Assembly: GCA_029261875.1 (NCBI GenBank)
Contig: JAJDAL010000059.1
Location: 4,115 to 68,114, forward strand
Length of the DNA stretch: 64,000 nucleotides
Reading direction: 5' to 3'
From: Deltaproteobacteria bacterium
GTDB taxonomy: Bacteria > Myxococcota_A > UBA9160 > JAJDAL01
Position numbers and translations under genes: made by a program. Of this stretch, positions 1 to 64,000 are shown piece after piece (positions within the stretch are counted from its first letter, which is position 1; every line of letters starts with the position of its first letter). The notes under the pieces were generated by a model. The model made no database searches, was not told the origin of the DNA, and saw only the letters and a list, made by a program, of their open reading frames with translations.

Positions 1-570
1 AGCCTCGACAGCGGACAGACGACGTTCCTCGAAGCGCCGAAGCTCCGGATATCGGGCAATGTGAGTGGATCCGACGTGGAGATCTACGCGGAAGACGCTT
101 TCGTGACGCAGAGCGCGGTCTTGAACGCTGCGGGAAATCTGAACTTCAACGACATCGCCCGCTTCGAGATGAACGGTCGTCTCGACGCCGGCGGTGCCGT
201 GCAATTGATCGGCGGCGACCTACGGCTTCGCGGTCCCAGCAACGTGAAGGCCGAGGACCTGGTTTTCATTTCCGCTTCGGGCTTCCTGGATCTGCGCGGA
301 ACCATCGAAGACGGCGACGAGGTCGAGATCGAAGCCTCTGGGATGGAAACGGCACCCAAGGCGGCAATCGTTTCGAATTTCGGCGTATCGATCTCGGTCT
401 TGCGCCATTTCACCCACCGGGGTCGGATCGATCGCAATGTGGAAGTCGATATTCAGACGGATACCTACCGCTTGACGGGCCACCACGTCCTGAACGGAAG
501 CGATTGCGTGATCTCGGGAGTGCCCGCAGCCAATTCCCAGCCGGCGACGGGCTGCAGCGAGCAGCCGTAG
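1..570 (+). CDS. 3' part of a hypothetical protein, possibly beta-helix/haemagglutinin-like (runs off the window start)
   Basis: Frame 1 is open from base 1 (SLDSGQTTFLEAPKLRISGNV...). Repetitive beta-strand pattern (LNAAGNL, LDAGGAV, ISASGFL). Stop TAG at 568-570. Confidence 0.55.
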   Translation, partial: SLDSGQTTFLEAPKLRISGNVSGSDVEIYAEDAFVTQSAVLNAAGNLNFNDIARFEMNGRLDAGGAVQLIGGDLRLRGPSNVKAEDLVFISASGFLDLRGTIEDGDEVEIEASGMETAPKAAIVSNFGVSISVLRHFTHRGRIDRNVEVDIQTDTYRLTGHHVLNGSDCVISGVPAANSQPATGCSEQP

Positions 571-625
571 GCCGCGCGCGCCTCACGCGGTACGCTCTCC
601 TTCACAACACCTGGAGGGCGGCAGG

Positions 626-1492
626 ATGGGAATCCCGGATCTCAGCGGAAAAGTTTGCATGATCACCGGTGCCACCAGCGGTATCGGCAAGGCCGCCGCC
701 CTTGCGCTGGCCCCCATGGGGCCCGAACTCGTCCTGGTGGCGCGCGACCGCGAACGCGGCGAAGACACCGTGGATGAAGTCATGCGGGCCAGTGGGAACG
801 AGCAAATCGACTTGATGCTCGCGGACCTCTCCTCCCAACAACAGATTCGACAACTCGCCAAAGACTTCCTGGCCAGTGACCGCCCGTTGCACGTGCTGTT
901 CAACAATGCCGGCGCCCTATTGCGCAGTTTCCAAGAAACCGAGGACGGCATCGAGACGACCTTTGCGGTGAATCATCTCGCCTACTTCCTCCTGACCGAG
1001 CTCTTGTTGGATCGGCTGAAGGCCAGCGCCCCCGCGCGCATCGTCAGCACCGCGTCGGACGCCTACACGGCCGCGGGCGGTCGCCTCGATTTCGACGATC
1101 TCGAAAGTCGAAAACGCTATTGGCTGATGAAGGCCTACGGAAAATCGAAGCTCGAGAACATTCTGTTTACGCGGGAACTCGCCAAACGCCTCGAGGGGAG
1201 CGGTGTCACGGCCAATTGCTTTCATCCGGGATTCGTTGGAAGCAACTTCGCAGCCAACAATGGCTCCGTCGCAAAGCTCGCCATGCGCTTTCTCGGCTTG
1301 TTCAATCGCTCCGTGGAGAAGGGAGCCGAGACCGGCATCTACCTCTGCTCTTCGCCGGAGGTCGAGAACACCAGTGGCCTGTGCTTCTTCGACGGGAAGG
1401 AAATGCCCCTCAAGGATTTCGCCAAGAACGACGAGGACGCACGCCGCCTGTGGGACATCAGCGAGCAGATGACGGGGCTCGTCGCCTCCTAG
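626..1492 (+). CDS. SDR family oxidoreductase (retinol dehydrogenase-like)
   Basis: TGATSGIG, NNAG and YxxxK (YGKSK) motifs; GGAGG RBS. Confidence 0.93.
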   Translation: MGIPDLSGKVCMITGATSGIGKAAALALAPMGPELVLVARDRERGEDTVDEVMRASGNEQIDLMLADLSSQQQIRQLAKDFLASDRPLHVLFNNAGALLRSFQETEDGIETTFAVNHLAYFLLTELLLDRLKASAPARIVSTASDAYTAAGGRLDFDDLESRKRYWLMKAYGKSKLENILFTRELAKRLEGSGVTANCFHPGFVGSNFAANNGSVAKLAMRFLGLFNRSVEKGAETGIYLCSSPEVENTSGLCFFDGKEMPLKDFAKNDEDARRLWDISEQMTGLVAS

Positions 1493-4400
1493 GCGATTCC
1501 CCGACGCCGTAGCAGCATCGCACCGGCCCCCGCGAAGAGCAGCGCCAGAAGCGGAACGCCCCAGAACGGAACCAACGGCACCTGGAATCCCGGCACCGAG
1601 AACGGATCGTTGGGGTCCGAGCCCGCGGCCACCTCGACACCGTCGTCGAAACCGTCGCCGTCGGTGTCGGCGTTCGCGGGACTGGAACCGGTATTCGTGG
1701 GCGACACGAAGGTTCCCGTATCCGTCTCGTGGCCATCGAGCAAAGTGTCGAGGTCGCGATCGATGCCCAGGCGCTGCCCGGATCCCGGCGGTACGCAGGT
1801 GTAGGTCAGCGGACCTTCGCTGCTCGCCAAGGCGCGCAGCGGCGCATCGGCAATCAGATTATTGAGGTCGTCGCGGAATAGACCGCCGGATTCCCGCACC
1901 CAACCGCGCGGAACGCCTCCCACGGTACCCTTCACGATGAGGTCGCACTCGGTGACCGTCCCCCCCAACACGACGGACACGAATGCGGTGCCCGCGCGCG
2001 CGATCATCGTGTCGATGCGGCCCCCGACGGCGGCGCTGTTGGTCGCGGACAGGGTCACCTGCTGGCCCACGATCGGCGCCAGATCGGTCGGGAACGCCAG
2101 CATGAATTGCTCCATCTGGCGCCGCTTCACATCACCGCCACTGGGACCGTCGAAGCCAACACCGCCGGAGTTGTTGAATACCGTCGCGTTGAAGAAGCGG
2201 AACAAGGTGTCGATCGCACCGTCGTGCAGGAATCCATAACCGCGAATCTGATCGCCCAGATGCGCGTTGTTGCCCGATTGAATGAAGGGCGTGTTCGGCA
2301 TCCCGAACATGCCAATCTTCTGGTAGGCGTTGCGGAGGTGGGGAATCTTCACGATCTGGGTTTCGTTCTCGAAGCTCGCGCGCTCTCCGCTCCCGAAGAA
2401 TCCCTGACTCGCGTCGAGGACATGGCAACCGTTGCAGGTGAAACCCAGGTTCGGGAGATTGACACCGTCGGATTTTCGCGTGCCGAGATAGAAATCCGAC
2501 CCACCCTGCTGATCGACGGTGAGCGAATTATCCAGGTTCGCCACGGGATTCGGCGGCAGCAGAATCTGCAACGCGAAATCCGTGAACTTCTGCATGTCCC
2601 CGGAACTGATGGGAGTAGCGCGGCCCACGAGCCCCTCGAACGCCACGATGAAGTTGTTGAAGGAAAGCTCCTCGTCCGTGGCGCTCACGCCAAAGAATCC
2701 ATTGGCGCGGTCGCCGCGCCAATGCATGGCCCCACTCGTCACCATTCCGCGCAGGGTCTGGGTCGTCATGGGACCCTTCATGGGATGGAATTCCGCGATG
2801 CCGGCGCCGCCGTTCACCTCCGAGCCGGCCCCGATCGCGAGGTTGATGGGAATCGGGTTGCTCGTGACTTCGTCGTCAGGGTTGCCGAGATCCCAAGCCA
2901 GGTGGTCCATGTCGCCGAAGATGTGGCAGCTCGAGCACGAGGCCTCGCCGTTGGCCGATGTCTCGAAGGCGTCGTAGAGGAACGGACGCCCTTCGACGAC
3001 CGAATCGGGCTCCGGATTGTGGAGCGACAGGTGCGCCTCTTCGAGCCCCGTCGTCGTGCTCAGGACGGAGACCGAGTTGTCGAAGCGGGTCAGCACGTAG
3101 AGGCGGTTGTTCGTCTCATCCAAGACGAGACCGCTGGGGCCACCCCCGCTGACGGAAAGGTAGTTGGCGCTCTCGGTGGTGGGGTCGAAGGTATTGTTCT
3201 CGAGTGTGTTGGTGCTGAAGACGCCGACCTGGGCCGACCCGAACGCCGTGACGTAGAGCGTCTGCCCCAACGAATCGATCGCCATTCCCAACGGCGTGGC
3301 CAAACTGTGATCGCGCGCCGAGGCATCGAAGCCCACGTCGTTCGCCAGCGTGTTGTAATCGATGTGCTTGTTGAGGTGGCGCACGTTGACCGCGGAACCC
3401 GTCGTGCCCGGCACATCGATCACCGTGACCCGCGATTCCGCGAGGTGCCCCTGCACCGTGCTCCCCGCAAAGGTACCGGGTCCCTCGAATCGGACTTCGT
3501 TGATCGATTCCGTGTTCGAGACGTAGAGCTTGCCGGAAACGGGATTCTCGATCATGTTGAAGAGCGTGGTCCCGACGCCCGTGTGGACCGCGGTTTCGTT
3601 CAACGTGTCGGCGTCGATGGCAAAGACATCTTCATCCGGAAGATCGAAGCGCACGCCGTTGTTCCAATTGCGCCCGAGTTCATCTTCCCATTTTCCGGTC
3701 GCGTTGTTGAACTTGACGATGAGTCCGACTTCCGGCGCGTCCACCCCGTCGTGGTCCGTGGCGGGGCCCGGATTTCCGCCCGGTAGGTTTCCACCCGCCA
3801 ATCCGCCCGGCGACGTGATGCCGTCACCCGAACACGCGGACAGGCCAAAGCCGTTGCAAACGACCTCCTCGCCGACCACGGTCGTTTGGTTCCCGGAGTT
3901 GAAGACCGCCGCGTAGACGGTGTCGCCTCCGTCACCCACCGCCAACGCGCGCGGGGTGTCTCCAAACAGCTCGATGATCTTGAGGGGCGTTCCGCCGATG
4001 GTGGTTCCCAGGCTGGTGGCGTCGAATACCCAGACATCCGCGCGACCGATGCCCTCGTCGAGAAATTCCGGATCTCCAGCGCCCGCGACCGCGCTAATGG
4101 AAGAGTGGGTGCGGTGCTGACCGCGGTGGGCAGTGGTGATGAAGGCGCGGTTGCCACCGGTTCCGGCGAATACAATGTCGCGCGGCTCATCGCCGGTGAG
4201 AAGCGTACGGATCACCTGCGGTGTCCCGGACAAGTCCACGATGCTGATGGAGTCCGATAGGTGATTCACCACCCAGACTTCGGTGTTGGTGCGCGCGGCG
4301 ACCGAGACGGGTTCCATCCCGACCGGAACCGAGCCCGTGTGGAGCAGTCCGCCGGCGCCAACGGAGAAGATCTCCAACCGGTTATCGGGCGTATTGACCG

Positions 4401-4551
4401 CGAAAAGGCTGTTTCCATCCGGGGAAAGCGCGATAGGCCGGACTTGGCCACTTTCGAAGGTGACGAATGAGGTCTGTGCCGTAGACACCCCAGTCCACAG
4501 GGAAATCAGGAATACCGCACCCAGAACTTTCGCCGCAGAGCACCACCGCAT
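1489..4551 (-). CDS. Secreted YncE/YVTN beta-propeller fused to a dihaem cytochrome c (peroxidase-like) domain, with a C-terminal membrane-anchor/sorting tail
   Basis: Signal peptide after ATG 4551 (GGAGG RBS); propeller repeats (VNTPDNRLEIF, VWVVNHLSDSISIVD); two CxxCH motifs (CSSCH, CNGCH); DTDGDGFDDG Ca-type repeat; VPLVPFWG+TM+RRR tail. Confidence 0.8.
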   Translation of the reverse strand: MRWCSAAKVLGAVFLISLWTGVSTAQTSFVTFESGQVRPIALSPDGNSLFAVNTPDNRLEIFSVGAGGLLHTGSVPVGMEPVSVAARTNTEVWVVNHLSDSISIVDLSGTPQVIRTLLTGDEPRDIVFAGTGGNRAFITTAHRGQHRTHSSISAVAGAGDPEFLDEGIGRADVWVFDATSLGTTIGGTPLKIIELFGDTPRALAVGDGGDTVYAAVFNSGNQTTVVGEEVVCNGFGLSACSGDGITSPGGLAGGNLPGGNPGPATDHDGVDAPEVGLIVKFNNATGKWEDELGRNWNNGVRFDLPDEDVFAIDADTLNETAVHTGVGTTLFNMIENPVSGKLYVSNTESINEVRFEGPGTFAGSTVQGHLAESRVTVIDVPGTTGSAVNVRHLNKHIDYNTLANDVGFDASARDHSLATPLGMAIDSLGQTLYVTAFGSAQVGVFSTNTLENNTFDPTTESANYLSVSGGGPSGLVLDETNNRLYVLTRFDNSVSVLSTTTGLEEAHLSLHNPEPDSVVEGRPFLYDAFETSANGEASCSSCHIFGDMDHLAWDLGNPDDEVTSNPIPINLAIGAGSEVNGGAGIAEFHPMKGPMTTQTLRGMVTSGAMHWRGDRANGFFGVSATDEELSFNNFIVAFEGLVGRATPISSGDMQKFTDFALQILLPPNPVANLDNSLTVDQQGGSDFYLGTRKSDGVNLPNLGFTCNGCHVLDASQGFFGSGERASFENETQIVKIPHLRNAYQKIGMFGMPNTPFIQSGNNAHLGDQIRGYGFLHDGAIDTLFRFFNATVFNNSGGVGFDGPSGGDVKRRQMEQFMLAFPTDLAPIVGQQVTLSATNSAAVGGRIDTMIARAGTAFVSVVLGGTVTECDLIVKGTVGGVPRGWVRESGGLFRDDLNNLIADAPLRALASSEGPLTYTCVPPGSGQRLGIDRDLDTLLDGHETDTGTFVSPTNTGSSPANADTDGDGFDDGVEVAAGSDPNDPFSVPGFQVPLVPFWGVPLLALLFAGAGAMLLRRRGIA

Positions 4552-4688
4552 GAGCACCTCCATCCCGTCTAATGAGGGACGCCCATTATGACGGCTGGTA
4601 ACTTCCGCGAGAAGCGCCTTTTTCAACTGTTTCGAACCCGTTGTGCGGCCTTGGGCTGCCTCCTAGGCTTCGCGGCCAGGAGGACCCA

Positions 4689-5054
4689 ATGAGCGAAAGA
4701 CGGGACCGGGGCGCAAAGATGATGACCGAGGTCTATGGGGGCGATGTCGCGGTGCCGCCCGAGGGTGCCAGCCCGTTCGCGGATATCATGCTCGAACAAC
4801 TCTTCGCCGAGGTGTGGACCCGCGAGGCCCTACCGGTTCGGGACCGGCGCCTGCTCATCATGGGCGTGATCGCGGCGCACGGAGAAGCGACGACGTGGCA
4901 GATCCAGGTGCGCGCCGCCATCAAGAACGGAGAGCTGACGCCGGAGCAAGTCCGCGAAGCGCTGATTCACCTGGCCCAATACGCGGGCTACCCGCGGGCG
5001 GCCGGATTGATCGGCCCAACGGAAAAAGTGCTGGCCGAATTCAAGGACGCCTAA
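4689..5054 (+). CDS. Carboxymuconolactone decarboxylase (CMD/AhpD) family protein
   Basis: FAEVWTR..L..RDRRLL and HLAQYAGYP motifs; AGGAGG RBS before ATG 4689. Confidence 0.88.
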   Translation: MSERRDRGAKMMTEVYGGDVAVPPEGASPFADIMLEQLFAEVWTREALPVRDRRLLIMGVIAAHGEATTWQIQVRAAIKNGELTPEQVREALIHLAQYAGYPRAAGLIGPTEKVLAEFKDA

Positions 5055-5096
5055 CAACGACGAATCGCTTCGCTTCGTCGAAGCTATGCGCTTCGC

Positions 5097-5906
5097 TTAG
5101 TCAAGATAGAGTCCGCCGTTGGCCTGCAGGACTTCGCCGGTGATGTAGCCGGAGATCTGCGGATCGGCGAGCGCACAAACCACGTTGGCGATGTCCGACG
5201 GCTCCGCGACCCGACCCACCAGAGTCGCGGCCCCCATGGCCTTGACCCCGGCATCCCCGACCGCTGCCAGCATGGCGGTGTTGACGGGTCCCGGCGCCAC
5301 CGCATTGACGCGCGCGCGATAGCTCGAAAACTCCCGCGCCGTGGTCTTGGTGACGGATTCGATGGCGCCCTTGGCGGCGGTGTAATCGATTTGTCCGATG
5401 TTTCCGTTGCGCGCACTGACCGATGAGAAATTCACGATGAAGCGGTTCACGCCGTCCGCGAGCGGCTGATTCCCATTCTCTTTGAAGAGCGGGTGCCAAT
5501 GTTGCGCCGCCACCTCGCGCGTAAACAGAAACGTTCCATACAGATGAACCGCCAAGACGGCCTTGAAATCGTCGAAGGATTTCTTGGCGATCCGCGCATC
5601 GCGCGTGATGCCCGCAACGTTCACGACACCGTTGATGGCACCCGTCGCCTCGAGGGCGCTCGCCACGGCGGCCTTCACGTCGTCTTCCTGAGCTACGTTG
5701 CCCGCCGCCACCAGGGGCTCCACGGCGGAAACCTTCGCGATCTCGGCCTTCGCTTCTTCGAGCTTGCCCGCGTCGAGGTCCACCAACACCACCTGGGCGC
5801 CGTGCTCCGCCAACGCCGTCGCAACCGCGTTTCCGATGCCCTGGGCGGCTCCGGTCACGATGTGGGTTTCGCCTTCGAATGCTCCCTCGCGCAATACACG
5901 GGCCAT
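5097..5906 (-). CDS. SDR oxidoreductase, 3-oxoacyl-ACP/CoA reductase-like
   Basis: TGAAQGIG, NVAGITRD, GNIGQIDYTAAK and NAVAPG motifs; AAGGAG RBS before ATG 5906. Confidence 0.9.
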   Translation of the reverse strand: MARVLREGAFEGETHIVTGAAQGIGNAVATALAEHGAQVVLVDLDAGKLEEAKAEIAKVSAVEPLVAAGNVAQEDDVKAAVASALEATGAINGVVNVAGITRDARIAKKSFDDFKAVLAVHLYGTFLFTREVAAQHWHPLFKENGNQPLADGVNRFIVNFSSVSARNGNIGQIDYTAAKGAIESVTKTTAREFSSYRARVNAVAPGPVNTAMLAAVGDAGVKAMGAATLVGRVAEPSDIANVVCALADPQISGYITGEVLQANGGLYLD

Positions 5907-6028
5907 GGCTTTGCTCTCCTTCGCTGACGTTCGGGCGCGCGAATATGGCAGGGAATGCTGGGCGCCGCACATTGCGTGTCCTGACCGCCGCCTCGATCGG
6001 CGCCGGAAGAAAACGAATAACGACACCT

Positions 6029-6087
6029 CAAGCCACTGATTTTGAATGGTTTTCGTGGATCGCGGCCGGGCTGGCACGAGCGCTGCA
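6029..6087 (+). promoter_or_regulatory. Sigma54 promoter with an upstream IHF-like site
   Basis: TGGCACGAGCGCTGCA at 6072-6087 (GG-N10-GC). Reverse complement of 6029-6041 is AATCAGTGGCTTG, matching WATCAR-N4-TTR. Confidence 0.65.
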
Positions 6088-6124
6088 ATCGCTAGCGCAT
6101 CCATCCACTCGAAAGGGAAATGCC

Positions 6125-6859
6125 ATGCACAGCGAAATCCACCTCGACCGAAGCGACGATTCCACCGCCCCCCCGAACCCCGGCGTCATCGGCTGGCTCG
6201 CCAGCGAACTCGGCCAGACCTGGGCGCAGTTCGAGGCCGAGTTGTCGCGTCTGCCGGTGATTGCGCGCCTGGAGCGCGGCGAACTCGAACTCGACGATTA
6301 CCGCGCCATTCTGTTCGCACTGCGCCAGCAAGTGGTCGACGGTTCGCGCTGGATTACCCGCGCGGCGTCCAACATGACCCAGGACGCGGCGGAGTTGCGG
6401 TCGTTCATCGTGCGCCACGCGACCCAGGAGCACCGCGATTTCGAACTTCTGGAACGCGACTACGCATCGGTGGGGGGCGATTTCGGTTCGATTCGCAACG
6501 GTACGCCGAACGTCGGTAGCGAGGCCCTCTCGGCCTGGATGTTCCATCGCGCGAGCCAGGAAAACCCCCTGGCCCTGCTCGGCGCCCTGTTCATCATCGA
6601 GGGGCTCGGCTCTCGCATCGGACGACGTTGGGGCGAATCGATCCGAGACCAGCTCGGCCTCGATGAATCTCAGGTTTCGTTCTTCCTCCACCGGGGTCGA
6701 AGTGACGAAGCGCACCTCGAGCGACTGCGGGTGGTGCTCCATTCCGGCGTCATCGACGAGACCATGGCCCGAGAAATCGTTCGCACCGCCCGGGTCACCG
6801 CACGCCTCTACGCCCTCCAATTCGAAGAGATCGGACGAGGACGTGGATCGGGTGTATAA
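6125..6859 (+). CDS. Haem-oxygenase-like (PqqC/CADD-type) iron-containing redox family protein
   Basis: LRQQVVDGSRWITRAAS, HATQEHRD, LGALFIIEGLG and D-x2-H motifs in an all-helical composition. Confidence 0.75.
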   Translation: MHSEIHLDRSDDSTAPPNPGVIGWLASELGQTWAQFEAELSRLPVIARLERGELELDDYRAILFALRQQVVDGSRWITRAASNMTQDAAELRSFIVRHATQEHRDFELLERDYASVGGDFGSIRNGTPNVGSEALSAWMFHRASQENPLALLGALFIIEGLGSRIGRRWGESIRDQLGLDESQVSFFLHRGRSDEAHLERLRVVLHSGVIDETMAREIVRTARVTARLYALQFEEIGRGRGSGV

Positions 6860-6888
6860 GTAGGGGCCCGAAAAACAGGGAGTTCGCC

Positions 6889-8598
6889 GTGGTCCTGCTC
6901 AACCCCAAGCATCTCACCAAGCCCTACGCGGACGAGCGCTCGTCCGAGGTCATGCGCAAGACCGTCGAGTTCTTCGAGTCCAAGGGCAAGAACCGCCTGA
7001 AGCACGACTACCACGCCCAGGAATGGTACGGCGATTTCCTCGCGTTCGTCGAGCGGGAGCGCATCTTTTCCACGCTGTGCACTCCCGCCGGTTTCGGCGC
7101 CGCGGATTCGCGTTGGGACACCTGGCGCATTTGCGAATTCGCAGAAATCCTGGGCTTCTACGGACTCCAATACTGGTACACCTGGCAGGTCAGCGTACTC
7201 GGGCTCGGCCCGATTTGGATGAGTGAGAACGAAGGCCTGAAACAGCGCACTGCGAAGCTGCTCGAGGAAGGTGGCATCTTCGCCTTCGGCTTGTCGGAAA
7301 AGGAACACGGAGCCGACATCTATTCCACGGACATGATCCTCACCCCGGGCGAACAGCCGGGCCAATATCGCGCCAACGGACGCAAGTACTACATCGGCAA
7401 CGGCAACAAAGCCGCGATCGTCTCCACCTTTGGCAAGTTCGCCGGCGTCAAGGGCAAGGACGATTACGTGTTCTTCGCCGTCGATCCGAAGCACGAATCC
7501 TACGAGTTGGTGAAGAACGTCGTGGCGAGCCAGAACTACGTCTCCGAGTACGCACTCAACGACTATCCCATTACCGAAGACGACATCCTCGCCGTGGGCG
7601 AGGACGCCTGGAACAACGCCCTCAACACCGTGAACGTCGGAAAATTCAATCTCGGCTGGGCGAGCATCGGCATGTGCACCCATGCGCTCTACGAAGCCAT
7701 CCACCACGCCGCAAACCGCCGCCTGTACGGGATGGCGGTGACGGACATGGACCACGTGCGGCGCATGTTCCTCGACGCACACGCGCGCCTTTCGGCCATG
7801 AAGCTCTTCGCCCTGCGCGCGGCGGATTACATGCGCGCGGCAACGCCGGACGACCGCCGCTACCTCCTCTATAACCCGATGGTGAAGATGAAGGTCACGA
7901 CCCAGGGCGAAGACGTCATCAACCTGATGTGGGACGCCATCGCAGCCAAAGGCTTCGAGAAAGACATGTATTTCGAACAGGCGGCGGTCGACATCCGCGC
8001 CTTGCCCAAGCTCGAAGGCACGGTCCACGTCAACATCGCGTTGATCGTGAAATTCATGCCGAACTACTTCTTCAACCCCGAGGAAAGAGACATCGTCGCG
8101 CGCCGCGACGACCCGGTGAACGACGACTTCCTGTTCGACCAGGGCGCCACGCGCGGCCTCGGCGCGATCCGCTTCCACGACTACCGCAAGACCCTTGCAG
8201 AATGGGACCTGCCCAACGTCGTGCGCTTCAGCGAGCAAGTGGAGGTGTTCCGCGAGATGCTCGAAACCGCACCGCCCGGCGACAAGCAAGCCAACGATGT
8301 GGACTTCCTGTTGTCGTGCGGCGAAATCTTCGCACTCGTGGTCTACGCCCAACTGATCCTCGAGAACGCGCGAATCTACGAAATCGACGCGGGACTCGTG
8401 GACCAGATCTTCGACGTCTTGATCCGTGACTTGTCACGTCATGCGGTGGAACTCCACGGCAAGCAGGCGAGCAACGCCACGCAAATGGAATTTGCGCTGC
8501 GCATGGTTCGCAAACCCGTCGCCGACGCGAAGCGCGACGATCGCATCTGGAACGAATGCGTGCTGCCCCTCAAAGACGCCTACGCGATGAACCCCTGA
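6889..8598 (+). CDS. Acyl-CoA dehydrogenase
   Basis: FAFGLSEKEHGAD, NGRKYYIGN and LPKLEGTVHVN motifs. Confidence 0.92.
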   Translation: MVLLNPKHLTKPYADERSSEVMRKTVEFFESKGKNRLKHDYHAQEWYGDFLAFVERERIFSTLCTPAGFGAADSRWDTWRICEFAEILGFYGLQYWYTWQVSVLGLGPIWMSENEGLKQRTAKLLEEGGIFAFGLSEKEHGADIYSTDMILTPGEQPGQYRANGRKYYIGNGNKAAIVSTFGKFAGVKGKDDYVFFAVDPKHESYELVKNVVASQNYVSEYALNDYPITEDDILAVGEDAWNNALNTVNVGKFNLGWASIGMCTHALYEAIHHAANRRLYGMAVTDMDHVRRMFLDAHARLSAMKLFALRAADYMRAATPDDRRYLLYNPMVKMKVTTQGEDVINLMWDAIAAKGFEKDMYFEQAAVDIRALPKLEGTVHVNIALIVKFMPNYFFNPEERDIVARRDDPVNDDFLFDQGATRGLGAIRFHDYRKTLAEWDLPNVVRFSEQVEVFREMLETAPPGDKQANDVDFLLSCGEIFALVVYAQLILENARIYEIDAGLVDQIFDVLIRDLSRHAVELHGKQASNATQMEFALRMVRKPVADAKRDDRIWNECVLPLKDAYAMNP

Positions 8599-9382
8599 TT
8601 CGGCGCACGCCGGCGAGCCCCAAGAGCGCGCTGGCGAGCATCGCCCAGGCTCCCGGTTCCGGAACGTAGCTGCGGTCGAGCTCCGCGCCGATCCAGGTGT
8701 TGTAGACGACCGCCTGTGCGTCGAAGTTCGCCAGGATGTCGTCCTCTGGATTCTCGGGCGTGAGGTTGTCTCCCGAAAACCGCGTCGCCCGCCCGCTTGG
8801 TCCGTTCGCAATGGACCAAAGCGGCAGTGGCCGATCCTTGGGGGAGCCATCTTCGCAGCGTGGCCAGCCCCCGGGAGGCGCGGCCAGGGAGCAGATCAAG
8901 GCGTTCCCAAAACAATCCGTGCACCCGAGGGTCGAGGATTGATAGGGCAGCGCCGGGTTCCACTTGACCCGGTTCGCCGCAAGCGTGCCCGTCGATCCGC
9001 GCGCCATGCTGACCGATAGATCGCTGTGGGTCGTGGAAACGCCGACCGCCAGCACCTCGAAGACCTGTCGCATTTCGGCTCGAATCAATTCGACCGGACC
9101 GTCGACGATGGACTGGGTGTCGGGATCCGCGCTGTACTCCACCTCGACGATCTGCGGGGTATCGGTGATCACAATGGCACCGTCGGAGCCTTCGTTTTCG
9201 ACGCACATGTCGAACACCTGATTTCCCAGACCGCTTTCGGTTCCGGTGATGGCCTGGACGAAGCGTCCGCCATCGGTGCATTCGAGACTGTAGGTAACAA
9301 CCACTTTAGGCGGATCGAGGGCCTCCGCCGGACTTCCCATGAACGCCACACTGAGCGCCATGAGCCATCGATTCCATCGCAT
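8570..9382 (-). CDS. PEP-CTERM secreted protein, paralog 4 (most downstream)
   Basis: Signal peptide AEA|LDPPKVV; C-terminus YVPEPGAWAMLASALLGLAGVRRIR. Confidence 0.85.
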   Translation of the reverse strand: MRWNRWLMALSVAFMGSPAEALDPPKVVVTYSLECTDGGRFVQAITGTESGLGNQVFDMCVENEGSDGAIVITDTPQIVEVEYSADPDTQSIVDGPVELIRAEMRQVFEVLAVGVSTTHSDLSVSMARGSTGTLAANRVKWNPALPYQSSTLGCTDCFGNALICSLAAPPGGWPRCEDGSPKDRPLPLWSIANGPSGRATRFSGDNLTPENPEDDILANFDAQAVVYNTWIGAELDRSYVPEPGAWAMLASALLGLAGVRRIRGSSRRRL

Positions 9383-10253
9383 GTTTCTCTCCCTGGGCAA
9401 GGGTCGCACCCAAGGGCTTCGGAACACTTCGAAATTTTGTTCGGGACGATCGCAACCGACGGATCCCCAGCAAGCCGGCCAGGGCGGAAGCGAGTAGCGC
9501 CCCTTCGCCGGACTCCGGGACGAAGGTGCGGCGGGTCTCGACACCGATCCAGGTCGAGTAGGTGGTCGCCTGCGCGTCCATACTGGCCAGGATATCGTCG
9601 GTGGGATCTTCGGGCGTCAGGTTGTCGGCCGCGAAGCCCGTGGCGCGGCCCAACGGACCATCGGTGATGCCCCAAAGCGGAAGCGGCCGGTCCAACGGGA
9701 TGTCGGGCTCGCAGCGCGGCCAACCACCGGGTGGCGCGGCCAGGGAGCAGATCACCGGGCTCCCGAAACAATCCGTACAGCCGAGCGTCAAGGATTGGAA
9801 CGGGACGCTGTTGTCCCAGGTCACCACGTTGCCCGCCAGGGTTCCGATCGCGCCTCGAACTGCGACGGAGGTGAGATCGGAATGGGTCGTCGCGGCGCCG
9901 CCGATGGCGAAGACCTCGAAGACCTGGCGCGTTTCCGAATCGACGAGTTCCACGGGACCGTCGACGATTTCCTGGGTGATGGGGTCGGCGGTGTACTCGA
10001 CGGTTCCCACCTGTGGCGTATCGGTCAGGACATCGGCGTCTTCGGATCGATCGTCCGCAACGCAGACGTGAAACGTCTGGTTCCCCAATCCCAGGGGCGT
10101 GTCGGTCACGATCTGGATGTAGGCTCCGCCCTGGTCGCATTCCAGGCTGTATTCGATCACGACTTTGGGCGGGTCGAGAGCCCGCGCCTCCGAAGGTGCG
10201 AGGAAGACGATCGGCAGGACGGCCGTCGACGTAAATGAGATCGACCGAAGCAA
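9306..10253 (-). CDS. PEP-CTERM-like secreted protein, paralog 3 (VPES variant with extended tail)
   Basis: Same LDPPKVV...ICSLAAPPGGWPRCE core; FVPESG+TM+RR followed by ~45 extra residues; TTG start uncertain. Confidence 0.75.
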   Translation of the reverse strand: MLRSISFTSTAVLPIVFLAPSEARALDPPKVVIEYSLECDQGGAYIQIVTDTPLGLGNQTFHVCVADDRSEDADVLTDTPQVGTVEYTADPITQEIVDGPVELVDSETRQVFEVFAIGGAATTHSDLTSVAVRGAIGTLAGNVVTWDNSVPFQSLTLGCTDCFGSPVICSLAAPPGGWPRCEPDIPLDRPLPLWGITDGPLGRATGFAADNLTPEDPTDDILASMDAQATTYSTWIGVETRRTFVPESGEGALLASALAGLLGIRRLRSSRTKFRSVPKPLGATLAQGEKHAMESMAHGAQCGVHGKSGGGPRSA

Positions 10254-10271
10254 GACGAACCCCGTCGCGCC

Positions 10272-11087
10272 CTACGCCTTGCCCCGAAAGCGGCGCACGC
10301 CGGCAAGACCCAGGAACGCACTCGCGAGCAACAACCATTCGCCCGGCTCCGGAACGAACGTGCGGCTCGTCTCGTTGCCGATCCATGTGTTGTAGGTGGT
10401 CGCTTGCGCGTCCATATTGGCCAGAATGTCGTCGGTGACATCCCCCGGCGTAAGGTTGTCGCCGGCAAACATCGTGGCGCGTCCCGCCGGTCCATCGGTG
10501 ATGCCCCAAAGCGGCAGCGGCTCGGTTTCCGGCACGTTCGGCTCACAGCGCGGCCAGCCACCGGGAGGCGCTGCGAGCGAGCAGATCACGGCATTGCCGA
10601 AACAATCCGTGCAACCGGACGTCTGGGATTGGAAGGGAAGCGTTTCATCCCAGGTGACGACGTTGCCCGACAGGGTCCCGATGCTCTTGCGGGCATCCTG
10701 GCTTGTGAGGTCGGAATGCGTCGTCGCGGCACCGTTGATGGCGAAGACCTGGAATTCGTGCCGCGTGAAGAAATTCGTCACCTCCACGGGCCCATCGATG
10801 ATCTCCTGGGTATTGAGATCGGCGGTGTACTCGACGGTTACGGTCTGGGGGGAATCGGTGAGGACCGCTGCATCTTCGGTCTGATCATCCGCCACGCAGA
10901 TGTGAATCGTCTGATTCCCCAGTCCGAGGGGCGTGTCCGCGATGGTCTGGATGAAATCTCCGCCGTCGTCGCAATTCAAGCTGTATTCGATCACGACTTT
11001 GGGCGGATCCAGGGCCCGGGCGCGCTCCGCGCTCCCCATGGCGACCACGGTTAGAATCGCGATCCACGAGAGTTCCGATTTACGCAC
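10272..11087 (-). CDS. PEP-CTERM secreted protein, paralog 2
   Basis: AAGGAGG RBS; ARA|LDPPKVV; FVPEPGEWLLLASAFLGLAGVRRFR. Confidence 0.87.
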   Translation of the reverse strand: MRKSELSWIAILTVVAMGSAERARALDPPKVVIEYSLNCDDGGDFIQTIADTPLGLGNQTIHICVADDQTEDAAVLTDSPQTVTVEYTADLNTQEIIDGPVEVTNFFTRHEFQVFAINGAATTHSDLTSQDARKSIGTLSGNVVTWDETLPFQSQTSGCTDCFGNAVICSLAAPPGGWPRCEPNVPETEPLPLWGITDGPAGRATMFAGDNLTPGDVTDDILANMDAQATTYNTWIGNETSRTFVPEPGEWLLLASAFLGLAGVRRFRGKA

Positions 11088-11102
11088 CGACAGCTCCTCC
11101 TT

Positions 11103-11912
11103 CTAGACCTGGCGTCGACGAACCGCCCCCACACCGAACAGCGCGCCGAATCCCGCGGCCAGCAACGCGATCTCTCCGGGCTCGGGAACGAATACCCGGC
11201 TCGTCTCCACGCCGTGCCACGTATTGTAGACCGTGGCCTGGGAGTCCATGTTGGTCAAAATGTCGTCCGTGACATCACCGGGCGTCAGATTGTCGGCCAG
11301 AAACTCCTCGGCGCGGTTGGTTCCGTTCGTCACCGTGGTGAGGGGAATCGGGCGATCCTTCGGAAGTCCGTCTTCGACTCGCGGCCAGCCACCCGGAGGG
11401 GCTGCGAGTGAGCAGATGACCGCGTTTCCTGCACAATCGGTCTGCCCGGTCGTCATCGATTGGTAGGCGTTGGCCCCCTGATCCCAGGTGATCAGCGTGC
11501 CCGCCAAGGTGCCGGCGCTCTCCCGGTGCAGGGACACCACCAGATCACTCAAGGTCGTCGAAGCGCCATTGATGGCAAAAACCTGAAAGGAATGGGCGAA
11601 ATCCGTCGTGATCATCTCGACCGGACCGTCCACGATGGCCTGGGTGTTGGGATCCGCGGTGTACTCGATCTCGACCACGTGGTCGTTGGTGAGAACATTG
11701 GCATCGTCGGAGCCGTCGTCTCCGACGCAGATCCGAAACGCCTGGTTGCCGAGTCCCAGCGGGGTGTCGGTAATGGTCTGGACCAATTTCCCGCCGTCTT
11801 CACAATCCATGCTGTAGGTAACGACGACTTTGGGGGGCTCGAGTGCCTGTGCCCCGGAGGCCAACAGCAGCACCGAAAACGCGGCGAAGAATCGGGGAAA
11901 TCTCGAAGACAC
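11103..11912 (-). CDS. PEP-CTERM secreted protein, paralog 1
   Basis: GGAGG RBS; AQA|LEPPKVV; FVPEPGEIALLAAGFGALFGVGAVRRR. Confidence 0.87.
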   Translation of the reverse strand: MSSRFPRFFAAFSVLLLASGAQALEPPKVVVTYSMDCEDGGKLVQTITDTPLGLGNQAFRICVGDDGSDDANVLTNDHVVEIEYTADPNTQAIVDGPVEMITTDFAHSFQVFAINGASTTLSDLVVSLHRESAGTLAGTLITWDQGANAYQSMTTGQTDCAGNAVICSLAAPPGGWPRVEDGLPKDRPIPLTTVTNGTNRAEEFLADNLTPGDVTDDILTNMDSQATVYNTWHGVETSRVFVPEPGEIALLAAGFGALFGVGAVRRRQV

Positions 11913-12140
11913 GGTGGATAGCCTCCCACGGGCGTAATGCGTCAGCGAGTTTAGGAATCAGGGACCTGGGGGCGGGCCCTGGGTTCGGGATTGGACGAAA
12001 ACAACGGCGCCGTGACGCAACTCAGCAGCAGTTTTCCCGAGGGTCGATTGTCCCACTCCCGGGTCCCCGAAGTCAATCGCAACATGAGCCAGATCCGCGA
12101 AATCCCAAGGGAAATCTAACCTTCCCGGGCTCGATTTGGA

Positions 12141-12170
12141 TTGACAAAGACGTGCAACATCGCCCACGAT
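12141..12170 (+). promoter_or_regulatory. Putative sigma70 promoter for the DUF1302-type gene
   Basis: Perfect TTGACA at 12141, then CACGAT after an 18-nt spacer. Confidence 0.4.
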
Positions 12171-12260
12171 ACGTGCACTTCAGCAGACTTGGATCGGGGT
12201 GTTGCGACGCGGTGAAGATGCTTTTTTGGCATCTTCATTTCTGGGGACGCGGACGCAGCC

Positions 12261-15200
12261 GTGGACCGAGAATCGGGGGCGTTCGACGCGCTCCCCGATT
12301 CACGGTTCCGAGAATGCGTCCCCATCGGAGGGGATGTGGGAATCGAAGCTCGAGTGGACCCGACCCGAGTCGTTGCGCGCGGATGTGCAACTCTGCTCGG
12401 TCTGCTGGTCGCCTGGTCGCTCATTCCTCTGCACGCGAACGCCTTCGAATTCTTCGACGGCAAGATTCAAGTTCACGGTTTCTACGAGATGCAGATCCGC
12501 AGCCTGAGTGCGGATTACAGCGACGACTGGGATCTCGCCCAGTGGTACCACGTGCTGAACATCGAGACCGAGATGGACGTGCTCGAAGAGGTCGGGCCCT
12601 TCAATCTCGTTCAAGCGTTTCTGCGCGCGGAAGTTCGCTTCGACTGCATTTACTCCCTGGGCTGTTCGATGTTCCCGAGCGTGAACACCTACGGCGACCG
12701 GGCGGACCGCTTGCCCGAGCGACTGAGTAATTCCACGGACGTCGATGGCGCGGGAACCTTTCCCGTCTATACCGACGGAAAGATCGATTTCACCGACAAG
12801 CCGCGCAGACCCCACGGGATCTTCGAACTCGCGGGGCTGCGCACGTTGCAGGAACAATCCAAAGGCGCCGACGCGTTTTCCGGTCGACCCGAGGAGTCCG
12901 CCGATTGCATCGCGCGCTACGGCGCCAATGCGTGTTCCTACATCGCCGGGGGCGCCAACAGCCCGGTCACCACCCTGGACGACCCCTTGCCTCCGCTGTT
13001 CGACCGCTTCGCAGATTGGCGCTTTACCCAGACCCGGGAGCGCGGCGGATCGAATTACGGTCGCGCGATTCTCCCCATGGGTCCGTGGCTTCCCAAGAAC
13101 CACATCGAACCCATCGCCCTGTTCGCCGATATCGCGAACCCCCTCGACAATTCGAAAACCACCCCGCAGCTCGTCGCCAATACGTACAACGGCGAGCTCA
13201 TCGCCAACGGCTACAACGCCTACATCAAAGGTCCGCCACAACGGGCCGTCGGATTCATCCCGCAATCGCGAATCGATACCAATGTCGCCACCGCAGTGGG
13301 GCGCATCGTGGGCGTTACCTACGACGGCGCCCGACCCTTTCGCCCCATTCCCGTTGCCGAGGAAGGAGCATCGGGGGTTGGCGACGAAGTCGCGCGCGGC
13401 CTCTATCTACCCGCGGCCCCCCTGCGCAAACTGATTCGCAGCAACGACCTGACCGATCTCCCCTTCAACTACAGCGAATCGGACCGCGCCTGGAACCGAG
13501 GTCAGAGCCAACAACAGACCAAAGAACTCAAAGAGTTCTATTTCGACATCGAGATGATGGACGGCGACTTGTGGCTGCGTCTCGGTCGCCAAGCGATCGT
13601 CTGGGGCAAGACCGAGCTGTTCAGTCCCACGGACCAATTCAATCCCCAGGACCTCGCCCTTTCCAATCTCCCGAGTCTCGAAGAGACCCGCATCCCGCTT
13701 TGGTCCCTGCGCTCTACCTACTCCTTCTACGAAGTGGGCGAGCTATCGGACGTGCGACTCGAAATGGGTTTGATCTTCGACGCCTTTCAACCCGCCGACC
13801 TCGGCGCCTGTGGCGAGCCCTTTACGCCGGATCCCGTATGCGCGGCGTCCTTCGGTTCCGTGTTCCACGGCATCACGGGCCTGGGTGTCGCGGGATTCGA
13901 ATATCCCGAGCAGCCCTGGGATTCCCTGTCGGGTCTCCAGGGAGGCGCGCGTCTCGAGTTCCGTTGGGGTCGCTACACCTTCGCGATTTCGGATTTCTAC
14001 GGTTTCGACGACTTCCCGCACCCGCACCGCTTCGCCACCTTCGAGCGCAACGTAGACCCCAATACGGGGCTACCGCGCATCATGGATGCCCGCGGACCGT
14101 GCAATACCGCAGACCGTTCGAATCCCGCGTGCCTACAGCCGGGTCCGACGGACCGATCCGGCGCGGATTCCAACGCTGCCTTGGCCTTCACACCCAACAA
14201 CGCCTTGGACTTTCACCATTCCAACCAGACTATTTTCGCATTTGCGTGCGCGACGACAGTCGGTATCGCACGCGGCAACGCGCCATCGGCCTGTGGTCTC
14301 AACGCCTTCAACGCCCAGTCCCCTCCCCGCGGCAACTCGTTCACCGTGGCTCAGATCGTGGGGGCGACCCTGGCGGGGTCCATCAGCTCTTCCTCCGTTG
14401 GGCTCTTCGCTGTCGCAGACGAACTTGAACTCGACACGAATACCTTCAACCTCAACGCCATCCTTGGGCACTACACGCCTGTCGTCACATTGAGTCGCGA
14501 TCCCATGGATCTTTCGAATCACCTGATCACGGGCACCGATTCCGGCTGTACGGACCGGCTCTACTACGACAACCCGTTGATCTCCACGGGTACAATCAAT
14601 ACCGAGCGGCTATTGCAAGGTATCCCCACCTGCGGCGGCGACGGCCACACGCTGTTCGACCTTCAGCCGGGATTCAACCCGCCCGGCGGCCCGGGCGAAC
14701 TCTCGCTGAGCGAAACGCTGACGCCGGAACAGGAAGCGCTTCTCGGTTGTGGTCCTTTTTACGGCGTCAATTGTGACGTTTCGGGAATTGATCTCCTCAA
14801 CGCCGAAGGCAGCGTATTCGTTCAATCGTGGCCGGGCATCGAGGGAACGTACGAAGGCTGGCGAACCGATGATGCAACCGTGGCCCAGCCGGGCACCATT
14901 GGTTTCTTCGGTCCGCCGCGCTGCACGACCGGCCACATCGGCGGCCCCCAAGACCCCGCAGTCATGCTGCCCGGTTGCCGTGGCCCCGGCGACATCGGCT
15001 ACGACATCAACGTCGACGGAGATCCCACGGGGTTGGTCACCGCCTTCGATCTCACTTCTTTGGGGATGCAGAACGCTGGCGTCTCGGGACATCCCTTCAC
15101 AGGACAGGCCTGGCAGAATGAACTGGCAGCGTTCTCCTGGAACTTCCTGGTGCTGGTCGTCAATGGCAGCGACAACTTCAATCCTGCCGAGGCGTATACC

Positions 15201-15962
15201 GCCGGCGTATGCAGCTTCATCACGCCCCAGTTCTGCAACTCCGTGCAGGGCATCTTCAGTTTGATCGCCGTCAAGCGAAACGACGTGCGCGCGGGCGGGA
15301 GTCGGGATTTCGGCCGGCGGGATTTCATTTGGCACAGTGGTGGTGCGATTACGCTCAATTACGAAAAGCGCAACGCGCTCGGTTTCGCGATGGACTTCGC
15401 CGAGGACACCACGAAATCGAATTGGGGGATCGAATTCACCTGGCTCAACGGCGTACCGGTGATCGACAACAACTCGCGGTCGAACATCTCGAAGGTGGAT
15501 GAGTTCAACCTCACGGTCTCCGTGGATCGGCCCACGTTCATCAACTTCCTCAGCCCGAATCGCGCGTTCTTCATCAACAGCCAGTGGTTCTTCCAATACC
15601 GCACCGGCTACAACAGCGGTTGGTGGAACAACGGGCCCTGGAACGTGCTCGGGACCCTCACCATCGTGGGCGGGTATTTCCAGGACCGTTTGTTTCCGAT
15701 TTGGACCCTGGTCTACGACGTGGGCTCGGGTTCCGGCGCATCGCTCATGACGGTTCGTTTCTCCATCAACGCGAACTTCTCGATGACCTTCGGTTCCTCG
15801 ATGTTCTTCGGCCGCCAGCAATTGGTGGATGTCCCGGTCAACGAGATCCGGCCGGGCGCAAACCGCGCGGGTTCCCATCCTTACAAAGACGCGGTCTCGA
15901 ACGGACTCGCGGTGATCCGCGATCGAGACGAGTTCTTCGCGCGGATCCGATACACCTTCTAG
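12261..15962 (+). CDS. Large DUF1302-type outer-membrane beta-barrel protein with Cys-rich insertions (start uncertain)
   Basis: Signal ending ANA|FEFFDG; LKEFYFD..LRLGRQAIVWGKT..DQFNPQD motif; C-terminal ARIRYTF beta-signal. Confidence 0.75.
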   Translation: MDRESGAFDALPDSRFRECVPIGGDVGIEARVDPTRVVARGCATLLGLLVAWSLIPLHANAFEFFDGKIQVHGFYEMQIRSLSADYSDDWDLAQWYHVLNIETEMDVLEEVGPFNLVQAFLRAEVRFDCIYSLGCSMFPSVNTYGDRADRLPERLSNSTDVDGAGTFPVYTDGKIDFTDKPRRPHGIFELAGLRTLQEQSKGADAFSGRPEESADCIARYGANACSYIAGGANSPVTTLDDPLPPLFDRFADWRFTQTRERGGSNYGRAILPMGPWLPKNHIEPIALFADIANPLDNSKTTPQLVANTYNGELIANGYNAYIKGPPQRAVGFIPQSRIDTNVATAVGRIVGVTYDGARPFRPIPVAEEGASGVGDEVARGLYLPAAPLRKLIRSNDLTDLPFNYSESDRAWNRGQSQQQTKELKEFYFDIEMMDGDLWLRLGRQAIVWGKTELFSPTDQFNPQDLALSNLPSLEETRIPLWSLRSTYSFYEVGELSDVRLEMGLIFDAFQPADLGACGEPFTPDPVCAASFGSVFHGITGLGVAGFEYPEQPWDSLSGLQGGARLEFRWGRYTFAISDFYGFDDFPHPHRFATFERNVDPNTGLPRIMDARGPCNTADRSNPACLQPGPTDRSGADSNAALAFTPNNALDFHHSNQTIFAFACATTVGIARGNAPSACGLNAFNAQSPPRGNSFTVAQIVGATLAGSISSSSVGLFAVADELELDTNTFNLNAILGHYTPVVTLSRDPMDLSNHLITGTDSGCTDRLYYDNPLISTGTINTERLLQGIPTCGGDGHTLFDLQPGFNPPGGPGELSLSETLTPEQEALLGCGPFYGVNCDVSGIDLLNAEGSVFVQSWPGIEGTYEGWRTDDATVAQPGTIGFFGPPRCTTGHIGGPQDPAVMLPGCRGPGDIGYDINVDGDPTGLVTAFDLTSLGMQNAGVSGHPFTGQAWQNELAAFSWNFLVLVVNGSDNFNPAEAYTAGVCSFITPQFCNSVQGIFSLIAVKRNDVRAGGSRDFGRRDFIWHSGGAITLNYEKRNALGFAMDFAEDTTKSNWGIEFTWLNGVPVIDNNSRSNISKVDEFNLTVSVDRPTFINFLSPNRAFFINSQWFFQYRTGYNSGWWNNGPWNVLGTLTIVGGYFQDRLFPIWTLVYDVGSGSGASLMTVRFSINANFSMTFGSSMFFGRQQLVDVPVNEIRPGANRAGSHPYKDAVSNGLAVIRDRDEFFARIRYTF

Positions 15963-15966
15963 GGCG

Positions 15967-17640
15967 TTACGGGGCTCCCGGGCCCCTCACCGCCGACTCC
16001 ACCTGCTCGAGCGTGCGGGCGTAGACGGAGTTGCCGGGCTCCAACGCGACGGCTTTGCGTAGGCGCACGAGGGCTTCTTCCCAATTTCGATCGTCCAGGG
16101 CGATCACCCCCAGACCGAATTGAATCTGCCCGTGTTCGGGAAAGCCCAAGACTGCACGTTCCAGGTAGGGCCGGGCCGCCGCGTAATCCCGCTCCCGCAT
16201 GAAGTAGATGCCGAGTTGCGCCGCCACCAGGGGCACGCCGGGCGCGATGCCTTCGGCCTCGCGAAAATACGCGAGGGCATCCGAATCGCGCCCATCCCCC
16301 AAAGCCAGCATCCCGAGAAAGACCGACGCACGGTAATTGTGCGGCACCACCCGATGGGCGTGGGTCCATAGCGTCTCGCTGTTGTGCCAGGTCTCGACTT
16401 GGCGCCGCGCCAAACTCGCGAGCGGAACCAGCGTCGCACACGCCACGGCAACGGCGATTGCCGGTGCGAATCGCGACCCCCGCTGCTGCAACGCCCGCAC
16501 ACCCGCCGCCGCCAACCACACGACGGCCAGAACCGGGCCGATGAGGGGGAGATAGGTGTAACGATCCGCCGCCGCCTGGGCGCCGACGCGCACGACGCCC
16601 GAGACCGGAAACAACAAGACGAGGTACCACGCGAGGCCGACCCACAGCGCGGGGTGCCGACGGCGCAGTGCGTAGGCGACCCCCGCGATTCCCAGGAGAG
16701 ACAGCGTCGACACGACGGTTCGACTGCCCCATTCCGCGGCCCCGTAGACGAGCGTCGGGTAGGGGTAGAAGGCCGCGAGGTCCGTCGGCAGGAGGGTTTT
16801 CTGCAGATAGAATGCCGCGGCCATGATCGATGTGGCCAGACGCGCGCCCAGCGAAACCTGATCGAGACTCGGCGCGGCGTCCGCGCGCAACTGCGCGGCG
16901 AACGCGACCGCGGCAACCGCGATGCAGAGGGCGAGCAGTGGCAGTTTCTCGAGCGCGAGCGTCTTCCAAGCATGGGATCGATGCCGTTCCAGCGGCCAGA
17001 CATCGAGACACAACAAGAGCAGCGGGACGCTCACCAAGATGGGCTTTGCGAGCAGTCCCGCGAGCAGCGCAACACACACGCCGAAATACGCCGCGCGGGT
17101 CGGCTGCTCCGCGTAGCGGGTATAGGCGATCAGCGTCAAGAAGAAGAACGAACCCGCCAGCAGACCTTTGCGTTCGGATACCCAGGCGACCGATTCGGCG
17201 CGCAGTGGATGGAGGGCAAACAAGAGCGTCGTGAACGCGCAAATCGCCAACAGGGATCCATCGCTCCACGCTTGCGTTCGCCTCGCGCGTTTCCCCCGAA
17301 GCAAGCCGAACAACGCCGTGAACGCGAGCGCGGCATTGGTGGCGTGCACGATCAAGTTGGTGCGGTGATGCGCGCCCGCCGCGCGACCCCAAAACTCCAC
17401 ATCGGCCATGTGGGAGAGCCAGGTCAGGGGATGCCAATTCCCGATGTGGAGCTGCGTGAAGGCCCAGCGCGTGCCCTCCCAGGTGATTCCCGCGAGGACC
17501 TGCGGATTCTGAGTCACATAGGCGGCGTCGTCCCAGAACGGGAGAAACTCGAAACCCGTGGTGGATCGGAACGCGATCAGCACCGAGAAGAACAGCGCGG
17601 TGGCGATCCACCGGGGGGCGCGCGTTTTGCTCGCGGTCAT
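15967..17640 (-). CDS. TMTC-like GT-C glycosyltransferase with C-terminal TPRs
   Basis: WDDAAYVTQN, NWHPLTWLSH, FALHPLRAESVAWVSERK and ADRYTYLP motifs; many TM segments; TPR tail. Confidence 0.85.
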   Translation of the reverse strand: MTASKTRAPRWIATALFFSVLIAFRSTTGFEFLPFWDDAAYVTQNPQVLAGITWEGTRWAFTQLHIGNWHPLTWLSHMADVEFWGRAAGAHHRTNLIVHATNAALAFTALFGLLRGKRARRTQAWSDGSLLAICAFTTLLFALHPLRAESVAWVSERKGLLAGSFFFLTLIAYTRYAEQPTRAAYFGVCVALLAGLLAKPILVSVPLLLLCLDVWPLERHRSHAWKTLALEKLPLLALCIAVAAVAFAAQLRADAAPSLDQVSLGARLATSIMAAAFYLQKTLLPTDLAAFYPYPTLVYGAAEWGSRTVVSTLSLLGIAGVAYALRRRHPALWVGLAWYLVLLFPVSGVVRVGAQAAADRYTYLPLIGPVLAVVWLAAAGVRALQQRGSRFAPAIAVAVACATLVPLASLARRQVETWHNSETLWTHAHRVVPHNYRASVFLGMLALGDGRDSDALAYFREAEGIAPGVPLVAAQLGIYFMRERDYAAARPYLERAVLGFPEHGQIQFGLGVIALDDRNWEEALVRLRKAVALEPGNSVYARTLEQVESAVRGPGAP

Positions 17641-17725
17641 CGCAGCACTAGTTAGCGCATCGCTCGGGCGAGGCCGTAGAAAAATGCTCGCAGTCGCTGC
17701 GGTGCGGGTCTGTTACTCTGATGCC

Positions 17726-20302
17726 GTGTCGAAGCGCGGACGGCTGGGGGGACGCACGCGCGCAATCGCGGGATTCGTCCTGGTGTCGATTGCGATCGCG
17801 TTGCTGTGGAACACCTGCGGGCAATGGCGCGCGGAGCGTTCCTTTCTCGATCCCTTCGCCGCCGGCACCTGGATCGTCTTCCCCTGGGCACCGCGCGCAT
17901 CCAATCACGTCGTGCTCCCACTCGTTACGGAGTTCCGCCAGCGCTTCGCCATCGAAGACGTTCCCGAGCGCGCCCAGCTCGACTTGCGCGCGTTGGGCAC
18001 GGCGGAGATTCACATCAACGGCCAGCGCTATTCGCCGCCCGAAATCACCCAGCGACACCGCAACCCCAAACACGCCACCGAGCGAATCCAGCTCGACATT
18101 GCCAGCCGCCTGGTGGTGGGAGAGAACGTGCTGACGTTTCGGGTCGAGCGCAGTCGAGGCCCCGCCGCCATTGCGTTTTCCCTGCGCGGCCCCGGTCTCG
18201 AGGTCGAATCCGGGGAAAGCGCTGAGGTTTCGCTGGCGGGATCGGCGCACGTCGCCGCGCGTGCAGCCAACCTGCGCCCGGTGATCGATCCACGCCTACT
18301 GGACGAGCGCGCTCGCCACACCCCCGACGCGTTGCGCGCCAACGCGATCCCGCTGTTCGTCATGGCGCTTGGATCCGCAGCCTTGGCAGCGCTATTGCTG
18401 CGCAACCGCGACGCCGCGCCGGCCGCACTGCGGATCGGTTTTCTGCTGGTCGCCGGTGCCTGGGTGGCGCTGTTCTTCCACAACCACGATTCCCTCCCGC
18501 GCGACGTCGGTTTCGACGCCGCGCACCATTGGGATTACGTGACCTACGTGGCGGAGCGCGGATCGCTTCCCCTGGCGACCGAGGGCTACCAGATGTACCA
18601 GCCCCCGCTCTACTACGCGCTTTCCGCCACCGCGCTGACCGCGTTCGGCATCGACCCGGGACTCGCCCAGGCGGATTTCGCCATGCGGATCGTGTCCGTG
18701 GTGCTCGGCATTCTGCAGGTCGGCTTGGTATTCGCGTTCGCGCGCGCCTTCGTACCGCAATCGATGTCCGGCAGTACCGCGACGCTGTTGTTCGCGGGCT
18801 TCCTTCCGGCCCAGTTGTATCTATTCCAGTTCGTCACCAACGAGTCGATGGCCGCGGTCGTATCGGCCCTGGCCCTGCTGCTCACCGTGCGGATGTGCGG
18901 CGAGGCCGCCCCTCCCCTGCGCGCCTACCTGGCGTTGGGCTGCGCGCTCGGAATCGCGCTGCTCACCAAAGTCTCCACCCTGGTCCTGCTGCCGACCTGC
19001 TTTATCGCCCTTGCCCTGCACGAATGGAACGCGCGCTCGCGTGCCCTGCCCGCCATCGCCCTGCGCCTCGGCGTGTGCCTGGTGGCGATCGCGGCGGTAT
19101 CGGGCTGGCATTATCTGCGGGTCTATCGCGCGTTCGGCGATCCCTTCGTCGGAAATTGGGATGCCATCTCGGGCTTCGGCGTTTGGCAGGACCCCGGCTA
19201 TCGGGTGTTGGGCGATTACTTCCGGTTCGGCGGTGCGCTCCTCGAGCCCTTTTACGCATCGTTTCGAAGCATCCCCGATGGAATCTACTCGACCCTGTTC
19301 GGTGACGGACTCGGCGGCGGCGCCACCAACCTGCGCGCAGGCGCCCCCTGGCGTTACGGGCCCATGTCGGCCCACTACCTGCTCTCGATCGGACCCCTTT
19401 GCGGGGTCGCCATCGGGGGCTGGGTCGCGGTTCGTCGATTGTTTCGGGAGATCACGAGCCACGGTGCCCTGCTGGTCGTGCTCCCGGCCTTGCTCGCCCT
19501 GGGACTCGTCTACATCACCCTGGTCGCTCCGACATATGGGGCCGTGAAAGCCTTCTACCTGCTTCCCGCCATGGCGTGCTTCACCGCGCTGTTTGCCCTG
19601 GGCTATGCAGCCGTCGAACGGCGCAGCCGACTTCGCGCCATCGCGCTCGCGTGGATGTTGCTGTGGGCCGCCAACGGCTTCTACTCGTTCTGGGTCGACG
19701 TGGACTCGCCGGAAACCCTGTTCCGCGCCGGTGCACGCCAATACGCCCAGCGCGAGATCGAGACCGCGGCCAGCTTCTACCGGAACGCGCTCGAAATCGA
19801 CCCCAATCGCCATTTGATTCGGGCCGAATTGTGCCGCGTCTACTACGAGCTGGGGGAAATCGAACAGGCGAAGCGCGAATGCGCCTACGTGCTCGAGCGC
19901 GACGCGGACCAGGTCGAGGCGCTCCTGGTCGATGGCGCCGCCCACTTCTCCCAGGGCCAGCTCGATGCCGCTGACGCCGCCTTCGCGCGCGTCGCGGCGC
20001 TGGTTCCGCGCGATGAACGGGGGCTTCTCGGCCTCGTCCTCGTGGCGACGAAACGGGGCGACAGTCGCGCGCTGACCGAACGGATTCGCGAACACCTGCG
20101 CGTCAACCCCTGGGTACCCGACGAACGCGTGCTGCTGGTCGAGCACCTGATTCGTTTGGGCGACCAGGCACAAGCCACGGAGCAACTTCAGTACCTGCGC
20201 CACATGGCTCCGCGCGATCCGCGTGTCGACCGCTTGCGCGAACAATTGGCGCGCGCCTTCTCCTATCCACGCCCCGCCGAGGCGGAAGCGACCGGTCCCT
20301 AG
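17726..20302 (+). CDS. GT-C (ArnT/PMT-like) membrane glycosyltransferase with an N-terminal beta-sandwich domain and C-terminal TPRs
   Basis: FDAAHHWDYV..YQPPLYY loop, VTNE, LLTK, multiple TMs and TPRs. Start GTG 17726 is supported by TACTCT 6 nt upstream. Confidence 0.75.
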   Translation: MSKRGRLGGRTRAIAGFVLVSIAIALLWNTCGQWRAERSFLDPFAAGTWIVFPWAPRASNHVVLPLVTEFRQRFAIEDVPERAQLDLRALGTAEIHINGQRYSPPEITQRHRNPKHATERIQLDIASRLVVGENVLTFRVERSRGPAAIAFSLRGPGLEVESGESAEVSLAGSAHVAARAANLRPVIDPRLLDERARHTPDALRANAIPLFVMALGSAALAALLLRNRDAAPAALRIGFLLVAGAWVALFFHNHDSLPRDVGFDAAHHWDYVTYVAERGSLPLATEGYQMYQPPLYYALSATALTAFGIDPGLAQADFAMRIVSVVLGILQVGLVFAFARAFVPQSMSGSTATLLFAGFLPAQLYLFQFVTNESMAAVVSALALLLTVRMCGEAAPPLRAYLALGCALGIALLTKVSTLVLLPTCFIALALHEWNARSRALPAIALRLGVCLVAIAAVSGWHYLRVYRAFGDPFVGNWDAISGFGVWQDPGYRVLGDYFRFGGALLEPFYASFRSIPDGIYSTLFGDGLGGGATNLRAGAPWRYGPMSAHYLLSIGPLCGVAIGGWVAVRRLFREITSHGALLVVLPALLALGLVYITLVAPTYGAVKAFYLLPAMACFTALFALGYAAVERRSRLRAIALAWMLLWAANGFYSFWVDVDSPETLFRAGARQYAQREIETAASFYRNALEIDPNRHLIRAELCRVYYELGEIEQAKRECAYVLERDADQVEALLVDGAAHFSQGQLDAADAAFARVAALVPRDERGLLGLVLVATKRGDSRALTERIREHLRVNPWVPDERVLLVEHLIRLGDQAQATEQLQYLRHMAPRDPRVDRLREQLARAFSYPRPAEAEATGP

Positions 20303-20393
20303 GCATCGTTTTCACTCGTGATTTACGCAATCTCGGGCAACGCCACGCGGGCTTTGCGCCCGATTTTTTCCGATTTTGTTCTAGCATGCGTCC

Positions 20394-22346
20394 ATGTTTT
20401 CAAAGGCTGTTTGTCTGTTCCTGCTGACCTCCGCCCTCGCCCTTACGGGTTGCGGGGATTCCCCCGATCGCCGCGTCGTTGTTCTGGGGATCGACAGTCT
20501 CGACCCGGAGACGATCGACTTGCTGGTCTCCGAGGGACAACTCCCCAATCTCGCCAAGCTGCGGACCGGCGGGGCCTACGGACGCCTTCGCAGTAGCCGA
20601 CCGATTCTGAGCCCGATCATCTGGACCACCATCGCCACCGGCAAATCCCCCACGGAGCACGGCATCGGGCATTTCGTCGCCTCGAGTTCCAGCGGCGAGC
20701 GACTCCCGGTCACCAGCCAGATGCGCAAGGTCGAAGCCATCTGGAACATCGCGTCGCGTGCGGACAAGCAGGTCGGTGTCGTGGGCTGGTGGGCATCCTG
20801 GCCCGCAGAACGCGTCAACGGAACGTTGATCAGCGATCATGCGGGATACCATTTTCTCTTCGAGGAAGGCCTCGGGTCCGGACCGAAAGACGACACCGGT
20901 GTGGTTCACCCGGCGGAGCGCACGCAGAGTCTGCTCGAAAAGATGAAGCGACCGGACAGCGTCCGCTACGAGGACATCGTCCCCGAGTTCGTCCATATCG
21001 ATCGCGAAGAATTCGCGCGCCCCTTCGACTTCAAAGACGACCTTTCCCATTTCAAATGGGCCTGGTCGACGGCCGAAAGCTACCGCGGTCTCGGACGGCA
21101 CCTATTGGAGAACGATCGGCCAGACCTCACAATGGTGTACATCGAAGGCGTCGATTCGAGTTCCCATTTGTTCGGCCACTTGTTCCGCGCCGAAGGGCTC
21201 GAGGGCGAGCTCGCGGAACAACACGCTCGTTACGGCGGAACCGTGGAAGCCATGTACCGCTACGCGGACTCGATCGTGGGTGAATACCTCGGGCTGATGG
21301 ACGAAAACACCACCCTGGTGGTGCTGTCGGATCACGGATTTCAATTGGGCCTGCTTCACGACGACCCCAGCAAGACCCGCGACCTGAGACGCGTCAGCGA
21401 GAAATACCACCGCATCGAGGGAATCGTCTACCTCTACGGAAACGGCGTCGTACCCGGAACGACGCTGCGCGAACCGGAACTACTCGACATCGCCCCTACC
21501 CTCCTGACCCTGCTCGATCTTCCCGCCGCCCAGGACATGCCCGGGCGCGTCCTCGCCGAGGGCCTCGCGTTCGAAGTCCCCGCGCGCAGCGTTGCGACCT
21601 ACGAAGTCGAAGCGCGCAAAACGGAAGTCGCGCAGCGCGATTCGGCCGTAGACCCCGCCATCGTCGACCACCTGGCCGCACTCGGATACATCGACACGCC
21701 TTCCCCGCAGAACGAACGTAACCTCGCGAACATTCATTTCGCCGAGGGGAATTACGAAGAGGCCCTCGCGGCCTACCGCGCGATGCTCGAAGCCAGGCCC
21801 CAAGACCCGAGTCTGCATTCGAGCCTGGCCGGAACACTGGGCGCATTGGGTCGCTACGACGAAGCCCTCGAGGCCATCGCGGTCGCGGTCGAGCTCGACC
21901 CCATCAACCCGGAGCCTTATCACAACCGGGCCGTCATCTACGAACGCCAGGGAAAGCCCGGCTTGGCGGTGCAGGAGTATCGAACCGCCCTGCGCTATCG
22001 CCCGGACTACGAACCCGCGCGGAATTCTCTGGCGCGACTCGGAGCCCCGCTCGAAGAGAAACGCGTCGCGACACCCGAACGCAGCAAGGCGCGCAAATTG
22101 GTCGATACCGCGAGTTTGGCTGCACGGCGGGGTGCCTACGAGGAAGCCAATCGCCTACTCGATGAAGCCGAAGCCCTCGACCCCACGTTTGCCTTGGTGC
22201 ATCACTACCGCGCGAACGTCGCGTATCTGCGCGGCGACCGCGAAGCCGCCGCTGCATCGCTCGCCCGGGCCATTGCGCTCGAACCCGACAACGCGCTGTT
22301 CCGCGAGAACCTCTCGCGCCTGGGTACGGCGCCGGACGCGGATTAG
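20394..22346 (+). CDS. Alkaline phosphatase superfamily (type I phosphodiesterase-like) lipoprotein with TPRs
   Basis: Lipobox LTGC; VLGIDSLD, SPIIWTTIATG, D-x3-H, VLSDHGF, LDIAPT and LAALGY motifs; TPRs. Confidence 0.85.
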   Translation: MFSKAVCLFLLTSALALTGCGDSPDRRVVVLGIDSLDPETIDLLVSEGQLPNLAKLRTGGAYGRLRSSRPILSPIIWTTIATGKSPTEHGIGHFVASSSSGERLPVTSQMRKVEAIWNIASRADKQVGVVGWWASWPAERVNGTLISDHAGYHFLFEEGLGSGPKDDTGVVHPAERTQSLLEKMKRPDSVRYEDIVPEFVHIDREEFARPFDFKDDLSHFKWAWSTAESYRGLGRHLLENDRPDLTMVYIEGVDSSSHLFGHLFRAEGLEGELAEQHARYGGTVEAMYRYADSIVGEYLGLMDENTTLVVLSDHGFQLGLLHDDPSKTRDLRRVSEKYHRIEGIVYLYGNGVVPGTTLREPELLDIAPTLLTLLDLPAAQDMPGRVLAEGLAFEVPARSVATYEVEARKTEVAQRDSAVDPAIVDHLAALGYIDTPSPQNERNLANIHFAEGNYEEALAAYRAMLEARPQDPSLHSSLAGTLGALGRYDEALEAIAVAVELDPINPEPYHNRAVIYERQGKPGLAVQEYRTALRYRPDYEPARNSLARLGAPLEEKRVATPERSKARKLVDTASLAARRGAYEEANRLLDEAEALDPTFALVHHYRANVAYLRGDREAAAASLARAIALEPDNALFRENLSRLGTAPDAD

Positions 22347-23536
22347 ACCTCGAACAGCGACGCCAATCCCTGGCCACCGCCGATGCACATGGTCACGATC
22401 CCGTAGCGCTTGCCCTGGCGCTTGAGTTCGCGCAGCAGCGAGCCGGTCATGCGCGAGCCCGTCATGCCGAAGGGGTGTCCGATGGAAATCGATCCACCGC
22501 AGGGATTGATTTTTTCGTTGGGAATCTTGAGTTCGCGTTGGCAGTAGAGCAATTGGGATGCGAAGGCCTCGTTGAGTTCCACGATATCGATGTCGTCCAT
22601 CGTCAATCCGTGGCGCTTCAGTAGCTTCGGAACGGCGAATACCGGGCCGATGCCCATTTCCTCGGCGCCACAGCCGGCGACCGCCGTGCCCCGATAGGTT
22701 CCCAGGGGCTCGATGCCGAGTTCCTTCGCGCGGTCCGCGCTCATGAGCAGGGTGGCGGACGCGCCATCCGACAGCTGCGACGCGTTCCCTGCGGTGACCG
22801 ACCCCCCTTCTTCGGCGGGCTTGAAGACCGGCTTCAGCGAGGCCAGCCCCTCGAGGGTCGTGGTCGGTCGATTGCACTCATCCTTTTCCACCACGAAATC
22901 TTCGTCGTAGGGCTCCTCGCCCTTCTTCATCACTTTGCGCGTCACCTTCATGGGAGCAATCTCTTCGGAGATGCTTCCGGCCTCGAAGGCGGCGGCGTAG
23001 CGCTGTTGACTCTGGAGCGCGTACTGGTCTTGTTGTTCGCGGGTGATGCCGTAGCGCTCGGCCACGATTTCGGCCGTCACGCCCATGGGGAAGTAGAGGC
23101 CCGGAAAGCGTTCCTTGGCCGCTTCGTTGACGAGGCGGCTCGTGTTCTGGGATCCGTCCTGCATCATCGTAATGGTTTCGACGCCGGCACCAATGGCCAC
23201 GTCCGCCCCTTCGTTGAGGATCGAATGGGCGGCCATCATGACGGCCTGGGACCCCGAAGAACAGAACCGGTTCACGGTGGTGGCAGCGACTTCCTTGGGA
23301 AAGCCCGCCGCCATGGCGGCGATCCGGGCGGCGTTCATTCCCTGGCAGCCTTCGGGAAACCCACAACCCAGAATGATGTCTTCGATCTCCGCCGGATCGA
23401 GCTTCTTCTGGCGCGCCACGACTTCGCGCAAGACGTGGGCGGTGTAATCGACGGGTTCGGTGTTGTTGAAGGATCCGCGGTGGGCTTTGGTGAGTCCGGT
23501 GCGGAGTGAATCGACGATGACGGCTTCGCGGGCCAT
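22343..23536 (-). CDS. Thiolase (acetyl-CoA C-acyltransferase)
   Basis: NRFCSSG, NEAFA, GHPFGMTG and MCIGGGQG motifs. Confidence 0.95.
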   Translation of the reverse strand: MAREAVIVDSLRTGLTKAHRGSFNNTEPVDYTAHVLREVVARQKKLDPAEIEDIILGCGFPEGCQGMNAARIAAMAAGFPKEVAATTVNRFCSSGSQAVMMAAHSILNEGADVAIGAGVETITMMQDGSQNTSRLVNEAAKERFPGLYFPMGVTAEIVAERYGITREQQDQYALQSQQRYAAAFEAGSISEEIAPMKVTRKVMKKGEEPYDEDFVVEKDECNRPTTTLEGLASLKPVFKPAEEGGSVTAGNASQLSDGASATLLMSADRAKELGIEPLGTYRGTAVAGCGAEEMGIGPVFAVPKLLKRHGLTMDDIDIVELNEAFASQLLYCQRELKIPNEKINPCGGSISIGHPFGMTGSRMTGSLLRELKRQGKRYGIVTMCIGGGQGLASLFEV

Positions 23537-23872
23537 GGGGGAACCTCCAGTCATAAGAACGAATCGATCCGGGGCACGCCTGTACCCCGAATGCGGCAGA
23601 CCGTAGCAAGCTCTGCCCCGGGTCCGACCCTCTTCCGCCAACTATCCGATTTTGCTTACAAAACCGGAACAGCTCGAGTTCCTCGACGGAAACGCGAAAC
23701 GCGCGCTCAAGCTCTCGACCAAGGTGTGCGATGGAGAGATCGGAGGGGACTCAACAGCCCCGCCCGTCGAGAGGTTGCCCCCGCGCACCTCTTCCCCCCC
23801 AACGAGTCGATTCACAGAGAGGTCGAATCCGCCGGAACGCGGTTCACGGCCCAAGCCAAGAGGGGACGTACG

Positions 23873-24997
23873 GTGCGAGAGAGTCACGATTTCAATTCGA
23901 CTTCATGGGTTGCGCGCGCGGTGGGGATCATCGCCGCGGGATCCCTGCTTTCCGGTTGTGTATCCACTGGAAAATTCCAATCCGTGGTCGCCGAACGAGA
24001 CCTTCTGGTTTCGGTCAAGCAGCAACTGACCGGACAGGTCGAAGGGTTGGTGGCCCAGACCGTCGCCCTCGAAGCCCACAACGAGGCGGCTCTGAACACC
24101 ACATCGAGCCTGGAAGGCCGCGTCGACCAACTCCAAAGCGAACTGTCGGAGTACGAGAAGATCAACGGCATGCTCGATGCCCAACGCATCGACCTCGCTC
24201 AGCTGATCCAACAACGCAATGCAGACCTCTCACGCTTGCGCGGAACCTACGACGATCTCTTGCTGGACTTCGCGGCGGAGATCGAAGCCGGCCAGGTCCA
24301 CGTCGAGGCATTGGCCGTGGGAATTCGCGTCAGCCTGAGCGACCAGGTTCTATTCGACACGGGATCGGCGGAGCTCAGCGAGGACGGCCAAACGGTGATC
24401 GAGCGCGTGGCCGTTCGCGTGGCCGAGGTACCGGACCGTGTGGTGGTCGAGGGGCATACGGACGATCGACCGATTCACGGCCTCCTCGCCAGCCGCTATC
24501 CGACCAATTGGGAGCTGGCCGCCGCCCGGGCAACGCGGGTCGCGCGAATCCTCGCGGAAAACGGAACCCACCCCGAACGCATCGCGGCCACTTCGTTTGG
24601 CGAGTTTCACCCGGTGGCGTCCAACGCCTCCGACGAAGAACGCGCGCGCAACCGCCGAATCGAAATCCGCCTGCTTCCGGCGACCATCGACGAGCGCATC
24701 GCCACCGCGCAACCCGTGACCGAAGAAGAGCCCTCCGCCCAGGAGGAACCGGCCGAAATCGAGCCCAGCGAGGCTACCGAGAGCCCCGAGTCCTGGGAGG
24801 GTGTGGAGCAGAAGTCGACGCCGGAAGCCGCGGAGCCCACGGCGACGAAGACCGGCGAGGAAACCAGCGTCGAGTCCGCGGCAGCCGATGCGCCCGCGGT
24901 CGCCCCCGTCAGCAGCGAGCCTCCGCCCGCCAAGGCGGCGCCTCGGGACAACGAGGAGCTCGATCTGGTGCAGGAGACGGAGCAAGCCGCCGAATAG
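23873..24997 (+). CDS. OmpA/MotB-domain lipoprotein with a coiled coil and an acidic disordered tail
   Basis: LLSGC lipobox; VLFDTGSA, EGHTDD, NWEL and NRRIEI motifs; start GTG 23873 after AGAGGGG. Confidence 0.85.
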   Translation: MRESHDFNSTSWVARAVGIIAAGSLLSGCVSTGKFQSVVAERDLLVSVKQQLTGQVEGLVAQTVALEAHNEAALNTTSSLEGRVDQLQSELSEYEKINGMLDAQRIDLAQLIQQRNADLSRLRGTYDDLLLDFAAEIEAGQVHVEALAVGIRVSLSDQVLFDTGSAELSEDGQTVIERVAVRVAEVPDRVVVEGHTDDRPIHGLLASRYPTNWELAAARATRVARILAENGTHPERIAATSFGEFHPVASNASDEERARNRRIEIRLLPATIDERIATAQPVTEEEPSAQEEPAEIEPSEATESPESWEGVEQKSTPEAAEPTATKTGEETSVESAAADAPAVAPVSSEPPPAKAAPRDNEELDLVQETEQAAE

Positions 24998-25013
24998 ATC
25001 GACTCTCGAACGC

Positions 25014-25050
25014 AAACGGGGAGCGCCTTGCAGCGCTCCCCGTTTTTCTT
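25014..25050. terminator. Intrinsic terminator, probably bidirectional
   Basis: AAACGGGGAGCGC-loop-GCGCTCCCCGTTTTTCTT between convergent genes. Confidence 0.85.
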
Positions 25051-25081
25051 GGACCCACAGGGATCCGGCCATTCACAGCGA

Positions 25082-25858
25082 TCAGACGCAGGGCTCCGAC
25101 TGTTCCCCCGGGATGGTTTCCGGCTCCGTATTGTCGTCCCGCACCGGATTCTCGGAACAGACCCCGTCGTTGTCGAGAATCATCTTCAGTTCCGTGGATA
25201 TGGTCTCGCCCGGGTTGCCGAAGCGGCTCGGAGGATCGCAACAGGTCTGGTAGTACATCCACCACTGATCCCCGACCTTCTTGCGCGCCTTGCAGCTCTT
25301 GCCGTTCAGGTCCGTGATGAAGACCCCCGCACTCTTCAGCGTGCGGGCGATGGTGTTCACGTCGTCCAGCGTGCCCAGGGTGCACAGCGGAACTTTCGTC
25401 CCGCCGCCCTCGGGCTTGATGCCCCGCACCTTGTACACCGCACTACAGGTGGTCTGCCCATCGGCGGCCGGGATCGGGCAATCGGGATTGGCGATCTGAT
25501 CCACGAGGGTGACGACGTTTCCGGTCGTGTGATTCGTCACGACCATCACCAAAGCCTCGAGTTCACCCTTTCCATCCTTCTTGAATTGCCCGTACTGACC
25601 CTTGTCGCTTCCACCGAAGGTCCGGCAGTCGCTGGCCCAACACAGTCCACTTCCCCCGCCAGGGTTCGGCGGATTGCAGCGAACGCAGTTCACCGGATCG
25701 CCGGACGGGTCTCGATCGCAAACCAGCTCACCCGGCTGGCAGGGAATTTCTCCCTCTTCCTGAAAGATGAGCTTGTGAATCGGTTCACACGCACTTGCAT
25801 CCAGACCGACGAACGCCGCGAGCACCACGGCAATGAGCATCACACTGCCCTGCATCAT
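25082..25858 (-). CDS. Cys-rich secreted hypothetical protein, paralog B
   Basis: Signal peptide ending ASA|CEPIHKL; 15 Cys; GGAGG RBS. Confidence 0.8.
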   Translation of the reverse strand: MMQGSVMLIAVVLAAFVGLDASACEPIHKLIFQEEGEIPCQPGELVCDRDPSGDPVNCVRCNPPNPGGGSGLCWASDCRTFGGSDKGQYGQFKKDGKGELEALVMVVTNHTTGNVVTLVDQIANPDCPIPAADGQTTCSAVYKVRGIKPEGGGTKVPLCTLGTLDDVNTIARTLKSAGVFITDLNGKSCKARKKVGDQWWMYYQTCCDPPSRFGNPGETISTELKMILDNDGVCSENPVRDDNTEPETIPGEQSEPCV

Positions 25859-25938
25859 TTTCCCCACCTCCCTCGCCCCGAGGGCGAGACGCATCCCAGA
25901 AGCCACCGCACATTCGACTCGACTCGTTTTGACCCCGC

Positions 25939-26709
25939 TCACAGGCACGGCTCCGGGTCGACTTCCGGAATGAATTCCGGCTCGGTCGCCTGTCGGACGG
26001 GGTTCTCACTGCACACACCGTCCTTGTCGAGAATCATCGAAAGCTCGGTGATCAACTCGTCGCCGGTGTCGCCGAAGTCCTCGCCGGGCTGGCAGCAGGT
26101 CTGGTAGAACATCCACCATTGATCCCCGGCCTTCTTGCGGGCCTTGCAGGACTTTCCGTTGACGTCCGTCAGGAAGAGTTTTGCAGTCTTGGGCGTGCGG
26201 GCGATCGTGTTGACGTCGTCCAGATCATCCCAGGTGCACAACGGCGCGCGGACGCCTTCGCCGTCGGGCTTGATTCCGATCACTTTGTAGAGTGCAGAGC
26301 AACCGAACCCCGTGGTCGATGTCGGAAGCGGGCAGTCGGGATTGTCGATGGAATCGACCAACACCGTGACATCTCCCGTATCCACGTTGGTAATCCGCAT
26401 GACGAGGGCTTCGAGTTCGCCCTGCCCGTCCTTCTTGAATTGCCCGTACTGACCCTTGTCTCCGCCGCCAAAGCTTCGACAATCACTCGCCCAACACAGA
26501 CCGCCCCCGGCACAGGTGCGGCAATTGATGGGGTTCTCGTTCGGGTCGCCGCCGGTTCCGCCGTCTTCGCAGATCAATTGATCCGGTCCGCAGGTCGACC
26601 CGCTGCCGTCGAACAATTTGAGTTTGTGAATCGGTTCGCACGCAAATGCATCCGAACCCGCTAGCGCCGCGACCAGCACCGCGACAATGAGAACATGCCT
26701 ATGCATCAT
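25939..26709 (-). CDS. Cys-rich secreted hypothetical protein, paralog A
   Basis: Signal peptide ending AFA|CEPIHKL; the same 15 Cys; colinear with paralog B. Confidence 0.8.
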   Translation of the reverse strand: MMHRHVLIVAVLVAALAGSDAFACEPIHKLKLFDGSGSTCGPDQLICEDGGTGGDPNENPINCRTCAGGGLCWASDCRSFGGGDKGQYGQFKKDGQGELEALVMRITNVDTGDVTVLVDSIDNPDCPLPTSTTGFGCSALYKVIGIKPDGEGVRAPLCTWDDLDDVNTIARTPKTAKLFLTDVNGKSCKARKKAGDQWWMFYQTCCQPGEDFGDTGDELITELSMILDKDGVCSENPVRQATEPEFIPEVDPEPCL

Positions 26710-27207
26710 TTCTATCCCTGCCTCCGTCGCTAGCGGGGTGAAAGCCTCGGCCCCACCCCGTCCTTCCCAAGTCAACAGCCCCAGGGACGTCATTCGTCCC
26801 TGAAACCAGGGGTCCTCTACGCACGGGATGCCGGAGTGAAACGGTCCGCGAAAAGGCGACGGTGGAAGCGATTCCCACGCGGGTGAATCGGTTGGTCGCT
26901 ACCCCGTTTTCGATCGCAAAATCCGCACCGCTCTTTGGCCGCCACCGCGAGAACGACCCAACCGCACAACGAACTCCCTGTTCGATCCAAGAACTCACGA
27001 AGCGCTCGGATAAAACTCTTATAGGCCTCAGATTCTGGAGGTGTCTAGGCTGGAATGACGAATTCGTGATATTTCATGACGATTTCAGGGGGAAGGAAAC
27101 GTCAGAAACGAAGCAGGCGTCGCTACACAGAAAAGCGAGGGGGAAAAACAGCGATCTCCGCGTCGCCGTCGCGACACGGATGGGGAGTTTTTCCGATCCG
27201 GACGCGC

Positions 27208-27693
27208 TTAGGCGCTGGGCTCGGCGGTACTGGGCGTCAAAACCATCACCGGGATGCGGCGTTGGGTCGCGCGCGACTGGTAGGCGTCGAAGCCGGGGTT
27301 GTATTCCGTAGCGAGGGCCCAAAGACGTTCGCGTTCCTCGCCCTCCGCTTCGTGGACCGAACAGGTCACGCTTCTTCCACCCACCAGGATGCTGGCTTCG
27401 GGTTTGTGGCGAAGGTTGTGATACCAGGCCGGGTGCTTGGGATATCCCGCTTTGGAGGCGATCAACACGAATCGCTCGCCGTCGGGTCGATACAAGAGCG
27501 GCGTCGAGCGCGGCAAACCACTCTTCGCGCCCGTCGTCGTGAGCAGCAGAATCGGCGCCGTCCCCCCGGTGCTGAAGCGCCCGCGCGAAAGGCGCAGCAG
27601 CAGGCGATCCATGGGCGGCGCCACGCGGATGAAAAACCAGCCCCCTGCGCGCGTGGACGCCAATTTCAATACGAATTTCATGATGGGGGACAT
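27208..27693 (-). CDS. Deazaflavin (F420H2)-dependent nitroreductase, Ddn family
   Basis: LLLTTTGAKSGLPRSTPL, ASKAG..HPAWYHNL and RRIPV motifs. Confidence 0.93.
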   Translation of the reverse strand: MSPIMKFVLKLASTRAGGWFFIRVAPPMDRLLLRLSRGRFSTGGTAPILLLTTTGAKSGLPRSTPLLYRPDGERFVLIASKAGYPKHPAWYHNLRHKPEASILVGGRSVTCSVHEAEGEERERLWALATEYNPGFDAYQSRATQRRIPVMVLTPSTAEPSA

Positions 27694-27735
27694 GCGGTGC
27701 TCCTCGCGGGCGAATGGACTCTCGCGCCCGCCCCG

Positions 27736-30396
27736 TTAGATGCCATCGGACGGCAAGCGCTTTTCCGCCGCCAGCGCCGGCACCAGGATGAGATTGCAAA
27801 GCAGCGTAAACGCGACACCGAGCGTCAGCAGTTGCCCCATGCTCGCCATTCCGGGATGAACCGACAAGCCCAGGGTTCCGAAGCTCGCGATGGTGGTGAG
27901 ACCACTGAAGAAGACGCCGCGCGCCGTGCTCGTGCGCAGCAATCCCGCGCTGCCGGCCACGTCGCGGTAGCGGTTCACCAGATGAATCCCGCTGTCGACC
28001 CCGATTCCGAGCAACAGCGGGAGCACGATCACGTCCGCAAAATTGAAAGGGATATCGAGGATCACCGAAGCGCCAGCGGTCAACAGAGAGGCGAGAAACA
28101 GCGGCGCCAGCACCAACCCCACGTCGCCCAACCTGCGCCAGAGCACGATCAAGAGCAGCGAAATGAGCACCACCGCGTAGGTGAAGGCTTGTTGCAATGC
28201 GCGCACGATGGCGCGAGCGGCCTCGAGGATCTGCACCGCGACGCCGGTGACGTCCGGCGAGACCGTGCGGGCCTCGTCGACGAATCGCGCGAGCGCCACG
28301 TTTTCCGCCAGGCTCTCGGCGGGAATGGCTTCGACGCGCACGCGCCCGTCGGACGCGACGATCGTTCCGAGCAGATCCCTTGGCAGCGATTCTGCGGTCA
28401 CGTTACTTGCACCGAGGGCGACCTGGAGGCGGTGCAGCTGCTCGGGGAACAGACCCAGCAAACTCGTTTCGAGTTGAGCGAGTGTGGGCCCCGGGTCGAG
28501 ACCGTCGGCTTCCGCAACCAACGACGCCAGCGCGTCGCGCAATCCGCGGGCGCTGGCCGCCTCCGGAGTCGAGTCCGTTTCGACCACCAGGCGATCGACC
28601 GTCGCCACGAAATCCTCGATGGCGGCGAGTTGCACCGCGGGATCTGGTGGGTCCCCCTTCGCTTGGCCCGTTTCGGGCACGAAGAGCGCCATATCGCCCA
28701 GGATCGCGAGCTTGGTCTCCTGCTCGGCGGGGACGTAGTCCGAAAGCGTAATCGCATAGTCGACCGGCCCAAGGGCTTCGAGACGGCGTGCCAGGTCATC
28801 GGCCGCATCGCGATCCTCCGCCAACACGTGCAGGGTCCAGGCGGACGTCGCGCGTTCCGCGAGCAACTCGTTGAAGGCCGTCACCGACTCGGTTCCGGGG
28901 ACGCGCAGGTTCAACGGGTTGTGATCGAATCGGACTCGAGGGAGAAGGGGCAACATCGCGCAAGCCAGCAGAGCCGCGCCCACCTGGGTCACTCGGCGAT
29001 GGCGCACGGGAAAAGCCAGGAAAAACGCCAAGCGGTCGCCACCGACGCGCGAGGGTGCCGCACCGGTGGGTAGCGGCCAAAGGGTCAGGAGAGCGGGCAG
29101 TACGGTCAAGCTGCAGAACAAACTCACGAAGATTCCGGTTCCGGAAATCAGACCGAGTTCCGCCACGCCTTCGTATTCCGTGGGGACGAAGGCGTAGAAA
29201 CCCACCGAGGTGGTGAGGGCGCACAGTGCCAAAGACTTTCCGACATCGACCGCGGTGGTGCGCAGGCCCTCGTCCAGGCTGCGTCCGGCGGCGAGGCATT
29301 CGGAGTATCGCAGGCAGAAGTGAATGCCGAAGTCGACGCCCAGGCCGATGAAGAGCACCGCAAAGGCGACAGAAACCATATTGAGATGACCGATCGCGGC
29401 CGCGGCAAAGGCAGCGGTCCAGATCAGGCCGATCACCAGCGTGATACAGGTGGCCGCCATCAAGCGCACCGAACGCAGGCCGACGAACAGAATCCCCATC
29501 ACGCAGACGAACGACAGCACACCTGCGAGTGCCGAGCCCTCGCTCACCGCCTCGAGTTCCTCGGCGGAAAGCGCCAACTCGCCGGTAACGCGCACGCGAA
29601 AGCCGGCCGCGGCATCGAGACCGGTTTCCGCGGCCAGACGGTGCACGGCCGCAATCGCAGCCTGGACCGGGATCAATTCCGAGTGATCCACACGGGGCTG
29701 GACCAAGATCGCACTTTGCGGACGCGCTCCGGTCTCGGGTGTGGCGAGCAGGACCTGCTCCCAGGAAAGCGAATGGGGGCGACCCGCGCGGACCGAATCC
29801 ACGGCGTCCCGCAGGCGATCGAATATGGGAGCGAGGTCGAGGATCGTGGCATCGCCGCGCGCGACCCCTTCCATCGCCGTACCGAGGAGCGAGAAGAGTC
29901 CACGCAAGCTGTTGTCGCGCCCGAGCTCCGCGAGATAGGGCTGCACCGTGGCCAGGTGATCCGCGAGGTTCTCGAGCTCCGCGGGCGTCAGATAGAGCAA
30001 GCCGTTGCGTTCGAAGAACGGCCCCTCGCCCGGGACGTAGATGTCCTCGAAGAGCTGGGGCTCGGATCGCATGCGATCGGCCAACCGGCGCGCGCCGGAT
30101 CGCGCGTCCTCAGGCGTTTCGGCATCGATCAACACCAGGGTCGGGTCCGCGACCATGGGGAACGCCGCCAGGAAATCTCTCCAGCGTTGTTGATGCGGAA
30201 GCTCCTGGGCGATCATCGCATCCGTATCCATGTTGACGCCGAGGTTGCGCACCGTGAACCCGGCGAGGGCGACGGTGACCACCGCGACCAGCAACAGGAC
30301 GCTGCGCGACGCGTGCGAAACCGCCCCCACCCAGCCCGTCAAGCCGCGGGACAGGAGTCCATCCAGATGTGTCCAGAGCGCATTCATTCGCAGCAC
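27736..30396 (-). CDS. hpnN: Hopanoid-associated RND/MMPL transporter
   Basis: FFERNGLLYL, FAVLFIGLGVDFGIHFCLRY, FDHNPLNLR and GIGVDSGIH motifs. Confidence 0.82.
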   Translation of the reverse strand: MLRMNALWTHLDGLLSRGLTGWVGAVSHASRSVLLLVAVVTVALAGFTVRNLGVNMDTDAMIAQELPHQQRWRDFLAAFPMVADPTLVLIDAETPEDARSGARRLADRMRSEPQLFEDIYVPGEGPFFERNGLLYLTPAELENLADHLATVQPYLAELGRDNSLRGLFSLLGTAMEGVARGDATILDLAPIFDRLRDAVDSVRAGRPHSLSWEQVLLATPETGARPQSAILVQPRVDHSELIPVQAAIAAVHRLAAETGLDAAAGFRVRVTGELALSAEELEAVSEGSALAGVLSFVCVMGILFVGLRSVRLMAATCITLVIGLIWTAAFAAAAIGHLNMVSVAFAVLFIGLGVDFGIHFCLRYSECLAAGRSLDEGLRTTAVDVGKSLALCALTTSVGFYAFVPTEYEGVAELGLISGTGIFVSLFCSLTVLPALLTLWPLPTGAAPSRVGGDRLAFFLAFPVRHRRVTQVGAALLACAMLPLLPRVRFDHNPLNLRVPGTESVTAFNELLAERATSAWTLHVLAEDRDAADDLARRLEALGPVDYAITLSDYVPAEQETKLAILGDMALFVPETGQAKGDPPDPAVQLAAIEDFVATVDRLVVETDSTPEAASARGLRDALASLVAEADGLDPGPTLAQLETSLLGLFPEQLHRLQVALGASNVTAESLPRDLLGTIVASDGRVRVEAIPAESLAENVALARFVDEARTVSPDVTGVAVQILEAARAIVRALQQAFTYAVVLISLLLIVLWRRLGDVGLVLAPLFLASLLTAGASVILDIPFNFADVIVLPLLLGIGVDSGIHLVNRYRDVAGSAGLLRTSTARGVFFSGLTTIASFGTLGLSVHPGMASMGQLLTLGVAFTLLCNLILVPALAAEKRLPSDGI

Positions 30397-30517
30397 ACGG
30401 ACAGCCTATCCGGGCTGCCCCTGACTCTCCACTCGGGTATCCGAGCGCAACCCGCGCGCTCGTTTCCGATCCGCTCGATGTTCCAGTACGTTTGATCCCC
30501 GATGTGCGCACGACAGA

Positions 30518-32797
30518 ATGGACCCCAGCGATGAATCGAAGTTCCACTCCGAGAAGCAGGACTCCCTAGTGCGACGCGCGTCCCGCTTCTGGATGTTTGT
30601 CGCATTCCTTTCGCTCGCCCATTGCGGGCCCACGGACGAAGCGGGCCGGGAAGGTCCAGCTTGGCCCGCCGCCACCCGGTCCGTACCCACTTTTGGATAC
30701 GACGCCCTGCGCACGGGATCGACCCATTCCTCTCTGACCGCAGACCACTACACCCCGCTGACCGTCGAGCGGTTGCCCCACTCCGAGCAGTCCCAAGCCC
30801 CCATGCCCCTGTATTGGAATGGCGTGCAGGATCCGGTGGAGGGCTTCGAATCACGTCGACTGTTGTTTTTTGGAACCTATGGCGCATTCAAGGCTGTCGA
30901 CATCGAGACCCACGAACTCGTGTGGAGCTTGGAACTTCCGTGGCGTCGCTCGCGCGGCACCGCGGTACTCGACCTGACGCGCGGAAAAATCTATTTCGCG
31001 ACCTCCTTGGCCCGAGGCGAGGCTCCGGCCCCCTGGGCCAACGCTCCGTTTCGATTGCGCATCCACTCCGTCGATCTCGACGGATCAAACCATCGCCGAA
31101 TGGAATTAGACCTCGACCGCCTCCTCGCCTCGGAGCCAATTCCTTCCACCATCCCTCCCTCCTCGATGGTCCACTGCAATACGGCGTTGGGTTTGAACGA
31201 CCGGCCGGGCGCCCACTACGTCTTCTTCGGTTGCAGCATGCAAAACGGGCAAGGGGGCCAGAACTACCGAAACCTACGCGGCGCTCGGGGGATGGTACTT
31301 GGCGTGCACCTCGATGCGGCGGGGGATCTGATACGCGACGCGGCCGTGTCGACTTTCTTTCCGAGTCGCGTCACGGACCACCCGGAGACCGGCTTCGATA
31401 CGGGAGTCTGGTCGTCTGGCGCGGCACCGGGCCTACTGCCGGACAATACGCTTCTGGTTGCGACGGGGAATGGACCGTTGATCCCCGCCGAGGAGAACTT
31501 CGGTTGTTCGGTCGTCCGGATCGACGGAACGACCCTTCGCCCCAAGCCAGGTCGAAGCGGCCATGCGTTCTATAGCATCGACGACGGCGAGTTTCGCGAA
31601 TGCCACGCCATGAATATCGACATGTCGTGCTCCGGTGTGGCGTCCCTCGAACACCAGGGCCAGTTCTACTCCGTCGTCACCGGAAAAGATGGCACGCTCA
31701 AGTCTTTCGACCCGACGGACCTGCCCGGCACCGACGCGTCCAAGAAGGTCCGGTTCCCCAACGAGGGCGCGGGCTGCGGACTACCTTCGATCTACCGCAC
31801 CGCGGAGGGAAGCCTACGCGCCACGGTCGTGGGCCGACGCGGCATTTCTTCGGTTCGGCGCACGGGCGATTGGACGGTCGAAAGCGACGCGCGCGCGGCG
31901 TTCCTCGAGCGGGCGGGTTACCGACGCGGCGCTTGCGTGGGTTGGATTCAGCGTACGCCCGAAGGCGGCGGACGTCCGTTCGTCGCCCACTACTCGGGTC
32001 CGTTCCGCGCCGACCGGGTGACCCTCACCGAGGGTTCACGTTTCACGCGGCAAATCCGGGCGGGCGGAATCCGCTTCGACGCCCAGCGCGAAGCCGCCGG
32101 TGCCTGGTCCACCGGCCGGACGGCGTCCTATCTCCCCACGGATCTCGTGGGCTACACGTTCGAGGGGGCAAAGAATCCGCCGCCGGGATTCGAATTCTCG
32201 GAACTTCGCGTCTACGCGAGTGTGGACGGCGGGCTGTACTCGCTTCCCGAGGCGATTCCCAAAGCCGTGTTGTTCGAAGATTCGGACTTCCGAGCACCGC
32301 ACCGTCGGCAGCAGCTCTTCGGAGAAAGGTTCCTACCCCACAATCAGGGCATGGCATTGGTTCGATCTCAACCGATTGGACTCGATTGGTGCGGGGAAGC
32401 CGACGAAACGAACCGGACTCGACTCTTCGCCTGGGTACGCAGGGGAAAGGCGGATCCTCCAGGTTGGCTCGCCCGCGGTTTCGAAATTGCGCCGGACCGA
32501 TCGCTTGCGCCGCGCTGGACCTATATCGAAGACAACGACGAGACCGTTTTCCGCAATTCCAGTCCGGTCACGACCACCGCTGACGATGGCGCGGGTCTCG
32601 TCATCTTTGCGGTCCAGGGAGCGGCGTCGTCGTATCTGATTCTGCTGAACGCGGAGACCGGCGCCCGGGTCGACAAGATCGCGTTCCCCGGCGCGCCCCA
32701 TTTCACGATGCCACTCGTGGTGGGCGATCGAATCTATTTCGCGACCCGCGGAGAAGGAATCTACGTCTTCCGTTCGAAATCCGCGACCGGCGGTTAG
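30518..32797 (+). CDS. Secreted PQQ-like beta-propeller hypothetical protein
   Basis: GVWSSGAAP..LLVATGNG..NFGCSVVR; terminal PLVVGDRIYFATRGEGIYVF blade; N-terminal hydrophobic segment followed by Cys. Confidence 0.55.
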   Translation: MDPSDESKFHSEKQDSLVRRASRFWMFVAFLSLAHCGPTDEAGREGPAWPAATRSVPTFGYDALRTGSTHSSLTADHYTPLTVERLPHSEQSQAPMPLYWNGVQDPVEGFESRRLLFFGTYGAFKAVDIETHELVWSLELPWRRSRGTAVLDLTRGKIYFATSLARGEAPAPWANAPFRLRIHSVDLDGSNHRRMELDLDRLLASEPIPSTIPPSSMVHCNTALGLNDRPGAHYVFFGCSMQNGQGGQNYRNLRGARGMVLGVHLDAAGDLIRDAAVSTFFPSRVTDHPETGFDTGVWSSGAAPGLLPDNTLLVATGNGPLIPAEENFGCSVVRIDGTTLRPKPGRSGHAFYSIDDGEFRECHAMNIDMSCSGVASLEHQGQFYSVVTGKDGTLKSFDPTDLPGTDASKKVRFPNEGAGCGLPSIYRTAEGSLRATVVGRRGISSVRRTGDWTVESDARAAFLERAGYRRGACVGWIQRTPEGGGRPFVAHYSGPFRADRVTLTEGSRFTRQIRAGGIRFDAQREAAGAWSTGRTASYLPTDLVGYTFEGAKNPPPGFEFSELRVYASVDGGLYSLPEAIPKAVLFEDSDFRAPHRRQQLFGERFLPHNQGMALVRSQPIGLDWCGEADETNRTRLFAWVRRGKADPPGWLARGFEIAPDRSLAPRWTYIEDNDETVFRNSSPVTTTADDGAGLVIFAVQGAASSYLILLNAETGARVDKIAFPGAPHFTMPLVVGDRIYFATRGEGIYVFRSKSATGG

Positions 32798-34284
32798 GCG
32801 GAAACGGATTCGTCGATCAGCGTCGCCAGACCGCCAGCGCAGCGCACCCGGCGGCCGCAGCCTTCCTCTCGCGTGAACGCCAAGGCGGTAGCGGCATCGG
32901 TGTGCGCGATAGTGCGCCGGCCGTCTTCCAGATCGCAGAAGAGCACCGCGCGCTGGGGCTTGTCGTCTTGATAGAGCACCGTGTAGCTCGCCACGCGCCC
33001 TTCGCCCGAAGCCCGGTCGACGACTTCGATGGGATCGTCGCGATCGCGGGCGATCTCGCCGACCTGCTCGTGGGCAAAGGTCTCGTCCGCAGCCCGGGTC
33101 GACCAAAGCGACACGCCCTGCTTCATGAGAATGCCACTCACCGCCGTGACGAGGCCGAGGCTGCCGGGATCCGCGCGCAGGATCGCGAGCATGCGGACCA
33201 GGGCCTGGAGGACGAAATTATTGAGCGGCCCCCCCGCGAACGCCATCCCACCTGTGACCGTCAACGCGCGGCTGGCGTCGATTCCCAATTCGCGCAGCTG
33301 AACCCGCACCGCCGCGGGAAAGCAGCTGTAGAGTTCCAGGTGGTCCAGGTCTCCGGCGCCGATCTGATGGCGCGCGAAGACCCGCTCGGCCGCCGCCGCG
33401 AACCCCGGGCTGCGGTGCAGCGCGCGCCGCTCCGACAGCGGCCGCATGTAATTCGAATCCGCGACCGTCCAGGGAAACACGTAGCGGTCCGAGGGAATCC
33501 CGAGTTCGCGTGCAACGGCGATGGAACAGAAGATGAGCCCCGCCGCCTGATCGACGTTCCACTGGGAAGTCGCCCGTTTCGTGTAGGGGAACGCGAGCAT
33601 GCGATTGTTCGCACTGGGCTCGCGAATGGCGTCCGCGGAAAGCGGTTCGCGAACCCACGCCTCGGGATTTTCTGCTGCCACCTGACTCATGGCAGACCAA
33701 AGTTGCGCGACTTCGCGCGCGTGCGCGTCGATGTCGACTCCCTCGTCGTAACGCAGGGCATTTTCGATCATGGAGAACTGATTCACTGGCATCGCGATCC
33801 CGGCTTGGATTTCGAGGGCTGTCAGAACATCGGCTTCCGGGCGAAACACACGATCCGGCACCGCACCGGTTTGTTTCGCGAGCGGCGCTTCGACGCCTAG
33901 CTTTTGCGCGCGCGCCGACCGATACTTCGCCTCGCCGCCCGCCACGAGGACGATTCGCGCCCGCCCCTGGGCGATCTCCTCGGCGGCATGACCCAACAAG
34001 GTCGTCTGCAGAACGCCGATCTCCGCCAGCAGCGTTTTGCTCCGGGCCGCACCGACACGCAGGGCGATGCCCCGTCCCGGATCTTCGTAATCCCAGAAAC
34101 CGCGCGGAACACAGATCCAATCAGCGTCCGTGAGCAAGGCGCGGCTGCCCGCGTCCTCCGCCGCGCGCGTTAGCGCCCCAACCATCAATTCGAGCGGCTC
34201 CGCCGCCCGCGCCGGGTCCTCTTCGCGCTGAGAGACCGCGCCGACGCCGACGCAGACCGGGGTATTGGGATCGAGTTCCGTCAC
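32794..34284 (-). CDS. Thiolase-like acetyl-CoA acetyltransferase (actinobacterial type) with a C-terminal OB-like region
   Basis: NTPVCVGVG, FPYTK, NVDQAA, LYSCFP and TVTGGMAFAGGP motifs; GTG overlaps the upstream TGA. Confidence 0.85.
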   Translation of the reverse strand: MTELDPNTPVCVGVGAVSQREEDPARAAEPLELMVGALTRAAEDAGSRALLTDADWICVPRGFWDYEDPGRGIALRVGAARSKTLLAEIGVLQTTLLGHAAEEIAQGRARIVLVAGGEAKYRSARAQKLGVEAPLAKQTGAVPDRVFRPEADVLTALEIQAGIAMPVNQFSMIENALRYDEGVDIDAHAREVAQLWSAMSQVAAENPEAWVREPLSADAIREPSANNRMLAFPYTKRATSQWNVDQAAGLIFCSIAVARELGIPSDRYVFPWTVADSNYMRPLSERRALHRSPGFAAAAERVFARHQIGAGDLDHLELYSCFPAAVRVQLRELGIDASRALTVTGGMAFAGGPLNNFVLQALVRMLAILRADPGSLGLVTAVSGILMKQGVSLWSTRAADETFAHEQVGEIARDRDDPIEVVDRASGEGRVASYTVLYQDDKPQRAVLFCDLEDGRRTIAHTDAATALAFTREEGCGRRVRCAGGLATLIDESVSA

Positions 34285-35471
34285 GCGACGAGGGCCGCCA
34301 TGTTCTCGCGCATGATCTTGCGTTCGTGTTCGGGACTGAGCCCCTCGAGTTCCTCGACGAATTCCGCGGGCCAGAGCAGTCCTTCGGGATGCGGATAATC
34401 GGAACCGTTGAGCACGTGGTCCACACCGAGGGTTTCGACCAGGGCCGGCACGTCGTCCTCGAAGAAAGGCGCCACCCACACGTTCTTGCGGATCATCTCG
34501 CTGGGGCATTCGGGCGGCGCCCCGAATCGCCACATGTCCTTGCTGAACAGACGCGCGATGTGGTCGAGCTTGCGGGCGAGCGGCGCCACCCAGGTCGAGC
34601 CGTATTCGATGCTGAGCACTTTCAGATTTGGAAAGCGTCCGAATACGTTGTCGGACACCAGTGCCGTGACCGAGTCGGCAATCGGGCGATCGGTGAACGA
34701 CAGCGCGTACTCCATCAGCGAATGCCGGTGGGACGGGGGATGCGGCCGCAATCCCCAAGGCGTGTTGTACATCTCACTGAAGGGGGTACGGCCGATGTGG
34801 TAGACGACGTTGATCCCCGATTCCTCGCAACGCGCCCAAAAGGGATCGAAATGCGGGTCGCCCGGAGAGCGTCCTTCGACGGGACCCGTGGTCAGTACGA
34901 TGAAGCGCGCGCCCAGGTCGAGCACGCGGTCGAGTTCGACGATCGCTTCGTCCACGTCGACGAGGGAATTGATCGGCGCTCCGTAGATCCGCCCATCTCT
35001 CCCGTATCCCCAATCTTCTTCGAGCCAACGGTTGAAGGCCCGCACACTCGGATAGAGTGCCTCCCGATGCTGAGGTTCGCGCAGCTGCGTCTCGATTCCG
35101 ACGCCGGTCGTCGGCAGGATCAGACACGCATCGACTCCCTGCTCGTCCATTCTCACCAGGCGCGACTTGCGCTCGACGAACTCCGGAACCGCGAGGCCGT
35201 TGATGGGATTGAGACTCGGACTCCCCCCGTCCTCGGTCGTTCCCCGCAAGAACTCTTTCATCACGCCGGGCGCACCGATGTTGTCCCCGGTTCCGACGCT
35301 GAAGAAATGACAGCGCTCGTCGCCCACATACATGCGCCCGGGACCGTCGCTCTTGCGATCGATCCATACCGTTCGCTGCTTGAACTTCGACTCGATGTGT
35401 CGTGTGAAACAATCGTCGGGTTCGTAGTAGTGGTTGTCGGCGTCGAAGATGCCGTAGTCGAGTTTCTTCAT
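34281..35471 (-). CDS. Amidohydrolase family protein
   Basis: DADNHYYE, FNRWLEEDW and GSDYPHPEG motifs. Confidence 0.92.
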   Translation of the reverse strand: MKKLDYGIFDADNHYYEPDDCFTRHIESKFKQRTVWIDRKSDGPGRMYVGDERCHFFSVGTGDNIGAPGVMKEFLRGTTEDGGSPSLNPINGLAVPEFVERKSRLVRMDEQGVDACLILPTTGVGIETQLREPQHREALYPSVRAFNRWLEEDWGYGRDGRIYGAPINSLVDVDEAIVELDRVLDLGARFIVLTTGPVEGRSPGDPHFDPFWARCEESGINVVYHIGRTPFSEMYNTPWGLRPHPPSHRHSLMEYALSFTDRPIADSVTALVSDNVFGRFPNLKVLSIEYGSTWVAPLARKLDHIARLFSKDMWRFGAPPECPSEMIRKNVWVAPFFEDDVPALVETLGVDHVLNGSDYPHPEGLLWPAEFVEELEGLSPEHERKIMRENMAALVA

Positions 35472-35493
35472 GGAACTTTCCTCTCGTTTCGAT

Positions 35494-36132
35494 TCACGCC
35501 GGCGCTCGCCACACGCCTTCCCATAGCTTCCGCATGAATTGCGTCTGTTCCCGCAAGGCCTGTTCGGAAAACGGGTCGCCGCCAAAGGCCGCCGCAACCC
35601 CGGGAGCCAGGGAGAAATAACCGGTGAACAGGGTCGCCATGGCGAACAACAAACGCGGCAGTTCTTCGTCCTTCCAGGCGCCGCGGAAGGGGCTTCGTTT
35701 CAGGGTCTCGAGTCCGCCTCCGTAGAGCGACGCGAGCCAGGACCGCAGCACGGCATTCATGTGCTCGCCGCCCGCGAGGGTTTCGTGGTGGAGCAGACGC
35801 GCGATGGCGGGTCGGCGCGCGAGCAGCGCCATCATGTCCTCGACGATTCGCGGCTCGCGGTAGGCCGCATCCCCCGCGGCCAGAAAGGCTTCGATGACTT
35901 CCAACATGGGGCGCAGCGCCCGTTCGAGTACCGCCTCGTAGAGGGCTTCTTTGTCGGGAAAGTGGTTGTACAGGCTCGGCGCCCGCAGGCCCGCGGCGCG
36001 GGCGACCTCGCGCAGGCTCGTCGCCTCGAGCCCGCTTTGGGAAAACAGCCCCTCGGCGGCATCGAGGACGCGCTCGACGGTTCGCTCGCCCTGGGGCGTG
36101 CGCTGGGGGCTCGGGGCCGTTTCGATCGCCAT
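35494..36132 (-). CDS. TetR/AcrR family transcriptional regulator
   Basis: LDAAEGLF..TSLREVARAAGLRAPSLYNHFPDKEAL HTH. Confidence 0.95.
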   Translation of the reverse strand: MAIETAPSPQRTPQGERTVERVLDAAEGLFSQSGLEATSLREVARAAGLRAPSLYNHFPDKEALYEAVLERALRPMLEVIEAFLAAGDAAYREPRIVEDMMALLARRPAIARLLHHETLAGGEHMNAVLRSWLASLYGGGLETLKRSPFRGAWKDEELPRLLFAMATLFTGYFSLAPGVAAAFGGDPFSEQALREQTQFMRKLWEGVWRAPA

Positions 36133-36140
36133 CGCACAAA

Positions 36141-36169
36141 AGCTTACTATCGTTCGTTAGTATTGTCTA
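36141..36169 (-). promoter_or_regulatory. Sigma70 promoter with an embedded palindromic operator (probable TetR autoregulation)
   Basis: Minus strand TAGACA-17 nt-TAAGCT; near-perfect palindrome TACTAACGAACGATAGTA at 36145-36162. Confidence 0.7.
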
Positions 36170-36193
36170 ACCCTCTGCACGAATTATCGAAAT

Positions 36194-37015
36194 TCACGAT
36201 GAAAGCGCGGCCCCCCAGTTCGCCAGGTCCTCGGCGCTGCGCCGAAACGCCTCGACGTCGCCGTAGCGCCCGGTCCCGAGCACGAAGCGCGTCACACCGA
36301 TCTGGGAGAGCTGGGACAGCTGCGCGCGGGCCTGGTCCGGAGCATCGAGCGGGAGCGCCCCCATGGCGACCACCTCGGGCGTCGTGCGCCCCATTGCCTC
36401 GGCGCGCCGCTGCAACTGCGCGATCGGCTTCTCCAGGGCGACCGGGTCGGCCCCCATGGGCATCCACCCGTCGCCGAAACGAAGCGTGCGTTCGAGAGCG
36501 TGTTCGCCTCCCCCGCCCACGAAGAGCGGCGGCGCTTTGGGGCGTGGACGAAACAGCAACGGCTGCCCGTTCATCTCGACCGTGTCCGAAGCAAAGCAGC
36601 ATCGAAAGGCTTCGAGCATCGCGTCGGTCAAAGCACCGCGTCGCGATCGATCGACGCCCAGCGCGCGAAACTCTGCCCCCATCCAGCCGACGCCCACCCC
36701 GAGAAGCAACCGCTCCCGCGACAGCTCTTGCACGCTGGCGATCCACTTGAGCGTCGGAAGCGCGGGCCGGTAAGGGAGGATCAAGACGCCCGTGCCGAGC
36801 CGAATGCGCTCGGTCAGCGCCGCAAGGTGCGCCAGGGTGGCAAGGGGATCGAGATAGCGTCCATTCGAACCTTCGGCGTCCTCCGGAGGAATCGCCAGAT
36901 GATCCGCCACCCATAGGGATTCGAGGCCCGCCACCTCCGCGGCGCGCGCGCACGCGACCAACAGATCGGGTTCGGATTGCGGCCCGAAGTTTCGGACGAC
37001 GATGCCGAGTTGCAT
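36194..37015 (-). CDS. LLM-class F420-dependent oxidoreductase
   Basis: SLWVADHLAIP, DPLATLAHLAALTERIRLGTGVLILPYR, GVGVGW..EF and GDGWMP motifs. Confidence 0.9.
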   Translation of the reverse strand: MQLGIVVRNFGPQSEPDLLVACARAAEVAGLESLWVADHLAIPPEDAEGSNGRYLDPLATLAHLAALTERIRLGTGVLILPYRPALPTLKWIASVQELSRERLLLGVGVGWMGAEFRALGVDRSRRGALTDAMLEAFRCCFASDTVEMNGQPLLFRPRPKAPPLFVGGGGEHALERTLRFGDGWMPMGADPVALEKPIAQLQRRAEAMGRTTPEVVAMGALPLDAPDQARAQLSQLSQIGVTRFVLGTGRYGDVEAFRRSAEDLANWGAALSS

Positions 37016-37053
37016 GGGGCGAGCATAGCGGGAACGGTCCGAGCGGATGAGTT

Positions 37054-37253
37054 AGACGGCTCCTCTCCCAGGCCTGTCGGACGCGCGTTCTCTGGGAGGG
37101 TCGAAACGCTGCCGAGCCAAGGAGGCTCGCGCGGTCCGACACGAGGGGGTCGGTGACGGTCCCCGTCGCTGTCGACGTGGCCGGCCGGTGGTCCCCTCAT
37201 CCTCTCCTACACTTTCGTGATCGGTCCCGGACACTGAAGGAGAAGAGCCGTCT
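37054..37253. ncRNA. Candidate structured ncRNA (6S-sized; minus strand slightly favoured) or MITE-like element
   Basis: 15-bp terminal pairing AGACGGCTCCTCTCC/GGAGAAGAGCCGTCT plus several internal helices, within an intergenic gap. Confidence 0.5.
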
Positions 37254-37326
37254 GGCCAGACGTATCGACCGTTTGCCTCGGAGACTCAAGGAATCCCCGG
37301 AAGCCCCGCGTCGATTCTACGCTTCG

Positions 37327-37363
37327 AAAAAGGCGGAGCCCCTCCCACCGGGAGGGCCTCCGC
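37327..37363 (-). terminator. Intrinsic terminator of the 37371-39800 gene
   Basis: Minus strand GCGGAGGCCCTCC-loop-GGAGGGGCTCCGC followed by CTTTTT. Confidence 0.75.
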
Positions 37364-37370
37364 GTCGTAG

Positions 37371-39800
37371 CTAGGGGGTGCTGGGGCGCGTACCGTGAAC
37401 CTTCAACGTCCCCACCAACGACGTGGCACCGGGACCGGGCAGATTGGCGGAGAAGTTGATCAGCGGCGCGGCGGTCACCGGAACACAGAAGGTCGACGCC
37501 AGGGTCACGGGCGTGGCGACGTCGTCCACCAGGGGGCCCGCAGGCGACCCGGTCTCGTCGAATTGCCGGGTCTGAATCCGGCCGAGGCCTCCGGCATTTC
37601 CAAAGCCCTGGCCGGGACAGAAGAACCCCCGATCCTCGGCCTTGGACACCGTGGAGGTCGTGAGCGGCGTCAGGTTGACGGGAAGCGTCCCGAGATTGTG
37701 TTCCGCGTCCGGCAGACAATCCTGACTCAAGCCGATGGAATTGACGCTGCGACAGGCAGAACCCTCGTTCTGCCCACTCGTACAAACGCCGATCCCGGGA
37801 TTGTCCGGGGATCCCGAGGCCGAACACACACTGCACGGCGAATCTTGATTCCCGGTCAGGAAGACCTGCGACGTCAACGAGATGTTGAAGCTGGCCTCGC
37901 CGGTTTCGAGATTCAGGGTTCCGCTCGCAGGCTCGGCCAAGGTGTTGAAGACGCACGTCGAGGCACCCGCTGCGGGGAGCGGCACCGGCGTACCGAAGTT
38001 GCACCCCACATCCGAACACTCGAAGTCTTCCGATTGATTCGAGATCGGCGTGATGTTGCAATTCGGCCCATCGCAATCGAGGCCAAACCGATTGGGAGCA
38101 CCGTCCGGCGTAACCGAGGGGGCCAAGATCGCACCCCCTCCACCGATGTAGAGCAATCCGCATTCGAGATCGCGAATCTTGTTTCCATTGGTGTCCCGCA
38201 TCGCACCGCACACCGAAGTCGGACTCAACAGCGGAGCAAAGTCCACGTAGGGGCCTTCGATCGGCGGGTTTTCGGGATCTTCGGGACGACCCACCTTGAT
38301 GGTTCCCACGATCGACGTCGCCCCCGGCCCCGGAAGGTTGGCGGAGAAGTTGATGAGCGGCGCGGCGGTCACGGGAACACAGAAGGTCGACGCCAACACG
38401 ACGTCTGCGGGAACGCCTTCGGTGAGCGGCCCACCCGCTTGACCGATCTTGGTGATCTCTCGGCAGGTATTGCGAGTGAAACATCCGGCACCGCCAAACC
38501 CCTGGCCCTCACAGAAGCGACCGTCGACCGAGGATTGCGAGACCACAGAGGTGGAAAGCGGTGACAAATTCACCGGCAGCGTTCCCAGGTCTTCATCCCT
38601 CGAGGGCGGGCACTGGCGCGTCAGCCCCTGAGAGTTGGCACTGGTGCAGGGCTCTCCTTCGTTCTCACCCGAATCGCAAACGCCAACGCCCGGGTTCTCC
38701 GGCGTACCCGACGCCGTACAAACCGGGCACGGCTGTTCATGGATTCCGGTCAGGAACACGTGCGAGGAGAGAGGGACGTTGATGTTCGCCGCTCCGGTTT
38801 CGAGGTTGAGGGTTCCGCTCGCGTCCTCGGCGAAGGTGTTGAACACGCAGGTCGAGGCTCCGGATGCGGGGATTGGTACCGGCATTCCGAACGGACAATC
38901 CTTCTTCGTACACTCGAATTCGTCGCTGAGGGTACCTACGGGAGTAATGGTGCAGTCGGGGCCCGTACATTCGAGACCGAATCGATTCGGCAACCCATCG
39001 GGCGTACCGCTCGGCGCGAGGATCGAACCGCCGCCACCGATGTAGAGCAAACCGCACTCGAGGTTTCGCAGGAGCCTGCCGTCGCCATCGCGCGCGGAGC
39101 CGCAGCTTCCGCTCGAGTTCACCGCGGGGGCGAAATCGAAGAAGAGATCCGGCAGGGGCGGGTTCTCGGGATCCGGCGGATCGACGGGGTCCAGGTCGAA
39201 GGGACAATCGATGCTCGCCGGGTCGAGAGAGCGGCGTCCCACCAACTTCGCGCGATTTCGGGACTTTCGGTACTTGAAGATCTCGAACTGCGCACAGGTC
39301 GTCACGCTACCCATTTCGACCTGGACGCCAATCTTGCCCTTCGGACGAGCGGTCAGATCGAACGTATCGGTATCCCCCAATCCCCGCGCCCGGAAACTCG
39401 CTCGGTGATTGGCGTCGAAAATCGATTGGCTTACCTGTGTCCCTTGGCCGTTGCGCGCGAATCGATTGCGGTACCAAGCGCGATCCGAACGATCGACGCG
39501 CCAGCCCTTTCCCCCGCGATAGCGTCCGCCCGGGATCTTGTAGGTGGCCCGATTCTCGATATCGGCCGTGTCGAAGACCGTGATCGTCACACCCTCACGG
39601 GTCGGTGCGCCGGGGTCCAGCAACACGCTCGCGGCCCGCCGCCCAATCGATTTGAAGTAGACGCTCGCGCCCAGGGTCTCGTGTTGCTTCAGATAAATCC
39701 GATTGCCATGAATCGCAACGTCCTCGGCATGGGCCGGAGGGGAGACGACAAAGCCGCTCGCGATCAACAATGAAAGCGCGACGTACCACCATTTCTGCAT
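37371..39800 (-). CDS. Secreted Cys-rich protein with an N-terminal domain and two tandem ~280-aa repeats
   Basis: Signal AHA|ED; AGGAG RBS. The repeats share LECGLLYIGGGG..TPDG.PNRFGL, STCVFNT and LASTFCVPVTAAPLINFSANLPGPGATS. Confidence 0.82.
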   Translation of the reverse strand: MQKWWYVALSLLIASGFVVSPPAHAEDVAIHGNRIYLKQHETLGASVYFKSIGRRAASVLLDPGAPTREGVTITVFDTADIENRATYKIPGGRYRGGKGWRVDRSDRAWYRNRFARNGQGTQVSQSIFDANHRASFRARGLGDTDTFDLTARPKGKIGVQVEMGSVTTCAQFEIFKYRKSRNRAKLVGRRSLDPASIDCPFDLDPVDPPDPENPPLPDLFFDFAPAVNSSGSCGSARDGDGRLLRNLECGLLYIGGGGSILAPSGTPDGLPNRFGLECTGPDCTITPVGTLSDEFECTKKDCPFGMPVPIPASGASTCVFNTFAEDASGTLNLETGAANINVPLSSHVFLTGIHEQPCPVCTASGTPENPGVGVCDSGENEGEPCTSANSQGLTRQCPPSRDEDLGTLPVNLSPLSTSVVSQSSVDGRFCEGQGFGGAGCFTRNTCREITKIGQAGGPLTEGVPADVVLASTFCVPVTAAPLINFSANLPGPGATSIVGTIKVGRPEDPENPPIEGPYVDFAPLLSPTSVCGAMRDTNGNKIRDLECGLLYIGGGGAILAPSVTPDGAPNRFGLDCDGPNCNITPISNQSEDFECSDVGCNFGTPVPLPAAGASTCVFNTLAEPASGTLNLETGEASFNISLTSQVFLTGNQDSPCSVCSASGSPDNPGIGVCTSGQNEGSACRSVNSIGLSQDCLPDAEHNLGTLPVNLTPLTTSTVSKAEDRGFFCPGQGFGNAGGLGRIQTRQFDETGSPAGPLVDDVATPVTLASTFCVPVTAAPLINFSANLPGPGATSLVGTLKVHGTRPSTP

Positions 39801-40082
39801 TTCTACCGTCTCCTGCACAACGACTCGCTCTGTAAAACAGACCGAGCCACCGCTCAGCAATCGCACCCGATTGAAATTGTTCTCGCGGAGTACGAGAGGA
39901 AATCGCGCCGATCTTATTCGACGGATTTTTTTATGTCGATCGCAGCTTCGATCAAGCCGTGCGCACGCGAGATGCAAGTGTTGGGCTAGCGCTCGGAATC
40001 CAGTCGCGCTTCGCGCGCGAATGAGCGCTGTGTGAGGATTTCCTGAGGAATTTGGCTTCGAAAACCGGCGCGGACGAAGATT

Positions 40083-40547
40083 TCAGTACCCGCCGGAGAG
40101 CTTTCGATGGTCCCAACTCATGATCTTGTCGGGCTTGATGAAGACCGCCGTTCGCTTCGCGGCCAATTGTTTCGCCGCGCCTTCGAGCGCATCGCCTTCG
40201 AGTCCCGGTTGGTATTTCTTCATCACCTCGCGCGCGACACCGGTGACGGCCGCCGGGTCCGCATCGAGCTCCGCGGTGCCGTTGATCGATACGCCGCGCA
40301 ATTCGCCGTAGGAGTCTCCGGTTTCAACCAAAACCGCGACGCGCGGATCGCGTTCGAGGTTTCGGATCTTCTGGGATTTTTGATAGGTCTCGAAGGCGAT
40401 CCGACCGTCGACCAACGCGTACCAGAGCGTCGTCAGGTGAACGGAACCGTCCCGATTCAGCGTCCCCACTTGGAGGGATTTCTGCTCCGCTACGAAAGTC
40501 TCGCGTTCGGCGTCGGTCATTCGAATCTTGTCGCGTCGGTTTGCCAT
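40083..40547 (-). CDS. PPOX-class (pyridoxamine-phosphate oxidase-like) F420-dependent oxidoreductase
   Basis: KSQKIRNLERDPRV, YGELRGV and SWDHRKL motifs. Confidence 0.9.
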   Translation of the reverse strand: MANRRDKIRMTDAERETFVAEQKSLQVGTLNRDGSVHLTTLWYALVDGRIAFETYQKSQKIRNLERDPRVAVLVETGDSYGELRGVSINGTAELDADPAAVTGVAREVMKKYQPGLEGDALEGAAKQLAAKRTAVFIKPDKIMSWDHRKLSGGY

Positions 40548-40607
40548 CCGGACATTTCACACCGGGCTGCGGTCTCCGGCAAGGGGTGTGGGTCAGAAAT
40601 TCCCGGG

Positions 40608-43600
40608 TCAGGAGCGGAAGGCGGCCTCGAGGGTTTCCAACACCCGCGCTTCCTCACGCGAAATGGCCCCGAGCCCCATGAATCCACCCGCCGCTTCCGC
40701 AACGTCGCGCGCGCGGCCCACGATCGCTTCCCGCAAGCGCGCCCGTCCCTCGACCGAGAGTTCTTCGCAGATGGCCGCGATGAACTCCGCCCAGGCTGCG
40801 AGCATCTCGGTGTCCGGCCGCTCATCGAGCCATACGCGAAGCAATCCATGGCTCGGGCTCCCGGCCACGATGCCGCTGGCTTCGGCACCGGCCAATACCG
40901 CGCGCTGCTCGTTCTCGTCCATTCGACCGTCGGCCCAGGCCACTTCTACCAGCGGGATCAATGTCAGCGCCGCTAACGTATCCGGCCGAATCCCGAGGCC
41001 CGACAATCGATTCGAAACTTGCGACCCCGCGGCGCGATCGTCGCCCGCGCGACCCACCAGCTGCGCGCGATAGGCATCGGCCTTCTTGCGGAAGAACGCG
41101 TCATCGAGTGTGCGCCCGCGGCGCGCCAGACTTTCTTCGAATGCGGCGCGCCGCTCGCGGTGAGATTCGGCATCGAGGACCCGGCGCTTGCCCGCGGCGG
41201 CAACATGGTGAGCGAGAGACTCGCTCAAGTTCGAATACACGACCGCAGCCACACGTGGATTGCGACGCCCGAGATGGGTGATGGATTTCTGTGTAAAACG
41301 CAGCAAACGCGTGTCTTCGACCACGTCGACGTCCGCCGTGCGCTGCGCGTGAAACAAACCGACTTCGCCGAGGATGCTGCCGCGCCCATGGGTGGCGAAC
41401 TGGCGCGTCACGCCGTCCTGTTCGATGGAGACCTGACAACGGCCACTGATCACCACGTACATCGAGTCGCCCGGTTCCCCCATGTTGAAGAGTCGCTCGC
41501 CGGCGGGGACATCCAGAAACCTTCCCGTCAGAGCGACCAGGCGCGCCTGGGCGCGCGTCAAACCGTGAAAGAGCGTGATGGTCTTCTGCGGGTTGGGTCC
41601 CAGGTCGATCGTGAGAAAGTCCCACAACGTCGCAATCCGCAAGCGCGCGCACAGAGCGGGAGTCAACGTGAAGTCCGTGAGCCACGCAAACCCCAGCGCG
41701 AAGGCCGCCATGGCACCGAGCTGACCCTGGGTCTCGATCTCACTGAACTGCAGGGTGGAGAACCCAAGACACAGGGCCGCCGTCGTATAGGTCACCGGAC
41801 GGCCCACGGATTGTAGGGCCATCACGGTCGCCCGACGCTCGTCCCCGGTGCGCTTGGCGTCTTGAATGAAGCGGGCGAAGTAATGGATCGTGTCGTCGAC
41901 CGCGATCCCAAGAACCATCGGGGCCACGAGACTGGTCCCGGGGCTCAGCAAGACCCCCGTAATCCCCAGCGCGCCGAAGTAGACCGCCACCGGCAGAACG
42001 TTGGGGATCAACGCAATCACTCCGATTCGGAACGAAACGAAAAGCGCCGCGAGGATGATGTAGATGATCCCGAGCGCTGCGAGGACGGAAACCGCTTGCC
42101 CTCGAATGATGTCGTCGAGCGCGCGATTGAACACCACCGACGTCCCGGTCACGGTCCCGCGCAACTGGTTGGGCAAGGTGGCCAAGCGCTTTTCGATGCG
42201 CTCGGTCAGCTCCGCGACTTCCGCGGAATCGATGGCCGTCGAGCGTACGCGAATGCTCGAAATCTGATACGTCCCATCGACGAATCGGTCGAGCTCGTCT
42301 CCGCCGGCGAAGAACAGGAGCTGGTTGGTCAGGCGCCGCGTGTCGGGAATCACGAAGGCCTCGGAGGCATTGTTGTAGAATCCGCGGTGCACCAATTTCA
42401 CGTAGTCCGCGAGAGACGTGGTCCCTCCGATCTCCGGTTGCGCTTCGAGCCAACGCTGCAGGGATTCCATGGCGCGCAGATTCTCGGGCTCTTTGAAGCC
42501 GTCCGTCACATCCGTTTCCAGCACGACGAAGAACAAATTCGCGCCTTTCAGATGGGTGTTGATGGCTTCGAAGTCCACCCGCACGCGGGCGTCTTTGCGA
42601 AACTTGCTGACCTGCTGGGTTCCGATCTTCATTTCCGAAACGCCGAACAACGCCAATCCGAAAATCGCGATCGAAGCGGCGAAAACGACCCCCCGGTGGT
42701 CGAAGTCGAAGCGGCCGATTCGTTCGGCGATGCGGTCGAAGCGGATCCAGCCGCGCCCACCGGAATCCGATTCCACCATTTTCCCGGGACGGGCAAAGAT
42801 CACGAGCGCAGCCGGGGCGAAAGTGAGCGCCGCCACCACACTGCACGCGACACCGATCACGGCCAGCAGTCCGAATTCGCGCACGGCCCCCAACGGACTC
42901 AAGCCCAGGGAAGCGAAACCCGCTGCCGTGGTCAGGCCCGTGAGCGACACCGGGAGTGAAACCCGCCCGAGGACTTCCTTCACCAGCGCCGCACCGCGGG
43001 CGCGCGTCCCCTCGCGCAACAGCGCGTCGTACTCGGCCACGACGTGAACCGAGTACGAGAGACCGAGCGTCGTGAGCAAGGGTGGAATCAAGACGGTGAC
43101 GGCGTTCAGGTCGTACCCGAGCAGCATGACCAGTCCAAAAGTCCAAACCACGCCCACGACGATCGTCAGCGCGGGAATCACGACACCCCGCACACTTCGA
43201 AACGAAATCAACAGAACCAGCGAGATCGCCGCCAATGCGTAGAGGGGCAAGGTGACGGTTTCACCGAGCAGGATCCGGGCGGAAACCGCGCGGATGTGGG
43301 GCCCGCCGGTGATCCACGCCTCCGCGTCGCCGCGCTCGGCGGCCACGATCTCCGAAATCCGGTCGTCGATCCCCGACGATTGGTATTCGCCGTGGGACAT
43401 GTCGAGGAAATAGACCACCAACGCCGTGGTTCGGGCGTCGCGCGAAACCAGCTGACCCGCATACATGGGGTTGGCCATCACGTCTCGCCGTAGACTCTCG
43501 AGTTCCGCGGACCCGCTGGGCACCTCGTCCATGAAGGGCCCGATCACCAGGTCGTCGTCCACGCCGCGAACGTTGACCGCGTTCGTAATCGACAAGACGT

Positions 43601-43916
43601 GATGAACCCCGTCAACGGCCTCGAGCGCGCGGGTCATCCGCGATACGCGCTGGAGGCTCTCCACGCTAAAGACCGATTCGCTGCGCAGCGCGACGACCAG
43701 GGTCTCGTCGGTACCGAACAGACGCCGAATCTTGTCGTAGTAAGCCCTGGATTCGTCTTCTTCGGGCAGCAGGCGCTCGGCGGACGGATCGATGTGGAGC
43801 TGAACTTCCCCGGTTCGCAGGTCGACAACCTGGGAGACCGCGGCCGCGACGCAAGCCAGTGCGATGCCCAGGGTCAGGACCGCGTTGCGGGGGATCCAGT
43901 GGATCAGGCGGTCCAC
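40608..43916 (-). CDS. MMPL/RND exporter fused to a cNMP-binding domain and a TerB-like C-terminal domain
   Basis: GIAVDDTIH RND motif; LFNMGEPGDSMYVVISG..GEVGL..RTADV cNMP motif; PLVEVAWADG..AEAAGGFMG tail. Confidence 0.85.
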   Translation of the reverse strand: MDRLIHWIPRNAVLTLGIALACVAAAVSQVVDLRTGEVQLHIDPSAERLLPEEDESRAYYDKIRRLFGTDETLVVALRSESVFSVESLQRVSRMTRALEAVDGVHHVLSITNAVNVRGVDDDLVIGPFMDEVPSGSAELESLRRDVMANPMYAGQLVSRDARTTALVVYFLDMSHGEYQSSGIDDRISEIVAAERGDAEAWITGGPHIRAVSARILLGETVTLPLYALAAISLVLLISFRSVRGVVIPALTIVVGVVWTFGLVMLLGYDLNAVTVLIPPLLTTLGLSYSVHVVAEYDALLREGTRARGAALVKEVLGRVSLPVSLTGLTTAAGFASLGLSPLGAVREFGLLAVIGVACSVVAALTFAPAALVIFARPGKMVESDSGGRGWIRFDRIAERIGRFDFDHRGVVFAASIAIFGLALFGVSEMKIGTQQVSKFRKDARVRVDFEAINTHLKGANLFFVVLETDVTDGFKEPENLRAMESLQRWLEAQPEIGGTTSLADYVKLVHRGFYNNASEAFVIPDTRRLTNQLLFFAGGDELDRFVDGTYQISSIRVRSTAIDSAEVAELTERIEKRLATLPNQLRGTVTGTSVVFNRALDDIIRGQAVSVLAALGIIYIILAALFVSFRIGVIALIPNVLPVAVYFGALGITGVLLSPGTSLVAPMVLGIAVDDTIHYFARFIQDAKRTGDERRATVMALQSVGRPVTYTTAALCLGFSTLQFSEIETQGQLGAMAAFALGFAWLTDFTLTPALCARLRIATLWDFLTIDLGPNPQKTITLFHGLTRAQARLVALTGRFLDVPAGERLFNMGEPGDSMYVVISGRCQVSIEQDGVTRQFATHGRGSILGEVGLFHAQRTADVDVVEDTRLLRFTQKSITHLGRRNPRVAAVVYSNLSESLAHHVAAAGKRRVLDAESHRERRAAFEESLARRGRTLDDAFFRKKADAYRAQLVGRAGDDRAAGSQVSNRLSGLGIRPDTLAALTLIPLVEVAWADGRMDENEQRAVLAGAEASGIVAGSPSHGLLRVWLDERPDTEMLAAWAEFIAAICEELSVEGRARLREAIVGRARDVAEAAGGFMGLGAISREEARVLETLEAAFRS

Positions 43917-44756
43917 CTAGCGAACCTGTGTACGCTCCAAGCTGCTCGAAGTAAACAGCCGGTTCGACACGTCGGCGCCGAGCTCGATGTCCTCGATCAA
44001 GAGGTCCGTAGCGGTCTGGTCCTTCTTGTCTTCCATCCGAAGCTTCAGCGGAATCCGGACGCCTTTTTCCTCGTGCACCGAATCGCGGTCCGCGGTCAAC
44101 ACCTTGCGCAATCGCGTATCACTCTCCCACATCTCACTCTTGAGGGGAATGCAGCGCTCTTTCTCCACGTAGGAGACGACGCGCTGGTAGGCAGAGCCCA
44201 CATCCTCCGCGGGATAATGCGCCACGACGTCGACCGCGACGTCGTCCAGCGTGGCATCGTCCAGCTTTTCCGAACGCCCCCCGACGGCCATGCCCTGGAT
44301 ACGCGTGAAGTCTTCGTAGGTGAAGTCACTTCCAAACAGCGATCCCGCCATCATGTGGGAGGTCACGCGTTTGACCTTCCGCAGATCCGGCAGGTAGACG
44401 AACATGTCGGTTCGCGAATCCTTTTCGATCAACAGCAAACCCGCGCCCTTGAGATCCGCGGGTTCGAAAATCTTGATCAAGGCCTTCGAGTTCCCATCTT
44501 CGCCACGCTTCCACCAGAGCTTGCCCTGAATGGTGCGCGCTTGACCGAGACGGTCGGTGGGACGGAATTGAACGCGCTGGATGCTCGAATCCACCGGAAA
44601 GTTCTTCTGAACGCATTCGCGCACGGCTTCCGCGCCGGCCGCGTTGTCCCCGGGCACGGCATCCACCGCTCGGGATTCTCCGGCAGCGAACGCCAGACCG
44701 ACCCCGGCAAAAAGCGCAAATGAACTTCGAAACCACCGCCAATTCAGGCGAATCAT
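43917..44756 (-). CDS. Outer-membrane lipoprotein-sorting protein (LolA-like)
   Basis: PADLKGAGLL, YLPDLRKVKR and SLFGSDFTYED motifs; directly abuts the RND gene. Confidence 0.88.
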   Translation of the reverse strand: MIRLNWRWFRSSFALFAGVGLAFAAGESRAVDAVPGDNAAGAEAVRECVQKNFPVDSSIQRVQFRPTDRLGQARTIQGKLWWKRGEDGNSKALIKIFEPADLKGAGLLLIEKDSRTDMFVYLPDLRKVKRVTSHMMAGSLFGSDFTYEDFTRIQGMAVGGRSEKLDDATLDDVAVDVVAHYPAEDVGSAYQRVVSYVEKERCIPLKSEMWESDTRLRKVLTADRDSVHEEKGVRIPLKLRMEDKKDQTATDLLIEDIELGADVSNRLFTSSSLERTQVR

Positions 44757-44797
44757 CGCAAATCCCCCGTCCCCGCCATCTCCCTTATCATAGACCC

Positions 44798-46261
44798 ATG
44801 AAGCACTTCACAACCCCCTCGAGGCGGATTCTCACCGGCCTCGTCGCAATCGCTCTGCTGACCCTCGCCGGCGGGATGCTAGCGATCTCTGCGGCGGCTG
44901 CGGACCAGGCAATTCTGGGCCGCGGACTGTTGGTAAAAGACCCTGTGGTGGACGATGCCACGCGCCGCAAGCTGATCGCGAGCGCACGCGAATCCGACAG
45001 CCCGGACGTCATCGAAGGCGACCCGACCCTCCAGGGGGGTGGCGGCGGCGCGTTGCTGTCCATCGACCTCCGGGGCGACACGCCCAGCCGCCAGAGCTTT
45101 CCCCTTCCGCAGGGACTCTCCTCCCGCGGCAAGCCCTTCTGGGAAGCCACGCGCACGGACGGATTTCGCTACCGGGATCCCAAAGGGGAGAACGGTCCCG
45201 TGCGGTCGCTCGTGGTGCGAAAGAACCGCAACGCATTCCTCTTGAAGGCGACGATCCTCGGTCGCAACGGTCCGGTCGAACTCGCTCCACCGAACCTGGG
45301 CAACGAAGCCTTTTTGACATTGCAGCTTACGGGCGGCGATCGCCTTTGCGTTCAGTTCGGGGCCGAATCCACCGCAACGCGCAACGACGCGCAAGTATGG
45401 CGCCTCGCGAAAGTCGTCGACGAAGGTTGCCCGAGCGGAGAGTCCGGCGAGTTGCTCGCCCTCGCCTACAACGTGGCGGGTCTGCCCGATATCCTTTCGG
45501 GTTCCAATCCGGCGGTGAATACGGAACTCATCAGTCCCCTGCTCAACGCCTACGATTTGGTCCTGGTGCAGGAGAGTTGGCAAACCCCGGATCCCAATCC
45601 CCTGGCTCCCCTGCGCCTCTATCACGAGATCCTCGCCGCCGATGCCCTTCACCCCTTCCAATCCGTGTCCGCGCCGATTCCCCTCGGCAACGACCCGCGG
45701 CGGCCTTCGGCGCAACTCAGCGATGGACTCAATCGCTTCAGCCGCTTTCCCTTCGAAGACGTCCTGCGCGAAGCCTGGGAAGATTGCGACAACAGCTCCG
45801 CGGATTGTCTCGCCCTCAAGGGCTTCAGCATGGCGCGCACGACCCTGGCCCCCGGAGTCAGCGTCGATGTCTACAATCTCCACATGGAAGCCGGTGGCAC
45901 CGAAAACGACGAGCAATTGCGAGAAGACGGTGTGACCCAGATGGTCGAATTCATCAACACCCATTCCGTCGGTCGGGCCATTCTATTCGGCGGAGACTTC
46001 AATCTACACACGGACGAAGAACCGGATTCGACGACCTTCAACCGCCTGCTGTCCGAAGGCGGCCTGACGGACGTTTGCGCCGCCTTGGCTTGTCCAGAGC
46101 CCGGACGCATCGACAAGATGCTCTTCCGGAGCAACGCTCAAATCACCATCACACCGCTATCGTGGAACTTCGAAACCGACGTCTTCATTCGCGACGATTT
46201 GGAACCTTTGAGCGACCACGATCCCCTGGCGGTTCGCTTCCGTTGGACGCGTACGCCCTAG
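44798..46261 (+). CDS. Secreted endonuclease/exonuclease/phosphatase (sphingomyelinase-like) with an extra N-terminal domain
   Basis: YNVAGLP, VQE, DCLALKGF, NLH, GGDFN, IDK and LSDH motifs. Confidence 0.85.
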   Translation: MKHFTTPSRRILTGLVAIALLTLAGGMLAISAAAADQAILGRGLLVKDPVVDDATRRKLIASARESDSPDVIEGDPTLQGGGGGALLSIDLRGDTPSRQSFPLPQGLSSRGKPFWEATRTDGFRYRDPKGENGPVRSLVVRKNRNAFLLKATILGRNGPVELAPPNLGNEAFLTLQLTGGDRLCVQFGAESTATRNDAQVWRLAKVVDEGCPSGESGELLALAYNVAGLPDILSGSNPAVNTELISPLLNAYDLVLVQESWQTPDPNPLAPLRLYHEILAADALHPFQSVSAPIPLGNDPRRPSAQLSDGLNRFSRFPFEDVLREAWEDCDNSSADCLALKGFSMARTTLAPGVSVDVYNLHMEAGGTENDEQLREDGVTQMVEFINTHSVGRAILFGGDFNLHTDEEPDSTTFNRLLSEGGLTDVCAALACPEPGRIDKMLFRSNAQITITPLSWNFETDVFIRDDLEPLSDHDPLAVRFRWTRTP

Positions 46262-46848
46262 ATCTTTCCGAGACGCTTCAATCCGCGATCGAGGGCGCGG
46301 CGCTGGCGCAGACTCGGCACGGCGTCGCCGCGATCCTTGAGTCCCAGGTGGTGAAACGCGCAATCGTCTTGGGTTTCGAGAATCATCTCGACCGCCAACA
46401 GCCCGGCCGACGCCGCACAGCCGAGAACGGCCGCAAGTAGACCCACTGCGTCCCAGGCATCGACTTCGAGTTCCAGGCAACCGCCGAAGGACTTGGATTC
46501 GCGGAGTTCACAATCCAGGAGTGCGGGTTCGACGACGGGCGGGCGTACCTTCGAGTAGATGGCGCGCACGAGCCCCTCGGGTCCCGCCGAATCGGCCAGG
46601 CTCTGCTCCACTTCGAGCTGAACCGTCCACTGGTCGGAATCGATTCGACGTGCGTAGCCGTTCTGCAGACTCACTCCCCGCGCCGCAAAGTCGCGCGACA
46701 GATTCACGCTCCAATCCGCAGGCAGTGGCCCCGTCAGCTTCATGTCGCTCCGGCGGCCGCCGAGCGATTCCGTGCTGATGACGAGTGAGGATGCTTCGGC
46801 ATCCCCGGCATGAGCGAAGACCGGGTGGATGTAGCGCGTCATGGACAT
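46258..46848 (-). CDS. Hypothetical protein with an ACT-like (GlnD-type) C-terminal domain
   Basis: LELEVDAWDAVGLL...ILETQDD pattern; AAGGGAG RBS. Confidence 0.55.
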   Translation of the reverse strand: MSMTRYIHPVFAHAGDAEASSLVISTESLGGRRSDMKLTGPLPADWSVNLSRDFAARGVSLQNGYARRIDSDQWTVQLEVEQSLADSAGPEGLVRAIYSKVRPPVVEPALLDCELRESKSFGGCLELEVDAWDAVGLLAAVLGCAASAGLLAVEMILETQDDCAFHHLGLKDRGDAVPSLRQRRALDRGLKRLGKI

Positions 46849-46873
46849 CGGGAACTCCCTTACCGGGGGAGAG

Positions 46874-46889
46874 AGCAAATCCCGTGCCG
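46874..46889 (-). promoter_or_regulatory. Sigma54 promoter
   Basis: Minus strand CGGCACGGGATTTGCT (GG-N10-GC), ~25 nt upstream of the start codon. Confidence 0.7.
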
Positions 46890-46965
46890 CCTCCCAAGCG
46901 ACGCGGAGTCACTCCCGACGCGGCGCTGCACAAACGGGAAGCAATCGAAATCGCGAATGAACAAC

Positions 46966-48042
46966 TCATTGGCAGAGCGACCGGTAGAGCGCGTCGAGGC
47001 GATCCATCTGAAGCGCGCGATCGAAACCCGGAACGCGAAGAGCGCGACCTTCGACGGCGCGGGCGAGTGCGCCGGCCAGGGCATCGACATCACCATATGG
47101 CACACGTGTGTCACCCGTGAGCCACTCGGCGATCCCGCCGGAATCCCAGGCGACCACCGGAACCCCCATGGCCAGGGCCTCGAGGCCCACGATTCCGAAG
47201 GGTTCCTGCCAGCGCGGTGCCAGGATGACCGCACGCGCCGCGCGGTACAGCGACGACAAGCTTTCGTGGGACAGCCAACCCAAGACCTCGAAACCCGCCG
47301 CCTCGAGGGATTCGCGTTGCGATCCGGTTCCCGCAAAAACCAGGGGCAACCCGACGCTCGAGCGGCGCCAGGCTTCGACCACATCGGTGACGCCTTTGGC
47401 CGATACGAGCCTTCCAACGAACAGGACGCAGGGGGGTCGATGGGCTTCGGCATCGGGAAGCAAGCCGTGTACGAACGGGGGAATGACGTGGATCTTCTCG
47501 CCTTCGATCCCCACGTCCGAAAGCTCGCGCGCCATGTAGTGTGACAGCACGGTGATGGCCCGCATTCCAGACAGGGCATCCCGGCGTTCGACCGTCAAGC
47601 GAAGAATCCGCTGGAAGTAATCCGCATCGACGAAGCAGCCGGTGCACACTTCCGCGGAGAACGCATCCCGACACGCCCGCCCATCCCGGGTCAACTTCCC
47701 GCGCCCGGGACAGAACGCGCGATGATCTTGAACCGTCGCGATTCCGCCGCGAGCCGCAACCCAATCGAGCGCATCGGGGTTCACGACGTTGTGCACGTGA
47801 ATCAAATCCGGCGAAAACGCGTGAGCGAGTGCATCGAGCTGCGCTGCAACGGGTTTGCGCACGGGAGAATCGAGCCCCGAGACGAGCGCGAACGCGCACG
47901 GCGAGTCGATGGAAGCGTCCCGCCGCCCGCACGCCAACTTCACTTCGTAGTCCGCGTCCGCGAGGCACGAGAGAACGCCGCGAAGGTGCCAATCCGCCCC
48001 TCCGCGGTCACTCAAACGATCGGTTAGATGGAGAACCCGCAG
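46966..48042 (-). CDS. Glycosyltransferase family 4 (start codon uncertain, possibly CTG)
   Basis: RVLHL..RGGA, PDLIHVHN, FVGRL..KG and EPFGIVGLEALAMGVPVV motifs. Confidence 0.85.
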   Translation of the reverse strand: MRVLHLTDRLSDRGGADWHLRGVLSCLADADYEVKLACGRRDASIDSPCAFALVSGLDSPVRKPVAAQLDALAHAFSPDLIHVHNVVNPDALDWVAARGGIATVQDHRAFCPGRGKLTRDGRACRDAFSAEVCTGCFVDADYFQRILRLTVERRDALSGMRAITVLSHYMARELSDVGIEGEKIHVIPPFVHGLLPDAEAHRPPCVLFVGRLVSAKGVTDVVEAWRRSSVGLPLVFAGTGSQRESLEAAGFEVLGWLSHESLSSLYRAARAVILAPRWQEPFGIVGLEALAMGVPVVAWDSGGIAEWLTGDTRVPYGDVDALAGALARAVEGRALRVPGFDRALQMDRLDALYRSLCQ

Positions 48043-48046
48043 GGTG

Positions 48047-49030
48047 TCAGGACGAAAGCGGAGAGACCTGCCCTTCGAAATAACGACGGGGGTTCTCCAC
48101 GAAGATCGTATCGATGTCGCTTTCCGAAACCCCTTCGCCGCGCAATTTGGGAAGCACGTTCTCGAAGATGTGCGTGGGCGACCAGAAGGGAATCTGCTCC
48201 GGTTGCAGGACGATGCTGCCATTGAAGATCGGACGCCCGAGCCAGGACGCGCAGATCGAGTCGTGGGAAAGGCAAATGGAACGCGTGAAGCCCGCTTGGA
48301 CCATGGCGAGTACGGACTTGATGCGCTCGGAATCCGGTTGGAGGGTCTCGATACCGAAACGATCGAACCCCACATAGGACCCGGCTTCGGCCAACCCGCG
48401 GTGGTAGTCGTGATCGTTGCGCCCGTCGGAATGGCCCACCAGGATCCGATGGGCGGGAACGCCCTGCGCCGTGAGAATTTCGATCTGTTCGTCACCGCAG
48501 CGGGCATCGTCCGTATGGGTGATCACCGGACACCCCACTTGCGCGGCAGCCCGTCCCGCCGCCGTCAATACCTTGCGTTCGTAGGCCGATACCTCGGGAG
48601 CGCCCGTGGCCACTTTGATGAGGCCCGCGCGAATCCCCGTATCGTCGATTCCTTCGGTCAATTCCTTCACGTAGATTTCGGTGATCTCTTCGACCGGGAG
48701 AGCGCCGAATACGTAGGTCAGGCCCTCGTTCTCCTTGTAGACCCCGGTCGTGCACACGATCTGCACTCCCGAACGTTGGGAGACTTCGGCCATGAATTCG
48801 ACGTCGCGTCCCAGATCCATGGGACAGGGATCGAGAAACGTCGCAACCCCGTAGTCGCGCAACTCCTGCAGGCGATCCGTACCGCGGGCGAGGGCTTCGT
48901 CGCGCTTGAACTTGGGTGCGATCTTGTCCATCTGCCAACCCGGATAGCCCACCAGCAAGTGCTCGTGAACCAGGGTCTTGCCGAGCTCTTCGGGGCGGCA
49001 ACGCCCGGTAACCGTCGGAATCCAATCCAT
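48047..49030 (-). CDS. Phosphotriesterase-related protein
   Basis: TLVHEH, DLGRD, GLIKVAT, THT, GHSD and LSHD motifs; TATAAT and GAGGAGG upstream. Confidence 0.93.
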   Translation of the reverse strand: MDWIPTVTGRCRPEELGKTLVHEHLLVGYPGWQMDKIAPKFKRDEALARGTDRLQELRDYGVATFLDPCPMDLGRDVEFMAEVSQRSGVQIVCTTGVYKENEGLTYVFGALPVEEITEIYVKELTEGIDDTGIRAGLIKVATGAPEVSAYERKVLTAAGRAAAQVGCPVITHTDDARCGDEQIEILTAQGVPAHRILVGHSDGRNDHDYHRGLAEAGSYVGFDRFGIETLQPDSERIKSVLAMVQAGFTRSICLSHDSICASWLGRPIFNGSIVLQPEQIPFWSPTHIFENVLPKLRGEGVSESDIDTIFVENPRRYFEGQVSPLSS

Positions 49031-49096
49031 GCGGGCTCCTCCTCGGCGGCTGGAAGGGCCGCCATTATACGCATGGAACCCGGGCGGCGGCGACGA

Positions 49097-50134
49097 CTAG
49101 TTGGCGAAGTAACGGCGCAAACGGGCCCCGACGAAGTTCGCCAGGGGAACCGGCATGCGGGTCCAAAGTCGCGACAAGCTCTGCAGGGCCGAATGATCTC
49201 CGGACAACACCGCGGCGCGGACCTCGCCACCGGCGCCGAAGCGCGACCAATGCAGGGGCTGCTCGACCGCACCCCAGCCGAGTTTGAAGCGATGCGTACC
49301 GCTTCCCACGGGCGAGCGTCCGAAATCGAAACCGCTCGCCTCGCGCGCGTGGGCCCAACGCAGGGCTTCCCAGTAGATCAGGTTGTTGGGACAGCGGCGG
49401 CGTTCCGAACGCAGCGTCGAAGCCCAGGGCACGGTGACCGTGTCGCCGAATTGAATGGCGACCAATCCCCCGACAGAGCGCGAACCATCCCAGGCGATCA
49501 CGAAGCGAAGGCGTTCCCCGAAGTGCTGCGCCGCCGCGGCAAAGAACGCCCGCGAATGCACGGGCGAGCCGAGGTCCCGCATGTTCACACAGAAGGGTTC
49601 GTAGAATGCCCCCAAACCGTCGACGGAATCCGGAGGCAACAACAAGCCTTCGCGTTCGGCCTTGCGGGTTTGGTTGCGTACCTTGGCCCCCACGGCCTTC
49701 CACTGGGATTCCTCGTCTTCCGCGAGTGCCAGCCGCAGGTCGACGCGCGGCACCGACTCTCCGGTCTCGCGACAGCGCAGTGGTGCTTCCTGTCGAAATT
49801 CCAAGTCGACGGCGCCCACGCGTTTCGCCAGTGCGAAGGCCGCATCCACCAGCAATTCTTCGCTGGCCTCGTCCCGGGCGATGACGCCGGCGGAATCGAG
49901 AAACGGCATGGAGATCAACTCGCGGCGGCCACGCAGGGTCTTGAATTCGGCCAGGGGAAGCGCGCCGCAGATCTCGCCCTCGTCGTTTCGTAGCGCGAGA
50001 TAGTGACTGCGGATCCCATAGGCGTCGCGCAGGATGTGGCACCAACTCGACGCGTGGCCCAATCCGAAGTGGGGTAAGGCCGCGACGGCTTCGTCCCATT
50101 CCTCGCCGGGATTCTCGATCTCTTCGACCCGCAT
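49097..50134 (-). CDS. FemAB-like GNAT protein of the XrtA/PEP-CTERM-associated type
   Basis: LISMPF, NMRDLGSPVH, PNNLIYW and FDFGRS..GT..FK..WG motifs. Confidence 0.85.
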   Translation of the reverse strand: MRVEEIENPGEEWDEAVAALPHFGLGHASSWCHILRDAYGIRSHYLALRNDEGEICGALPLAEFKTLRGRRELISMPFLDSAGVIARDEASEELLVDAAFALAKRVGAVDLEFRQEAPLRCRETGESVPRVDLRLALAEDEESQWKAVGAKVRNQTRKAEREGLLLPPDSVDGLGAFYEPFCVNMRDLGSPVHSRAFFAAAAQHFGERLRFVIAWDGSRSVGGLVAIQFGDTVTVPWASTLRSERRRCPNNLIYWEALRWAHAREASGFDFGRSPVGSGTHRFKLGWGAVEQPLHWSRFGAGGEVRAAVLSGDHSALQSLSRLWTRMPVPLANFVGARLRRYFAN

Positions 50135-50156
50135 GCTGCCTTTCTTGGAGAATCGT

Positions 50157-51098
50157 TTAAGGGGCGGCGGGGTAGGCTTTCGCCAAACCACCCACAACGT
50201 CGAAGAATTCGTCGGCAATCTCACCGATGATCTCGGCCACGGGTCGTATTCGGTCGATTCGGCCGGCTACCTGACCGCAGAGTGCCAGACTCGCGTTCAT
50301 ATCCCCGCCGAAATAGAGCTTCATCGCGTTCCCGAACTCCCCCATGGCGTTCACATCGGCGTATTCGAGGGATTCGCTGTGTTCGGTGCGCAGGGCCCGC
50401 AGGCCCGGGCCAAAGCGACGATTGAGGAAGATCGTGTCGGTTTCGGCCGCCTCGACGATGCCGTTCTTCCAATTCTCGTGTACCGGAGATTCCGTGGCGG
50501 AAACCATTCGCGTACCCATCTGAATTCCCTCCGCCCCCAACGCGAACGCGGCCGCCATAGTGGCGCCATCGAGCATCCCGCCCGCGGCGATGATGGGGAC
50601 CTCGACCTTCGACCGCACCAGGGGAAGCAACACCATGCTCGCAACGTCGCGCGGATTCTTGAAGCCCCCGCCCTCGCCGCCCTCCACGATCAATCCGTCG
50701 ACGCCCGCTTCGATGGCCTTCAAGGCACCGCGCAGCGTGGGCACCACGTGGAATACCGTGAGCCCCGCGGACTTGAGCGCGCTCGTGTACTTCATGGGAC
50801 TGCCCGCCGACGTCGTGACGAACTTCACGCCCTCGGAAACCACGAAGTCGACGATGTTGGGATCGCGCACGAAGGCCTGGGCGATGTTGACGCCAAAAGG
50901 CTTGTCCGTGAGATCGCGCATCTTTCGGATTTCTTGTTTGACAACGTCGAGCTCGCCCGATGAAGTTTCGATGATCCCCATGGCGCCGGCGTTGGAGACC
51001 GCCGAGGCCAGCGGCGCCCGGGCGATCCACCCCATCGGGGCTTGAACGATCGGGACCTCGACTCCCAACATCTCCGTCACGCGGTTTCGGAAACCCAT
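50157..51098 (-). CDS. Nitronate monooxygenase / FabK-like flavin oxidoreductase
   Basis: PIVQAPMG, PFGVN, EGGEGGG, PIIAAGG and GIQMGTR motifs. Confidence 0.92.
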   Translation of the reverse strand: MGFRNRVTEMLGVEVPIVQAPMGWIARAPLASAVSNAGAMGIIETSSGELDVVKQEIRKMRDLTDKPFGVNIAQAFVRDPNIVDFVVSEGVKFVTTSAGSPMKYTSALKSAGLTVFHVVPTLRGALKAIEAGVDGLIVEGGEGGGFKNPRDVASMVLLPLVRSKVEVPIIAAGGMLDGATMAAAFALGAEGIQMGTRMVSATESPVHENWKNGIVEAAETDTIFLNRRFGPGLRALRTEHSESLEYADVNAMGEFGNAMKLYFGGDMNASLALCGQVAGRIDRIRPVAEIIGEIADEFFDVVGGLAKAYPAAP

Positions 51099-51297
51099 CG
51101 TGCATCCTCCGTTCCAGAACCGGCCCAAACATAGCGGGATTCCGTCCCTTTCTTGGCGGGTGCAAATCGGTCCCCGCGATCGCGCCGCGATGGGCCCCAT
51201 CTCGCCGGTCGTATCGCTGCCCCCAGGCGGTCTTTCCCCGCTGGCCAGGCGCTGCCGGGCGGGGCACAATCGAGCAAAGCGCCCGGGAGGAAATCCG

Positions 51298-53439
51298 GTG
51301 ACTTCCAAGACCAGCTACGGAATCTGCATGCTTTGTGAAGCGGCCTGCGGGATCGTCGTCGAACACGACGGCACGCGGGTAGAGCGGGTGCGAGGCGACG
51401 AACGCGATCCCTTCAGCGCCGGTCACATCTGTCCCAAGGGCGTGGCCCTGGCGGACCTTCAAAACGACCCCGATCGCATTCGCCGCCCGCTTCGAAAGCG
51501 CGGCGACGAATTCGTCGAAATCCCCTGGGACGAGGCGCTCGAGGAAGCCGCCGAGCGCATTTGGCAAATTCAGTCGCAACACGGCAACGATGCCTTGGGG
51601 GTCTACACCGGCAATCCGACCGGCCACAGTTACACCGCAATCCTATCCGCCGACCACTTGAACAAGACGCTTAAGACCCGCAATCGTTTCTCGGCTGGAT
51701 CCGTCGATGCGCTGCCCCGCTTGTTGGTTTCGCGCTTGATGTACGGGAATCAGGCGATCCTCCCGATCCCGGATTTGGAGCGCACGGATTACCTGCTGGT
51801 ACTCGGCGCCAACCCCATGGTTTCGAACGGCAGTGTGATGACGGCACCGGACATCGCCGCAAGGCTTCGCGCCCTTCGCGCGCGCGGCGGAAAGCTCGTG
51901 GTGATCGACCCCAGGCGAAACGAGACCGCCGAGGTCGCCGACGCCCACTACTTCATTCGTCCGAGCACGGATGCGCTGTTCCTGGCCGCCATCCTGAATA
52001 CGCTTTTCGCCGAGAACCGCACGACGCTCGACCGGGTCGCGCCCATGCTCGAAGGCGCCGACGCGCTACCGGGCCTGTTCGAGGCCTTCACACCGGAGCG
52101 CGTGGCGGCTGCGGTGGGGATCGACGCGGACGACATCCGAAAGATCGCCCGCGACTTCTCCGACGCGCCGACGGCGGCCTGCTACGGGCGCCTGGGAACC
52201 TGCGTGCAGGATTTCGCCGCACTGTGCAGCTGGCTGATCGACCTCGTCAACATCGTGTCGGGCAACTTCGACCGAAAAGGCGGCAGCATGTTTCCGGCAC
52301 CGGCCACGGATCTCGCCGCGCTGGCCGAAACCATCGGCCAACGCGGAGAGTTCGACCGCTGGCGCAGTCGGGTGAGCAACCTGCCGGAGTTCAACGGCGA
52401 ACTTCCGGTGGCCGCTTTTGCCGAAGAAATGGAGAACCCGGGTCCGGGACAGATTCGCGGCCTCCTCACCCACGCGGGCAATCCCGTGCTTTCGCTCCCC
52501 AACGGGCGCCGCCTCGAGCGCGCCTTCGCGAAGCTCGAATTCATGGTCTCGATCGATATCTACCGCAACGAGACGACGCGCCACGCGGATTTGATCCTGC
52601 CCCCGACCTTCGGCCTGGAGCGCGAGCACTATCCCATCGTGGGACACGCGGTCGCGGTCCGAAACACGGTCCACTACGCGCGGCCCGTTCTCGACAAGCC
52701 CGCGGACAGCCTCGACGATTGGGAGATCCTGCTCGATCTCGCTACCCGCATCGAAAAGAAGCGCGGCGGAATCGGCCGCTACCTCGCTCCCGCCAAGCAC
52801 GCCGTGTTGCACGCCCTGGGACCGCGCGCGCTGTTGCGGGGATTGCTGCGACTGGGCCCCTACCCGCTCAGCTTGAAACAGCTCGAAGCGGCCCCCCACG
52901 GAATCGACCTGGGTCCGCTGTCCCCCCGGCTCCCCAAACTTTTGGGCAAGCAGGGACGCATCCAGGTCGCTCCGAAAATTCTGACCCAAGACCTGGATCG
53001 CCTCGAAGCGAGTGCCCAAACGCCGGGCCCGCGGCGCCCGCCCAACGGGTTGCTCCTGATCGGTCGCCGTTCGCTCCGCAGCAACAATTCCTGGATGCAC
53101 AACAGCGAACGCCTCGTGAAGGGACGCGACCGTTGTGTGCTTCTCATGCACCCGCTGGACGCCTCCGAGCGCGGCCTCGAAGGGGGCCAATCCATCGTCC
53201 TCAAATCCGCGGTGGGACAGATCGAAGTCCCCCTCGAAATCAGCGACGAAGTGATGCCCGGGGTGGTCAGCCTGCCCCACGGCTGGGGGCACGGGGGCGC
53301 GGGGACCCAGCAACGCGTCGCCAACGCCCACGCCGGCGCCAGCGTGAACGATGTCACGGACGACCGCCGCTTCGACCCGGTCTCGGGCACGACGAGCCTG
53401 AACGGCGTCCCGGTTTCCGTCAGCGCTGTAAGTGCCTGA
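51298..53439 (+). CDS. Molybdopterin-dependent oxidoreductase with an N-terminal [4Fe-4S] motif
   Basis: CMLCEAACG..ICPKG, VVIDPRRNETA, GNPVLS, NSWMHN and VSLPHGWGH motifs; GGAGG before GTG 51298. Confidence 0.92.
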   Translation: MTSKTSYGICMLCEAACGIVVEHDGTRVERVRGDERDPFSAGHICPKGVALADLQNDPDRIRRPLRKRGDEFVEIPWDEALEEAAERIWQIQSQHGNDALGVYTGNPTGHSYTAILSADHLNKTLKTRNRFSAGSVDALPRLLVSRLMYGNQAILPIPDLERTDYLLVLGANPMVSNGSVMTAPDIAARLRALRARGGKLVVIDPRRNETAEVADAHYFIRPSTDALFLAAILNTLFAENRTTLDRVAPMLEGADALPGLFEAFTPERVAAAVGIDADDIRKIARDFSDAPTAACYGRLGTCVQDFAALCSWLIDLVNIVSGNFDRKGGSMFPAPATDLAALAETIGQRGEFDRWRSRVSNLPEFNGELPVAAFAEEMENPGPGQIRGLLTHAGNPVLSLPNGRRLERAFAKLEFMVSIDIYRNETTRHADLILPPTFGLEREHYPIVGHAVAVRNTVHYARPVLDKPADSLDDWEILLDLATRIEKKRGGIGRYLAPAKHAVLHALGPRALLRGLLRLGPYPLSLKQLEAAPHGIDLGPLSPRLPKLLGKQGRIQVAPKILTQDLDRLEASAQTPGPRRPPNGLLLIGRRSLRSNNSWMHNSERLVKGRDRCVLLMHPLDASERGLEGGQSIVLKSAVGQIEVPLEISDEVMPGVVSLPHGWGHGGAGTQQRVANAHAGASVNDVTDDRRFDPVSGTTSLNGVPVSVSAVSA

Positions 53440-53477
53440 GAGCGGGCAAGCGCTACCCGGAGCGCCTCAAGTCGACG

Positions 53478-53507
53478 TTGACGAGTGCCGCTCAGTAGGG
53501 ATACGCT
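53478..53507 (+). promoter_or_regulatory. Sigma70 promoter of the leader peptide/DAHP synthase transcript
   Basis: TTGACG-18 nt-TACGCT. Confidence 0.6.
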
Positions 53508-53517
53508 AGAGGTCACC

Positions 53518-53613
53518 ATGTTGCCGATCGATTGCACCCAAACGCGCTATTTCGCCTTCTTCTTTACCTACCCCTGGTTCGAGACCAGGGCCGTGGGGAG
53601 TTGCGCCGAATAA
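53518..53613 (+). CDS. Aromatic amino acid attenuator leader peptide MLPIDCTQTRYFAFFFTYPWFETRAVGSCAE
   Basis: Translated by hand; GAGG RBS; 8 aromatic codons within 11 (5 Phe, 2 Tyr, 1 Trp). Confidence 0.85.
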   Translation: MLPIDCTQTRYFAFFFTYPWFETRAVGSCAE

Positions 53614-53635
53614 GAGCGGCACCAACGATTTACCC

Positions 53636-53669
53636 GAGGCCCTGGAGAAATCCGGGGCCTCTTTTTTTT
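53636..53669 (+). terminator. Attenuator terminator (3:4 hairpin)
   Basis: GAGGCCCTGGA-GAAA-TCCGGGGCCTC followed by T8. Confidence 0.9.
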
Positions 53670-53700
53670 GTCCGAAAGCAAAGTTCCATTGGAGATCGAA

Positions 53701-54771
53701 ATGCAGGATTCCCTCGAAAACAAGAACGTCGTCGACGTTCGTCCCCTGATTTCGCCAGCCGCCGTCAAACGGGACCTCCCCGTGCCGGCGGAAGTCGCAG
53801 CCAGCGTACTCGCCACGCGAGCCGCGGTGCGCGACCTGATTCACGGGCGCGACAGCAAGCGGGTTCTCGCCATCGTGGGGCCGTGCTCGATTCACGATCG
53901 GGGGGTCGCGCTCGAATACGCCCAGCGCTTGAAATCCGTCGCCGACGAGATCGCCGACAGCGTGCTGGTGTTGATGCGGACGTACTTCGAGAAACCGCGC
54001 ACGACCGTGGGCTGGAAGGGGTTGATCAACGATCCGGCGCTCGATGGGTCCTGCGACGTCCAGCGCGGGCTCTCCTTGACCCGTGAGATCCTGCTCGAGG
54101 TGGGAGCGATGGGCCTGGGCTGCGCGACGGAACTTCTCGACCCCGTCACGCCGCAATACGTGGGCGACTTGCTTTCCTGGGCTGCCATCGGCGCCCGCAC
54201 CACCGAGAGTCAGACCCATCGCGAGATGGCGAGCGGCCTGTCGATGCCCGTGGGTTTCAAGAATGGGGTCGACGGAGATCTGCGCAGCGCCAAGAACGCC
54301 CTGGCGTCGGCGCGGTCGTCCCACAGTTTCCTGGGCATCACGGCCGAAGGCGCCACCGCGGTCATCGTCACGCGAGGCAATCCCGACTCGCACGTGGTGT
54401 TGCGGGGCGGAGCCAGCGGTCCCAATTACGCCGCGGATTCCGTGCGCCAGGCCGCGGCGGCGCTGGCGGAGCCCGCGATCGCGCGGCCGATCCTGATCGA
54501 TTGTTCCCACGACAACTCGTCCCAGGACTTCACGCGCCAAGGCGCCGTGTGCCGAGCGGTAATCGATCAAGTTCGCTCGGGCTCCAACTCGATCCTCGGT
54601 TTCATGCTCGAGAGCAACCTTCATCCGGGCCAACAGAAATGGCATCGCGATTGCGATCTCGCCTATGGGGTTTCCATCACCGATGGATGCATCGGCTGGG
54701 AGGAAACCGAAACCCTTCTGCGCGAGGCCGCAGAGGCGGTGCGCAACCCGGGAATCCACTCCGCCGCTTGA
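53701..54771 (+). CDS. aroG: Class I DAHP synthase (3-deoxy-7-phosphoheptulonate synthase)
   Basis: GPCSIHD, YFEKPRTTVGWKG, IGARTTESQTHR, PVGFKN, DCSH and SITDGCIGW motifs. The aroF/G/H subtype cannot be resolved. Confidence 0.95.
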   Translation: MQDSLENKNVVDVRPLISPAAVKRDLPVPAEVAASVLATRAAVRDLIHGRDSKRVLAIVGPCSIHDRGVALEYAQRLKSVADEIADSVLVLMRTYFEKPRTTVGWKGLINDPALDGSCDVQRGLSLTREILLEVGAMGLGCATELLDPVTPQYVGDLLSWAAIGARTTESQTHREMASGLSMPVGFKNGVDGDLRSAKNALASARSSHSFLGITAEGATAVIVTRGNPDSHVVLRGGASGPNYAADSVRQAAAALAEPAIARPILIDCSHDNSSQDFTRQGAVCRAVIDQVRSGSNSILGFMLESNLHPGQQKWHRDCDLAYGVSITDGCIGWEETETLLREAAEAVRNPGIHSAA

Positions 54772-54823
54772 GCGGCCCTGGCGACGGGGCTCCGCAGTCC
54801 TTGCGCCGAGGGATCGATCTCCC

Positions 54824-56263
54824 CTAGAGAGATTCGCTCGCGAGTCGCGCGTCGAGTTCCGCCCGCACGTGCGCGTGGCGCTCGCGCGTCAGGTCGTAGC
54901 GGCCAAAGATCCACAGCGAGGCCCCGACCAGGATGGCGATCGCGCAACCGCTCGCGTACCCGAGGTTGTGCACAACCGCTTCGGCGACGCTTTCCGGAGC
55001 CGCGCCGGGCGCGAGTCCTACGGCGTCGACCACGATCCCCGCCACCAGGCTGCCGATCCCGAAGAACGCCTTGGCGGCGAACGAGATGGCGCCGAAGAAG
55101 ACGCCTTCGCGCCGACGACCGTGGACCAGCTGATCTTCGTCCGTGATGTCCGCCATCATCGAGCGCGCGGTCACCATGGGAGCCGCAATTCCAAAATTCG
55201 CGACCAGGCCCGTGGTGAAAACGTAGAGCGGGAGATAGAAAGAACTCGAAAGACCGGGCCAGAAACCCGCGATCTTGAGAAAGATCGGGATGACGGTAAA
55301 CAGCGTGAAGATCTTCATGCCGCGGATGAACACGACCTTCTTGTCCAAGCGGTAGGCCTGGCCTCGCCAATAGCCCAAACCCGTAAAGATTCCCGTCCCC
55401 GAAGCCACGCCCCAGATGAAAAGATCCGCCGTGCTCACGCGCCAGAAGTACGTCCCCATGTGGAGCCCGAGGGAGACCGCGATCCCCCACGCCACATAGG
55501 TGACGAGGGTTCCCCAGAAGAGAGCCTGGAACGAGCGAAGTTTCAGGGCTTCGCGCATTCCGCCGAGCATGCTGCGAAAGATCGGTTCTCGCGCGGAATC
55601 CGCGTCGGCCTGCGGAAGCTGCGGGATGCACCAATGGGTCTTCGCGGCGGAAAGCACGATCAAGCTGAACATCAGGAGTGACATCGTGAGGGCAAACGGC
55701 GGGTAGGCGCCGGGATTCAATTGTCCGTTGGGAAAGGCATCCGTCGGCCGCATGAAGACCAATAGGCCGAGTGTCCCAGCGACGGCGTGTCCGATGCGGG
55801 TCAGGACCATTTGGATCGTCACGATGCTCGTTCGTTCCTGATAGTCCGTCGACAATTCCGCCCCGAGCGCCAGATGGGGCACGTGAAACAGGGTCATGGA
55901 AAATCGCGTCAAGACCGCAAAGACCGCCAGCCAGAGAAACAAGCCGCCCTGGCCGAGACCCTCGGGCGGCGCAAAGGTGAGATAGAAGAAGACGGAAACC
56001 GGCAGTGCGGACGCATACAGGAACGGGTGGCGGCGCCCGAAGCGCGACTGCATTCGGTCCGACAACGCACCCGCGAAAGGATCGGTGATCGCGTCGAACA
56101 ACAGCGCGATCATGATGGCCTGCCCCGACAGGAAGCCCGACAAACCCACGACCTGGGTGTAGTAAAACAGCAGGAACAGCGTGTAGGACTCGTTTTTGAG
56201 CCCTTCGGCGGCCTGGCCGACGCCGTACCAGATCTTCGTGGGGGTGGGGACCGTTCCATTCAT
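54824..56263 (-). CDS. MFS/GPH (glycoside-pentoside-hexuronide) family transporter
   Basis: DAITDP..SDR..SRFGRRHPF, ALGAELSTDYQERT and SMMADITD..GRRREG motifs. Confidence 0.9.
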   Translation of the reverse strand: MNGTVPTPTKIWYGVGQAAEGLKNESYTLFLLFYYTQVVGLSGFLSGQAIMIALLFDAITDPFAGALSDRMQSRFGRRHPFLYASALPVSVFFYLTFAPPEGLGQGGLFLWLAVFAVLTRFSMTLFHVPHLALGAELSTDYQERTSIVTIQMVLTRIGHAVAGTLGLLVFMRPTDAFPNGQLNPGAYPPFALTMSLLMFSLIVLSAAKTHWCIPQLPQADADSAREPIFRSMLGGMREALKLRSFQALFWGTLVTYVAWGIAVSLGLHMGTYFWRVSTADLFIWGVASGTGIFTGLGYWRGQAYRLDKKVVFIRGMKIFTLFTVIPIFLKIAGFWPGLSSSFYLPLYVFTTGLVANFGIAAPMVTARSMMADITDEDQLVHGRRREGVFFGAISFAAKAFFGIGSLVAGIVVDAVGLAPGAAPESVAEAVVHNLGYASGCAIAILVGASLWIFGRYDLTRERHAHVRAELDARLASESL

Positions 56264-56348
56264 CGCTGGCAAGCCTACCCCGTTCGACACTCGGCGACGC
56301 AATCCGGTTTCAGGCCCGGGTGGATTTCCCCGTGGTAAGCGTCGGGCG

Positions 56349-56540
56349 CTATTCCACGTAACCCAACGCCCGTAGGGCTTCGATATCTTCGCTTTCCATT
56401 TGAATCCGTTGCTTGGGGTCGGACCGCCCCTGCTCCAGGGCGCGACGGGCCACTTCGCGCAGGGGCGCGAGTTCTTCCGACAGCGCTTCCGCCGGATTCG
56501 CCTGTTCGCCCGAATCCGCGGCCAGATCGAAGTACGCTAG
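56349..56540 (-). pseudogene. Orphan C-terminal fragment of a sulfatase-family gene
   Basis: Hand translation LAYFDLAADSGEQANPAEA...EDIEALRALGYVE*; no matching N-terminal part. Confidence 0.65.
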
Positions 56541-56559
56541 GGGGATTCGACCCGCTCGA

Positions 56560-57093
56560 CTAGTGCGCCCACAGTCCTCGCCGGTGGGTACGCGCTTCGT
56601 TCTCCGCCGCTACGAATTCTTTTCGAAATCGGCCTTCGCCGTATACGGTCCAGAATCGAGACCACCCGTTGCGAACCATTTCGACGTTGAGATTGTCCCC
56701 GTTGACGTAGACATAAGCGAGCAAACGACCGTGATCCCCGCGCTGGGGTCTTCCGGGCACTTCGAAATCCAAATGGACCGGCTGCCCTCCGATCAGCTCG
56801 CGCAGCCGATCCCGGGCCTCCTCGTATCCGGCTTCCTGGCGCTCGGGTGTATCGATCCGAAGCAGTCGCACCCGGTCACCACCGCTGCCTTCACACACGG
56901 CGTACAACGTATCGCCATCGATGACATCGGTGACCTTGCAGGGACCGGCCATCTTGTTGGCGGCAACCGAGGGGAGCGGAGCATCGGCGCTGGCACGATT
57001 TCGAACGGGTTTCGTCGGAGCCGGAACACTCACCCGCCCGAGGGCGAATCCGACACCGAGGGCCACTACAGCGATCCAGATGGAATGACGCAT
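56560..57093 (-). CDS. Thermonuclease (SNase-like) with an N-terminal membrane segment
   Basis: VIDGDT, VRLLRIDTPE, GRLLAYVY, EMVRNG and RRGLW motifs. Confidence 0.92.
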   Translation of the reverse strand: MRHSIWIAVVALGVGFALGRVSVPAPTKPVRNRASADAPLPSVAANKMAGPCKVTDVIDGDTLYAVCEGSGGDRVRLLRIDTPERQEAGYEEARDRLRELIGGQPVHLDFEVPGRPQRGDHGRLLAYVYVNGDNLNVEMVRNGWSRFWTVYGEGRFRKEFVAAENEARTHRRGLWAH

Positions 57094-57276
57094 AGCGGGG
57101 CAGTTTACCGCGAAAACTCGCACGATTGTTCGACTCGATTCCCCCCTGAAGCGAGTTTTCACAGCGGCCGTCGGCCCCCAGCCTCGAGCCGCCGGATCGC
57201 ATCCCGCCGCACGCCCACCGGCAAGGCCGATGCTTTCGAGACGCCTAACCGCCCCTAACTGCTATAGTTCGAGCCG

Positions 57277-57978
57277 ATGAAATCTCGACCCTGCAGCATC
57301 GTCTCGGCCCTGGCAGCCACCCTTTTCATGGGCTGCGCGACCCCACTTCCCCCTTCTTCTCAATTCGATTTCTTTCTGCCTCCGCCGGCCGACCACCCCT
57401 GGTCCGACCTGGTCGATGGCTGGCAGCAACGCACCCGCGAAAGCCTGGCTTCCCGCTCCGAATCCCCGCCCGAGGCCCTCGGCATGCGGGCCGCGGAACA
57501 GACCGGACGCCTGCGCGAGAAGTTCGAAGCCTTTCAGATGGTTCAGAAGCGCATCCTCGCCAAGCGGTTTGCCGAGTGGGCGCAGGTCGAAGCGCGGCGC
57601 CACTACCGTTCGGATCACGAAACCAGCCTGGCCGACGACCACTGGCCCAGTCTCGAGGAGCTGTTCGAAACGAACGGCGACGACTGTGACGGTCTCGACC
57701 TGCTCGCCTACCACCAGCTTCGCGACTTGGGTTTCCGCAAGGATGAGCTCTACCGAGCCCTGATCCGCCGCGAACGCGATGGAAAATTCCACATGGTTAC
57801 GCTTTGGTTCGAGACGCGGGACGATCCCTGGGTGATCGATGCGACCGGAGCCATTACCTTTACGATGCGCCGGATGTCGGAGCTGCCCGGGTGGGCGCCG
57901 ACCCTGGTGTTCAGTGAGGACGAGCAGTTTTCTGTAGTAGAGCGAACGCCTTTCACCAAGGTCATGGCCGCGGAGTAG
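57277..57978 (+). CDS. Transglutaminase-like cysteine peptidase (BTLCP/LapG-like) lipoprotein
   Basis: FMGC lipobox-like; DHW, GDDCDG, HMV and WVID (putative Cys-His-Asp triad). Confidence 0.7.
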   Translation: MKSRPCSIVSALAATLFMGCATPLPPSSQFDFFLPPPADHPWSDLVDGWQQRTRESLASRSESPPEALGMRAAEQTGRLREKFEAFQMVQKRILAKRFAEWAQVEARRHYRSDHETSLADDHWPSLEELFETNGDDCDGLDLLAYHQLRDLGFRKDELYRALIRRERDGKFHMVTLWFETRDDPWVIDATGAITFTMRRMSELPGWAPTLVFSEDEQFSVVERTPFTKVMAAE

Positions 57979-58034
57979 CGACCGTGGCGGCCCGAGGGGA
58001 CGTTGGCTCATTAATACTCCTAAGGAGGGTGGGA

Positions 58035-58538
58035 ATGTTTGGACGGATGATCGCAATCGCTTTGGCCGTAATGCTGGTTTCTGCAGGTTCGGCAATGGCC
58101 GACGACATGGGGGGATCAGACATCATGATCCCGAAGGCGAAGGCCAAGGCTCCGGCCCCGGCCCCGGAACCCATTACGGCCCCGCCGCCGCCCTTCGTCG
58201 AGCTGCAGAGCAAGTCGGTGGGCGCTGGCATCGGCCTCAGCTGGGGCCAGGGAACGCTGTTGTTCGAAGGCGAGCAGCACCCGTTCTCCGTGAAGGGACT
58301 CGGCTTGGGTGACGTCGGTATCGCGTCGCTCGTGGGGTCCGGTCACGTAAAGAACTTGAACAGCGTCGCGGATTTCGCCGGTAACTACGTCGCCGTAGGA
58401 GCCGGAGCCGCGGCTGGCGTGGGCGCTTCCGTCGTGTCCATGCGCAACCAGAATGGTGTGGTGATCAACCTGAATGCCGAACTCAAGGGCCTCGCCCTGA
58501 ACCTCGGCCCCGAAGGGTTCCACGTCAATCTGCAATAG
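58035..58538 (+). CDS. Secreted DUF1134/EipA-like protein
   Basis: Signal AMA|DD; GIGLSWGQGTL, FAGNY and MRNQNGVVINL motifs; TAAGGAGG RBS. Confidence 0.65.
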   Translation: MFGRMIAIALAVMLVSAGSAMADDMGGSDIMIPKAKAKAPAPAPEPITAPPPPFVELQSKSVGAGIGLSWGQGTLLFEGEQHPFSVKGLGLGDVGIASLVGSGHVKNLNSVADFAGNYVAVGAGAAAGVGASVVSMRNQNGVVINLNAELKGLALNLGPEGFHVNLQ

Positions 58539-58545
58539 TGCGAGT

Positions 58546-58581
58546 TCGCAGAGGGCGCGCCTCGTGGCGCGCCCTCTGCGA
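58546..58581. repeat. Perfect 16-bp inverted repeat without a U-tract
   Basis: TCGCAGAGGGCGCGCC-TCGT-GGCGCGCCCTCTGCGA. Confidence 0.8.
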
Positions 58582-58613
58582 TATCCGCTTTCCCTCTCGC
58601 TTCCCGAAACACC

Positions 58614-60035
58614 ATGACCACATCCAATACGACACCGGAGGTGGGCGAAGACTTTACGCCCACAGAGCGACTCCTGCGCATCTTCACCGATGTACGGCCG
58701 GGAGAAGGCCGCATCGCGGTGCTCATGTTCCTGAATATTTTCCTGGTCCTGTGCGCCTACTACTTCATCAAGCCGCTGAGGGAAGGATGGATCTCCATCT
58801 CGGATCTGGGGTCACTCTCCAAAACGGAAGTAAAGGCCTACACGAGCTTCGGACAGGGACTGCTCCTGATTCCGATCGTGAATCTGTATGGACGACTCGC
58901 CTCGAGTCTGCCGCGCGCCGTGGTGATCACGCGCTCCACCTTGTTCATGATGTCGAACCTGGTCGTGTTCTGGCTTTTACAGCCCGAGCTCTTTTTCGGC
59001 TACCTGCCGGGAACCGGAATCGCGTTCTACGTCTGGGTCGGCATCTTCGGCGTCTTCGTCGTCGCGCAATTCTGGGCCTACGCGGCGGACTTCTACACCA
59101 ACGAGCGGGGCCGCCGCTTGATCCCCCTGATCGCAATCGGTGCGACCGCGGGCGGAGCCATGGGGTCCAACCTCTCGAAGGCCTGGCTCGGAATGGGTCT
59201 GTTCGGGATGGAATCGTTGTTGCTGGCGGCCTTGATCCCGCTCGCTCTCGCCCTACTCCTCACGCGCTACACGGATTCCCGCGGGCCCCTGGGAACCGGC
59301 CGCCCCGATCCCGTTTCCGAGCCGGAACCCGCCGAGACGCCCGCAGAGTCCCGCAAGGGTGCGGCGGCGCTGGTGCTCAAGCACCGCTTCCTGTTCGCCG
59401 TAGCAGTCATCACGCTCCTATTGAACTGGATCAACACGAACGGCGAAAACCTTCTATTCAATTTCCTGCAGTCCTCGATCAGCGAACAGATCGCGGAACA
59501 AAATCTCGTCGGCGCGGCGGCGGACGATTTCCGTCTGCAAGCGGGGTCGATCTTTTATGCGGACCTCTATGGATGGGTGAACTGGATCGCCCTGGCCCTG
59601 CAAGCCATCGTCGCGTCGCGGCTGCTCAAGCATGGCGGGTTCGGTGCCATGTTGTTGGCCATGCCGATCATTGCTCTGGGCTCTTACGCGATGATGGCCT
59701 GGCTTCCGATTCTCGCGGTGATTCGCTGGATGAAGATCGCGGAAAACGCAACCGACTACTCCATCAACAACACGGCGCGCCACGTTCTTTGGCTGCCGGT
59801 TCCCAGGAGTATGGTGTACAAGGGGAAACCCACCGTCGATACCCTTTGGGCCCGACTCGGCGACGGCATGGCGGCACTCTCGGTTCTGCTGGTGGACCGG
59901 ATCTTCGATCTCTCGCTTACGACCTTTGCGTATCTGAACATTCTCCTCGTTCTGATCTGGCTCCGCTATGCTTTCCGCGTGATCCAAGGGCACAAGCGCT
60001 TGTCCGCCGGAGAACCCGCTGATGCGCTGGCCTAA
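58614..60035 (+). CDS. NTT/TLC-family nucleotide (ATP/ADP-type) transporter
   Basis: AYYFIKPLRE, FYVWVGIF..AQFWAYAAD, ENATDYS and YKGK..VDT..R.GD motifs. Confidence 0.85.
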   Translation: MTTSNTTPEVGEDFTPTERLLRIFTDVRPGEGRIAVLMFLNIFLVLCAYYFIKPLREGWISISDLGSLSKTEVKAYTSFGQGLLLIPIVNLYGRLASSLPRAVVITRSTLFMMSNLVVFWLLQPELFFGYLPGTGIAFYVWVGIFGVFVVAQFWAYAADFYTNERGRRLIPLIAIGATAGGAMGSNLSKAWLGMGLFGMESLLLAALIPLALALLLTRYTDSRGPLGTGRPDPVSEPEPAETPAESRKGAAALVLKHRFLFAVAVITLLLNWINTNGENLLFNFLQSSISEQIAEQNLVGAAADDFRLQAGSIFYADLYGWVNWIALALQAIVASRLLKHGGFGAMLLAMPIIALGSYAMMAWLPILAVIRWMKIAENATDYSINNTARHVLWLPVPRSMVYKGKPTVDTLWARLGDGMAALSVLLVDRIFDLSLTTFAYLNILLVLIWLRYAFRVIQGHKRLSAGEPADALA

Positions 60036-60981
60036 GCTCCTTCCCTTCCTTCTTTTCGTTTTCGTGCTGGCCGTCGATCCCGCCCGGGGCGACGGAACCG
60101 AGGGCGACACGTCCGACATCGAGATCATCCAGGATCCCGTACTCGAGCAGATGCGACGACTGGATGCGATCGCACCGTTCGAAGACAAGGCGCCTCTCTG
60201 GAACCACATCGATCCCGCGCTGCAAGCGTCGGTTCGGCAGATTCTCAAAGAGCGGGGTTACGAAAAGGCAATCCGGCGCAACCGACTCGCCGTCGTGCTG
60301 GTGGACATCTCGGACGCGAAGCAACCGAAGGTCGCCGCCGTCAACGGCGACACCATGATGTACGCCGCGAGCCTGCCGAAGATCGCCGTCCTGCTGGGCG
60401 CGTTCGAAAAAATTGCCCAGGGCGAGATGGAATACGACCGAAGCACGAAGCAGAGTCTGCATCGCATGATTCAAGATTCGTCGAATACGGCGGCGACGCA
60501 GATGATGAACGAGGTGGGCAAGGCGTACATCGCGCGCGTCCTGATGTCCCCGCGCTACCGCCTCTACGACCCCAAGCACAACGGAGGCCTCTGGGTCGGA
60601 AAGGATTACGCCAAAGCCGGACTATGGCGCCGCGACCCGCTCCACAACCTCTCCCATGGCGCGACGGCCATGCAGGTCGCACGTTTCTACTACCTCCTGC
60701 GCAACGGCGACCTCGTCACGCCCCATTACAGCGAGCAGATGAAACAGATCATGAAGGGATCGAATCTCGAACACAAATTCGTGCGCGCCCTGCGCCAACT
60801 GAATCCCGCGACGCTGCTGTTTCGCAAGTCGGGATCCTGGCGAACCTTCCATTCGGACTCGGCTCTGGTGGAAAAGCGAGGCTACAGCTACATCGCCGTG
60901 GTGCTGTCGAACAGCGCCGAAGGCAACAAGTGGTTGGGGGAAATCATCGTGGCACTCGACGGAATCGTCGAGTCGAGCTGA
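60022..60981 (+). CDS. Exported class A beta-lactamase-like serine hydrolase (PBP-A-like)
   Basis: Signal peptide; ASLPK (SxxK), SSN and KSG motifs. Confidence 0.85.
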   Translation: MRWPKLLPFLLFVFVLAVDPARGDGTEGDTSDIEIIQDPVLEQMRRLDAIAPFEDKAPLWNHIDPALQASVRQILKERGYEKAIRRNRLAVVLVDISDAKQPKVAAVNGDTMMYAASLPKIAVLLGAFEKIAQGEMEYDRSTKQSLHRMIQDSSNTAATQMMNEVGKAYIARVLMSPRYRLYDPKHNGGLWVGKDYAKAGLWRRDPLHNLSHGATAMQVARFYYLLRNGDLVTPHYSEQMKQIMKGSNLEHKFVRALRQLNPATLLFRKSGSWRTFHSDSALVEKRGYSYIAVVLSNSAEGNKWLGEIIVALDGIVESS

Positions 60982-60997
60982 CCCCGACCCCGCCGCC

Positions 60998-62341
60998 TCA
61001 ATTCCCTTCGGCGGCGTTCAGCAGTTCTTCTTCCGAAATCTGCGGTTCGGCCTTCGGCGGCATCCCCACCGAATGGAAGGACTCCACCAATCGGTGAATC
61101 CGCGTGGCGAGGGTTTGATGTTCGACGGCGGAGTTCTTTCGCAACACATTCGAGAGCACTACGGAGATGTAGTGGAGCTCAGGCTGCTCGTCGTAGACCT
61201 CGACGCCCGCCACGGAGTTCAAATAATTCAGCCGATTGCCCTGGTATTTCTTGCAGGTAAATCCTTCTTCCGGCTTGCAGCTATAGAGGGACCCCGACTT
61301 GAAATAGACCGCCGCGTTGGCGAGGGCCGGCGACGAGCCGTAGCGAATTCGGCGGTCCGAAAGATAGAGGAGCCGCTTGATTTCGAGGCTCGAGAACGGA
61401 TCCACCAATTTTCCCTGCTCCATCTTGAGCATGAAGCGAAGCAACTCGCGCGCCGTGGCGTGGCTCGAGGTTCCAGGCACGCGTTTCTTCCCCTCGCGCG
61501 TAAAGAAGCTTCCCTGACGCAGGGCCTTGAGGTCGAGCCCGTTTCGGGTGACGGGAGTCGTGATGGCGTCCAGGAAAATGCGCTGTAGGTCCGTCTTCTT
61601 CGAATCCGCGAAAAACGCGTCCGCCCGCGCTACGGGAACCGGGTACTCCGTCCCGAAATGCTTCAAAAGCACGAGCTGCGACATCAACATGGCCGCCGCG
61701 GCATTGGAGCTGCTGGAACACATCCAATCCAGGTAGGTCCACAGGTTCGCGGTGTCGCCTTCTTGGATCGGGCGTTTACGAACGCGGTCGCCGCCGATTT
61801 CGTAGAAGGGAACGACGTGGGAATCTTTGCGAATGAACCCGTTGGCGGTGAGTTGGGTGTTCTTCAGAATGGCGCGCCGCGCGTCCAGGTCGTCGGGATA
61901 GACGTCCGCCAGCGCCTGGAAGATCCCCAAGGCGACGAGGACTTTCCCGACGGAACCGGGATTCTGGATCTTATCCGGATTCACCGCCGCGTACTTGGGG
62001 TTGGCGGGATCCGTGATATCGAGAACGACGACGCCGTACCTCGACTTCTCGGATTCCAACAGAGCCGCCACCTTCGCGGAAAACGCGGCGTCGGGCGCGG
62101 GCAAGGCGAAGTCCGGATTGCCGAGCATGCGCAGCGTCACGCGATCGCTGGGAAACGTTCCTCCCTTCGCGAGCCGTCCGGCCTGGACCAGGGGCTCCAT
62201 GGCCAGGCGATACCCTTCGAGGCGCGTAATGCCCGTCCACTCCATGCCATCCAGGGGATACGCGTGCGTCCCCCCAGCGGAAAACGCCATGGCGGCTGCG
62301 AGCAACAGGGAAACTGCGGAAAGACTTCGGGAACGATTCAT
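60998..62341 (-). CDS. Exported beta-lactamase/PBP-like serine hydrolase
   Basis: Signal THA|YPLD; SVGK, SSN and KSG motifs. Confidence 0.8.
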   Translation of the reverse strand: MNRSRSLSAVSLLLAAAMAFSAGGTHAYPLDGMEWTGITRLEGYRLAMEPLVQAGRLAKGGTFPSDRVTLRMLGNPDFALPAPDAAFSAKVAALLESEKSRYGVVVLDITDPANPKYAAVNPDKIQNPGSVGKVLVALGIFQALADVYPDDLDARRAILKNTQLTANGFIRKDSHVVPFYEIGGDRVRKRPIQEGDTANLWTYLDWMCSSSSNAAAAMLMSQLVLLKHFGTEYPVPVARADAFFADSKKTDLQRIFLDAITTPVTRNGLDLKALRQGSFFTREGKKRVPGTSSHATARELLRFMLKMEQGKLVDPFSSLEIKRLLYLSDRRIRYGSSPALANAAVYFKSGSLYSCKPEEGFTCKKYQGNRLNYLNSVAGVEVYDEQPELHYISVVLSNVLRKNSAVEHQTLATRIHRLVESFHSVGMPPKAEPQISEEELLNAAEGN

Positions 62342-64000
62342 CGGCTGGACACCTCGGGGACTTGGAACAACGAGACACGTTGATCGCCGCGCTGCTGGAA
62401 TTTCTGATCCAATTTCGAAAGGTAAACACTGGATTGAGCGCTTCGGCTCTCGACCAGTGGGCGGATCTGGAGCAAGGCGAGCTTACCATCACGGAAGGCG
62501 AATTCGATGTCTGCCGGCGCCGCATCCCCGTCCACCGTCCGCAAGGTCGGGAAACGTGCGGGGGCATCCTTCGCAATCTCGATCAACTGCGCGATCTCTC
62601 CGGGCTGCAACACCGCATCGGTCCCGGTCGCGCGAACCCGCTTCACTCCACCGTGGGGCGAAAGAATCGCCCGCGTCGGCGCCGTGGACTGGGAGAGAAA
62701 TCGGACTTCGCCGGTCTTGGAACGAATCCGCAGGGATTCCGTGGCCTGTCCGTCGACCGCTCCGCCGACGCCTTCGCTCACGGCGACCGAGAGCCAGCCC
62801 GATTCACCGCTTTCCAGGTCCGTCGTCACCATCACGCCGGATTTCTCCGCCGGGAAGCTGTACTGGACCACCACGGCGGGAAACACGTATTCGGGCTGAT
62901 CCATATGGGCCTGGCGCCAGCGATAAGCGCGTTCCGTAAAGGGCGACGACCAAACCTGCTGCACCGCCTTCGCGATGTTGTCGAAGCCCACGACGTTGGG
63001 AATCGTCAGGTTGAGGCCTGCGCCCGTAAAGCCCGGTAGGTCTTCCACGTTCGTGTCGCTGCGCACGAACGCGCCATAGCTGCCTTCTTTTCCGAAGCGC
63101 TGCTCCAAGGCAACGCGAAGCTTGCCCCGAAACTCCGGCCCGGGATCCACGCTCTGAATCCAGTCCCGTAAGCGATCCAGGAACGCGCGGACTACTTTTT
63201 GTCGCTCGGCACCTTCGAGCTTCGCGATGGTGGCGTAGCGCTCCTTCATCCACGCGAAGACCGGAGGTCCGCCGGCTTCGAGGGGTTGGTCGAGCAGCGC
63301 GCGAAAGACACCGAAGGGGATCACGAACCCGTCGGGAACGATATTCCCGAAGTGGTGTTTCAGTTCTCCCAGGTTGGCGCCTTTCGGTCCCGACACGCGC
63401 CCCGAATCCGTCGCGCGCAATTTCGAAAGCGGAACGAATTTCGTCTCGGTCAAGTCGAGCTTTTCGAGATCGGGTTCGATCACCACGTCTTGAACCTTCT
63501 TCTCTTCGCCAAACACTTTGGCCCAGCGCGGCCCATCTTCGTCGAGCTGCACCACGCCGTTGGGGCTCACGGCCATCACGACGCGCTTGCCCACACGCTG
63601 GCGCACGGAATCGAGAATCTCGTCCCCCACCACGACGTTGGGGATACCCAGGTTGCGCGCCAGGAGTTGAACGTGGGAAAGCGAACTGCCCTCACCCTGG
63701 GTGAGAATGCCGCCAACGGGCGGCAGATCTGAAACCGTCTCGGGCAAGATGTAGATGCCTTCGCCATCCACACTCTCGGCGATGCCCTGACGAGAAGGCG
63801 AATACAACGCGCCGCGCGCCATTCCGGGGTTCAAGGCGCGCAACCCCGTACCGGCCCGGGTACCGAACAATTCGTGCTCGATCCCCGCAATGTGATTGGC
63901 GTCGCGAACCAGGCTGTCGACGACGGCGCCGACGACGAGCAAAGGACTTCCCCGCAAACGGTCCTGGGGAAAGAGGTGGGCCATGGGGTCGAGGGCGGAG
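62338..64000 (-). CDS. C-terminal part of a PEP-utilizer/dikinase-like protein (phospho-His domain followed by ATP-grasp); start lies outside the window
   Basis: LSHVQLLARNLGIP; GPKGANLGEL, VRSDTNVEDLPGFTGAG, SGVMVT and DIEF..LQIRP motifs. Confidence 0.85.
   Translation of the reverse strand, partial: SALDPMAHLFPQDRLRGSPLLVVGAVVDSLVRDANHIAGIEHELFGTRAGTGLRALNPGMARGALYSPSRQGIAESVDGEGIYILPETVSDLPPVGGILTQGEGSSLSHVQLLARNLGIPNVVVGDEILDSVRQRVGKRVVMAVSPNGVVQLDEDGPRWAKVFGEEKKVQDVVIEPDLEKLDLTETKFVPLSKLRATDSGRVSGPKGANLGELKHHFGNIVPDGFVIPFGVFRALLDQPLEAGGPPVFAWMKERYATIAKLEGAERQKVVRAFLDRLRDWIQSVDPGPEFRGKLRVALEQRFGKEGSYGAFVRSDTNVEDLPGFTGAGLNLTIPNVVGFDNIAKAVQQVWSSPFTERAYRWRQAHMDQPEYVFPAVVVQYSFPAEKSGVMVTTDLESGESGWLSVAVSEGVGGAVDGQATESLRIRSKTGEVRFLSQSTAPTRAILSPHGGVKRVRATGTDAVLQPGEIAQLIEIAKDAPARFPTLRTVDGDAAPADIEFAFRDGKLALLQIRPLVESRSAQSSVYLSKLDQKFQQRGDQRVSLFQVPEVSSR

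Follow-up and report, generated by a model that had tools for sequence, protein, structure and literature searches.

A predicted aromatic leader-peptide attenuator upstream of a type I-alpha DAHP synthase gene in an uncultured deltaproteobacterial lineage

Architecture of the locus

The window is the whole stretch of DNA that was analysed, 64,000 nucleotides of contig JAJDAL010000059.1 from a Deltaproteobacteria bacterium (assembly GCA_029261875.1). On its forward strand, an oxidoreductase gene (51100-53439) is followed by a gene for a type I-alpha DAHP synthase. The interval between the two genes contains a short open reading frame (ORF) that is rich in aromatic codons, RNA segments that can pair in alternative ways, and an intrinsic terminator. 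The features are as follows.

53478-53507, plus strand: candidate sigma-70-type promoter, picked out by eye, with a -35 element TTGACG (53478-53483), an 18-nt spacer and a -10 element TACGCT (53502-53507)
53508-53512, plus strand: AGAGG, Shine-Dalgarno-like, 5 nt 5' of the leader ATG
53518-53613, plus strand: leader ORF MLPIDCTQTRYFAFFFTYPWFETRAVGSCAE, from ATG at 53518 to TAA at 53611-53613, 31 codons plus TAA, with 5 Phe, 2 Tyr and 1 Trp
53548-53580, plus strand: aromatic control block YFAFFFTYPWF, codons 11-21 of the leader
53567-53579, plus strand: region 1, the 5' arm of the 1:2 (anti-antiterminator) hairpin in the minimum-free-energy fold
53583-53597, plus strand: region 2, the 3' arm of the 1:2 hairpin, of which 53585-53597 doubles as the 5' strand of the antiterminator
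53633-53645, plus strand: region 3, the 3' strand of the antiterminator, overlapping the 5' arm of the terminator
53636-53669, plus strand: intrinsic terminator (3:4), with a stem at 53636-53661 (11 pairs, 8 of them G-C, loop of 4) and T8 at 53662-53669
53701-54771, plus strand: type I-alpha DAHP synthase (AroF/G/H type), 356 aa, with GGAG at 53691-53694 and a start 31 nt past the terminator

The first-pass annotation had proposed a 31-codon leader containing YFAFFFTYPWF, and direct reading of the sequence gives the same frame at the same positions. For comparison, every small ORF (10-60 aa) was listed across the complete genome, which has 5.68 Mb and a GC content of 63.5%. The leader is the only one of these 46,568 ORFs that has 8 aromatic residues within an 11-residue window. 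The runners-up in the same genome have 7 (4 ORFs) or 6 (11 ORFs).

The helices named in that annotation are also present. CCCTGGT (53572-53578) pairs with ACCAGGG (53584-53590), and in the free fold this pairing lies within a 13-pair hairpin, 53567-53579 with 53583-53597, which spans codons 17-21. The antiterminator segment CCAGGGCC (53585-53592) is the exact complement of GGCCCTGG (53638-53645) in the 5' arm of the terminator. When the RNA is folded without region 4, additional antiterminator pairs are seen between 53594-53597 and 53633-53636. The terminator was found as described, an 11-bp stem followed directly by T8. The energy of the antiterminator duplex is -30.8 kcal/mol, and 0 of 300 dinucleotide-shuffled leaders attain this value. 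The fold of the whole 181-nt region has a z-score of -2.3.

The RNA that ends before region 4 folds into the 2:3 antiterminator. For the full leader, the terminator is the lowest-energy fold even with region 1 masked, in equilibrium folds that represent the ribosome as a masked footprint. Since the full-length RNA favours the terminator despite the masking, the switch would have to be kinetic and be made during transcription. A kinetic choice of this kind is usual for classical attenuators.

The start of transcription is probably located just 5' of the leader ATG. A consensus promoter scan of the region did not call the candidate TTGACG-18-TACGCT. The strict pattern TTGA[CT]N-16..19-TAnnn[TA] is present 5' of the leader at 15 of 53 related loci, and a looser TTGACN...GGTA is found at others. 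If the candidate promoter is right, the Shine-Dalgarno-like AGAGG may fall outside the transcript. At many related loci, TTGACN is followed after 16-19 nt by (G)GTAnnn, and this motif ends just 10-15 nt 5' of the leader start codon. A promoter-like motif so near to the leader start suggests that the leader mRNA may have a very short 5' untranslated region or be nearly leaderless.

The DAHP synthase scores 449.7 bits against TIGR00034 (cut-off 173.2) and 490.3 bits against NF009395 (cut-off 343), and it falls below the cut-offs of the isoenzyme-specific AroH and AroG models. A second DAHP-synthase-like gene in the genome (G000:C42:128675-129424; L113:1201-2319) is type I-beta-like, has an extra N-terminal domain, and scores below the NCBIfam cut-offs (256 against 335 bits). 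A third match to PF00793 in the genome, on contig C41, is a KDO8P synthase. No match to a type II DAHP synthase was found in the genome. The leader had been said to control entry to the shikimate pathway. A DAHP synthase gene does lie downstream, but with the second, type I-beta-like gene present the leader probably controls one of two entries.

The next gene 3' of the DAHP synthase gene is a convergent ORF of 492 aa (54824-56302, minus strand). Because it is convergent, the attenuator would control a single gene here and not an operon.

Conservation of the leader and its helices

The source genome is the sole member of its family among the genomes compared, and its nearest relatives belong to the same order. 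The DAHP synthases of these relatives are 46-63% identical to the one in the window. An initial script found an aromatic-rich small ORF about 170-200 nt 5' of the closest orthologue at 13 of 29 other loci; before the second, more distant paralogue (about 50% identity) it found none. The same arrangement is present in six named metagenome-assembled genomes (MAGs), two labelled Candidatus Binatia, two 'delta proteobacterium', one Myxococcales and one Spirochaetaceae.

We built a covariance model, R1, from 20 aligned relatives (alignment A1) and counted full-length matches of at least 35 bits. There are 60 such matches in 59 of the 151 genomes of the order, spread over 10 of the 12 families sampled. 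Downstream of every one of the 60, and no more than 97 nt away, lies a DAHP synthase homologue, one of them a fragmentary frame. A tally of 76 of 151 genomes at E<=0.001 was set aside because it included terminator-only matches. The first-pass annotation had named a lack of conservation of leader or helices as grounds for rejecting its proposal, and the outcome is the opposite: leader, terminator and antiterminator recur at the orthologous DAHP synthase gene in these 59 genomes with compensatory changes. The genomes are related and are not independent, so these counts describe the spread of the element and are not statistics. One genome has two matches; the second copy (69.9 bits; L157:1301-1450, minus strand) lies before a DAHP synthase frame that seems to be fragmentary or frameshifted. 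Eleven further full-length matches below 31 bits (L186-L196) have no adjoining DAHP synthase gene and were treated as noise.

In its own genome, the site itself is the only full-length R1 match at E<0.01, and elsewhere in this genome R1 finds only terminator-like partial matches. A crude scan of the same genome for a small ORF with an amino-acid run, a hairpin, a tract of at least T5 and a gene gave the present site as the only convincing case. When the search was extended beyond the order to a sample of the phylum, another family of the class was represented by 4 genomes, and 2 of them have the element before a DAHP synthase gene. From the 123 genomes of other classes came a single full-length match, unlinked and scoring 40.5 bits, along with two matches to the terminator only.

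In a tree of 110 DAHP synthases built with FastTree, all 22 element-bearing sequences fall within one clade of 37 (support 99). This clade also contains 10 Nitrospirota sequences and 5 others without a strong R1 match. The clade of the order's second paralogue (9 sequences) has no element. The lineage had been described as far from enterics, and this agrees with the genome GC of 63.5% and with the enteric DAHP synthases compared, which are 49-52% identical and form a separate clade. The ten Nitrospirota DAHP synthases (L031, L033, L035-L042; 56-60% identical) nest within the element-bearing clade and have no leader. This pattern suggests either transfer of the gene without the leader or loss of the leader.

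The hairpin and T8 could in principle do no more than terminate the upstream oxidoreductase gene, with the aromatic ORF a chance frame in the spacer. That gene is on the same strand, and its end lies 197 nt 5' of the terminator hairpin. We find this explanation hardly credible. Leader and terminator precede the DAHP synthase gene in 59 genomes, whereas the oxidoreductase gene adjoins the element at 0 of the 68 other loci searched (about 42 of them with at least 800 nt of upstream flank). The supposed chance frame is the most aromatic-dense of the 46,568 ORFs, and the promoter-like TTGACG-18-TACGCT is located between the upstream gene and the leader. Since the oxidoreductase is beside the element at none of these other loci, the element travels with the DAHP synthase gene.

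The first-pass annotation had suggested looking for covarying 1:2, 2:3 and 3:4 helices in relatives, and there is pairing support for 3:4 and 2:3. In the MAFFT alignment, 6 of the 12 pairs predicted for the 3:4 terminator have compensatory changes. On 38 model-aligned sequences, 94.7% of the terminator cells are paired and 38 cells are changed on both sides, which 0 of 500 shuffles reach; this alignment was fitted to the terminator helix and hence favours the terminator statistics. The U-tract after the terminator hairpin is broken in several relatives.

For the antiterminator, RNAalifold predicts the 2:3 core helix in the 20 relatives when region 4 is left out. One G-C pair of this core gives way to A-U in two sequences, that of the window and that of a MAG labelled Myxococcales. 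At this position of region 3, the Myxococcales-labelled MAG has a matching change in region 4, and the window has a G-U pair. In the core columns, 85.7% of cells pair, and the covariation is modest (0.117 against 0.097, reached by 20 of 500 shuffles). The weak column-wise signal is attributed to the extension of the helix, which shifts register between sequences and lineages, and per-sequence duplex energies were used for 2:3 instead. These energies range from -20.7 to -43.9 kcal/mol in all 20 relatives. In 8 of these relatives the energy is matched by no more than 2 of 300 shuffles; in 6 it is matched by at least 27. When the 38 elements were compared all against all, region 2 paired with its own region 3 at a mean of -31.0 kcal/mol and with non-cognate region 3 at -26.7 kcal/mol. 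The cognate mean is reached by 0 of 10,000 permutations, though differences in GC between genomes could inflate this result.

The 1:2 helix is clear in the window, but its support across the family is weak. The core of region 2 pairs upstream in 35 of 38 leaders, a count no better than shuffles (31.5 of 38 after the upstream sequence is shuffled). The mean energy of the helix is -25.6 kcal/mol, compared with -21.9 kcal/mol in the shuffled controls.

The reading frame is also conserved. In 65 of 66 distinct elements, there is an ORF with start and stop that is fixed relative to the helices. In all 38 aligned elements, 6-27 nt separate the beginning of the region 2 core from the stop codon, and 23-44 nt separate the stop codon from region 3. 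In the 38 relatives, the 45-48 nt that precede region 2 have a mean of 6.3 aromatic codons in one frame compared with 0.86 in the other two. Apart from the aromatic residues, the leader peptides are unalike, and the aromatic positions themselves drift between alignment columns. The conserved GGGGC of region 2 sits in differing codon phases among the leaders. Because the phase of GGGGC varies and the aromatic block is confined to one frame, selection acts on codons in the 5' part of the element and on RNA in the 3' part. Such a combination is the signature expected of a leader-peptide attenuator.

These data also bear on a switch that would work without translation, by binding a ligand, protein or tRNA (riboswitch, TRAP-like or T-box-like), with the small ORF incidental. 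The conservation of GGGGC in region 2 and GCCCCGAG in region 3, which exceeds that of the peptide, would fit such a device. The constant placement of the ORF against the helices (65 of 66) and the enrichment of aromatic codons in one frame only argue against it. A cmscan of 53300-53900 at E up to 10 found no Rfam leader, T-box or riboswitch family, save for sub-threshold terminator-like matches; the best was BjrC68 at 24.3 bits (gathering threshold 39). We consider a switch of this type very improbable.

The proposed switch and the amino acids it may sense

Very probably, the type I-alpha DAHP synthase gene is controlled by a transcription attenuator of the trp/phe/his class, one that is ribosome-mediated and works through a leader peptide. 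With Phe-, Tyr- and Trp-tRNA charged and plentiful, the ribosome would pass the aromatic block. It would then be over region 2, or at the stop codon between regions 2 and 3, as region 3 emerges. The 3:4 terminator would form, and the transcript would end at T8 near 53669. If no ribosome is loaded, 1:2 would pair first and termination would again be expected. If an aromatic tRNA is poorly charged, the ribosome would stall in codons 16-21 and cover region 1. Region 2 would then be free to pair with region 3, the terminator would be blocked, and transcription would read through into the DAHP synthase gene.

A response to all three aromatic amino acids is plausible, given the codon content and the stall geometry. 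Across 65 leaders, Phe is present in 64, Tyr in 60 and Trp in 64, and all three are present in 59. The median leader has 4 Phe, 1 Tyr and 1 Trp. For the geometry, we assumed a ribosome footprint that reaches about 13 nt past the first base of the P site. Under this footprint, stalls with F16, Y18, W20 or F21 in the A site would cover part or all of region 1 and leave region 2 mostly free. Stalls at F12-F15 would be too far upstream to reach the inner hairpin.

The attenuator could instead be real but act effectively as a sensor of Phe, or of Phe and one other amino acid, with the Tyr and Trp codons compositional or structural. The dominance of Phe in the median leader is consistent with this. 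So is the position of a conserved TGG, which lies within or beside the 1:2 hairpin's 5' arm and has at least two paired bases in 25 of 38 leaders. Trp is normally a rare residue. It nevertheless makes up 4.7% of the residues of the 65 leaders, and it is as constant among them as Phe, with Tyr in all but five. Under the assumed footprint, a ribosome stalled at Y18 or W20 would also cover region 1, and one stalled at F12-F15 would be too far upstream to do so. In a passage of one review, transcription under the Phe-Tyr-Phe leader aroR of Corynebacterium glutamicum is raised by Phe limitation only (PMC11802643), which favours the Phe sensor. Taking both sides together, we regard the Phe sensor as unlikely, though with a real chance of being right. 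As a pattern of conservation, codons for three aromatic amino acids on one leader are well supported.

A bolder reading is that the leaders form an undescribed, order-wide family in which a single leader acts as an OR gate with three inputs. The stall window that opens 1:2 would contain at least one codon each for Phe, Tyr and Trp, and a shortage of any aromatic aminoacyl-tRNA would turn on one dedicated DAHP synthase paralogue. The lineage may also re-code similar leaders for other amino acids. We hold this reading tentatively and think it somewhat more apt to be wrong than right.

Several other leaders were noted in the course of the searches. Two genomes of the order have an Ile-rich leader with 5 Ile in 11 codons (L183:1301-1449, minus strand, and L184:201-350), which R1 matches weakly at 33.9 and 32.4 bits. 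The one in L183 is just 5' of a LeuA/CimA-like (HMGL-type) gene. The Ile-rich leader looks like a similar attenuator for another amino acid. Before type I-alpha DAHP synthase genes, a Tyr-rich ORF with a hairpin and a T-run is present in a Desulfobacter MAG and a 'delta proteobacterium' MAG, a short YYFF ORF with a T8 terminator in a Pseudomonadales MAG, and an FFF ORF with no visible terminator in two Geomonas genomes (these aromatic-leader loci are L063:1300-1491, L081:1284-1479, L104:1313-1491, L089:1356-1485 and L098:1357-1485). In the Desulfobacter, 'delta proteobacterium' and Pseudomonadales cases, R1 matches the terminators only. All of these leaders are apparently unrelated. If the order-wide OR-gate reading is true, such unrelated Tyr- or Phe-rich leaders would mean that leader control at the shikimate entry has originated repeatedly.

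Relation to known attenuators and significance

The closest system in function is the aroR-aroF attenuator of C. glutamicum, reportedly the work of Neshat et al. in 2014. In passages of a 2025 review and of Mentz et al. 2013, it has a leader with a Phe-Tyr-Phe motif before a DAHP synthase gene and acts by ribosome stalling and attenuation (PMC11802643, PMC4046766). It is described there as responding to Phe, with tyrosine availability without effect (PMC11802643). As far as these descriptions go, the two systems are alike in having an aromatic-codon leader before a DAHP synthase gene that is one of two in its genome. They differ in that aroR is short and without Trp, whereas the window leader has 8 aromatic codons including Trp, and Trp is found in 64 of 65 relatives. 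The organisms belong to different phyla, and the comparison is one of function and description only.

The E. coli pheL-pheA attenuator, which we take to be the Rfam family Phe_leader, belongs to the same mechanism class. The first-pass annotation had noted that FAFFFT also occurs in pheL, and the translation of the K-12 record confirms that the motif is common to both leaders. In contrast, pheL has Phe codons only and controls chorismate mutase/prephenate dehydratase. At the RNA level no similarity was detected: Phe_leader has no match in the window at E up to 10, and the pheL region of E. coli gets just 4.6 bits (E 1.1) from R1.

Multivalent leaders are known in enterics, namely thrL (Thr and Ile) and ilvL (Leu, Val and Ile). 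They resemble the present leader in that one leader contains codons for several end-product amino acids of a branched pathway, but they serve other pathways. No three-amino-acid aromatic leader was found in the open-access literature searched.

The step itself is controlled differently in E. coli. The first-pass annotation had set the locus against the control of the E. coli DAHP synthases by TyrR, TrpR and feedback inhibition, and a passage of a review does state that these genes are repressed by TyrR and TrpR (PMC11802643). The step and the end-product logic are the same as for the window attenuator. According to the same source, E. coli uses DNA-binding repressors with one isoenzyme (aroF, aroG, aroH) per amino acid (PMC11802643), compared with one RNA/ribosome device on one isoenzyme here. 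The contrast with E. coli overstated the novelty of the locus, since leader control of a DAHP synthase was already published for Corynebacterium.

Besides C. glutamicum aroR, no other DAHP synthase leader was found in the open-access literature searched. Earlier predictions could be contained in supplementary tables or in subscription papers such as Vitreschak 2004, Panina 2001, Lopatovskaya 2010 and Neshat 2014. The main text of Naville & Gautheret 2010 has no mention of aroF/G/H, DAHP or related terms. The main text of Seliverstov 2005 likewise has no aroF/G/H or DAHP terms, and 'aromatic' occurs there only in two reference titles. A search of Korolev 2016 for DAHP-related terms gave two unrelated word-prefix matches only.

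Judged from its sequence, the attenuator is real, complete and conserved, and represents a new family of a textbook mechanism. [quoted passage not shown] The carriers among named MAGs are labelled Candidatus Binatota, unclassified Deltaproteobacteria and Myxococcales, and to our knowledge almost nothing is known of gene regulation in these lineages. Together with the alignment of 38 sequences (A4), R1 could serve as the seed of a new RNA family, and the annotation of small ORFs and intergenic sequence in MAGs could benefit. Should the leader sense all three amino acids, it would be the first aromatic counterpart of the multivalent thr and ilv leaders and a compact natural sensor of aromatic tRNA charging.
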